This document shows positions 1-64,000 of a DNA stretch of 64,000 bases, piece after piece. This DNA comes from the human T2T-CHM13v2.0 reference genome, Homo sapiens. The notes beneath the pieces are model-generated. The model was not told the DNA's origin. It made no database searches and worked only from the letters and a program-made list of their open reading frames with translations. Numbering within the stretch: position 1 is the stretch's first letter; every line of letters begins with the position of its first letter. The DNA lies in NCBI RefSeq assembly GCF_009914755.1, contig NC_060925.1; one strand, given 5' to 3'. Position numbers and translations under genes: made by a program.

Positions 1-968
1 CTTGGGTAAAAACAGGGTCCAGAGAATCTTGAAGTTTCAATTGTTTTCAGTTACTCAGCTTTTCCCTAACTGCCCACCATCTTTCTGGCCTCCCAAAATG
101 ACTTCATTGCCATGAATTAAGAGTTGACCCAAGAGCTGGCTGAAAGGCATCAGAAAAAAAGAAAATGGCATTACCTAAAATATATGTCCTCATTACCATT
201 CATTTCATATATATGATATTCATTTTCACATTTTCTATCTCCTTTACTTTTCAAAGTGAGGCACAGAAACACTGAACTACAGAAAGCAAAGGGCAAAGGA
301 TGGAGCTCGGATTTGAACTGAATTACAAAGCCAGTGCTCTTTCAGTGCCTTCCATGTTGACTCCTTTTGAGAGCGAACAACTGTAGTAATACATGTTAAC
401 TCAGGTTTAATGATTTGTTCTGGGTCCTCTATTTATATAAAATTTGATTTCCTGATCTCTCAATCCCTGAATCCTTGACCTAGCCTCAGAACCAGTTTAT
501 TTTTTCAATTGTTATGATAGGGTTTCATATATTATTTAAAATATACCTTGATAAGGACCTATTAAAAAAACTTTAACAAAAAAATAGTGATCTTTTGTTC
601 TTCATTTAATGTCCTTCCCCTCAGTGGGTCTAGGCAAATAATATGCAGAAGAATTTCTTGAAGGTGAGATGTCTTCTAGCTTGAGCCTCAGGGGTTCATT
701 CAGGTCTCTCATCAAAAGCAAATTTTAAGTAGGTCTCTTACTGATTTATAATTTACAAACTTTGCCAACTATAGCATACAAAAATCACCCTAGTGTAAAG
801 AGAAATGCGAATTTAATTCATAGACATTGGTTGACACAAAGTTTAACTTTATTTCATAATGACTACATTTCAACTTCATTTATTGCTTTAAAGTTAAAAT
901 TAAAAGTCATTTTTATAGCCAAGCCAAAAGTTTTAAGGCAAATAATTTTCAATTGTGAATTATAGGTT

Positions 969-1192
969 TGTCTTAGTCATTGGTAGTGCTACAACAAATA
1001 TACCATAGACTAGATGGTTTAAATGACAAAAAAAATATATTTTTTCAGTTCTAGAAGTTGAGAAGTCCAAGATCAAGGTACTGGTTGAGCCAGTGACTAG
1101 TGACGGCCCATCCTGGCTTGCAGACAGCCGTCTTCTTGCATCCTCAGGAAGAGCAGAGAGAGAGAGAGAGAGAGGCAAGGTCTCTCATGTCC
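969..1192 (-). mobile_element. MaLR LTR fragment (MLT1A/B-like), 3' part
   Basis: tgtcttagtc...cagttctagaagttgagaagtccaagatcaaggtac is the reverse complement of an MLT1 3' end; contains a (GA)n tract. Confidence 0.75.
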
Positions 1193-1195
1193 ATG

Positions 1196-1477
1196 TATTG
1201 GTATTAAAAGGAAGGGCCACTGGGAGGTGATTAGGTCATGAATGGAATTAGTGCCCTTATAAAGGAGGCCCTAAATAGCTCCCTTGTCCTTTCCACTATG
1301 TGAAGTTACAGAGAAGATGGCCATCTATGAAGAAGCTGGCTCTCACCAGATGCTAAATCTGCTGGTACCTTTATCTTGGACTTCCCAGCCTCCAGAACTG
1401 TGATAAATAAATTTCTGCTGTTTATAAGCCATCCAATTTAAAATAGTCTGTTATAATAGCCCAAATGGGCTATGGCA
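1196..1477 (+). mobile_element. MaLR LTR (MLT1A0-like), 5' end missing
   Basis: gggaggtgattaggtcatga, gcccttataaagg, cttggacttcccagcctccagaactgtgataaataaatttctg. Confidence 0.8.
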
Positions 1478-2593
1478 GACAGTTCGGTATAGTGCATCCC
1501 TTTCAAAGAGTTGAGCATAGATTTTCTTTACACATCTCATCTTTTAAAAACCTTTACCATTTAGAAGTATTTGTATTATAATGTACTTGCGGCTCATAAA
1601 ATAAAAGCATTGTCACATCATTTTTAATACACATACATTATTGGAAAACATAAAAATTACATCTAATTAGAGAGAAGGACTAAATTCCAAGTAAGTCTGG
1701 GGGAAAGAATAAGTACTCGAAAGTGTATTTACTGAGTCTGTTTTCAAGTGAGAGATGCATAAAATTCAAATTTACGAGCAGATAAATACATTTATGCCTA
1801 CCAAGGATTTTTCAATGTATTTGTAACTTTTGCAACCCAGGTTTTAATCCCTGTCTGCTACTATAGGACCTTAAGTTTCCTTTAAATTGTCATCCAATAT
1901 GGCTGAGATGATCCTAGGGTGGGTTATGTTTGTCCAGTACTATGTTATCCTCTGATATTTGCCATTTTCTTCTTCTTCTGCCCAGATCCCCTGAGGTGAG
2001 AAAGTATTTTCCTGACATTCCCACAGCCTGCTGTGTTCATGCAAATATCTCACTGCTGATACTTCTGTGGGCCAGAGGGAGAAGGCTTGAGTTTCAGATT
2101 CTACCACTACAGCAATGGGATGACTGGTTGAGTCAAAGCATCTCCACCCATGCCAGAAGAGAAGAAGTCAGAGAAAAGAACTAAGACAATTGCTGACCTT
2201 ACAACGGTCCTGTCTTCTGATGCCATCACCAGAAATTTGCACACCTCAAGCTACAAAGTGACTCCAAAAGGAGAGTTCCAGTCTCTTTTATGCTGCTCTC
2301 TTTAATATCTTCCCCCCCAGGAAGGAGTGATCTTGATCGACTGGTCATTTTCCAGGTCACTAATTACTCCACATTTTCTATGGGTGGATGCTTTAAAGAA
2401 AATAAAAATGAAAGCTCTTCTCATCTTAATTTATTCTTTCCTTCCACTCGACCAGACTAGTAGCTGAGGTAGTGCAGCCAAAGAGTCACTTAGTCACTCT
2501 CCCTCTCCTTGGATGCTTTTTTGACCCATTTGGCATCTAGACCAGAGTTACTGCCAATTGGAATCTAGGCAGGAAGGCAAAGACTTGCTTTTA

Positions 2594-2675
2594 TTAGGTT
2601 GGTGCAAAAGTCACTGCAGTCTTCGCCATTACTTTTAAATGGCAAAAACCGCAATAAACTTTTGCACCAACCTAA
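2594..2675. mobile_element. MADE1 (Hsmar1-derived MITE), full length
   Basis: ttaggttggtgcaaaagt...acttttgcaccaacctaa terminal inverted repeats; TA duplication at 2592-2593 and 2676-2677. Confidence 0.95.
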
Positions 2676-3077
2676 TAGCTCTTTTCTCTGACTTCTTCTC
2701 TTCTGGCGTTGGTGGAGATGCTTTGACTCAACCAGTCATCCCATTATCGTAGTGGTAGAATCTGAAGCTCAAGTTTGGATTGACAAGATCCTCTGGCCCT
2801 TGTACATTCAGGTGAACATGGGTATAATTTAGCTGAGGTAAAGGGGGCTTGATGACGTATTGCCTAGTTTACAACAGATCTACATTAGCACTCAGACACA
2901 AAGCCTCAGTTAGTAATATTTGTGTCATCAGCATTTGTTTTATGTTCGTATTAAAACTAAGAGGAGAGATAATCCAGCTATGTTACTTCAGGTTCTCCAA
3001 AGGGCAGACTGTTTAAGACAGTATTAAGCTTACAAGGATTTTGTTAGAAAAAAATGCCTGCATGAAGAAATGGTGAA

Positions 3078-3367
3078 GGCCAGGTGCAGTGGCTCACACC
3101 TGTAATCCCAGTTCTTTGAAAGGCCAAAGTAGCAGGATTGCTTAAGCCCAGGAGTTTGAGAACAGCCTGGGCAACATAGCAAGACTTCATTTCTACCAAA
3201 AGTCTTAAAAAATTAGCCAGATGTGGGGGGATGCACTTGTAGTCATAGCTACTCAGGAGGCTGAGGTTGGAGGATGGTTTGAGCCCAGGAGTTCAAGGCT
3301 GGAGTAAGCTATGATGATGTCACTGCACTCCAGCCTGGATGACAGTGAGATCCTGTCTCTAAAAAAG
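3078..3367 (+). mobile_element. AluJ
   Basis: Full dimer with J-type ggattgcttaagcccaggagtttgag and gagcccaggagttcaaggctg. Confidence 0.9.
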
Positions 3368-3480
3368 AAAGAAAGAAGGAAGGAAGGAAGGAAGGAAGGA
3401 AGGAAGGAAGGAAGGAATGAATCAAGGAAGGAAGGAAGGAAGGAAGGAAGGAATGAATCAAGGAAGGAAGAAAGGAAGGG
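3368..3480 (+). repeat. Compound (GGAA)n microsatellite derived from the Alu tail
   Basis: (GGAA)10 TGAATCAA (GGAA)7 TGAATCAA (GGAA)2 starting at 3378. Confidence 0.95.
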
Positions 3481-4020
3481 CTTAGAAAACAGCCTGATAG
3501 GATGCAAGTCTGACCCCCATGAGGGAGGCAAGGAAGAGAGATTGGAGGGAAGCACCTAGACTTCTATACAGTTTAAGGAAGTGTCACAAAAGCTGTCAAG
3601 AACTCCTCAAACCAAAGCCATCAGAAAAGTCTCTTGTTGCTCCATAATGAATGTGCCTAAGGAACCATGTTGCACTCAATGATTGGCAAGGAGCAGCCCC
3701 TCGAAAGGCATAGTCTTGGTACAAAGCAGTGATGGATTTCAAAGAGCAGCAGCTGGAGTTCAATTACACTTTCTGTGGTTGAAGGTTGAGATGCACATTC
3801 CCATGGCTGCCACACAAACAAACAGGGGATTTTGGTATTCCTTGGACACCTAATCAAAATGCCTAATAAGTATTGACCTAAAAACACCCTTGTTTATTGC
3901 CTGACACCTAGATGGCTCCACATCCTCCAGGCTCTTTAGGCCAATCTTTTAATAGCTGTAATGAAATGTTCTTTCACTTATTGAAGAAAACCAGCATTTT
4001 CTCATCCCAGTTTTCCCAGG

Positions 4021-4628
4021 TGTATTAGTTTTCTATTGCTGCATAACAAATTACCACAACCTTAGCTGCTTAAAGCAACACCCATTTATTGTCGCACAGA
4101 TATGTAGGTCAGAAGTCCAGGAGGGCTCAACTGGGTTTTCGGTCTAGGATCTCATGAGGCTAAAACCAAAGTCTTGCCCAGATTACATTCTTATTTGGAA
4201 TATCTGGGGAAGAATTTCTTTCCAAGGTCATTCATGTTGTTGGCAGAATTTAGTTCCATGTGGTTGCAAGCGTGAGGTGCCAGTTTTCTTGCTGGCTTTC
4301 AGTCACGGGGTCACGTTTAGTTCCTAAAATCTGCTTTGAGGTCTTTTTACCCATCCCCCTCCACCTCCACAAAAAGCCAACCTCATGCCAAATCTCCGTG
4401 AAACTTCCAATATCTTGAATGTCTTCTGCTACCAGCTAGAAGAAAGTCTGCTTTTAAGAGGCTTGCTTGATTAGATTAGGTCCACCTGGAGACACCCCCA
4501 TGTTCAGGTCAATTGATGAATAACCTTCTCTACATCTGTCAAATTACTTTCCCATGTAATATAACATAATTGCAGCCATGCTAGCTCATTGTGTTTATAG
4601 GGGGTCATCTTAAAATGCTGCCAGCCAC
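4021..4628 (-). mobile_element. MaLR LTR (MLT1D/E-like)
   Basis: tgtattagttttctattgctgcataacaaattaccacaa...ggggtcatcttaaaatgctgccagccaca. Confidence 0.8.
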
Positions 4629-7056
4629 ATAAACAACTTTGAGTATGCCTACTCCAGATCTCCTTGCTTGCTTCTCAAAAAGTCCCTCGTTTCCGCTCTG
4701 CTTTCCCTCACACTACTGTATGCCATACTGAAGGCAACATATTTTCCATAATTCACCAAAAGTATAACAAATAAACTATTGTGCATGGCACATGTTTACT
4801 ATCGGTTGGGTTATTACTAGGAGATGATATCAGAGAAAAATAAATACAAAAAATTTTAAGAGAATTTTAAAAATCAATAAACTACTAAAATTTCTTCCTA
4901 CTCACATTCTTCGTACTTAGTTCACTGACCATCTTTACTCAGAGTCTGTTTCCTTTAAGATTGTTTTATTCTTTTATGCTCTACCTACCAGCGACTTCCT
5001 TAGAAAGACAGTATCACAGTTTACCACCTACCCCAAACTACTCAAAGCTATCCAAGCACACAATCTGGAGTTTCCTTAAACAAAAGAGGCATCAATCAGG
5101 TTCTCATTCTCAGCAAGAGTCTTCTTCCCTGTCCCCAACCTCCCCACCCCACCTCTTCCAGGAGAACATAGAAAGGAGCTTTAAAAGGGATTTATTCTAG
5201 TCCTAAATACAACAAAACTATGGGAGTGGTGGAACTTTTTGCATTATTCTGTGTAAAAATAAAGAGATTCACCATTTTCCCTGTTCTAACTGCATAAAGC
5301 AGAACAAGCTGAGGTTCTTGTGCACCAAAGCCTCATGTTTGCTGGATGCCTGGAAGTCTCTTTTCTATACCCTGGTGCTTTAGGATTTGTTCCAAAGTAG
5401 CATTGCCTTGTGCCCTATGTCTGGGTTTTAGCACAAAATAGTTCTCTCATATCTACTTTAAAGCCTCTCTAGGACACAAATGGATTTTTTCAGTCCTGAC
5501 CCAGAGAAGGAAATGAACAGACTTGGGATTCGACTTTCTCCCCACAATAGAGGCTTTGGTGGTGTGGCCCTTCTTTTATATATCTTTCTACCCCAAGGCT
5601 TCCCCACTCCCTTGTGTAACCGAGCTTGTAATGGGGCCGCCCAGTAGTGTACCAAGCATGCACAAACACGTCTAAAATGCTGCAGAGGATATGGACTACA
5701 CCAGTTCTGGTACCACCTAACAGAGGAATTTGCAGATTGTTCTTTTTCCCATACACATAGACATATATTCTTCTACTCCCAGCATGTAAGTGCTTTACCA
5801 GTTTTATTGGTCAGATTTGCAATTGCCTCTTTCACTTCTGGTTTATATGATTGAGGTCAGAGTGTTAAGTTTTATGGGTTAAATATAAGAGACTCACTGT
5901 TCCTTCTTGTTTTTCTTGTCATAAAGAGTACAGTACTGGAGTGGCAGAACTTAATGAATCGAGTCTTTAGCCTGACACCCAGAGCAGCACCTGCTGGCAG
6001 CTGGAAGTGACACTGCTGTAAACCTTCCACCCCATGGTTAGGCAGGGTTTGCACTGGAGCCTTGTTAACTCACTACCCTTCAAACACATGATAAATGTTC
6101 TTCTTTGAAGAAAACAAAAACAAACCAAAAAAATAAGGTGTTTTACACTAGCATCTTGTTTTCCGTGTTTTCCACTAGCATCTTGTTCACCTGTGCTATC
6201 AGAACTAAATATCTAAGATAATTAAAAAGTAATAAAGTTTTTCCATGTCTTTTTATTGAAATTGCAAAGATTTTACAGCTTTTTAATCTGCCCTGCCTGT
6301 ATATGTTAATCCTTAAAGTAAACATAGAAATTTGATTCATTCTTAAAAGTCTTGCATATGCCAAAAATAGTAACCATGTATTTCCAACCTGGAAACCAAA
6401 GACCTGCAAAGTCCAGAAGGGCTGTTTATGATGATTCCTGTGAGTTCACAAGCATCGCTTATCACAAGTATTAAGGAATTTAATAATTGTTTTGATTCCA
6501 AGGGAATTTCTTTTTAGTTATAAATGTGAACCATTTCATTCGTTAGGCCCTTAATGAAATACCTGTGAGACATGTGTGTCAGATACTTCTTAAAACCTTC
6601 AAAATAAAGTGTGATGATTTCTCTAGAGACACTTATAAATAAGTTCAGAAAAAGACAGCCTGAAGACAGCTAAGGTAATGCACTGCTTACCACTAAGTGG
6701 GAAACTTACTCTACAGCAATCTTGTTTGATAAAATGCTCATGAATAGTCTTTTTACACCAAAAATTTATCATCATGCAAACAAGCAAGGGATTTGATGAA
6801 CAAAAATCCCTCAAATTAAGTTTCCTTGTTTTAACCCCATCGCTTTCAGAATTCACATAGAACTTTATATAGAGAGCTATTTCCACATGACCAAAACGAT
6901 ACATTCAGTGATCCAGTGTCCCCAGAAGATATCCTTAGCAAATTGCTTGACAACAGATACAATGTATGTTTAGTGTTTTCTCTTTGCTAATCACTGTGGT
7001 AGGTGCTGTGGTTTAGATTATTTTATTTAAGATTCACAAATCACTTCAAAATATAT

Positions 7057-8310
7057 ATTCATTCAGTAAACTAAAATTTTATTCATCTATTGCTATGTAT
7101 CATGCACTATTCCAGGCACTTGGGATGAATCAATTAAAAAAGCAAACATCACTCAAGGAGCTTACATTCTAGTGGGGGAAGAGAGAAAATATACAATTAA
7201 TATACATAAAAATTGCATAAATTGTGTAATATATTGGAAGGGGCTAAATGTTATAGAATAAGAGAAATTTGAGAGTTAGATTGGGGAACAGTTTGTCTAA
7301 TAAGATAGCATGGCCAGTATAGGTCTCACTGTAAAGCCAATATTTGGTCAAAAGCCTGAAAGAGACAAAAAATAGCTATTAAGATATCTGTGGGAAGGTG
7401 CTGCAGGTATAGGGTATATCTTCATCTGCAAAGACGAAAAGGCAGGAGTGTGACAGGCCTGTGAGAAGGCCTATTAGAATAACAGCAAGGTGGCCAGTGG
7501 GGCTGGAAGGGAATATACAAGGTGAAGAGCCATAGAAGATGAAGGTGGAGGGTCACATGCGTTCTGGGGGGCCATTGCAGGGACTTCCTCTCTTTCTCTG
7601 TGTAAAAGTGGGGTCATTACTGGCTTTAAGGAGAGGAGTGACATCATCAGATTTACATTTCAAAATGATTTCTCCCTCTGCCTCAGGAAGAAGAGACTGC
7701 CAGGAGCCAAAGGGAGAGGAGAAATGAGGTGAGAGTCTATCACAATTCAGGCAGATAGGATGGTGGCCCTGGCTACAATGAAAACCATCATAAGGAATAG
7801 CCAATAGCTAAGTGGCTTGATTTGGGGGATGAAAGGGCTGATTCTAAGGTTTTCGCCTAAACTACTATTATGATGGTGTCATTTAAATTGAGATTAGAAA
7901 GACTGTACATGGAAGAGGTTTGTGGAGGAAGATCAAGGACTTTGATTTTGGACATATTGAAAGTATGTCTAGTGCATATTGCAGTGGCAACATCAAGTAT
8001 GCAGTTGGACATATAAGTCTGGAGTTAGAGACAAGGGTTGAGCTAGAGATTAACCTTGGAAATTATTGACATATAGATATTATGCGAAGGCTTTGGGCTG
8101 GTTGAGATTATCAAGAGAATGGGTACAAATGGAGAAGAAGAGATTATGAAGATCTGGGTCCAGAGCACTCTAATGATGACAGGTGGGAAAGAGGAGGCAG
8201 AACCAACAAAGACAGTTGAAAGACATAACAAAGGACACAGAGGATAAACTATGAGGATGATCAAGAAAGTACAGTGTTCTAAAAACCAGCTGAATACAGT
8301 GGAGAACATA
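7057..8310 (-). mobile_element. L2 LINE, degraded 3' portion
   Basis: attcattca (reverse of the L2 tail), caaggagcttacattctagtgggg, ttttggacatattga...gcagttggacatataagtctggagt. Confidence 0.8.
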
Positions 8311-8324
8311 ATGTGGCTCTAAAG

Positions 8325-8410
8325 GTTTAAGAATTTGGTTAAATTTCATAAAACTAGTAAGTGGTAGCAGTTGGATTTAAAGCCAGCTCTTTTGACTTCA
8401 AATCCTGGTT
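8325..8410 (-). mobile_element. MIR fragment
   Basis: ctagtaagtggtagcagttggatttaaagccag...tgacttcaaa. Confidence 0.55.
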
Positions 8411-8662
8411 GTATCTACAAAATACTGGAACCCTGAATATAAGCTATAGTTGTTATAAATGTAATGAAAGCTACAAACAAGAGTTACAAAAGGAAAGCCC
8501 TTTCTTGTCAGCAATGAGAGATTTAGACCACTTTTAGGCCATAAAAGTAAGAGCCATCCATGATCATTGAGAGTGATCTATTAATGATTGCTTAATATGA
8601 ACACACTTGTACTTTTATCATACTTTAAAGTTGTTCCTGGTAGTGGTTTACTGATTATTCTA

Positions 8663-8985
<323 letters not shown>

Positions 8986-8996
8986 TTAATTAAGAC

Positions 8997-9133
8997 TTTT
9001 TTTTTTTTTTAGAGGTAGGGTCTCACTCTGTTACCCAGGCCAAAGTACAGTGATGTGATCATAGCTCACTGCAGCCTTGAACTCCTAGTCTCTTGAGTAG
9101 CTGGGACGACAGATGTGTGCCCCCATGCCTGGC
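8997..9133 (-). mobile_element. Alu monomer (FLAM/FRAM-like)
   Basis: Poly-T followed by a single Alu arm; taagac direct repeat at 8991-8996 and 9134-9139. Confidence 0.85.
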
Positions 9134-9959
9134 TAAGACATAAGGATATATTTTAAGAAGTCTTAAAATAGGGGAAAAGCAAAATATAAAGTCATTCCAC
9201 AGAAGAGGCAAAAGATGTATTACACAACTTCTAAAGTTAATTTTACTTCAAAGAAGAGAGTACTGTAGTTGAAATACTTGACTGAAAACAGAAAGGGGCC
9301 TGGGAAGTCCTCCTGTCCAGTATTATCCAAGTATCTAGAGGATTAGCAAGGAAAGGGAGGAGATAAGAATTTTCAGGACTCCACTGTTTTCCCCATTTTA
9401 TTCAAATAAGAATCATTCTTATCAATTGTATACAAAGGGCTTCCTGTAAGATTTTCTTTGACTAACAGGCCTCACAAATAAATGATATTTATTTAATTTT
9501 TTATTTTACTGATAAGAAAACTGAGGACCCAATGTGACAGGCTCAAGATCATAGCTGTTAAGGGTTGAGCTGAAATTTAGATCTTCGTCTTATGATACCA
9601 AGTCCAGTGTGTGTACCTGCTTGTATGTGTGTGCTTGTGTGGCATGAGTGTGTGTATGTGTGCGCATGTCTCTATGTTTCTGTATAGTACACTTCCTATC
9701 TCCTGATATAAGAGTGGGGGAATCATCCCCACAACATGGAAAAAGCCTCAAAATCCCATCTCAAAATACGCTTGTGAAGTTCTGGGCACCAGAGGACGCA
9801 GACCAACTTTATAGTCACTCAGCTGACCACGTAATGGCACACTCAACTGAAGTATTACCATTGGTGCCTCTTCAGACCCTGGAACTTCTCTTTCTTCCCC
9901 TTTCATTTCCTCATTACTTCCAGAAACTTACTGCTTCTGAGAGTTTTTAAGATTCCTGC

Positions 9960-10692
9960 TAATAATAATAACTAATATTTTTCAAGTCTTATGATATGCT
10001 AGGCACCACTTGGTGTTTTATATATATTCTTATTTATATAAAAATATATATTATATTCTTATTTATATAAAAATATATATTATATTCTTATTTATATAAA
10101 AATATATATTATATTCTTATTTATATAAAAATATATATTATATTCTTATTTATATAAAAATATATATTATATTCTTATTTATATAAAAATATATATTATA
10201 TTCTTATTTATATAAAAATATATATTATATTCTTATTTATATAAAAATATATATTATATTCTTATTTATATAAAAATATATATTATATTCTTATTTATAT
10301 AAAAATATATATTATATTCTTATTTATATAAAAATATATATTATATTCTTATTTATATAAAATATATATTATATTCTTATTTATATAAAATATATATTAT
10401 ATTCTTATTTATATAAAATATATATTATATTCTTATTTATATAAAAATATATATTATATTCTTATTTATATATTCTTTCTTCTTAAAGAATTTACATATT
10501 CTTATTTATATATTAATATATATATATATATTCTTCATTCAAATGCACAGCAACTTTATGAAGTCAGTTTTAAAACTGTTTGTAGCTTCAACACAAGGAG
10601 ACTGAATCAGAGTACGAAGTACCTTGTTCAAACTCCTACCACCAGAATTCCAACCTGAGAGTCTAACTTAAAGCTTGACATGTAAACACTAC
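9960..10692 (-). mobile_element. MIR split by a minisatellite
   Basis: aataataataactaatattt...atgctaggcacc before the array; cacagcaactttatgaagt...gagactgaatcagag...gtctaacttaaagc after it. Confidence 0.55.
10021..10530. repeat. AT-rich minisatellite, 29-bp unit TTCTTATTTATATAAAAATATATATTATA, about 15 copies plus a degenerate tail
   Basis: Near-perfect tandem copies from about 10023 to 10470; a few units are 28 bp (one A fewer). Confidence 0.97.
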
Positions 10693-11522
10693 CTACGTGT
10701 GGAACACAGCCAGGTCTGTTCATCCCAGGCCTTATGTATATCTCATGTTCTCTGAATTATTTCTTTCTAAGGATAATGGTTTGTTTTTCATAGAATTTTA
10801 TACTTTGTTTGATATTTTCCGTAGGCACTACATCATGAAAACAGGCATCAAAATTCTCTTGCTGCTATAACTCATTCCACCAAAGCCTTTCCTTGACTGT
10901 ATAACTCATCAAAGAAACTAATGTGAGAAAAGTTATTAACAGCTTATAATCGGATAACCTATAATTTCCCTACTTTGCCCTCACTTCTGTGTTACATTTA
11001 AAAAGAGCTTTTACCTAAACCAAAACAAAATAGCTATGGAAAAGTTAGGCTCCATAATAGGACTGAGGGTGAATATAGTTCTGACTCTGCTGATCTCAAA
11101 TTACACCATCTTCACAAACATCTCTGCTATCTATGAAGAAGGTCTCCTAAAAGCATTCAACTTATGCCCTCTAAGGGGACATAACACCATTCCATGATGT
11201 CGCACCTGGATTTTTTCCTGTACCAGAATACCCTTCTTATCTGTAGCGAGCTAACACCACCCTCTGAATGCCATGCCATTCTTCTGAGGAATAATTCTTT
11301 CCACACTCTGCACTACAAGCTTTCAGTCAGGGTAACTATGGATTTATCTGATACTGCCTGCCTAGCCAACCAGATTGGGATTGGTGATCAGCCTACATCT
11401 CCTCATCAATCAGAACCTTGACCTAAGATGTTGGAATTAGGGTCCATTATGAGCCACTCTTAATCCCATTCTGTTTGCAAAGCTGGAAGATGTGTGTTTT
11501 CGTAGCTATGTGGTCACAATAT

Positions 11523-12247
<725 letters not shown>

Positions 12248-14144
12248 TCAAATATAATAGAAGACACACAGTGTTTCTATTACTCAAAGAGAGCTTTTGT
12301 ACCCATGCAAATGCTATATAAGATCAAACAAATGTTTAGCAATAAAATCGTCTTTCTTGGTTGCCTACATGCATAAACATTTGGCATATCTTATTTACAT
12401 TGGGGGTGCTCTTAGGAAAATTTTTTGGTATAAAATCATTGGAAATAAAATTCGAGGCCAATGCGAAAAATCTGAAGTCTTTGTCAGTTCTCCTTTTTTA
12501 TCAGTTGGCCTGGAATCTTTTTTCCATCTCACTGGGAATTACGAGTGTGAAGGAAAACATCAAGAAACCAGAACCTGCTGCTTACTTCCTCAAAGAGTAG
12601 AAATGAGATGGTACAAAAAATGGAAACATCAGGATTACATTTGTTTCCTTTTATTATCATTTCTTTCACATCTTTTTTATACTTATCCTGCCTTAATATG
12701 TATTTTCTATTTTATTTTATTTGGAGTTTTATTTTTTTCTCATCTCAGCTATATATTTTCAAGTGATCAACCTGATCATTAACGCACCCCAGCAAATGCT
12801 TCTACCTCTGTTTTATAACTCAGTTGAATAAATGGATATGTGATTAAAAATTGATTTGCATTTTAAAAATTCCCATATCAATAAAGCAGATGGAAAACAA
12901 AGATTTTAACTAACATTTATATAATTTTTTCCTATATAATTTTGCCAATTTTTTTCTCATTCAATTGTAGAGATCTTGAGTTTCAAGAGTGCTTAGAGAT
13001 CCACTCTTTCAGAGACTTCATTTGGAGATAAGAAAATTAATTGCTATATATGATTCTGGAAGAATATCAGTCTGACTTGCATCAAACAAGTGGTTCATGG
13101 TAAGACTGGGCTGACACATGCTTTCCAAATTTTAAATTTAATGTTTTTTCCATGAAATCATGAGACATTTTAAAATTTGTGGTGTTGTTATTGTTGCTGT
13201 TGTTAGCAGGAAGTAATAAAGAATAGACAGAAGATTATTCTACTTTGGAGTTCTGCTTTTATTATTTTACTTTTATTATTATTTTACTATTATTACTAGT
13301 ATATATATATTATTACTATTACCCATATATTATTATTTATTATTTTACTCTGGAGTTAGAGGCCAAGTAGTTGCCTTTGCTGTGATTTAGATGATTCTGG
13401 CCAAGTTTTCCCTGGAATCTATTGCATGAAGAATTGATAAACTTCCTTGCAGGCAGCTCCATCTAAGAAAGCCAAAATAAAATAAATTTAGGTTTAGCCC
13501 AATCATGAACGCTTCGTCAAAACGAGGTGCAGATTTCAATTTCGCAAGGTGCATGGCCTGTAGATGAGTCTGTTCGTTCCACCTTATGGATTTATGCTTG
13601 ATTTCCTATATAAATAGAATCACTCTTTTAAAGCTTTATATGACATTGGGGGAAAATGTAAGTCTTTGGTACCATTTTACCAGAGTGTTCAATTGAAAAA
13701 TGAAAGAAATTCCTAATTGTCTACATGGTGAAGCTCTGGCAGTTTGAATCAGCACTCCAGGGGAGTGAGAGGACCCAGAAACGGCAGAACTTGGCATCAA
13801 TGTTGTTGTTACCCAGTGAGATTGCTCTGTCAGCAGGAGAAAGCAGTGCTGGCTGGGTGTGATTACATGCAGCCAAAAGAACAGTGATCCTCAATGGGAC
13901 TAGTTATAATTCAAAAGAAAAGACAAGTGGAAGAAAGTGGCTCATGCAGCGTGCAGGTTGACTGGGTTTGTAAAATCTCCTAGGACCCTTCAGAAATACT
14001 TTGGGGAAGGTAGAGATGGGGAGGAAATTCTGAAGACTGAGGCCCTGGTGTATCCAGCGTGCAAAGTTTTCACGGACATAACTTTGTATCTTCTATATAG
14101 CCACTGTTCGTTCTTATTTAGCAGCAGCAAAATATCATGAATGA

Positions 14145-14820
<676 letters not shown>

Positions 14821-15197
14821 GACAGTTACTTTTTTAATCAATATAACCAGAGTTTTTGCTGAAAATGGATGAAACAGAGAAGATAAATATATTGTACTTT
14901 GAGCTTATCCATTCTTTAAACATGCCAAATTTGCAGAAGATACCTTTACGAAGACTTTTTATCTCAATTCTTTTTTCTTTATCAATCTCTAAACCATTGA
15001 AGCTGAAATCATTTAAACGTTCTATTATATCTATCTGTACACTGACTGCTGTAAAATAACATTTTAATAAATAATTTAATAAGGAAAGTAAAAAGGAATA
15101 AAGTAGTGAAAAAGAGTAAAGAGATGCACCTGGACATTTAAAAGTATATAGTGACAGTGGCAAAAAAAAGGGCAAAATCTTTGCTTAGTTGGGAAGC

Positions 15198-15707
15198 TCT
15201 CAGTCATCTATTGCTGTGTAACAAATCACCCTGAATCTTAGCAGCTTAAAAGAACAAAGGCTTCTTACCTCATCGTGTGTGTGGGTCAGGAATGTGACAT
15301 GGCTTGGCTTGGCTTCTCTTGGCTCAGGGTCTCTCATAAGGCTTGTAATCAAGATTTTGGTCCAAGTTTCAGTCATCTCAAGATTTGAGTAGGGGAGGAT
15401 CTGCTTGCTAGCTCATTGACATGGCTGTTGGCTGGCCTCCATCCCTTGCCATATGGGCCTCTACAAAAGTCTGCTTCATGACACAGCCGCTGGTTGTCCT
15501 CACAGAGAGTTATCAAGGGTAAGCAAAAGAGAACAACCAAGATAGAAACCACCTTTTTTTTTTTTTTGTAACCTAATCTTGGAAGTGCCCCCGTCACCTC
15601 TGCTGCATTCTAGATCCAGCCTACAGTTGAAGGGAGGGTATTTCAGAAAAGCACCAATATTAGGAGATGAGGATCTTTGGGGCCTATCTTACAGGTTGCC
15701 AATCACA
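15198..15707 (-). mobile_element. MaLR LTR (MLT1F-like)
   Basis: ctattgctgtgtaacaaatcaccc...gtgggtcaggaat...ctcagggtctctcataaggc...ggggcctatcttacaggttgccaatcaca. Confidence 0.8.
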
Positions 15708-15789
15708 ATCTCTAAGATGGAAAAGCTTTGGATCAAGGGTTAAATAGTGTGTTATTATGTTTATGAAATATTATGCAGTTTGATATTTG

Positions 15790-17175
15790 GGCACCTTAAT
15801 CGTAATCTCCCTTGACACTCTCACTCTCTTTCATTGTTGAAATCACCCAGGTTCATTGGAATCATCGGTTTTGAATTCCACCATCTCTCTTCTGGGCAAT
15901 AATAATTGCCTCCTAAACGATGTATAAGCAGCTCAACTAGTAAACCCTGTTAGTTCAACATTAAAACCATCCCAGAGTGATCATTTTTTTGAAACATAAA
16001 TCAGATCATCCTCTACCTTTCAACCTTTGCGCCTATCACTCATTTAAGGACACTTTGCTGGATTCCTATTGCCTTTGAGACATTAGAATAAATATTAACA
16101 TGGCTTACACATTTTTGTGTGGCCTTGGCATAGACCTCCTTAGCCTCAGGTAACAGCAGCCTCCTGGGAGGCTCTGTTCCAGCCGAATTATATGAGTCTC
16201 TATGCTTTCCTTGAACTGCATTTCTTCTTCCAGTATTGAGGGTCTGCACATGTTATTTTCTCTGCCTGGGATGCTCTTTGTCTCCTTATCCTCAATCCAT
16301 GCCCCCAACTTCTCTACCAGTTATTATTTACATCTGTTAAGTGGAAAATTTTCCACTAATGCAGCTCTTGCCTAGGAGATCTCAAAACTAATTTAGTTTT
16401 AATCACAACTAGTTCTAACCAGTTGAAGCTCATAAAAGACCACGAACTTTTTTGTTTGTTTGTTTGTTTTGTTTTGTTTTTTAGATTGAGTTTCGCTCTG
16501 TCACCTAGGCTGAAGTGCAGTGGCATGATCTCGGCTCACTGCAGCCTCTGCCTCCCACATTCCAGCAATTCTCCTGCCTCATTCTCCCAAGTAGCTGAGA
16601 TACAGATACATGCCACCATGCCAGCATTTTTTTTTTCAGTAGAGATGGAGTTTCACCATATTGGCCAGGCTGGTCTCGAACTCCTGACTTCAGGGGATCC
16701 ACCCTACTTGGCCTCCCAAAATGCTGGGATTACAGGAGTGAGTCACCAGACCTGACCCAAAGACTATGAACTTTGAATAACCTGAGTACACCAAACATTT
16801 ACTGGACCTAAGTGAAGATTCTTTACCAATGAATAAACTATAAGATTTGTTTTATCCAACCATGTATAGACCTTGGACTCATTTAGCTTATCCAGAGAGC
16901 TCCTTTTCAATTCTTATTTAGAACATTACCAACAGTTTCCCTGTCTAGCACGTAAAAATCTGTAACTTTTCCTAGTTCCTTTTATTCTCTAGGCCTTTAC
17001 TTAAGAGCCCTCTGTTTATATAACTGTGTGATTGATATCTTTCTCTGCCACTAGACTTCAAGCTTTCAGAAAGTAGTATGTCTGTGCTTACCATGGTATC
17101 TCCCCCAACACTTAGCAACATGCCATTAAATAAATGGCCTCTCAGCACATATTTGTTGAATGAATGAATAAATAA
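15790..17175 (+). mobile_element. L2 LINE fragments (interrupted)
   Basis: cccagagtgatc...aaacataaatcagatcat; ends in tatttgttgaatgaatgaataaat, the L2 tail. Confidence 0.7.
16448..16758 (-). mobile_element. AluS
   Basis: Reverse dimer; TSD aaagaccacgaacttt (16435-16450) / aaagactatgaacttt (16759-16774). Confidence 0.92.
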
Positions 17176-18659
17176 TTTTTTATTTCATGACTTCATATTA
17201 AAAACCAGGAAAGAACATGTTATGAACTTATTTATTTCTTTTCTAGTTGTTTAGTTCTTAGGTTTTCAGGCAATGGCTGATATTTTTGACAGAATATAGA
17301 TGAATCTATCTTAATTGCTATATTAGTATGTGCTTACCAGTTGCAAAAGGAATTTAATGATTTGGAGAAAGGCTATCTGTCCTCCCCTTTCTTCTGACAT
17401 TACCAGTAATGTGCTTGGCCAGCTGTACAATACTGTCGATGTGTACAGAAATTCTTTTCTGAAAAGCACAGGTGATCATGTTACATCCTGAAGCCTGAGA
17501 TCTGATTACTCTTATTATAGTAGCCTGAAAAGTTACAAATGTCATTAGTAGTCATTAAATTACTCTGCTTGGCTTTCTAAAGGAGCTCTGGTATTTAACT
17601 CAGCAATCTCTCATGGCTGCAAAGTCTATAATTTGAACATGCATTTTCATGGGGCTGCATATATTTTGACAGAGTCTATGTTTACTGCTCTAAAAATGAC
17701 TCTCAGGAATGAACGCAGAACCTGAACCAAAGAATTCTAATAGAAATTCATGGAAATCCAAGTCTTGGAATTAAGTGTGTGTGAGTATTGGCATGCTCAA
17801 ATTGTCTTCTCCACCCCATCCACTACCCTTCTATTTCGCTGTGTTCAAGCAATTTAATTCTGCATCTAATTTTAATCTGTAAACCATATCCCTTCCTGCA
17901 GTTGTAAAGCATGTGTTAGCACTTAACCAGCAGGAGGGGGTTGCCTAAGGTAAGAGGATTGATAGCATAACCCAGTCATCTTAAAAATGGCTTTGTGGGA
18001 TTTGGCGCCACTAGCTAAGTCTTTATGTCCATGGGTCCAAGCTGGCTGTCCAGGGCTTAGGGAGACTCAGGCAGTGAACACAGAGAAATCTTTTATTCCT
18101 ACTACTTGGTGTTGATTTTTCAGGAATATTTACATGGTGAGGGGCTGTGTAAGCAGCTCAGCATATTCACAATCAGCTTTCTTAGAAGGAGCAGGAAGAA
18201 TGAGTGAACTTGAAAATGTGGTTAAAACCATTTAAAATTGTATTCGATTGTGATAGCAACGAGTAAAGTAAAAGAAATAATTTGGAAAAACACAAATATG
18301 TCTGCAACATAAATGCTACTGCTTCTAACTAGCTATAATTTATAGTATTAGAAATTAAGAAAAATCTATTTTACCTAGAAGTTATTCTGACGTGAACGTC
18401 AAGGAGAAAGTTTGATTTTAAGGTCAGTACATAGGATAAAAATCATATACAAATAAAATAACCCTTGAATGTCCTTAAAATAGTTGTAAAGTTCAAACAA
18501 TTCATTTCATTTCCACAAAACGGTAAAGAGAAAATTAAAATTATTTCCAAAATCTTTCCATATTTTTTTCTTCCTTATATTACTTTTTCAGATTTAAGTG
18601 TATTCCTTGTTTAATGTAAACAATGCAACCCATCAATGGTGACATTCTGAGGGTAAATA

Positions 18660-18871
18660 CTGTATGACATTTACTCTAAGATGTATCTTTCACATTTTAA
18701 CATCTCTGAAACTAAGATGTGTTTTATGATTCAAGGCATTTTACGATTATAACAGTGAGGATTTCTTTCTTTTCTTTCTTTCTCTTTCTCTCTTTCTTTT
18801 CTTCTTTCACTACTTCATTCAATGATGGTTTGTCTTGCCATTAATTATTTCTTAGATAGGAAGAAATATAG
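18660..18871. mobile_element. Tc2/mariner-type MITE (MER104-like)
   Basis: ctaagatg...ttcacattttaacatctctgaaa; imperfect TIRs ctgtat.../...aaatatag with TA on both sides. Confidence 0.6.
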
Positions 18872-19024
18872 TAGGTAAATTCTCATATGGTAAATATATA
18901 AGTAAAAGCTATGACTCCAGTGGAAATAAATGCCATGCTTTGTATGTAGTTTTCTGAGACACCCACAACTCAACTTTGACTCACAGCATCAGACCTAAAG
19001 CACTGGATTATATGCTTTATGAGT

Positions 19025-19150
19025 AGATTCATTCTTGACTCATTCATTCAACTAATATTTATTGAGCTCCTATTGTATGTTTGACATCGTTGTTGGTGCC
19101 AGGCTTAGAGCAGCAAACAAAGCAGGTAAATCCTCTGACTTGTAGAAATT
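19025..19150 (-). mobile_element. L2 3'-end fragment
   Basis: cattcattcaactaatatttattgagctcctat...gcagcaaacaaagcag. Confidence 0.65.
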
Positions 19151-19604
19151 TTTTTTCTATGATTAATAAGGAAAACCAGGACTTAAATCACTTGAATTGG
19201 CATGTCATGTTTCCAAATATGTAGTCTGAGGGTATAAACTTTGTTCTTGGATCACATGTTTATCATGCCCTAAATCCCAGTGACAAAGAAGTCAAGCTTA
19301 GCTATTGTTTTTAAAGGAATACACTATTCTTCTTTTCTTAGAAATAGTTATTCACTACAAGCTAAATTCTCAAAATTTGAATGTAAAGTAGATAACATAG
19401 CTTAGAGCCATCACTCTTATCAGTTCTGTGGCATCAGACATATTTTTATTATCTTGTGCTCAACTTTAGAATAGTATTTCCTTTCTCAAATGGTTCTTGT
19501 GAGGATTAAAGGAGACCATGTAGCCATATCATTGTGTGAATTAAATAAAGTAAATAATAATCCCATTTAACTTTATTTTGCATATTGATCAAAAGTGAAG
19601 AATA

Positions 19605-19905
<301 letters not shown>

Positions 19906-21109
19906 AAAAGTGAAGAACAACTTGTGTTGTATTTTTTTGAACCAATACCTAGAGTCTTTTAAAACAGTAAAGAGGCGTATGTTGTCAGCTTAAAACAAAA
20001 CAAAAAAAGGGAGAAAACTTGAAAATAAAATTTTCTCAAAAAGGCAAAATCTAGACAAAAATCAAGAGAAATTTTTAACTAAACTAAAGTTTTGTAATGA
20101 CTGGTCATGAAAGGAAATCACAAATGAAAATTAGACTCTCTCTTCTTTTCAAACTATCTGGAAAAGAAAGATTATTGATAAAAGATACCCACTTATAATA
20201 ATTCCTTTAAATATTTGAAATACATTTTAATTTTTTATACACCTTTCTTAAGATATCTTGATGCTACCATTGGGCAATGACTGCCCATTATTACTTAAAA
20301 GCACATCCTAGCATGTGAGTTATGACTTGATTCTTATTATTTTTCATTAAAAAACTGGTAAAGTTTGTAACTGATCAAGTTACAGAAATAATAATCATTA
20401 TATTATTAATGATTATGTTATGTTATGAAAAATCAAAAGCAACATTCAAAGCCAAATGAGTAGTCAATTAAACATTTTAATATTTTATGTTATGAATTCC
20501 AGTCCATGTACATGAAAAGTATACTATTAAATGGAATTTTCATCAATGAACTTTATATCATTTAACTGTCAAGCACTCAAATTCCTTCAGAGGAAATATA
20601 AAAGATAAGAGTACATAATTGACTTAATCTTTCAAACTAACTCATTGTTACTTATGCTTATTTACCTTAAAATTTTGGACCTGAGTTTATCTTCAGATTT
20701 AGAATGAGAATAAAGTTAAATAAAGCGCTTTTATAAAGCATTGTGTCATTCTCTGTGTGTGTGTTGTTTATGTTTAAATAAATGCGTGCTTTATAACATT
20801 TAATAATTTTAAATGCTGTCATCAATGCCCTGTGACTAGTAGGTATTAGAGTTCTAGCACTTTGGAGGGCTTTTAGTTCAATAAACAAATACATTTGGAA
20901 TTTAATGATAAAGATATTTTTAAAATAAAATCATTTAGTAGCTTACTATTATTAAAAAGAGTATAAGTAACACGTTTTTATCTCAGAAATGTAGAAGATA
21001 TAATGAATATGATAGAAAATGGTCAAAATTCCAGCACTAAGAGTTAAAGAAAAAAACATAACTTGTTATGTATAGCGGTATGATCATGCACAGGAATAGA
21101 GTCTACTAC

Positions 21110-21330
21110 TACTACTAAATATTTACTAAACATCAGGCACTATGCTAAAGTCATTGTATGGATTATTTCATTTATCCTGAAAGCAACAATGTTCAGGTAG
21201 GGAATATTATACAAATTATATAGTTGAACAAATTTAAGCTTAGGAAAATTAATCTCCATGATTACTCTTCTAGTAAGTTGGAATTTAACTCTCTATCTGA
21301 GTTCTGAAAAATTTATACTTAAATATAAGC
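21110..21330 (-). mobile_element. MIR
   Basis: caggcactatgctaaag...tggattatttcatttatcct. Confidence 0.6.
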
Positions 21331-22004
21331 ATGATTTTTAATTAAAATACAGTTATTATTATTTTCCATCATACATGTCATAATTCATTTTCCCGCTCCT
21401 CGTTTTTGAACATTTAGCTTGCTATTATTAAAAGTTTTAAAATAATGCTGCTTTGAATCTCTTCATACATACATACATAAATACATTTTAAAACATCACA
21501 CTTCCTAATTTCAAAAGATTTCATAAAACTATTGCAATCAAAAACAGCATCGTACTGGCCTAAAACAGACACATCAACCAAAGAAACAAGAAAGCCCAGT
21601 AATAAACCCAACTACTTATGGTCAACTGATTGTTGACAAAGGTGCCAAGAACACACAATGGGGGAAAGACAACTACTTCAACAAATGGTGTTGGGAAAAC
21701 TGGATAGCCACTTGCAGAAGAATAAAATTGGACCCTTATCTTATACCACACACTCACATCAACCCAAAATGGATAAAGGACTTGAAATATAAGACCTGAA
21801 ACTAGAACTTTTAGAAGAAAACAGAGAGAAAAATCTCCATAACATTGGTCTGAGCAACGACTTCTTGGCTATTACCCCAAAAGCAAAAACAACAAAAACA
21901 AAAATAGACAAGTGGGATGGCATTAAACTAAGTTGTTTCTGCAGAGCAAAGAAAACAATTATGAGAGTGAAGAGACACATAAGTGATATATAGATATATA
22001 ATAA

Positions 22005-22039
<35 letters not shown>

Positions 22040-22160
22040 TCTCATCCATGGACTGGAAGAGAGTATTTCCAAACTATATATCTGGTAACAGGTTAAGATC
22101 CATAACATGTAAGGCATTCCAATTTAAACAATTCAATAGCAAGAAAAGAAAAAAACCTAA

Positions 22161-22538
<378 letters not shown>

Positions 22539-23399
22539 TCAACACCTCTTATCATAAGGTAAATGCAAGTTTAAACTACATTAAGGTATCACGTCACACC
22601 TGTTAGAATGACCATTGTCAAAAAAACAAATGAGAAGTGTTGGTGAGGATGTGGAGAAAAAGAGAGCCCTTGTATACTGTTGAGGGGAATGTAAATAATT
22701 AGTATAGCCATTTTGGAAAATAGTAGAGAGGTTCCTCAAAATACTAAAAAGAGAATTACCGTATGATCCAGCAATCTCAGTTTTGGGTATATATCTGAAG
22801 GAATTGAAAATTGGTACATCAAACAGACATCGACAATCTCATGTTCACTCCAACTTTATTCCCAATAACTAAGATATGGCAGCAACTTAAGTGTTCAATA
22901 GACGAATGGATTAAAATAAATGTGGAATATATAAACAATGGAAAATTATTCATCCTTAAAAAGGAAGGAAATTCTGCTATTCCTGACAACCTATGTGAAA
23001 CTGGGGGACATTATGCTAACTGAAATAAGGGAGGCACAGAAAGATAAATACTTATGATCTTATACACATGTGGAATCTAAACAATTTAATTTCATAGAAA
23101 CAGAATAAAAATGTGGTTACTGGAGGTTGGGAGAATGGGAGAGGAATAGTGATAGGAGAGATGTTTATTAAAGTTTACAAAGCTTTACTTAGACTACAGG
23201 AATAAGTTTTAGTGATCCTATCGTATCGCATGGAGACCACAGTTAATAATAATGTGTTGTATATTTCAAAATTGCCAAAAAGAACAGATTGTTAACATTC
23301 TCACCATCAAAAAATGATAAATTCTTGAGGTGTTAGATATGTTAATTACTTTGATGTAATTTTTCTACAATATGTTTGTAGATCAAAATATCACATTGT

Positions 23400-23650
<251 letters not shown>

Positions 23651-24459
23651 AAAAATCACATTGTATCCCATAAACATATATAATTAGTATTAGTCTATTA
23701 AAAATAAATACATAGGTAAATGAGAATTCTAAAAACACAATTATTGGATAAAAGTTTACAAGCATTGTTAAATTATTGATAAAATTATTTCCATAACATT
23801 TAAATCAGATCATACTCTCATGAGCATTGTATAGTTCTGAAGGCAATGAACAGAAACCATCCTTAGCTAAATAAAATAGGACTTATTTTAAGCCATTAAA
23901 ATTATTATAGACACTGAAAACAGCCATCAAAAAAAAAAAAAAAAAAAAAAAAGCAGAGCAAAGATGGCTGGGAAAATGGTTTCTGGACCTGGAGCTTTTT
24001 GGACTAAAGATTTTTCATCCGTCTCTCAGGGAACTGCAAAAATCTCATGTCTATTTCTTGTAGCTGCTTTTCACTAGCCAACTTCCATCTTTTATTTACT
24101 TTTTTTATATATAAACAAAGAAAAATGTTAATCTATTCCAAAGCTTCATGAAATTATACATTTTGTACACACCTTCTACTCCTGAAGGATTTATGTTTAT
24201 CTTAATTCAAATTCATAAGAATGAAAATATAAAAGTTTCAGTCAAATGGATGGATTGAGTCCCTTTGGCACAGGTGTGTACTTCTGATCTAATTTGCCAT
24301 AGCTGGAAGGGTGTGTTTCCATGTTCAAAAAATAAAGTAATGGAAATGGAAAAATCAAGCCCAGAAGTTTCAGCAGAAACCAAAGACAATCCAGTATAGC
24401 ATGAGAACATTCATGTCACCATCACTAAATTTTCTTCATCAGTTAGCTTTACTAAAGAA

Positions 24460-24990
24460 ATATTACATCTCATGGTTTTAATTTGAATTTTCATAAGTGA
24501 AGCAGAATTTTACATCATGTAGGTCTCACTCATTTGCTTTACATCTGTGACCGCTCTGTTCATGTCCACTGTTCATTTGTCTCTTTAGTTGTTAATTTTT
24601 TCTTACTCTTTTTTGTATATTAAAAATGTCATATATTAAGTGTATTAATCTTTTTTCTTTCTTATTGTTCATATTCATTTTCATTTGGCTATCTGCCTTT
24701 TCATTATATGGTTATTTTTGACACGTTATAGTTTGAAGTTCAATGTAGTCAAAGTCATGCTTGTCTTTTCTTTTTGCCTCGTTTGTGTTAAAATTGAAAA
24801 TGTTCTTCATCATTTCAAGGATATTAAATTTTCAACTACGTTTATTTTAGAAAATTTTCAGAAATTACATTTAATTCATTAATATACTGAAATTAAGCTT
24901 GAGAACTTGTACGAAGTTCCAGATATTATCTTTTTCTCATTTAGCTAATATTCACAATGCTTTTCCCGCCAGAACGATCCATCTATTAAA
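24460..24990 (-). mobile_element. Very old L1 (L1M/L1ME-like) fragment
   Basis: catctcatggttttaatttgaattt...ctctgttcatgtcc; T-rich antisense ORF2-like sequence. Confidence 0.5.
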
Positions 24991-25019
24991 CATTTTATTC
25001 CAAGTGGATTAAACGGTTT

Positions 25020-26620
25020 CACAATATGATTACATTTTTAAAATCACTTTTTAAAATACTGTGAAGAAAATATTGAACAGATGGATGGCTGATGGTGGGA
25101 GTTAGGAGACCATTGGAATAGTCCAAGTAAGAGGTGTGCGTTTCTGGACTAAAGTTCAGTAGAAGTATACAGAATAATTGAAATATTAGCAAGATAAAAA
25201 GTGAACATCTTCAGGACTGTGCGATTGTATGTTTAGAAAAGGAGAGGAAGCAAGGTTCAGGAACATGAAATGAATTGAGATTTATGGCTTTGGTTTCCAA
25301 GTAGATCAAGAGTGTTATCCCTTGGGAAAAAGATGATACGTTATCTGTAGTCATGGATGGGCTTTGGTCTGTGAGAAGAGCAGAAGACAGATATGTAGCT
25401 TTGGGATGTGTAAGCTGGAGATAAAGACTTGGGTATCTGCAGCATCTGAGCAGATGTAAACATCATTCACGTGCCTGAGATTCCTTCAAAGATTGTGAGA
25501 CAAGAGAAGAGAAAAAAAGCCATAAAGTTAAGAATGGGTCTCAGAAGGATACTGGCATTGGGAGTTCAAGCAGATGAAGAGCTTCTTAAAAATAAATAAA
25601 TAAATAGGACATCACTGTAATAAAGAGAGAAATCCAAATGAGAGTAGGATCACAAAAGTGAATGGGGACTGGAGTTTAGGAAGAAGTGGTCAGCTGTGTC
25701 AGGCATCAAGGGGAGTTCGAGTAGGACAACTGGCAGAAAAGTTTGATTTGTATTTGGCAATATGGAGCTCACTGGTGATTTGGGGAAAAGCAGTGTCATT
25801 AGAATGATGTTATGCACAAGTGGGAGAGAGAAATGGTAGAAGATGCCAAATTACATATAGTTGAGGTGAAATGGGAAGTAAACAAATATAGACAGTGCTG
25901 CAGGCTACTATGTACTATTTCTAAAATCTTAGCTTTTAAAAAGAAGAAAAGAAGTGGGGTAAGTAACTTGAGGATAAAGCAAGTATAGAGAAGTTTTTCT
26001 CAAATTTCTTTTGTTTTCTATTTGAGAAGAGAGAAAACTGAACCTTGTTACATGTGAAATGGAGCCAGATGGTGAGAGAGGAGGGGGATATCACAGGGGA
26101 AGAGATGTCCCAAGCAAGGCAGGAGGCTCACGTGAGACAACTCAGGGCAGAATCCTACGCATTCATAGGCTATAAACAAGGAAGTGGAGGGAATAATCAC
26201 ATGGACTCAAGCTTCTCAATGAAAAACAGAAGTCAGTTCATCTGTTGAGAGTGGAATCGTGGAAAGGAGCAGTTGAGGAAAGAGGTAAACATTTAGGCTA
26301 AACATGAGGGAGTGGAGTAGAAGAAATGCTGGGTCAGAGTTGAGGGACTGAGGCACTTGGAGGCCCCTGAGTATGTGTATTAATGTGTCCATATGATGAT
26401 GTGATTTTATTTTTCAGCAACACTGATATTGAAAGGACAGTTGCCTTGGAGATAAGAGAATGAGAAACTAGAATGGTAAGAAGTGATAGACAGAGTGGGA
26501 TATTAGATATCGAATGTGGTAAAATATTTTAAGGTTATGATGAGGTCAAGAGCCGGGTCCCAGCAATGGGTTTCTGTAATGGGAGTTAAAGGCAAATGGG
26601 ATTTAAAAGATCAAGGAAAA
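25020..26620 (-). mobile_element. L2 LINE, degraded
   Basis: gttaggagaccattggaatagtccaagtaagaggtg; gtggtcagctgtgtca; gatttgtatttggcaatatggagctcactggtga. Confidence 0.65.
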
Positions 26621-27512
26621 GAAAGGATAATTTATTTGACCATTAAAAAAAAATGAACATTGAAGCCATCCAGGTACTCCAAACATAGACACTTGAGAAA
26701 GCATTTTATTTTGCTATATAATTATTATCATTACGAATGGTAAACTTAAAACTGCTGTGATCAAATTTAATGACAGATGTCCTATATAAAAATGCAGAGG
26801 CAAACCACTTAAGAAAAACCATGATATGCATAGGCTTTTACTTGCAAAGTCAGATGAGTAAACATGAGGCAATTAATGGGCCATGACTGTAAGTCTAACC
26901 ACGCAGTTCATGCACATAGAAAGTGGGTAAAGTTTTAAAGTGGAAATTGAATTGGGAAAATCAATCTACTATATGACTGTCATGAGTGTTCTGATAGTTA
27001 TATAGTTATGTATATATTATTTTCTTCGTATTTAGCATGTTACATAGCAAGAGGCAGAATTATATGAGCAAATCCTCACCCAGAGAAGCAGAAAGCTAAA
27101 ATTATCTGGTGTTTCTATCCCACTTTGACCAGAACATCTAACAAAAGTTGTAAAGAACACATATTTGTAAGTGTGTTATTGTCAATGGCATGGGTGCTGA
27201 GGTCCTACTTTATGTCTTTTTTTCACTCACACTACAACAGTAGGAAGGTGAGCTAACCTAGATGATGATACTGTACGTTTGATGGACAAAATAGTTTTGC
27301 CTTTTCTAAAACATGCTCTGTTTATAGCATACAAAAGATAGAGAAGCATTATTCTTGTTTAAACCAGAGTCTTTTTCATTGAAATCTCATCACATGATAT
27401 AAATTGAATAAATAAACCAGAAGATGCTGACGAATTGGAAAACTTAAAGAACAATAGTACTATTTTGAACACATCTTTCAAAGATGGAATATCTGTTGAT
27501 TGTGACAGCAAA

Positions 27513-27622
27513 AAGCGGGGCCACAGTTGCATTCATTGTTCAGTGAGCTTGTCCACACAGTTCAACCCACCGACAGCAATGAATGTTGATTGTGACCTTT
27601 TAAAAAATAATCTCTGCACAGG
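27513..27622 (-). ncRNA. MIR181B1: microRNA precursor mir-181b-1; miR-181b-5p at 27565-27587, miR-181b-3p at 27527-27547
   Basis: The minus strand reads AACAUUCAUUGCUGUCGGUGGGU (miR-181b-5p), a loop, then CUCACUGAACAAUGAAUGCAA (3p); the arms are complementary and form a hairpin. Confidence 0.99.
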
Positions 27623-27683
27623 GAAGAGAAAGTCCTGGTGTGTCCACCTTTGGTTTCCTGTCTTCAGCGAATTCTGAGCACCA

Positions 27684-27793
27684 TGGAGTAGATGATGGTT
27701 AGCCATAGGGTACAATCAACGGTCGATGGTTTTGATTTTAATTCCAAACTCACCGACAGCGTTGAATGTTCACTGAAGCAACCTCAAAACTCA
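27684..27793 (-). ncRNA. MIR181A1: microRNA precursor mir-181a-1 (formerly mir-213); miR-181a-5p at 27748-27770, miR-181a-3p at 27709-27730
   Basis: The minus strand reads AACAUUCAACGCUGUCGGUGAGU (5p), loop UUGGAAUUAAAAUCAAA, then ACCAUCGACCGUUGAUUGUACC (3p). The 3p arm identifies the a-1 paralogue rather than a-2. Confidence 0.99.
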
Positions 27794-30700
27794 GAATTCT
27801 ACTCACTTTACAGTATCTGTAAGTATCTGAAGGGGATGGGAGACAGAAACAACAGTACCTTTAGTCATATATTTTATGCATTTTTATGCCATTTCAAAAG
27901 ACTACAAAAGAAGACAAATAAGAAGCATGATTCTTCCAACAAAGAGTTTGGCAAACCTCCACATCACATTGTATGAGAGAAAAGGATCGGTTTCATTAAG
28001 CAAAAACATGGCCGATATTGGGCTAGTTCCAGAGATGGAATTATCTCACTGTTAAAGACAGGGACAATTTGTTATTCAAAGTACTTTGTGGTATAAAATC
28101 CAAACAATATCTTATAATTTAAATATTGTTACGCTTATAGTAAGCAAGCATTATGTATATAGCTTATACAGAAATTAAACAGAATTACCTTAGATTTCCT
28201 CAAATTGGCATTGATGATATCATTTATATTTACATTATATATTTACTATATTTTATTCTAAAATAAGGTTTTAAAATTAGTATAACTTCCTAAGAACAAT
28301 CTTATTTAGAAAATGCTGAACAAATTATAAGTGAAGAAACCAGCTCAATACATTTTTCTTAGTTTATGGCACAAAGAGTTCATGAATACAGTGAAAGGTA
28401 AATACAATCTATGTATGCTACAAAACCGTTCATTTCCTATTATTTTAAATAACATCTAACATCTAACATCTCTTTATGGGTAGATGGGTGAGGGATTCTT
28501 TTCATAGTCTTATTTTCTAAGACTGTTTTATCATTAATGCTTATTTTAAAATTATTATGAACTCTACTGAATTTATTTTTAGAGCCATTTTCAATAATTT
28601 TCTACCATCAATTAAAACAAAAGTCACCTTGGATGTATCTAAACCAGAATAGAAAGTCATTATTTCACACATTTAAGTTGCATCTAATATGGTTATAGAG
28701 TAATTATCTGTAGGAGGGACAACCCACAATAATTTGGAATGCTACTTTGAAGGTGATAATGGTCTATTCAAGTCAAGGCAATTACTCTCGAAATGTTAGT
28801 GAAATATGTATCCCAAATTTTTACACATTCTTACATTTCAGTCACTTAGAATTATTTTAAAGCCAATAATTGTTTAACCTTTTAGACAAACTATTTACAT
28901 GAAAACTTCAACAGATTTTTTTTGAGAGAAACAGGGACTAGAGATCAACTGGAAGTAAATTTTAAAGTGACAAATAGGCACAGAATATGAAACAGTGATG
29001 TATCTGAATTTTGCATTGTTTAATTCTTTTGAAAGAAGCAAATTTCTCCCACAGAATAAAACCCTAGAAGAATGCTTTATCAGTAGGCATTTCTGTGTTG
29101 CTGCTGGAAAGAATATTATCATGAGACTGAGGATTCATTTGTTTGCATTATCAATTACGACTGAAAGCATATCACTCCTGTTCTGTTGCCTGCCTATTGT
29201 GGTATTAGTGTCAGGTCAATATACAACTGTTTTCAATCATGCCTATTCATCTCTTGCTACATCTGCTAACGTTTGTATAATAGGGATGTTGTGATAAAAG
29301 ACTCCATGCTCTGTATTTTCCCTTAACACAAAATGCATTTGGCCTACCAGTAAGCAAAGCTCTAGGTCAGTTACAAATAATTAAAAGGCATAACTATGTT
29401 ATCTTTTGTTTTCCAAAATATTCTCCTAGAAGTCTTTGGAAGAATACAATTAACTTAATCCTAAAGTTGTTACATTCTTAGAATAAAAATCTTAACTATA
29501 ATTGATTTAACATTAAAATTCTTAAAAATCTTATAATGATTCACTTGAAACAATAGAAGTTACATTAAATGTCTTGTTATTTACACATAAAATAGCAATG
29601 ATAAATAAAGTGATTAATTATTTTTTCTTTCCTTGGGCTAATCATAGTCATAGTTTGTTAAAGATAAAACCTCATATCTTAACAGTTTAAATCCTCCACA
29701 ATGGAAAATAGGATCTCTGTGTTCTTGCTTCCAATTAATCTAATGTCAGAGAAGATAGTAAACTTTAGGCTCTATATTCTAAATTATTTCGAGCAATACA
29801 GAAAAATCGTTCTACTTGTTGGTGCAATTTAGTTTTCTGCTCACTTATATGGTCTTGCAATTACTGTCATGTACCTTCCAATCCTATATCTTTTCCATCT
29901 TTATTTTCACAACTTAATCCTTAGTTATAAATCATTTATCTTTAAAATATTAAGATGCAATGGTACTGAGATTTCACATTTTCTGGCAATTTTTTAGAAC
30001 ACATTGTTCATAATTCCAGAATTCCAAGTTGGTGGTAGCAATATGCATTCTTGCATAGTTTTCCTTGAATGAAAAAAAGTCACAAGCAATAGGTCATTAA
30101 TGCATAAATACTCTCTTATCCCCCTCTTCCTAATTTTGGAGGGCTGTGTGGGTAGGATAAAACCAATCTAATTTGCATCAAAGCCAAATTTATTGTAGCT
30201 TTCATTTCTCATCCCTAGGCTTGTGGGAACATTAAGTATTTCAGTTTTGCTTAAGGTTAGTAGGTCATAAATAAACCAAAGCAATTTTTTTGCTTTGTGC
30301 AAGAGGGTCACGAAATACATGAAATACCACTTTTAAACAAAGCAAACCCTAACATGAATTGACAGAGGAACATAAAAAAGTAGTGCAATGTGCCTCAGTA
30401 AAAAGCCATAGGGATTTGGGATGCTGAAGTTGTCTGTTTTAGGAATAGATTATATATCTTGTTTGATGATCTGTATTTAATTTAAGTGACTGCCTCTGCC
30501 AGTCCTTCCAGAGGGCAAGTGTGTGAAATAGAGCATCTCAATGTCAGTCTCCAGTCCTTTCCTCTGCCTGATGCCTTGACCTAAATTGGGCATGTGGGCA
30601 TTGATCTGGACAAATGAAAGAGACTGAGTCTTTGCTGCCATGCACGTTTTATCCTTAGTTCTACCTAGTTTTAAAATCTGATGAGCAGCATGTATGCATA

Positions 30701-31615
30701 AATAGATTTATAGTTTAGTCAGTTTTATTTTATGTCATGAAAGTGAATCTATTCAAAACAAAAGAAGTGAAAAATATTGCATTAAAAAAAATGCCATTGC
30801 TGTTTCCTCCTCCTCCGAAGGAGATAACACTATCTCTGAAACCCATCATAAATAAAATTTCTGCTTAACCAGTATTTTGGGGTCCCAAAGTCCCTTTCTC
30901 ATGTCTGTCTCCATTTTCTTAGAAGATTTCTTCCTCTGCTCAGGATATAAAATCTCAATAAATGCTTCAGCACTGGCACTATTACCTTCCCAGTTATGCA
31001 GTTAAAGTGCTTATCACAGAAATGTTCTTCTGGGTAATTATAATTGTAATTATGGGGCCTTCTGGCTGCTTCAATAGAAAAAGCAAAAGCACAAAAGAGG
31101 TCAGAAACTGACTAAATGTGATGGAGAGGCAAGTTGGGCACTTGGACATGTTTCTCCACTGAGAAAGAAGGAAAATCAGGGCGAGTCATGCCAAAGCTTG
31201 GCTCCAATGAGGTATCTTTTACTAGCGAAACACTAGCACCCCGCAGAAGACTATAATTATATTTCCAATAGTTTTGTAATTAATGATAGCCCTTACTCCT
31301 GATAACAGCAAAGGGCCTGAAAAGTTTCTGGTTTTCCATCCCAGAAAACTGTGTGAATAATTCTACATTACTCTCTTTGTAAAATTTCTTATGAATTTCC
31401 TTTTGAGAAGGGAAGAATTTCAACTATAACCTTTGCACTATTTGATAAAGTTATTAGTAATTGAAAAACATTAATAGGTTTATTCTTAACATACATATTA
31501 ACTGTATTTACATATAAGAAACCCACATTGTGCCTCTGTTACAAAACAGACTTCGAGTGATTTAAAAATCTTTTCCATAGTAAGATCCAACCAATTGACA
31601 CATACTGAACACTGA

Positions 31616-31921
<306 letters not shown>

Positions 31922-34900
31922 AACATTAAAAATTTTTAAAGCAGCTTTAAGCTCTGGAAAGATTTAGAGATTTACAGTCTACTCAACTTTTTGGTTTGTT
32001 TTTATAAGTGTTTACAGATATAAATGTTTGTGTGTTGTTTGTTCAAAAACTGCATACAAACTCAGACATTCAGAGTTTAATGTAATAAGAAAGTTAAAAA
32101 GAATCATTGTAACTCAACATTAATATTTTAATAATCTCCCATTGATTATTGATATTATTGATCATTATTGATATATTTTGCTTATTTTACTTTCCTCAAA
32201 TTGATCACTTCTTACCACATGCTGGTTTAAACTGTTTTTGTTCAGTAGAGTGTATACATGCACACTATGTCTGTATGCATAAAGTTTTTCTATGCATATG
32301 AATTGCAGCAATGTAAAGGTGTAGTTTATTGGGCAGCATAATATAATAACTAAAGAAACAGCAATAGAACTGAGTCAATGAACCCATGACCTCCCAGTCA
32401 CTAGCTTCATTGTATAACCTCTATGAGATTTGGTTTTCTGAATAAAATCTAGATAATAAGACCATTCTCATATACAGTGGTTCAATATATTTCTGAATAA
32501 TCCTTTATAACAGATATTTTATAGGGGATACCATTATTTAAGGGGACCAGATTAAATCAGCGTCTCCTAAGATTCTAACGCTTCTTCCCTCAAAAACAAC
32601 TGTTTTCCCACTTCTAAAATAATAAAAAAAAATCTATTAGCTTCAAAACATATATATATATTTCTTTTTTTAATTTATGGCACAATAATATTCCCAGTAA
32701 GGTACAGCACTCTGCTGTGTGGCTTTCTTACCTGGTAGGTGGTAATGATTGACAGACAGGGAGAGCTCTTCCAAGACAGGTAGCTCTAAAGAGGATTGAT
32801 GTCTACTTGAAAGTTATAATTAATCTTAAACTCGCCTAAAGTTAGGAACCCTTGATTAATCTAATGCATCCCTGTCTTAATCTTCAACATTAATGCAAAG
32901 TATGAAGACTATAGTGTATTCAGGATAATTATTACTGATAACTTTTCAAAATAGTTTCTTGTTCTTGAGCTTATTCTATATATTATTTTAAATCAAATCA
33001 GTATGCCATTGGCTGTCTACGTAGAATTAGACTAGTTTTTAAATTTTGTTGTAGTTTCGAAAATTGTTCAATCTTCATATTTTTTAATATTTTGAGATTT
33101 GTCTACTGGAAAGCTATTTCAATGTTTATTTGCTCTGAAATTTAGACTTCTTCCTGAAGCAAAAAATAAAAATAAAAATAAAGTGAGAGAGAGAGAGGAG
33201 AGAAAATGAAAGAAAACAGAGAAAGAGAAGAAAAAAAGAAAATATATATAACTACAATTTTTTCAAAATCCATGAGCTTATAGTGCAGATAAATTATACT
33301 GAGCTATCAAAAGTAATCTTTTATAAACAATGAGTTACTTAAATAATCAATTTACAAAAAAATTGATAGAAAAAATCTCATTTTTATAGAAAAAAGCACA
33401 ATGATGATGTGAAGTTTGAAGTTAAATGAATGTAATGAAAAATTCAAATCATAGTTGAAGCCATGTTATTTTTTTCATAAAGAGAATCCATCGTGTAATA
33501 GTATAACCCCATGACTTCCACAAACTGTGCCAATGCCACAGTGAGCAGTGTTTATTTTTAGCAATGAAATATAGTGCCCTCGATCCAAGAATTTGTACTA
33601 ATAGTTGATTAATTCTTCAGTTTAGAAAGTACAGATACGTTAACTGATATTCAAAATAACTTAAAATTAATCCCAAATAAACACTACCATATCAGTAACA
33701 CAACTTATGTTATTACGTTGTTATTATTAATACTAAATTAATATTTGAAAAATAAGAGTGATATGTGTGTTAGAGAAAGTAAGCATTTTTGGGGGAAAAT
33801 TTTTTTTTCTGGGACAATTGACATGATGGACATTTGTTATGAAAAGTAGACCCCCTTGCTTAGACAAATTATTAAAATTTGCTAGTGAGTGGAACGTGAA
33901 ATGTACAATCAACAAAAAGACATGCTAGGCTTTTTAATTTTTTACGTGAATCATTAAAATGTTATTTTATTGTATCATGTTACTTTGGAGAATGAGTGAT
34001 TATAATTGTATTTTTAGAATATTGATAATATCTTTCAAGTTTTCTTTGCTCCATTCAAAATACAGTCTACAAATTGGAATCTCCCAAGCTCTTTGACTGC
34101 ATTCCCCACTATGTTATTAGAATACCTTACTATTTTGGGAGGATATTGTGGACGTATTTCTGGCTTCATAAATTATACAAGCATCTGTTCTTTCAATCAA
34201 CAGGATACCATTTGTTTTTTACATCAATCTGTGTGAAACAATGTATATAATACTATTTTATTTCCCGTGAGCTTTTAGCAAGCACTGACTTTGCAGTCAA
34301 AAACTGTTTGAGTAATTAAAATGGTGGAAGAGAGATGAAAAATAGTAACAAAAATGTATTACAAAGTAAGATCTGTGTGAACTTTTAAAAATAATGTATG
34401 ATATAAAAGTAGTTACACTATCTTTCTGGGTTTCTATACTACATAGACATTTTTAAATCAATTGACAGAACTTGAGAAGTTGTAAATACAAAGCTGAATA
34501 TCTATTAAAAGGTTATTGCTCATGGCTCTAATATTACATAAAATGCTATGTTAGGATAATATGAAAATTTATAAAATTTTTGATACTGAGTTCTGATACA
34601 CATTACATGGATTGTTTACTTCACCACAATTGTCTTTATAAAAATTTATCTTTTAAGAATGAAGAATCTAAATAGACTTGAATATGCAAGAAGTTCTCTA
34701 AACCTTCCCTAATGTAACCAGCAGGTTACTGTTTTCTCTCCATGGTGACCTGTGGACTGAGAAAGGATTCCAGCCAAAAGTCAAGACTCCATTATAGTTA
34801 AATATTTTATTTCTTGATAAATAATATAAAAATGAAATACTTTAGCTCAAACATACACCGTTATGACATGTTTGGATTATCTAAAGAATACATGCATTGA

Positions 34901-36689
34901 TTTTGGACTCTGATAAGAAATCTATTATAGTCCTGAGATTCTGCAACTTTTTAGTTTCTATTTTTTATTTTCCTTAATCAAAGAGTGATTCTAGAGGGCT
35001 TAGTTAATATTTTCTCTATGCTACATTTAAAAGAACAAATAGGCAAAAATCCAGTATTTTTTTTAACAATTCACAGTACTTTTTTCTTTATAAAAAATAT
35101 TTATAGATGAGCATATTCCTTGAACAATAGGATCATGTGACTACTTGATTCATTGAAATCACAACTGAGGAAAGAAAAAACAAAAGACTTAATCTGGTGA
35201 TTACTTTGTGTTTCTACCAACATAAGGATGTTCTTTATTACATGTGTAGCAATAATACAGATGTTATAACAACTTTAAACTACTCAGAGTCTTTACAATA
35301 TTTTCTTCTCCAAAAAAGATACTTGAAAATAAGATAGACAGATAAGTGAGAAAGTTACTTCACAGTAAGAAAGTTTTCCTCCATTCGTATTTTCAAATCT
35401 TCACTGTTGGTCTGCTTTCTTTTTATACTTACATATGTACAGAAAAATGAATGGCTTAAATTTTCAAAAAGTACCATATTATTGATGATAGCCTATCAGA
35501 GATAAAGGTAAATCACATTTGATGTCATTAGGTAACTGTGGAAAACTATGATTTCATTTAAACAATCTTTATGAATTTATTACCTACAATCCTGAAAGGA
35601 CCCCTTCCCACTACCACTAATCCATCTAAAACACCTAGTTTCTAGCAAATACATGATGTAATTGTGTTATACTTTTAAAGTTATTCCTGTGGGGCTTAAC
35701 TTACAAGCAACCTCTTTTCTGCATTAAATATAAATGGTTACCGGAGATCAATGCAGAGAAAAACTGATACAATTACCCAACTGAAGAATTACTTTCAAAA
35801 ATATTAATATTTGCAATTAATAATACAGTGGCTTTATAGTTTACATTTTTTAATCAGCGAGGGTATTAATTAGATGATCTTGGATCAAGTTAACTTAGGT
35901 GCTTTTTAAATACCTCGCCTGAAACTCTAATTAAATATACTACTCTTCCCAGTTTCCTGTCTTAAAACTAAGTTTTTAGTGTCGCCTGGAAGCTGTTAAA
36001 CAGCTGCAACATTCGAACCATGAAACTGATGTCTTTTAGGGATGAGTGGATTACGCAAATGCAAATACAGTTAAGTTTCTTCTGGGAAAAGGTCTATAAA
36101 TGCATAGATTTAAAAAAAATAAGCTTAGTTATCAAAAACTTTCAGACATAAGAATATAAATATGCCCATAAGTACCTTAAGTGCTTTATGAAAAAAGTGA
36201 CGATTACTATACAAATAAACAAATACATTGTACGGCCATAGGAGGAAGACAGAAGTATTTATTCCCTAGAAGTATTGAGCTACATACTCAAATTGGCACA
36301 GAGACTCAGAACATTGAACAATTTGAGACAAGCTATCAGATAGTGACACAATTCTAGCTTATTTTCCATGTCCTTTATATTATTCTATGTATATAATGTA
36401 TTAGCTTCTATTAACAGTTTTTTATTTTCTATTTATTAACCAAGAATTTGTTTCAAAATTGTACAAGAAAACAATATAAATTAAGTTCCATATTTGTACC
36501 TCGAGACTTACAGGCTATCTGATATTTCCAGTTGACCTTTAATATAAGGAGAAAATAGGATAGTGTAGTAGGTTAAGGGCAAGTACACCAAGATGATATA
36601 GAATTCTAGTTTCAATGCTACATATTTTTCACTGTGAAAAGTTTTCTAAAAATGAAATATAGACACACCAGTAATTTAATCAAAGTTTC

Positions 36690-36820
36690 TCTTTCTTGGC
36701 CTATCTCTCTCACTAGCCAGTGAAATCCTTTGGGTCAGAGGCTGTTTTTTAGTCATCTATAGACTGTGAGCACCTAATATATTTCCTGGAGACAGGAGGA
36801 ACTCACTAAGTGCTTGTTGC
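36690..36820 (+). mobile_element. L2 3'-end fragment
   Basis: cactagccagtgaaatcctttgggtcagaggctg...gcacctaatatatttcctgg...actcactaagtgcttgttg. Confidence 0.55.
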
Positions 36821-37322
36821 CTCTTCCTTGATTCCCTAGCGCACATCAATATCTAGATATTCAACTCAACACAGTTTATTTCCCCAGTATCCTCCATTTA
36901 CCTGACTTCATAAAAAGCAGTGTAGAAGTAGATAATTTTCATATTGGTGCCCCATGTGTCTGAATGTAATCTATTGCATTTAAAGTTATTTTTGAGAGAC
37001 TGTATGCTTATTCTAATAATATTTTCATTTTTGAAAACATTTCTATATTATCCCTGTTGATCAATGCACATGGGTACCATGTAAAGTATAATAATTTGGG
37101 GCCCATGCAAAACAGTATTCATGAACTGTTTCTAGTTTTATTTAGTAAAAGGTAAGTGGAAGGAAGCAGAGAAGACAGTACCATGCCTTGGTTAGACAAA
37201 AGTCCTCCTTGGAAATGAGTTTATCTATTTCTGTTCTTACCCTAACATATCTTTAGCAATAGGTTTCACCCCTACCCAGATATCCAAACTACATACTATT
37301 TTCTCATTTAGGTAAGTTCTGG

Positions 37323-37452
37323 CAAAAAACAAAAACAAAAAACAAAAAACATATATATATTTGTTCTGTATTGAACATAATATGTGTTATATATTATACA
37401 TAATATGTGTTATATATTATATATAATATGTGTTATATATATATATATATGT
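37323..37452. repeat. (CAAAAA)n followed by about 3 copies of 23-bp ATAATATGTGTTATATATTATAC/T and (TA)n
   Basis: Directly visible tandem copies. Confidence 0.85.
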
Positions 37453-39981
37453 TTTCCCATTTTATTACTTTTCTAGTATTGTCTTAGGTGCTCAGGACAA
37501 ATATCCAGCTAATCTGCTTGTGTTCAGCCACATGACCTTCAGAGGTCTTTCATTGACCCCAGATTAAAATCCACCTAAGTCTTAAAATTCCAATTCTTGT
37601 GGACCAAGCTGATCAACCAAACTGATCAACTACTATATGTACCATATTTTGCAACATTAAGAGTTTCTAAAGCTATTTTTGAAACTTGAATCATTCTCAA
37701 AGGATGGAAAGTTGTCTTGTTTGAGCATCTTTGAAGAGTGGGGTTAAAAAAATAAATGGTTCGACTTAATGGCAACTCCTAAAAACACTGTGATCAGTGG
37801 CAGATTCCCTGGCTTATGGTGCCATCTTTCAAGGCATTTAACTCTGAAGGGCAAACAGCATTTGGATGTATACACTATAGGGATGTGTTTTTCCAAAAAT
37901 TAGTCACATGAATGTAAATATTGATATTTATTTTAAAAACTCAGCAAATGGAAAGTTTGTTTCACAGCCAAAAATTTTAAAAAATAAAAGCATTTTTTAC
38001 TAACAGTTAAGATACTGCCAATTAGAGTGTTCATAAGGGAAAATGTTTTAGCATTCTTGGATTTTTTTTATTGAAGTAATTTTAGCTAGCAGATACTTTC
38101 CCCCAAAGATATCATTAGAAAGAACATTAAAAATAACAAAATAACTTAGGGTCTTTTTTCCAACACTTCTTTTGCTTTCATTAAATTCAGCACATATCGA
38201 TGTCTAAAAAGTTGATAATCATTCCATTGTCATGTCATCTCTTGTTTTGTCTTTCAGTACAGCTTTCTCTGTGAGACACTGATTTACATTGTAATCTGTG
38301 GTCATCATATTGTACCTAAAATTACACTTCTAAATGTTGTATTGGATTTCTTCTTACTGTTCAAAGGAAGAAATTCTGACCAGTAAACAACAAATTGAAT
38401 TATATAGTCACCTCAAAGAGTAAGCATCCTCAAAATAGCTTCAAACATATTGACTGACTTGAACAATCCAATTCGTTTCTCTCCATACCTAATAACTAAC
38501 TACAGGGAAGGCATATTTTAAATAATGAGATTTACAGATGAATCCTATCATTCTGGAGAAAAAAAAACTATAACAATATATTATGCTTCAATCTATTTTT
38601 AGCTTTTATTTTCACATAAAGCAGAAAAGTGATTTTGGCCATACCATTTCAAAAATCTTCTATTATTTTTTTTTCATTTCAGGGTAAAAAAATTGTTTAC
38701 TAAATGGACGTTTTTAACCTAAATATTCATTTATAAATAGCTTCTTTCACATTCTCAATTCTATATTCTGCCAGTTTTGTTAAGATCACCTGAATGATAC
38801 AAAAGTTACTAATTTATACTGACTTAAAATCAATCACACAAGCACACCATTCTATGGATCAGGACTGCAAGATTGGATCTGTAATGAACAAAATTAGCCT
38901 CGTGAAATATTTTTCAGTAAGCACTTTTAACTTATCCTAATTTTCTCATACTATAATGGAAACATTTGAGGGCATTCCAGAGAAATACTTTCATTTCTTT
39001 GGGATAAACAATTAAAATAAAAAAGCCAGAGAATCTATTGGGGAGAAAATATATCAATGAGTAAGCTTTCACTTCTATTATGGGAAATAGCTTGAAGCAT
39101 ATGGCAGAAGTAATGGCAAGTGGCTTGATTTTCCTCTGTCTTTAAATACAACTTTTTACTTTAAAGTTAACATTATACTGAAAGCACAATTTTTGTAAGC
39201 CTCTGTAATTACTAAAGATATCTTATTTGAAAGGACAGTAAAATTTTAAAATTAGATGCACATACATCATCACAAATTTGGAAAAATTTGGGGGGAAATA
39301 ATGGAATTAAAATATACAGTGCATACTGAGAAATTCAAAACAGATGTCTCCTAAAATTTAGTATATTTACATCGTTGTAAACAGCATATCTTTCCAAAAC
39401 ATGACATTTCATCTTTAGGAGAGTTTTTGTGTGTCTATAGGATGATGCGGTGAGAGAGGGAGAATACGTTCTATTCAAAGTTCTACATCTGATAAAACCA
39501 AAATTGAGTTTTTACAAATTATTTTAAGTATGACAGTGTTTCTAATTGAAGGAATTTACGAGTGAATAAAGTAATAATTTGCTTTAAGCTGACTTATTTT
39601 CAGGCTTTTAGATGTGTAGTATAGAATATTTGTTTAGCCCTCACTCTTTGATTTTTATATTTTTGAAGATTTTAGAGACTTTTAAACAAAAATGTGTACC
39701 AGAGGTGTTTCACAATATTTCTCTCCACCAATAAGGCTGAATTTGGAGGCTGCACCAATTGTCTTATTTTATGGCATTATAGTTTGCTTTGGAATTCTCA
39801 GAAGGGTATGTTCAGGTCCTTGCTGTAGAACTGTGGAAACATAAGGGAAGTCTTCGGGAATCTGAAGTTCAAATTTCCAAGCAGGAGTAACCCCGCCACC
39901 TTTTCAAATCTTTTTTTTTAGTTTTAGATGCAAACATGGAAACTAAAGGCTCTACTTTTATGGGAAATTTAGTAATTTTCT

Positions 39982-42356
<2,375 letters not shown>

Positions 42357-42422
42357 TAATACAAATAAATAAATACTTTTTTTGTTATCCTAACTTCCAT
42401 GAGACAGAGAGAGCGTGTGTGT

Positions 42423-42610
42423 GGGAGGAATGGAAGGAAGAAAGAAAGGAAAAGTAGGGAAGAGAAGAGAAGGGAGGGAAATGAAAGAGAGGAAAAGGAA
42501 GGGAAGAAAGGAAGTAAGAAAAGAAAGGAAAGAGGAAGGAAGGAAGGAAGGAAAAAAGGAGAGAAAGAGGGAGAGAGAAAGAGGGAGAGAGAAAGAGGAA
42601 GAGAAAGACA
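42423..42610 (+). repeat. GA-rich polypurine low-complexity tract
   Basis: About 190 bp of almost exclusively A/G. Confidence 0.9.
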
Positions 42611-45600
42611 ATGGAGAGGTTTCTAATGGGCATGGTGCCACTGTAACAGATGGTCATGGGTGTAGACAGCCAGGAGAGGCCTATGAGCATCAAGGGACAT
42701 AAGGGCTAAAGGCAAGGCTGATCTGGAACCACCTAAACATCTACCTTTCCTGTATGAATTGAGAGAATATTTACTAATGGATTGACTGGAGTCTTTTTTT
42801 TTGTTCTTTAATCTAAACAACGGCTCTCTTGAGATTCCATACCTGAGCTGAGCAGGAATAAACTCTTGTACTTACTACCACTGCAGAGTTTTATATTTGG
42901 ACAATTGGATAGTACTTACATGTCCCATTAGCTAACAGGTTACATTTATAGTCAAATATATGTTATGCAATAGCAGCTTTATTTTAAGAAAAAAATATTT
43001 TAAATTGCTTATTTTGGTTTTCTTTTGTGAAACTGAAAATTATATAAGTCTATGGTTTAATTTCAGATAATGTCAATGTAAGAAGTAGATACCTAATAAA
43101 GCCTATATTATACTTTAGGCATTACTTTGATTATAGATTATCAGCTGAAAGTGAGTATAAATTTGGGTTATTTCTCACTTAACTATACAACTATACAGAT
43201 TCTGTGATAAAAAAGAAATCTTAAGAAGTAACCCTAAAATTAATATCAGGTAATAATGAAAACCTATCCACACTAATTCTATTTATTTTATTATAAAGAA
43301 TATTCTACCTAGATTATACTCCTTATCAAAATAGTTTATCTTAAATTTCTAGTTCTTTGGATGTTAACCACATAGTCTAATAGAAGCACTTAATTTCATA
43401 AAATGATGACTAAGAAAATGTAACAGACTTGCCTAAAACCCCACAAAAATATAAAGACAGAGCCAGGAGTCAATGTATAATCTGGAGTCATTTCTAATAA
43501 TTATTTCCTCTATTTTAGGGGCTCAGTGAAATTTATGGGTTGGGCAAAAAGTCTCTTCCCAACTTTTAAGACTATGATTATTGCTTCAGCTCTTGTTCCA
43601 TTTTTTGATTCATCTTATGAGTTTATTTTTATTCTATGTCAGTGCAGAGATAATACCTAGAGTGTTACAATGTTTCATTATAACAATACAAACTTACTGC
43701 CCTATTCTAATTTTTTTCTCTCTCTTTTGTTTTGTTTTATTTAACAAGTACACTCAAGAATCTAAAACTTTGCAGTGCCTTCAGATCAGTGTCATCACAC
43801 CAGTACCCATGGAAAGCCAGTATCTACAGCCCTTCCCTTCTGTCTCTCAGAGAGCCACAAGGAAATACATTTGATCTCAAAATGTTGTAAAACATCAGCA
43901 TCCATTCATTGTTTTCTTCTGAAGAGCAAGGACACTTAACGGATTTTTCTGTATTATTTTATGTGAGACAACGCGTTGAATGCTTTATTCTTTGTAATAA
44001 ATAAAATGCTTACCTGGTTCTTAAACTTCTCAATATTTTTTCTCCCTTCCTCCTCCTTCTCTTCTTCAAATAAATCACTTATTTTTCAATATTTGAAATG
44101 GTGAATGGTAAACCAAGACTTGAAGACAGAGCCAAAATTTACCTTGCAGAAATATACATCAGACCTTAAAATAGTATTTTTTTCAATATATCTTCCCATT
44201 TATTAATTGATATCTTTAAAAAATGTAAAAAAATTCAAATTATCTTGGATCCATGTGAGAGATACTTATGTGATATTTACCAACATTTCATATTAATATA
44301 GATATTTAGGTAATTTGTTGACTATTATATCACTTTGAGAGTTATTTATGCTTTTCTGTCTTGTCTCCTACCTCCAGCCCAACCTATATACATTAATATA
44401 TAAATAATTAGACTCTTAAAAAAGTAAAATTTTGCTAAGTCTACAGAACAATAGAAAATGAGAAGTGGGAATTCCATACAACAGAAATTTTCTGAATTCT
44501 TGTCTGTCCAGGCACAAAGCTCATTTCTGAGGTCTGCAATTCTCTCTATAAAATCCGTGTGCATTGTCAGACATCAGAACGGGTCCTGGATCCCTGTTGG
44601 CATATGTGGCAGAGTCATGGCCCTCTTCGTGCCACTGCAATTACCAGAAGAATCAATGGGCAGAATAATGTGCTGCCTTTTTCTCTAGGATTTCTTGCTG
44701 AGATGATTTAGGCAGTAGATTTCCCCAAAATCAATGAAGTTCTAGGTGATTTTTTTTTGTTTTTGTTTTGTTTTTGCTTTCTATGTTTGTTTTATGAAAC
44801 ACTCACTGTAAGTAATTTCTCTGCATCATTATATAAAATAAAAGGAAAATAATTAGGAAAGGTCAGATAGAATACTTTTTTTTTCATTTTAAATTCATTT
44901 CATTTAAAATGTATTCATTTAAATTAAGAATGGCCTAAGTTAAGAATCATTTTCCGTTTGTTTGAAGCAGGGAACAGTCATGTTGTAGTCCAAGAACTCT
45001 GACAGCAAATTTCAGGATGGCAAGGGCTGACCCTTTTTGCTGCGTCTAATGAGCTGGGAAGGCCTGAGTTGGCAGTGTTCATTCACATCCACCAGGGTCC
45101 TTTGCTGCAGGCTCTTTTGCCTTCCGTGAGGAAATGCAGAATCAGAGCCCCTGGGTACAGCGCACTTCTCAGCGCTGGGATTTTAAAAAGCAGATGTAAC
45201 CTGAAGAGGCTGATCATGCGGTGGATTTGTTTCTTCTAGGGAATATTCCAAGGGGCCTCTTAGCTTTGCCCGTGCTCAAGTGACAGTTTTCAGGTGATAT
45301 GGCCAAAAACCAAGGCAAGTAATCCGCCTTAGGCTGTGCATTGTCCCCAACCAGGCATTTCTCTCAAGAAGGACTCAGCCCATAAATCAGAGACAGAAAG
45401 TCTGTCTCAGAGGAGCGTGAAGGACCCATTGTCCGCAGCACTTGGCTGTTTGTTGAATGTGTGATTACAAGCTGGAAAAACGCAGCCCTTGCAGAGGCTC
45501 CAGTGCCTGAATTATATAACAGCGATTAATTAGGACAACCAAATTTCAAAGTTGTGAAAAAATGAACAAGTTTTTAGAATGAATGGGATTAATTTATGGT

Positions 45601-45863
45601 GTATAGTAGGAGTCTGTCTAATTGATGTACCCTTTAGACAAGTAAAATAATTAAAAGCCTATATATTCTACCAACTTCATGTGAATTTTTTCAATCAATT
45701 TCTGTAACTCCTTTTGGAACTAAATATAGCACATGCTTTTTAATATGACAAAATCTGCTAAGTGTACTAGATGCTTACTCTTACATAAAGAATTGAACTA
45801 AATAACAAAGTATAAGCATGGCTTCTAGTTTTAAAAATCCTCAAAAACTCGGATTTTGTTTTT

Positions 45864-45888
45864 GTGTGTGTGTGTGTGTGTGTCTGTG
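45864..45888. repeat. (TG)n microsatellite
   Basis: Visible dinucleotide run. Confidence 0.9.
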
Positions 45889-46472
45889 TATGAAAACACT
45901 TTCCTCTTTCTCAGGTAAGGTTGAAAGAAGATACTTTGGTGTTACATTGAAATGATAGCCACCTTCACAATGAGTTACTTGGTGATTTAAAAATTTTCTC
46001 TTCAGAAATGTCATCATGTTTATTGAAAATTCCAGAGAATGTGCTGAATGTAGAAAATAATAATGAATAAAAAAGTCTTCATTGATAAGGCATATAATAA
46101 AGCATAATCTTTTAAAAGTTACCTTTCACTTTCTGGCTTAGAATAATTATAAATATATATAGAATTTAGATTGAGGTAATCAACAATACTGGATCATTTC
46201 CTCCAAGGGAAGGCATTTTAAAGAGGTGAAATGAACTGTCTGGTAATATTTTGGAGTGTTTATGAGAACAAACAGTAGCTTGAAATAAACAAATTCTGTG
46301 AACAGAATACTATTGTTATTCTATTGACTCATTATTTAATAAAATTCAGCTATATATTATAAGAGTGTAAGTGCAGAAAAATCGATAACACAGATTAGGA
46401 CTAAAATATTTCAGGTTCTGAGTGTGACTGCTACGTGTAATGTGCATTTTTTGAAAATAACTACAATCCATA

Positions 46473-46597
46473 TTTTTTTTTTCTTTTTGAGATGGGGTCT
46501 CACTCTGCTGCCCAGCTCTGGAGTGTAGTGGTGCTATCTCGGCTCGCTGCAAGCTCCGCCTCCCGGATTCACGCCATTCTCCTGCCTCAGCCGGGCC
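46473..46597 (-). mobile_element. AluY 3' fragment (truncated or internally deleted)
   Basis: Y-type gcaagctccgcctcccgg and cacgccattctcc; degenerate TSD caatccatattttt (46464-46477) / caatacatcttttt (46598-46611). Confidence 0.88.
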
Positions 46598-46849
46598 CAA
46601 TACATCTTTTTACTAGTCTTTACATACTTTCTTAAGTAAAACTTTACACACATCCCTTTCAAACCTAAGTTGCCTTCTGTCTGTGTGTTTTGCATTGTTC
46701 ACGTCAAGTATATACATAGGGAATGAAATTAAGTGTTCACTTCTCTTTTCATTGTCCTTGTTTGTAACTTATAACTGTGAATCAGTCCATGGTAATAAAT
46801 AACTTGCATTGAATATTTGTGTGCATGCCTGCTATTCTGCTAAGTGCTC

Positions 46850-47205
46850 TGATATGGTTTGGCTGTGTCCCCACCCATATCCACCTTTGAATTGTAATAA
46901 TCCCCACGTGTCAAGGGCAGAGTCAGGTGGAGATAATTGAATCATGGAGGCTGTTTTCTCTGTACTGTTCTCATGGTAGTGAATAAGTCTCACGAGATCT
47001 GATGGTTTTATAAATGGGAGTTCCCCTACACAAGCTCTGTTGCCTCCTACCATGTAAGACGTCCCTTTGCTCTTCCTTCATCTTCCATCATGATTGTGCA
47101 GCCTCCCCAACCATGTGGAACTGTGAGTCCATTAAACCTCTTTCCTTTATAAATTACCCAATCTCAGGTATGTCTTTATCAGCAGCTTGAGAACAGAATT
47201 ATACA
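46850..47205 (+). mobile_element. THE1B/C solo LTR (MaLR)
   Basis: tgatatggtttggctgtgtccccaccc...attaaacctctttcctttataaattaccca...ataca; 5-bp TSD tgctc/tgctt. Confidence 0.95.
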
Positions 47206-47239
47206 TGCTTTCTCTTCAATACCTCTCAACACTACATCT

Positions 47240-48170
47240 TGGTAGGCAGTCACATGATTAAATCTAAAGTCCTCACCACAGCTTATATGAATGGTCTGAA
47301 CTGTTTCTCGCATTTTGTTTCCCATCTTCTTCTTTTCACTCACTCTTCTCTTGTCACAAATGCTTCTTTTCCATTTGCAGAGCATGCTAAATATGAAATA
47401 GCCTCAGGGCCTTTGCGCATGCTGTTGTCTCTATCTAGAATGCTTGACCATTAGTTGGAACCATGACTCATTTTTCTCACTTCATTCATGTCTCTAGTCA
47501 AAAGTTACCCTCTCAGGGTAAGTAAGGTAATAGTACCTTACTTACTCTATCAACTTACTGTGGTTTTTTGTTTGTTTGTTTGTTTTGCTTAATTGCAAAT
47601 ATCACCATAGAATATTACATTAGATACTAATTCAGTCCTTTAGTAAATAGGTAACAAACAGCTGATACATACCAGGCACTGTTCTAAGATCTTGGGATAT
47701 GGCAGATGGCAAAATAGACAAATGTCCCTGGGCTCATGCAGTTTACAGTTTAGTGAGAAAGATGAAACATAAAGATAAATAAGTAAAAGACGTGGTGTAT
47801 TAGAAAAAAAATAGGACTAACACTTGAAAACTAATAGAACAGGAAAGGGAATATGAACTGTGATGAGGGTGGGATTTAAATTTAAAGTAGGTAACCAGTG
47901 AAGGTGACTTTTAAACAAGAATTTGAATGGTGAGAGGGAGCTAACTCTTCAGATTTCTGTGGGAAGAAAATTCCAGGAAGAAGACAGCACATGCACATGC
48001 ACTATGCAGGTAGGAGAAGACGGGTATCATTAGTCTGTCAGTTTATTATGTGTCCCCTACTACCAGAATGGAAGCTCCATTGCAACGGGTATTTTATTTG
48101 TGTGGTTTACAACTAAATCCTTATAGCCTAGAATAGAAATCTCTGAATAAATATGTTTGAATGCATTAAA
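47240..48170. mobile_element. L2 fragments in both orientations
   Basis: gcctcagggcctttgcgcatgctgtt (plus); accaggcactgttctaag...gtccctgggctcatgcagtttacagtttagtg (minus); ccagaatggaagctccat...aataaatatgtttgaatg (plus). Confidence 0.7.
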
Positions 48171-48179
48171 CAAATTAAT

Positions 48180-48700
48180 TATTCTCAGTTTACCAATGAG
48201 GAAATTGACACACATTTAACTAATTTGCCCAGAGTACCACGGTGGTAAGTAGTGGGCTTAATATTTGAATTTGAAAAAAAAAATACATGTATATATGTAT
48301 ACCACCACAATCTGTGTTCTAATTAATATCTTCTGCTGTTACGGTAGCTTCCAGTTCTCTCGGAAAGTAAGAACATGTTGTGGGTAGATTAAATGACTGA
48401 ACTGGTAATCACGGAAGACAAATCACTATTCTGGATATTTTTATTCCCAATTTTAATTTAGATTCAGAAAGGTTACATGAGGTAACGTCCAGAAGTTCTC
48501 AAGGTTAAGGCCAGAACCATCTGAATCAAAGGCTCATGTGATCACTGCTATAGAGACTGGCAAGTCATAGATAGTTAGTCATGATTGTATAATTTATTAC
48601 TGTATGACTTTGGGCAGTATTCTTTCTTTGTGCTTCAGTTTCCTTAGCCACAAAATGAAAAGATTGGGCTAGATAACCCCTAAATCTTTTTTTCTCTTTT
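48180..48700. mobile_element. Two MIR fragments (about 48180-48275 minus; about 48590-48690 plus)
   Basis: aatgaggaaattgacaca...tttgcccagagt; tgtatgactttgggcag...gcttcagtttccttagccacaaaatg. Confidence 0.65.
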
Positions 48701-49133
48701 TATGGTATCGTATCTTTAAATATTAAGTCCCCAAAAACACTCTGGAAAGGTTTGAATAGTTCTTATCTACCAAAGAGATGAGTAGACATTATCTGTGAAG
48801 AGAAACAGACAAGGCACGTGAGAAAAAAAGGGTTATTAAGGGGGGCAACTTGGTATAACAATTCATATGTTAGAAAAAGAGCACATAAATATTAGACTGG
48901 TGTCACTGAAAAACAAAGTGAGTAGAGGGAGAAGAAGGATGTTTGAAGCTGCTAAATTTTCTGGGCTCAGAATATGAACAACTTTTAATACCATGGAAGG
49001 GAGTGTGGACCTGATTCTGTGGGCAGCAGAATGTCTAGACAATTGCAACACAAAGTTATCTGAGTTGTATATATTTTACATGGTCAGTGATACATCTACT
49101 GTATGGGTTACAGTAAAAGTTAATCAGCTTCTA

Positions 49134-49135
49134 AT

Positions 49136-49178
<43 letters not shown>

Positions 49179-49466
49179 TGTTTTGAGACAGGAGCTCACT
49201 CTGTTTCCCAGGCTGAAGTGCAGTGGTGTGACCACAGCTCATTGCAGCCTTGACCTCCCTGACTCAAGCAATTATCTGGCCTCAGTCTCCCAAGTAGCTG
49301 AGACCACAAGCACATGGCATGACGCCCAGCTAATTTTTGTATTTTTTTGTAGAGATAGGTTCGCCCTATGTTGTCCAGGCTGGTTTTGAACTCCTGGGCT
49401 CAAACAATCCTCCTGTTTCAGCCTCCCAAAGTGCTGGAATTAAGGTGTGAGCCACTGCACCCAGCC
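49134..49466 (-). mobile_element. AluJ with a (TTTA)n tail
   Basis: gaactcctgggctcaaacaatcctcc; TSD aatcagctt / aatcagttt. Confidence 0.92.
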
Positions 49467-52400
49467 AATCAGTTTGTTATTTTAAAATATTTTCAACTTG
49501 ATTTGAATTGTGACAAGTGAAGGTGGAGAAGCAAGAGACAGAGTTTAAAAATTTATTGGAATAAATTATAAAGGTGTAAAAATAACTTTGGGAGGCCTTC
49601 CTTCCTCCCCTCTACTTTCTATCCTGTATTGGGTCTTTGTAGACTGTAAGGCGTGGGGTTCCTGCTCTCACGCAGCCTATCACAGCATAGACAAGAGCAT
49701 TATGTAAACAACACAGAAACTCATTCCCCAAATCACTTACAAGGTGTAAAGTTAAAAAAAAAATTCTAAATCGAATGAGGTGAAATTTAGAGTTTTTAAA
49801 AGGCTATGTGGACATGTAATGGCAATTGAAGAGAAGAGTTGTAGGGTTTATCTAAGTAGTTAGTTCAATGGTCAAGAAAATAAAGAACAATGAAAGTTGC
49901 AGTTGCCTGTCCTCCCACACATTTATTTTTTCCCTCCTTTCTTTTCCCTTCCTCCTCACACTTATTTATGCTTTGCATAGCCATCTGTGTAAAAATCTCA
50001 AAAAGCTTCCTTTAGAGACTGTGATTCACCAGTCATTGCACAGTATTGCATTTCTTGATGACTCACATGTTGAGTAACCCATGTGCACCCTTCATTTTTA
50101 ACTGGAGATGTGTCTTTCCTCTAGAGTTGTTGAATATCATTTGTAAGGTCAGTTGCACATTAGTTCCTCTACCACAGAAGCCATAGGAAAAAAATCAATA
50201 CATAGTTTCCAGCAACACCATATAAAATGCAGTACGGAAATTTAGTAGAAATCCACTTCAAAACAGATAAGTCAAAAAGAAAAAAATGTAAAATGCAAAT
50301 GCAAAGAAGTAATGTCTAGACTTTGACCATATTGGACAATTTCAGGTACTTTCAAATCTAAAATTTTGAGTTAATTCTTAAGTATATTTAGTTAAATTTA
50401 AATTTAACTACGTTAAGCCAAACCACATTACCAACATAAAATAATGACTTCATTCTAGAAACAACTGTAGTGCCTATCAATATACTGTATTCAAACATGA
50501 AATTAATTGCATATGATAGTGATTGTTTCTAAAAAGCAAACGAATTATTGCACTGATGGTTTTGATTTGTATGTATATATGTAATTTTATATTATATATG
50601 TATATATTTTAGTAATATGCATATGTATCTATTTTTTAAATTATATAATTGCCTTGCTTTAAGTAGTATGTATTTTTAGAAGTGAACTAATAAGTCAATA
50701 TGCTTTATTTTCCTTTTCCAAACAGATCCTCATATTCTGAGCAATGACAACCACAGACACCTGTATTATTTCCCCACTTTGTTCTTTTTCTTTCTTTGTT
50801 TACTTGACTGCCTTCCATATTTTTAAATCGAAGCCTTTATTTATTCACCTGCCTTCATAATATTTTAGAATATATGTCTTGGTTGCCTCCAAACTGTTCA
50901 AGTTTTTAAAACATTTTGGGTCTCACATTTTGTGTATATTTTTACAGTAAATATTTTGAAGTGGGAGGAAGAGTATCATATAAAAGAATGGCCACTTCCC
51001 AAACTTTAAGGCAAATTGATCTTGGAGAAGTATTTTCTCATAGTCAGAATGCAGCTCTTCCAAAATAAATGACTATATCAGTGCTCAATGGCAGCAGGCT
51101 TCTTACAAAATTGATGTCTGAGAGATAACTATTTCTATTTTATGTGGAAAAACTTCAATGCAATTAGTTGTTCCATGATAAGAAAAACAAAGTTTATTCA
51201 TTTAAATGATGAAGACATGAAGACAAATAACCATTCTCATTCAGAAATAAAATTGTGTTGTACTAATATTTCAAAATGTTTGCATTTTTAAATTAATGTT
51301 CATATCCAAATTACGTTTCTCTTTTTTCTAGTCAACTCTATTTTAGTTGTATCTGAAAATATTTTAGCATTATTACCAACTACTTTTTACCAACAAAATG
51401 TTTTGTCCTTTATTTCAGCTTTAAGGAATCATTAAGCTCCATTTTGTTTTGCGCTAATGAAATAAAAATGTTGGAGGAAGTGAAATCAATTTAATAAAAG
51501 CAAAATGAATCTAAAATTGTATGCTCTAGGAGACAGGCACTATATGAGCATTGATAAGAGCTTGTTATAGCATAGGTATTACTGATAGGTTTAGAATATA
51601 GATCTCTTTAGTTGAAAATGAAGCCCAGTAGTTGTAAAGGTGATAAACACTCTTGTAACAACAAAGATGTAATAGTATTGCGTTTTTTTAAGAGAAATAC
51701 AGGAAGGGGTTCTGGGACTTTTTTAAAAGAGTACCATTCATATTTTATGAATTATTATGTGAACTATTATTTATTTCATAGTTCCACATTTAAAAATTAA
51801 CAGTGCCTTTTGCTCCTTCTTTTTGGAAATAATTATGATGAAAGGAGCAAAGATATTTTGATGAAGTGACTACAGGGTGAAATTTTCAGGCCACATAAAG
51901 AGAAGGATAAATTCACTACACCTGTGCTTGTTCTTTTTGCATGAGCCTGTGGAAATGATAGTCCAGTTCTTTGACATGAAACTAGATTAACCCAAAGGAT
52001 AATGAGTAGTTACCTTTAGGGGATTTCCCTCATGTGTTAAGGCATGAATGATACTTCTATTCACTAAAATTCAAAAAGAACTAAACTACAAACAGTCCTC
52101 ATGATAATTACTGAACTTTTCCATGCCTAGATAAGCACTTTGGAAGATACCAAAGTGTATTATTATCTAGAGTTACTCATAAAGATGAGTTTAGGTGGCA
52201 ACCCCTGAAAGATCTGGATTTGAAGCACCTAAACAATTCCTACCCTATCAGTTCAGGACAAGAAGGATTTGTATCTAAGCTCAAAAATATGTTTAGTACC
52301 ACAAAAGCATTAATGCTCCCTATGACTATATTGAAGGAGATTTCTGCAGTAATTCTTAAGGTCCATGGGTCTGGATGTTTGAGAACTTTTCCCAAACTCA

Positions 52401-52619
52401 TCAAATCTAAATGTGATGCTCAGTCCCCTGATTAAAGCAATATGGCATAGGGCAAGTTATATACTTAACTTAATATTTAAAATATGCATTCAGTATACAC
52501 AGTTAATATTTCATTGCCTGGGATAAAATACTCTATGTTAATATCAGTAAAAACTAAATGGTGGTCATGGGTTGCACAGGTTATGGAAAAAGTATACATT
52601 AAAAACCAGAAGATTTGAG

Positions 52620-52900
52620 ATATTATTATACCACTTATCAGCTATGAAATCCTAAGGTAATTATTTAATATCTCAAAGATCTGTTTCTCAAGAGTAAACG
52701 AACAGCTGCCAACTCTGCTATCTACTTCATGGTGTTTTGGTGAGGATTCATTTAGCTAAGAAAGGCAGAATCTATAGTGGATGAAATGCATTTTGATACC
52801 AGGAAGACTAAAGTTTGAACTTTGATACTGCCACTTTTTAATTGAAGGGCCTTGTACACTTTACCTCTCAAAATGTGTTTCATCACCTGTAAAATGGTCA
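52620..52900 (+). mobile_element. MIR fragments
   Basis: ccacttatcagctatga...tttggtgaggatt; tttcatcacctgtaaaatgg. Confidence 0.55.
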
Positions 52901-52927
52901 AGAAAGAGTTGAGCCAGACTGACTTGA

Positions 52928-52942
52928 CTATCTATCTGTCTG

Positions 52943-52989
<47 letters not shown>

Positions 52990-53025
52990 GTCATTTATCT
53001 ATCTGTCTATTGGCTTATCTATCAA
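52928..53025. repeat. (TCTA)n / (TCTG)n tetranucleotide STR
   Basis: Visible run of about 11 TCTA units with TCTG variants. Confidence 0.95.
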
Positions 53026-53367
53026 ATAATCATCTGATTGTATTGGCAAATATTAATGAAGTAGAATAAAGTATTTTTTGATTAGTATTCCATGCAAATG
53101 TATCCCATTATTAAGTGGAGTAGCATGAAAAAAAGTGTTTATAAAATCTGCTATTCAAATTAGTAACTTTGTGTCTATACTTAAAATTCTAATGGTTTCA
53201 TATTATTGAAATTAGAATATAGCAATTTGGATACTGTATCAATAACACTTGTTCATTTTTAGAAAATTAAATGCATTCAAGTAACAAAAATATTGTAAAA
53301 GAAAATATATAAAACGTGTATTGTCTCTATCCTTCCTTCTGCCAATCTAAAGAAAGTATTCTCAGGG

Positions 53368-53649
53368 TGTTTTGTTTTGTGACAAGGTCCAGCTCTATTC
53401 CCCAGGCTGGAGAGCAGTGGTGCGATCTCGGATCACTGCAACCTCTGTCTCATAGGTTCAAGTGATTCTCCCACCTCAGCCTTCTGAGTAGCTGGGACTC
53501 CAGGCACATGCCACCATGCCCTGTGGTGTATTTTGTATTTATTGTAGAGACAGGGTTTTGTCATATTGCCCAGGCTGGAGCTCAAGCGATTCACCTGCCT
53601 CAGCCTCTCAAATTGCTGGGATTACAGGCATAAGCCACCATGCCCGGCC
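53368..53649 (-). mobile_element. Alu (J or old S)
   Basis: Reverse dimer with a small internal deletion; tctcagggt / tctcagagt flanks. Confidence 0.9.
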
Positions 53650-53724
53650 AGTCTCAGAGTTTTCTTTTAACACCTAGGATGGCAACTGCCCAGGATGATA
53701 ACGAATGGGAGTTCTTAAAAATCT

Positions 53725-53929
53725 TCATAGCTAAAAATAATTGAAAGCAAAGACTAAAAAAGATATTTGTATACGTCTGTTCAAATAAACAGTATTTACA
53801 ATTACCAGAAGGTGGAAGCAACCCACTGCTCTCTGTTCATCAATGGTTGAATGGATAAATGAAATGTGATATACATATATAAAAATCTTATGATTATATA
53901 TATAATATCTTCTGATTTTATATCTATAT

Positions 53930-53960
<31 letters not shown>

Positions 53961-54349
53961 AATGGAATACTACTCAGCCTTAATGAAGAATATTCTGCTA
54001 CAATATGGATGAAACTTGAAGACATTATGCTAAGTGAAATAAGTCAGTCACAAAAAGACAAATATTACATGGTTTCACTTACATGAAACAACTAGAGTAG
54101 TCAAATTTATAAAGACAGAAAGTAATATGGTGGTTGACAGGAGATAGAAAGAGGCAGGATAGGTGTTAGGTGTTATTGTATACTGAGTACAGAGTTTTAG
54201 TTTGAAAAGGTAAATAATAGAAGAGGTAGAGATGATCGATGGTGATTTTGCACAATGATGTGAATTTACTTAATGCCCCTGAACTGTACACTTAAAATGG
54301 TTAAAATTGTTAAATTTATATCATGTACATTTTACCACAATAATAAAAA
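53725..54349 (+). mobile_element. Old L1 3' end (L1MB-like)
   Basis: gacattatgctaagtgaaataagtcagtcacaaaaagacaaata; gaactgtacacttaaaatggttaaaat...ttttaccacaataataaaa. Confidence 0.85.
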
Positions 54350-54859
54350 TCTATCTAGTAATTTTCTGTACAATTCTCTACTTTCTTATACTTATGATTG
54401 TAATTATAATCTTCAGGTTTGGTGTTAATATTTAGTATTTCCAAAAGTGGTTTGAAAAGGGTATGGGAAGAAAAATGAAATGGGTCATTTTTGCATTGGC
54501 TCAGTCCTTTAATTTTGATCTCCATTTTCTGAGTTTAAAATAAATTTGTTTAATTAATATTAAGATAACCAAAATGGATTCTGGCTTTGCTTCCTCTTCT
54601 AGATAATAGATTTGGAGAGAATGGTTGTTGATTGGTTTAGCAAGGCAGGTATTTTATAAAACCACTCAAGTAGCTACTTATACATAGAATTGATGCCTGT
54701 GTATAAATAATACTTGTAAAAATGATGAAAGTATTTAATATTAGAAAATATTTAGGTCTTTTAAAAGGAAGCTTGTCTAGTTTTATATTAATATCATAAT
54801 ATGCTTCATATATATTCATTAGAGTTTTAAAGTTTTACCTTCCACATATATACCCTTAA

Positions 54860-55530
54860 TCCATCCACAAACCTATGACTCAGAAATTTCTATTCTAGTA
54901 CATACTTTAGAGCATTTATTGCCCATGTGCACCAAGAGATGCATACAAGAATACTTGCTGCAACAGCTTGCTTAATTCCAAAGCAGATAACAATTTAGAT
55001 GTCCAAAAAGGAGGACAAAAAATAAATTAAGAATGCTTACATAATTTAATACTATACCCCAAGGAATAAAATGAACCTAAAACTATATGCAACAATGTAG
55101 ATGACAATTAGAAACATATTTTGACTGAAGAAAAGCCAGTAATAGTAGGAATATGTACAAAATATTACCATTTTTGTAAAGCTCAAACCAAGCTAAACTT
55201 TCATTTGAAAAGGTAACCCTGAAATTCAGGAGGATGGAGAACCATCGTGAAAACCTGTGTAGGTGATGCGCTGCACACTTTAAGGGGAATTGTTCATATC
55301 AGAACTGTATGTAAGGGTAGGCATTCCCTAGATTTGTAAAGTACACAACCTGCACAACTGTACGTGGAGACTTTGATAATAGTAACCTCTGAGGGAGAGA
55401 AGGCAGAGAAGTACAGAGGTTGCTTTATCAATTTTGATGCTGCTCTAGTTCTTAAATTGGATAACAGATTTACAAGTGTTCGTTATATTGCACATAGTCT
55501 TTAGTATTTATCAAATAACATATTTCCAGA
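54860..55530 (+). mobile_element. Very old L1 3' end (L1ME-like)
   Basis: cctatgactcagaaatttctattctag, catgtgcaccaagagatgcatacaagaat, ttaccatttttgtaaagctcaaa. Confidence 0.65.
55237..55375. mobile_element. MER91-like hAT MITE nested in the L1
   Basis: Decayed palindrome: tgtgtaggtgatgcgctgcacac...gtacacaacctgcacaactgtacgtgg. Confidence 0.6.
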
Positions 55531-56502
55531 AATAATTCTGGGAATTATCCTAGTGTTGTAGGGTAGAAGAGAATGGGGATATAAAATTAACTATTTTCCA
55601 CACAAAGAAAAGTGTTCTTTCTACTCTATTCTTTTGCCTCTGAAAACCACGATTTTTTTTGCTCCCAATAAGAAAAAAAAAGTATTTTAATGAAAATATT
55701 GCATCATATGTTCCCACTTAGCTACACAATATTCTGACAATAATTTCTTATTTGACAATGATTTCTTATCAAATGTCAGCCAAGTATGGAGACATCCAAT
55801 CCTAATTCAATGAGAAAGTGTTATAATAAATTATCCCCATTCTCAATAAATACCTTCTGCATTTTTTACCTGATTCCTCAGCTAAGTAAAATATGTCAAA
55901 GGTTCCTTGGCATTTCCAGATTTAGAAAAAGACTTTACACCTCAAATCTGTTATGTTTCCAGTAGCCCCCTTTATTTCTACCCTATATGTGGCAAATAGA
56001 AGATGTGATTTTCTACACAAAAATAATAGGTATAAAAGTCAGTCAAAATCAGAATCAATATATTGTAATGGTTGGCTTTTTCCAAAACAGATATACATAT
56101 TCTCATAAATATTCTCCGTTGATTTTATCTAAGATAGTGTCACTTTAAAGAAATGCCTCCCATGGGCATGTTAAAATCACTTATCCTCAACAAGCATATT
56201 GCATCTCAATCTTAAAATGAACATGTGATTTAAAAATTCATTATATTTTCAAGTTATTTAAATCTACTCTTAAAAATGCATGAAACTCCCTGTTGTATTC
56301 TGAAGCATGAAAGCAAAGTTATCCATCAGTTACTAATCTAGCATATGCTCCTGAAAAAAAATGTTTTACTTTTTCAAATGGCTGTAACTACTTATCAATA
56401 TATATAATATTGGATATCAGGAAGGTGTAGGTTAATTGTGTATTCCTGATTATATCTATTTTTGAGAAAAAGCTCATTGATTCTGTAGAAAATGTAACAT
56501 CT

Positions 56503-56549
56503 AGGAGGGTGTACAGCTCAGGAGTAGAGTATTGGACTGCAGATCAAGA
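56503..56549 (+). pseudogene. Tailless retrocopy of the 5' part of tRNA-Cys(GCA)
   Basis: 56507-56549 matches the recalled human tRNA-Cys 5' sequence GGGGGTATAGCTCAGGGGTAGAGCATTTGACTGCAGATCAAGA at 38/43; 16-bp TSD AGAAAATGTAA(C/T)ATCT at 56487-56502 and 56547-56562. Confidence 0.88.
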
Positions 56550-59500
56550 AAATGTAATATCTTATTTTTATACGTACAGGAATATTCTGAGTAAAATGCT
56601 AATTTTCAGCAAGTTTTTATTGTTAAGTTACTATAATAAACATTATGTTAGAAGTACATATTCAAATGAAAACTTGTCTCTCCAGTGACATTTGAAACAC
56701 ACCATCTGCATTATGTGCTATAGCAGAATTCAGAGAACAGCTCCTTTCTTTTATATATAATAGTCATTCTATTATAAATCAGTTTAACATAAAATACTTT
56801 GCTTAGAAAAAGCGATGCTTTAGCTATAATTTTCTGATGGGAACACATTTTTATTTTTCATGTCACAAAAGTCTATAGTATGCCATGTGCCATGTGATAC
56901 GTTAGAGAGAAGAAAATCCTAAAATCAAACAAACAAAAATGTGGAAGAATGAAAAGAATAAAAAAAATCTTTAAGTTGGTTTAAATTTATTAAGTTAAAA
57001 TAATGTAAGCCAAAGTATGTCTTTGTCTATCTTGATTACTTCAACTCGTAAACCTAGTTAAAAAGGCAGTTTACTCAATTTTTCTTCCAGAAGAGAAAAA
57101 TGAGGGCAAGTACAGTATAGAAGAATTTTTAAATGAGACATACTGACAGAATATAACATGGTGTCCCATCAGATGATGTGGTGTTTTGACTGCATGGCTA
57201 CAGAGGGCTATAATTTAAATGCCATTAAAGACACATAGGCTTTAGCACGGAGACAGGAATACTGTAAAATCTTTTGGTCTGTAGTCACAATGCAGATAAA
57301 ATTGTTCCTTTGATCTTGCAATGCCAAAGTCTGTTGTCCAGAAGGGAAATGTCTTTGTGCTTCTGTCTTAAACTAAGACAGATTTCATTTTTTTAATCTA
57401 AGCCATTCTGTGAACACCATGTAAAATAAAGTGCATTTTATCAAGCAGAGCTTAGTTTTCTTCCATTGTTATTTTAGGTTACATTATGATTATGTAGTGC
57501 TCAAAAAAATGTGCCCAAAATACACACATCTGGGTTTAAAATGATGAGACGCTAACTTCAAATGTCTTGATGTGGACAGCTTAGTGGCATTTGTAGGCTA
57601 GGAGTTAAGAACATTGTAGTTCTCTTCTTTATATGTTTTTCTTTTTAAGCAATAGTGATATATTTTGTCATAAGACTAAGCAGAACATAAACACACACAC
57701 ATTTGACAGCTAAGTCTGTAATAAAATATATGCTGCATGATTTGCAGAATCACACCCAATGCTCTCCAGATCAAGTCTCTAAATTTAAAAAATTGTAAAA
57801 TGTTAACAATTTTTAAGCATTACATTGTAATTTTAAATGTATATACTACATTATTAAGGGGAAGCTACACTGTGGGAGATTCTCGTAATAGATTCATTAT
57901 GTCTTATTTCTTTAAGAAAACTAGAAAAAGGAAGTAGTTCTTGGGATTTGCACATAGTCTTGATGGCTCATTGTACATGAACTATTACATTTATGCCAAA
58001 TACATATGTAATTTTTGAATGACAGTATGTCAATGATAGCTTCCAGCACCCAGTGTATTTTAGGTCTTAATGGCTTATATGGTGATTCTCCTTTATATTA
58101 AAAGATGAGCAATATTATTTTTAAAAAGTAGATAGTGAGTTTGAGTTAGAGATACAGATATTTTTGCCAAGATTAAATCTAGTATTAAAAATGTTACTTA
58201 TCTCTCCATTCTAATTAGACTTAAGAACTATTTCCAGTTTCTTTCCTAGGTGAAAATTTTGGGATGATTAAAGGCTGTATGTTTATTGGCTAAAACTAAC
58301 ATTTCCATTCTGTCAAAATTTATGTTATCAGGTGAGAAACTTTTGATAATAAACTTCACTAAAGTCAGGTTTGAATAGCTTAAAGGCAAAACGTCTTATG
58401 CATAAATCATCTGCTTATTTTATTTTCTGCCTTGATACATTTTATTATATTATGGCATAGCAAAATTCTTGAATGCAAGTTTCTGACCAAGAGGTCTTTG
58501 GAAAATAAAGAGTGATTTTTAAATGTGTAAGAAAAAGGAAAAAAAAAAACAGCTTAATCAGCACTATTTCTGGCACAAATCATGCTCAAAGTGAAGCAAT
58601 TCAAACATATTGGGCATTTCTGCACAACACTCATCAACAAGCAAACAGTCAAAATCAAAGCCTGTAACTGAACTCTTCAATCATATTGTTATAAACATTT
58701 GATAATTTTAACCATTTGTCATGTAGCAAAGGATATCTATAACTTTTAGCTGAAAGGATGTGCTTTCTTTGTTCTAAATATTTCAGATCAGTTTGTATTT
58801 AATAGAAACAGAGGCTCAGTTTGCTGTCTGGCCCAAAGTGGAGATTAATGGAGATGCTTCTGTTGAAAAGCTTTTACTTAGTGTGTATTATTACTCAACT
58901 TTGACATATTATTAGTAAAGACTTTAGAGGATGAGAACAGTGTCCCAGGCATCCTCTTTGTGTTTCCCCTAAAGTCCAATACATAAGTCAAATGATGAGT
59001 GCCCTGACGGTAGAATGGTGTGCCCATGTCTCCTTTGTGTAAGTGGATCCCTTGGCAATTAAAAGTACATCACTGGCGTTTTGTCCAGACCTCTGCAAAA
59101 CATCAATGATGTGTAAAGACACCATTTTATAAAAATAATTCTGCTTTGCTGATTCTGAAAATAATTTATCTGACTATGAATGTCCAGGAACAACCCAAGA
59201 TTGATACAGCATTTTTTGTGACTCATTGCAGGCTGATGAAAAGTGAATTTTAGTTAAGATAAGAAAGGCAAGCAGCATGAATGGCAAGAAAAACAATCCT
59301 AGAAAATGTGTTGTATTTTTTGTGTCCGATTTTGAAATAGCTTTTTAAAAACTTCCTATCAACGTCTTTCTAGAATCCATAATTGCTAATGGTTACAAGT
59401 ATCAGCCCCAGGCAAATTGCCTAGTGAGATTTTCTGCAGCAGTGAAGGTAAACAAACCAGTCACTTTCTAAACAAACATTACTTTTATGGTTATTTAAGC

Positions 59501-62016
59501 CTGCAGTATACATTGGAGCATTAAAATAATATGAGAATGCACAGTATCTTCTGGTTATCATAGGAACATTTGAATAAAAGTGATCAAACGCTTAAACATA
59601 ACACAGAATCAGTGTAATAGAAAGATATTATAAATACATTGCAAAAATATTTTTAACAAGAAGAGGATATTAGAAATTAGAGTCACTGAATACAAGGCAT
59701 CAGAAATCACTTAAGATGAACTATTAAATTGTGTGTGATAGAAAAAGAGAATAAAAAAAGAAAGAGAATAAGAGAGAGGAGATTGAGATTTAATCACTAT
59801 GAGTGTAAAATTCCAGAAGAAATAATTAAGCAAGGAGAAATATTAAATTTAATTGGAAATTAGGTCAAATAAAAATATACAATGGAAAACTTTGCCATAT
59901 TTTAAAAGAATGTAGGGAAGAGGGAAAACGGAAATAAAAAATAAAATTATAAACTAAATCAAAATCATAATTAATCATATTTTTGCAGAGCTTTCCTGTG
60001 AATCAAAACAATCCTCAATCTGTTCTGTAGCAAGACAGTTTAGTTTCTTGGAGATCATTGGCAATCATTTTGATTACCAAAGTAATTGTAGGGCAGTACT
60101 AAAATCCATTTCATTCTTAATTTGATGAACAAAAGACACTAATGCTCTTAAAATGAGAATAACAATTATTTGTAGCCATTTCAAAGATAAATTTGCAGTA
60201 AATCAATCCAGCAGTCATCCCTTTGATTATTTTTAAAGAATAAGAGAAATCTGAATAAAAAATATATAGATTTATCAGCTCAAAAACACAAAATAATTTT
60301 AGGCATTTGGTGACACTAAAATGCAGTTAGATTTGCCCAACATTTAATATTTCTGCTCTTCTTTTGGAGGTCTCGATTTCTAGAAAATTAATAAGTATCT
60401 GAAAATCTCTGCTAACAGAGGTGCTACGTGGACAAATACAGAGCAGGATGATTCTCACAATACTTACTTTCTAACTCAAATTAATTAATTCTCTTCCAAT
60501 GATTTAAATAGGAGCATATTTTTGGGTAAGTCTTCTTCCGTGTTGATCATTTGAGAAAATGATGGCAGAAGTGAGTATGAGCAGAATGAGGTTTAATTCT
60601 CTAACATACTACTCTATATTTAAAATGATTAAATTTGGAATATGATATCATTAAGAGAAAGACAACATTAACACCTGTAAGTTGTTCAGATTGTGACATG
60701 TTGTACATTTGTGTATAATTCCAAAATGTGGTTGCCACAAAATAATGTGTTCACCAATATCCAAGCTTTTTGAGCTGCCAGAAAATATCAAAACAATTGG
60801 TGCTCTTTGGAATGTGTAGTTAACTTCCTGCTAGGAGAGGAGTCACAGCTGCTACAGTAGCAGTGGGTTTCCAGATGTCAAGGCTGTGAGGATAGTGAGG
60901 TAATTGCAGGAAGGAAGGGATACAATTTTGTTATTACAGATTACCCTCCCCATTGAAATCTCTGGATACAGCATTAGTATCAGTGCTTTGGATATGCACA
61001 TTGTGAACTGGAGGTCTTCATGTTGAAGTGTAGAGGTCTGTGCATTTGCTTCAGTCGAAAAAGCTGAGCCAGGCTTATTAAAATTTGTGGGAAACAGAGT
61101 AAATGCTCTCAAAGCTGTATTATTGGATTTATAAAGCATCCATAAGTGTTAATATGTTTTATCAGCAAAAGTTGGTTTTATAAGGACAATAACCAAATAA
61201 CAAAGTTTAGCTATAAATGTTCCAGTACTATAGCTCATCCACTGAATTAAGAGAAAACAAAATGTTTAGATACCGATAAATTAATCAGCAAATCTGCTTA
61301 AGTCCTTCTTTGTATACTAGTGACTGAGTAGAGGAAACAGATGATGATTTTTCCAGTATTCAACCTAGAAGAATTTCTTTCTCAACTTCCCATGCTATGT
61401 AGTCAGAAGAGTACAAATTACTGAAAACTCTGTTTTTCATTCAGAAGCTACAATCATGGTGCCATATTTCCATATGGGAATTTTAAACACTACAGTATTT
61501 TGACATATTTTATTGTCAAAACCAATACATATTTGTCCACACAAATTAAATTGAAATTAATTGAAGAAATTCAGTTTGATAATTTCTGGTGTTTTTTTTT
61601 TTCTGTTGAGGGGTCTGTATTACTTATTGTACTGAATGTACATATTAGCTTAAGTTTCTCTGTAAATGAATGAAATAATTGGTGCATTAGTTTCACCTAA
61701 AACAGGCAGGGTTGAGGATATTCTGAGACTTATGTGAAGTTGACAATTCTGGATTCATTCTACCAGCCATGAAGAGAGAGACTTCTCATCTCACTCATAA
61801 CAGATACACCATCCTCTGCTGAAACTCTAAGCTTTTCATAGTTTTTGAGGGCAGTTACATATCACTATTGAATCACACTGAGCTATTCATGGTCAACTAA
61901 TAGCCAAAAGTCCCATGTGCCATTCTTATTTCATGTCTCCCACATTCTATGGAATTTTGAAGTTAAGGCTAGAACTTTATGCCTGTCTTGCTAAACCTGA
62001 CCTATTATATCTGACT

Positions 62017-62119
62017 AAGGCACACTGGATTGTACAATTCCAGAGAGTGCCATTCCTATCATTAACTCATAAGTGTTCTTTCTGAAGTTACACAGCCTCT
62101 ATGGCCGCAGGTGGCCTTG
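62017..62119. mobile_element. MER91-like MITE remnant
   Basis: ttgtacaattccagagagtgccattc...gaagttacacagcct...ggtggccttg. Confidence 0.4.
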
Positions 62120-62749
62120 TCTACCTTTGAATTTTGCTTTTAAATCATGGATAATTTATTCACTACAGCAGATGTCCTCTAGTTTAATTAATAATATACC
62201 TTAAATTTAATAGAATCCTATCAACGTTTAAATAAAATTATTGAATTAGCGGGGTCTTAAAGTACACGTAGGTGATGACTTATAGAAGGACAAGAGCTAT
62301 TGGGTACTTTAGGGAGGGCTGAAGACTGAGGACATAAAATGATTAATTCTTTTGTGGCAGGTGAAATAAGGATAATTATGGGAAAATATAAACAAATATT
62401 GATAAAAAAGTATTTGCTAGTCTAGGAGAATGAACTTTGACTTTGTAGTAGGCATTTGAAAAAAAAAAGATTTTAGCTAATTCAAATCCCCATTTAGGAG
62501 TTGATTATCAGTTTTGTTTTTCTTTTAAGGTTTCCTGTCTTTCAATGGCATGTAAAGAATCTCTCATTAAAACAACCACTCTCCTAAGTCATTCTTTCCA
62601 GTGGTAATGCTGATGTGGTCTGTTGCAAATGAGAAAACCCAAATGAATACAATTTATTTATTTTTATCTACACCGCCTTTGCTATTTTAATAAAGAGAAA
62701 GTTCTCAAGTCAAAATAAGTTGTACCTAAAATTAAGCATGTCTCCAGAA

Positions 62750-62895
62750 CAATGCCTCTCTATACTACTGCATCGCCGGAGAACTTGTTAGGAACACAAG
62801 TTCTCAGAAACTCTGATCATCAAGCCCAGCAATATGCATTCCAATTAACCCCCCAAGTAATGCTGACACAGCTAAAGTTTGAGAAACTTCGGCCT
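62750..62895. mobile_element. MER5A-like hAT-Charlie fragment
   Basis: gaacttgttaggaacacaagttctcag...gcccagcaatatgcatt...ctaaagtttgagaaact. Confidence 0.7.
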
Positions 62896-63505
62896 AGCAA
62901 ATCTATGGTAGCTGAGTGTTTCTTCAATAACTAAGTTGGAAGAAATAGTGACCCAGTACTTGGTTAAAGGAAATTGTAATTTCTTTTCAATATGAACATA
63001 TTCACTGTAAAAATGTTTAGTCACATTTCAAATATACTGGCAAGGATAAGTTCTCATATCCACTTTTCCCCTTTATTGCATGCCATATTATTTGTTTTCA
63101 GGGAAACACTTTACTGTAATTTAAAAGTGCAACATACAGGAACAAAGCATTGTTACCCTAAGCTCTTCATAAAGAAAAAAATTGAACTATAATCATGCCA
63201 CCATTTTATTATTTAGTTACTACAAGTTGGACTATAAATCCTCCCAAGTTTAATATCTGAATTTTGATACTACAGATTCATGGTAATATGTTTAGCAACA
63301 TTACAATTAATACCTGAAAGGAACTGATCCCACATCTATCCTCAGTGAACAATGCTGGGTCTACAAAAGAAAAATCTATTTTAATATTCATGGATCTAGA
63401 TAGCTTATTAAAACCTCAAATTTTAAAAATATAATAAAAGAGAAATATTGGTATATTTAAATTTGGGGGCCTTCACATCACCTAGTAGAAAATTTTAAAG
63501 TAAGT

Positions 63506-63828
63506 GACCTGGTGAGGTGAGGTGGCTCATGCCTGTAATGCCAACACTTTTGGAGGCCAAACTGGGAGGATCACTTGAGTTCAGGATACCAAGACCAGCC
63601 TGAACAATACAGGAGGATTTCATCTCTGCAAATAATTTTTTTAAAAAATAGCTGGATGTGGTGGCACACACCTATGGTTCCACCTACAATGGAGGCTGAG
63701 GTAGGAGGATTGCCTGAGTGGGGGAGGTTGAGGCTGCAATGAGCCATAATCACGGCACTGCACTCCAGCCTGGGCAACAGAGCGAGAACCAGTCCCAAAA
63801 ATAAGTAAATAAATAAATAAATAAATAA
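63506..63828 (+). mobile_element. AluJ with an (AAAT)n tail
   Basis: ctgggaggatcacttgagttcagga; gaggttgaggctgcaatgagcc. Confidence 0.9.
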
Positions 63829-64000
63829 TCCTTAGGAGCTTTGGGAAATTATCCATGAAAGTCATAAAGAATGAAGGGCAAATTAGCTAAGTCATTCCAG
63901 GTGCTCAATGAGGAAGCCATATACACAAACACACACACTCATTAGATATTTATAAATTCATACTGAAGGGAAATCTTCAACATTTACTAAATCTTGAATT

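What the first reader, a model, noticed from the sequence alone, without database searches (positions are those of the whole stretch)
27513..27793. Bicistronic miR-181a-1 / miR-181b-1 microRNA cluster on the minus strand
Seen: two hairpins whose 5p arms start 183 nt apart and share the seed ACAUUCA, consistent with an ancient tandem duplication. They are the only identifiable genes in 64 kb and are missed by the ORF track. Established: miR-181a/b tune T-cell receptor sensitivity by repressing phosphatases such as DUSP5/6, PTPN22 and SHP2, and act in thymocyte/NKT development. This is the biological core of the window, but it is a known system, not a new one.
Basis: partly seen in the sequence, partly recalled or inferred. 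Interest (0 to 1): 0.8.

Follow-up and report, generated by a model that had tools for sequence, protein, structure and literature searches.

The report
Human miR-181a-1/miR-181b-1 microRNA gene pair

Summary
On the minus strand, two hairpins match Rfam mir-181 (RF00076) at 80.0 and 67.5 bits against a cut-off of 45.5. They are the only 2 matches in the 64 kb that reach a curated threshold. The two 5p arms start at 27770 and 27587, 183 nt apart, and share the seed ACAUUCA.

The genome holds six mir-181 hairpins in three pairs, on contigs 1, 9 and 19. The three upstream members group together at 97/97 support. So the tandem duplication came before the pairs multiplied.

I add two points.
- The downstream hairpin looks like a poor Microprocessor substrate, which fits published "cluster assistance" of miR-181b. 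The same asymmetry appears in all three paralogous pairs.
- Both 5p sequences also occur exactly on contig 9.

Verdict: already known, low interest.

The parts
27684..27793 (-). MIR181A1 precursor span (upstream hairpin A; Rfam core 27699-27781)
   Evidence: RF00076 80.0 bits, full model; MFE -35.9 kcal/mol, z -4.37; hub RefSeq table
27748..27770 (-). miR-181a-5p guide arm, 23 nt, seed ACAUUCA at positions 2-8
   Evidence: named mir-181a-2//mir-181a-1-5p in PMC5017767; exact copy also on contig 9
27709..27730 (-). miR-181a-1-3p arm, 22 nt, unique to this locus
   Evidence: single exact genome match
27599..27698 (-). 100-nt spacer between the two Rfam hairpin cores
   Evidence: Coordinates; no similarity to the paralogous clusters outside the hairpins within +/-1.5 kb
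27513..27622 (-). MIR181B1 precursor span (downstream hairpin B; Rfam core 27517-27598)
   Evidence: RF00076 67.5 bits, full model; MFE -33.2 kcal/mol, z -2.03; hub RefSeq table
27565..27587 (-). miR-181b-5p guide arm, 23 nt, same seed; differs from 181a-5p at positions 9, 10, 21
   Evidence: named mir-181b-1//mir-181b-2-5p in PMC5017767; exact copy also on contig 9
27527..27547 (-). miR-181b-1-3p arm, 21 nt, unique to this locus
   Evidence: single exact genome match
27669..27799 (-). Perfect 10-bp inverted repeat (27669-27678 / 27790-27799) that extends the basal stem of hairpin A
   Evidence: the repeat finder pair I3, 100% complementary; paired in the MFE structures
27494..27596 (-). Exact 13-nt direct repeat (27584-27596 and 27494-27506) bracketing hairpin B; meaning unknown
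   Evidence: Only 2 matches in 64 kb at up to 1 mismatch, 0.18 expected; family D3; predicted alternative pairing is negligible

Best explanation
The region holds the human MIR181A1 and MIR181B1 genes: two paralogous microRNA hairpins 183 nt apart on the minus strand. They lie in an intron of the host lncRNA MIR181A1HG and are transcribed as one primary transcript from a promoter outside the window. Microprocessor (DROSHA/DGCR8) cuts out each hairpin, and Dicer releases duplexes whose 5p arms (miR-181a-5p, miR-181b-5p) are the guides. Both guides carry the seed ACAUUCA and repress overlapping targets. In thymocytes and T cells these include the phosphatases SHP-2, PTPN22, DUSP5 and DUSP6, so TCR sensitivity rises, and iNKT/MAIT development depends on this. 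The two hairpins are probably not equivalent substrates. Upstream hairpin A has a long, mostly paired basal stem and a downstream CNNC at the expected distance, and it acts as helper. Downstream hairpin B has a 5x4-nt internal loop at the cleavage site above a 7-bp lower stem, and its cleavage is helped in cis by hairpin A through ERH and SAFB1/2 (cluster assistance). Shown here: identity, strand, geometry, paralogy and the predicted structural asymmetry. Taken from print: targets, phenotypes and ERH/SAFB2 dependence. Inferred: that hairpin A is the helper at this endogenous locus.
For: Family and strand: RF00076 at 80.0 and 67.5 bits versus a 45.5 cut-off; the plus strand scores 33.4 and 28.6. 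Hairpin folds. Arms, seed, three 5p differences and 183-nt spacing. Names of the 23-mers in print. Six family hairpins in three pairs on contigs 1, 9 and 19, with 5p-start spacings of 183, 1245 and 185 nt. Selection on the hairpin: among the six paralogs, the a/b-defining 5p positions 9 and 10 are compensated on the 3p arm (AU:3/UA:3; CG:3/UA:2/UG:1), and 3 of 20 consensus pairs carry double changes. Asymmetry: hairpin A has 10 of 13 lower-stem positions paired, a 1x1 loop at the cut and a CNNC at +18. Hairpin B has 7 of 13 paired, a 5x4 loop and CNNC only at +7 and +9. The inferred 3p cut equals the RefSeq arm end in both hairpins. Print, passages only: miR-181b falls in Safb1/2 knock-out cells. 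It also falls when the neighbouring hairpin is mutated, and a lower-stem swap rescues it (10.1101/858647). After ERH knock-down, pri-miR-181b-1 rises and mature miR-181b falls (PMC7641749). The helper/recipient labelling is used in 10.1101/2025.09.23.678008. Targets and iNKT/MAIT loss: PMC7503384. One pri-miR-181a/b1 transcript with a distant TSS and a YY1-regulated enhancer, and the chromosome-1 gene predominant in T cells: PMC6076328.
Against: No expression data can be consulted here, so transcription and cleavage at this locus rest on the annotation and on print. Hairpin B's folding energy is barely better than shuffles (z -2.03, 7 of 200 as good). Its lower stem is nonetheless predicted to be stable (pair probabilities 0.92-0.99), so 'suboptimal' rests on the loop at the cut and the missing CNNC. 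The required CNNC distance of 16-18 nt is recalled, not taken from a call. The passages of 10.1101/858647 do not say whether the cloned miR-181a_181b construct was the chromosome-1 or chromosome-9 pair, and its supplements could not be opened. Hairpin A is not flawless either: pri-mir-181a-1 is used in PMC7049713 as an example whose asymmetric internal loop in the lower stem influences single-strand cleavage. [quoted passage not shown]
Confidence: 0.96

Rival explanations
1. The locus is the miR-181a-1/b-1 pair, but the two hairpins are processed independently. On this reading the structural asymmetry has no consequence here, and the published cluster assistance applies to the chromosome-9 pair or only to over-expression constructs.
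For: The lower stem of hairpin B is predicted to be stable (0.92-0.99). The construct's locus is not stated in the passages seen. Validation for miR-181b was on ectopic constructs (10.1101/2025.09.23.678008 passage). The review sees no differential regulation of a and b.
Against: PMC7641749 names pri-miR-181b-1 specifically as accumulating on ERH knock-down while the mature miRNA falls. The 183-nt spacing is far inside the 1500-bp window that paper uses to call miRNAs clustered. The loop at the cut and the missing CNNC at 16-18 are seen in 3 of 3 downstream paralogs.
Confidence: 0.15
2. The mature miR-181a/b-5p in a given tissue comes mainly from the contig-9 pair, and this locus contributes little. 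It would then not be the 'biological core' in that tissue.
For: Both 5p 23-mers are identical at the two loci, so standard 5p counts cannot assign the source.
Against: PMC6076328 states that the Chr1q32.1 gene is the one predominantly expressed in T cells. [quoted passage not shown]
Confidence: 0.1
3. The hairpins are chance or decayed look-alikes (pseudo-miRNAs), or the functional strand is the plus strand.
For: The plus strand also forms hairpins (MFE -94.7 kcal/mol), and it gives weak mir-181 matches.
Against: There are full-length matches far above the cut-off on the minus strand only. The mature sequences are identical to those named in print. The plus-strand z-score is -1.53 versus -3.60. 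Compensatory changes keep the hairpin among paralogs.
Confidence: 0.01

Closest known systems
hsa-mir-181a-1 / hsa-mir-181b-1 (RefSeq MIR181A1, MIR181B1; Rfam RF00076)
   Same: Everything tested agrees: coordinates, strand, hairpins, mature arms, seed, spacing and chromosome (hub table).
   Different: Nothing. This is that locus.
Paralogous pairs on contig 9 (miR-181a-2/b-2) and contig 19 (miR-181c/d); the names are recalled and also given in PMC7503384
   Same: The order is the same, with an a/c-type hairpin upstream and a b/d-type downstream. The 5p arms on contig 9 are identical. The same upstream-good/downstream-poor structural asymmetry is seen.
   Different: Spacing is 1245 nt on contig 9 and 185 nt on contig 19, versus 183 nt here. 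The 3p arms differ. There is no similarity outside the hairpins.
Cluster-assistance pairs miR-16-1/miR-15a and miR-144/miR-451
   Same: An optimal helper hairpin next to a suboptimal recipient on one transcript, with dependence on ERH and SAFB1/2. miR-181b is listed among recipients.
   Different: Here helper and recipient are paralogs with the same seed, so assistance would alter the dose of one target set rather than couple two different miRNAs. The predicted defect is an internal loop at the cut and a missing CNNC. [quoted passage not shown] The short miR-451 stem is recalled, not from a call.

Membership tests
mir-181 microRNA precursor family (Rfam RF00076) | Covariance-model score at or above the curated gathering score, over the full model | tested here: met
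   80.0 and 67.5 bits versus 45.5, model positions 1-83/83 for both
mir-181 microRNA precursor family (Rfam RF00076) | Seed ACAUUCA at positions 2-8 of the 5p arm; mature sequence equal to those named miR-181a-5p and miR-181b-5p | tested here: met
   both 23-mers are listed under those names in PMC5017767
mir-181 microRNA precursor family (Rfam RF00076) | Stable hairpin with arms paired and a 2-nt 3' offset between the annotated arm ends | tested here: met
   18 of 23 5p positions are paired in both hairpins. The 3p cut inferred from the structure with a 2-nt offset equals the RefSeq arm end in both (indices 92 and 91). These are predicted structures only.
mir-181 microRNA precursor family (Rfam RF00076) | Discrete small RNAs from both arms in cells, dependent on DROSHA and DICER | not testable with these tools
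   No read data are available. Print reports abundant miR-181a/b, but 5p reads are shared with contig 9.
miR-181a/b-1 locus, as opposed to a/b-2 | Chromosome 1 location and locus-specific 3p arms | tested here: met
   Contig 1; the 3p 22-mer and 21-mer each occur once in the genome, here; chromosome assignment in PMC7503384
Cluster-assistance recipient (hairpin B) | A neighbouring canonical hairpin on the same strand and transcript within about 1.5 kb | tested here: met
   183 nt between 5p starts and a 100-nt spacer; the 1500-bp criterion comes from PMC7641749
Cluster-assistance recipient (hairpin B) | Suboptimal Microprocessor substrate features | tested here: inconclusive
   Predicted 5x4 loop at the cut, 7 of 13 lower-stem positions paired, no CNNC at 16-18 and no basal UG. 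Hairpin A has 10 of 13 paired and a CNNC at +18. This is prediction only. The lower stem itself is stable, and the motif distances are recalled.
Cluster-assistance recipient (hairpin B) | Mature level falls when the helper hairpin, ERH or SAFB1/2 is removed | not testable with these tools
   Reported in print for miR-181b constructs and for pri-miR-181b-1. It has not been shown by helper deletion at the endogenous locus, according to the passage.

The most novel reading that the evidence does not exclude
The helper/recipient arrangement may be ancestral to the whole mir-181 family and not peculiar to this pair. In all 3 of 3 human pairs the upstream hairpin has 10-13 of 13 lower-stem positions paired, only a 1-2-nt loop at the cut, and a CNNC 17-18 nt after it. 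In all 3 of 3 pairs the downstream hairpin has a 4-5 x 3-5-nt internal loop at the cut, 7-8 of 13 positions paired, and no CNNC at 16-18. If so, a deliberately poor downstream hairpin has been kept since before the pairs multiplied. In that case miR-181b-2 (1245 nt from its helper) and miR-181d would also depend on ERH/SAFB. No paper in the searched library combines 'cluster assistance' with 'miR-181d' (0 papers). A smaller oddity: an exact 13-nt direct repeat brackets hairpin B and might be a protein-binding or refolding element, although predicted refolding is negligible.
Probability: 0.4. Interest if true: 0.3.

Novelty: already known. Interest (0 to 1): 0.1.

Why it matters
The locus matters biologically. 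It sets T-cell receptor sensitivity, is needed for iNKT/MAIT cell development, and its decline contributes to T-cell ageing (passages). All of that is already in print, so confirming it adds no discovery. The practical gain is for anyone measuring this locus: the guide (5p) sequences are shared with chromosome 9, and only the 3p arms identify it. The position-conserved asymmetry between upstream and downstream hairpins in all three pairs is a small, testable extension of the cluster-assistance literature.

Tried and rejected

3. I tested whether the downstream copy of the 13-nt repeat could refold the lower stem of hairpin B. The canonical lower-stem pairs have probabilities of 0.92-0.99 in a 421-nt context, so I rejected this as a thermodynamic switch.

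4. I looked for conserved flanks or spacer between the three paralogous pairs. blastn with word size 7 found similarity only inside the hairpins, within about +/-1.5 kb.

5. I looked for other genes in the window. There are 0 tRNAs and 0 of 7 ORFs of 110 aa or more with a Pfam family. The permissive Rfam scan gave 50 rows. Apart from the 4 mir-181 rows (2 per strand), all are below gathering. They are 21 partial Metazoa_SRP matches, short matches to mir-1268, mir-3135, mir-1285, mir-1303 and similar families, and the mir-548-like palindrome. The SRP and short miRNA matches lie in or next to stretches the hub lists as masked repeats. I read them as Alu-derived, which is recalled and not tested.

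6. PMC10576077 was searched for a distance rule for cluster assistance and for miR-181. The word 'distance' did not occur, and '181' matched only digits in the reference list.

7. The passages of 10.1101/858647 do not state which 181a/181b pair was cloned. bioRxiv supplements are closed, so Table S3 and the oligonucleotide list that might settle it were not seen.

8. Conservation in other vertebrates could not be examined, because no vertebrate genome other than the window's own is held.

Full report
**What is there**

Read on the minus strand, 27400-27900 contains two stretches that begin AACATTCA. The first starts at 27770 and the second at 27587, 183 nt apart. The repeat finder reports them as a 29-nt direct repeat, 83% identical, with spacing 183 (family D1).

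A scan of the whole window against Rfam at curated thresholds gives exactly 2 matches. Both are to mir-181 (RF00076), both are on the minus strand, and both cover the full model. They lie at 27781-27699 (80.0 bits, E 5.3e-17) and 27598-27517 (67.5 bits, E 2.4e-13), against a gathering score of 45.5. On the plus strand the same places score 33.4 and 28.6 bits, below the cut-off.

The RefSeq precursor spans both fold as hairpins.
- Hairpin A (27793-27684): MFE -35.9 kcal/mol, z -4.37, 0 of 200 shuffles as good.
- Hairpin B (27622-27513): MFE -33.2 kcal/mol, z -2.03, 7 of 200 shuffles as good.
- The 351-nt span keeps both hairpins, with z -3.60 on the minus strand and -1.53 on the plus strand.

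The annotated 5p arms are 23 nt each. They share ACAUUCA at positions 2-8 and differ at positions 9, 10 and 21. The review PMC7503384 states the same three positions (passage).

**Identity**

The two 23-mers appear in 91 papers of the library. In the one paper I opened, PMC5017767, its tables list them as mir-181a-2//mir-181a-1-5p and mir-181b-1//mir-181b-2-5p (passages).

A search of the window's own assembly with RF00076 finds 6 hairpins above the cut-off, in three pairs on contigs 1, 9 and 19. This matches the family organisation given in PMC7503384, which has a/b-1 on chromosome 1, a/b-2 on 9 and c/d on 19. The hub's RefSeq table names the two genes MIR181A1 and MIR181B1 inside MIR181A1HG.

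**The duplication history**

I aligned the six hairpins with 15-nt flanks. In the hairpin core:
- the three upstream members are 72-77% identical to each other;
- the downstream members are 57-75% identical to each other;
- upstream versus downstream pairs are 52-66% identical.

A maximum-likelihood tree of all 6 rows puts the three upstream members in one clade at 97/97. The contig-19 downstream row has a long branch, so its place is unsure. The tandem duplication therefore came before the pairs multiplied, which supports 'ancient' in a relative sense. No other vertebrate genome is available, so the absolute age was not tested.

The hairpin itself has been kept by compensation. The consensus structure has 20 pairs, and 3 of them show changes on both sides. 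These include the two 5p positions that define a versus b: column pair 35/80 is AU in 3 rows and UA in 3, and pair 36/79 is CG in 3, UA in 2 and UG in 1. Outside the hairpins, the three pairs share no detectable similarity within about 1.5 kb.

**How it works**

The following is taken from print, from passages only.
- PMC7503384 reports that miR-181a raises TCR sensitivity and that SHP-2, PTPN22, DUSP5 and DUSP6 were identified as its targets. It also reports that near-complete loss of iNKT and MAIT cells is the most prominent T-cell phenotype of mice lacking miR-181a/b-1.
- PMC6076328 treats pri-miR-181a/b1 as one transcript. It has a promoter at its TSS and a YY1-regulated intronic enhancer near position 198,904,300 in that paper's coordinates. 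The paper says the chromosome-1 gene is the one mainly expressed in T cells.
- By the hub's table the host gene runs to window position 106038, so the promoter lies outside this window.

The two hairpins differ as predicted Microprocessor substrates.

| Feature | Hairpin A | Hairpin B |
|---|---|---|
| Lower-stem positions -13..-1 paired | 10 of 13 | 7 of 13 |
| Internal loop at the cut | 1x1 nt | 5x4 nt, above a 7-bp lower stem |
| CNNC after the 3p cut | +12, +15, +18, +21 | +7 and +9 only |
| Other | basal stem extended by a perfect 10-bp inverted repeat (27669-27678 / 27790-27799) | no basal UG |

That the CNNC should lie 16-18 nt after the cut is recalled. PMC7641749 only names the four motifs.

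Published work agrees with this picture.
- 10.1101/858647: miR-181b falls in Safb1/2 double knock-outs. It also falls when the neighbouring hairpin is mutated, and it becomes independent when given the lower stem of miR-26a-2 (passages).
- PMC7641749: pri-miR-181b-1 accumulates and the mature miRNA falls on ERH knock-down.
- 10.1101/2025.09.23.678008: labels miR-181a as helper and miR-181b as recipient. It also notes that validation for miR-181b so far used ectopic constructs.

There are caveats.
- The passages do not say which 181a/181b pair was cloned, and the supplements could not be read.
- Hairpin B's lower stem is predicted to be stable, with pair probabilities of 0.92-0.99.
- pri-mir-181a-1 is itself used in PMC7049713 as a case where an asymmetric internal loop in the lower stem affects cleavage.
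- PMC7503384 sees no differential regulation of a and b, although a is consistently higher.

**Extension to the paralogs**

I folded the same 122-nt frame around all six hairpins.
- All 3 of 3 upstream members have 10-13 of 13 lower-stem positions paired, 1-2-nt loops at the cut, and a CNNC at +17 or +18.
- All 3 of 3 downstream members have 7-8 of 13 paired, loops of 4-5 by 3-5 nt at the cut, and no CNNC at 16-18. The contig-19 member has one at +19, which is borderline.

For the two contig-1 hairpins, the inferred 3p cut equals the RefSeq arm end. For the other four, the cut is inferred from the structure only. This suggests the asymmetry is as old as the pair. The library holds no paper with both 'cluster assistance' and 'miR-181d' (0 papers). 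That search does not cover subscription journals.

**A correction to the proposed test**

Both 5p 23-mers occur exactly twice in the genome, here and on contig 9, so such reads multi-map. The 3p arms at 27709-27730 and 27527-27547 each occur once, and they are the reads that can prove this locus.

**The rest of the window**

- There are 0 tRNAs, and 0 of 7 ORFs of 110 aa or more have a Pfam family.
- GC content is 29-43% in 2-kb bins.
- The permissive Rfam scan (50 rows) adds only sub-threshold matches. These are 21 partial Metazoa_SRP matches and short matches to several miRNA families, in or next to the masked repeats. I read them as Alu-derived, from recall.
- The same scan also gives a mir-548-like palindrome at 2592-2677, at 80.9 bits against a cut-off of 90.

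So 'the only identifiable genes' is fair, apart from the host lncRNA whose intron this is.

**Verdict**

This is a textbook locus: already known and of low interest. The only additions are the multi-mapping caveat and the position-conserved helper/recipient asymmetry.

Noticed in passing
window 27494-27506 and 27584-27596 (minus strand): An exact 13-nt direct repeat, 90 nt apart, brackets hairpin B. The upstream copy covers the 5' lower stem and the first 4 nt of miR-181b-5p. These are the only 2 matches in 64 kb at up to 1 mismatch (0.18 expected). The contig-19 pair has one copy and the contig-9 pair has none.
   Followed up: partly
window 2592-2677 (both strands): A near-perfect palindromic hairpin matches Rfam mir-548 at 80.9 bits on the minus strand and 65.1 on the plus strand, under the cut-off of 90. 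Its MFE is -60.4 kcal/mol with z -12.5. It is not in the hub's gene table. It is probably a MADE1-type transposon palindrome, which is recalled and not tested.
   Followed up: partly
window 10019-10472: An AT-rich minisatellite with a 29-nt unit, 15.8 copies and 99% matches (score 880), inside a stretch the hub lists as masked.
   Followed up: no
window 27669-27678 and 27790-27799: A perfect 10-bp inverted repeat containing two EcoRI-like GAATTC words clamps the base of hairpin A well below the Drosha cut. It gives hairpin A a much longer basal stem than hairpin B.
   Followed up: partly
L001/L003 (contig 9) versus L005/L006 (contig 19) and the window: The spacing between the paired hairpins is 183 nt here and 185 nt on contig 19, but 1245 nt on contig 9, although the contig-9 5p arms are identical to those here.
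   Followed up: partly
window 3367-3479, 42423-42608, 52928-53010: Purine-rich and tetranucleotide microsatellites: GAAG x28, an AGGA/GAAA-rich block, and CTAT x21.
   Followed up: no
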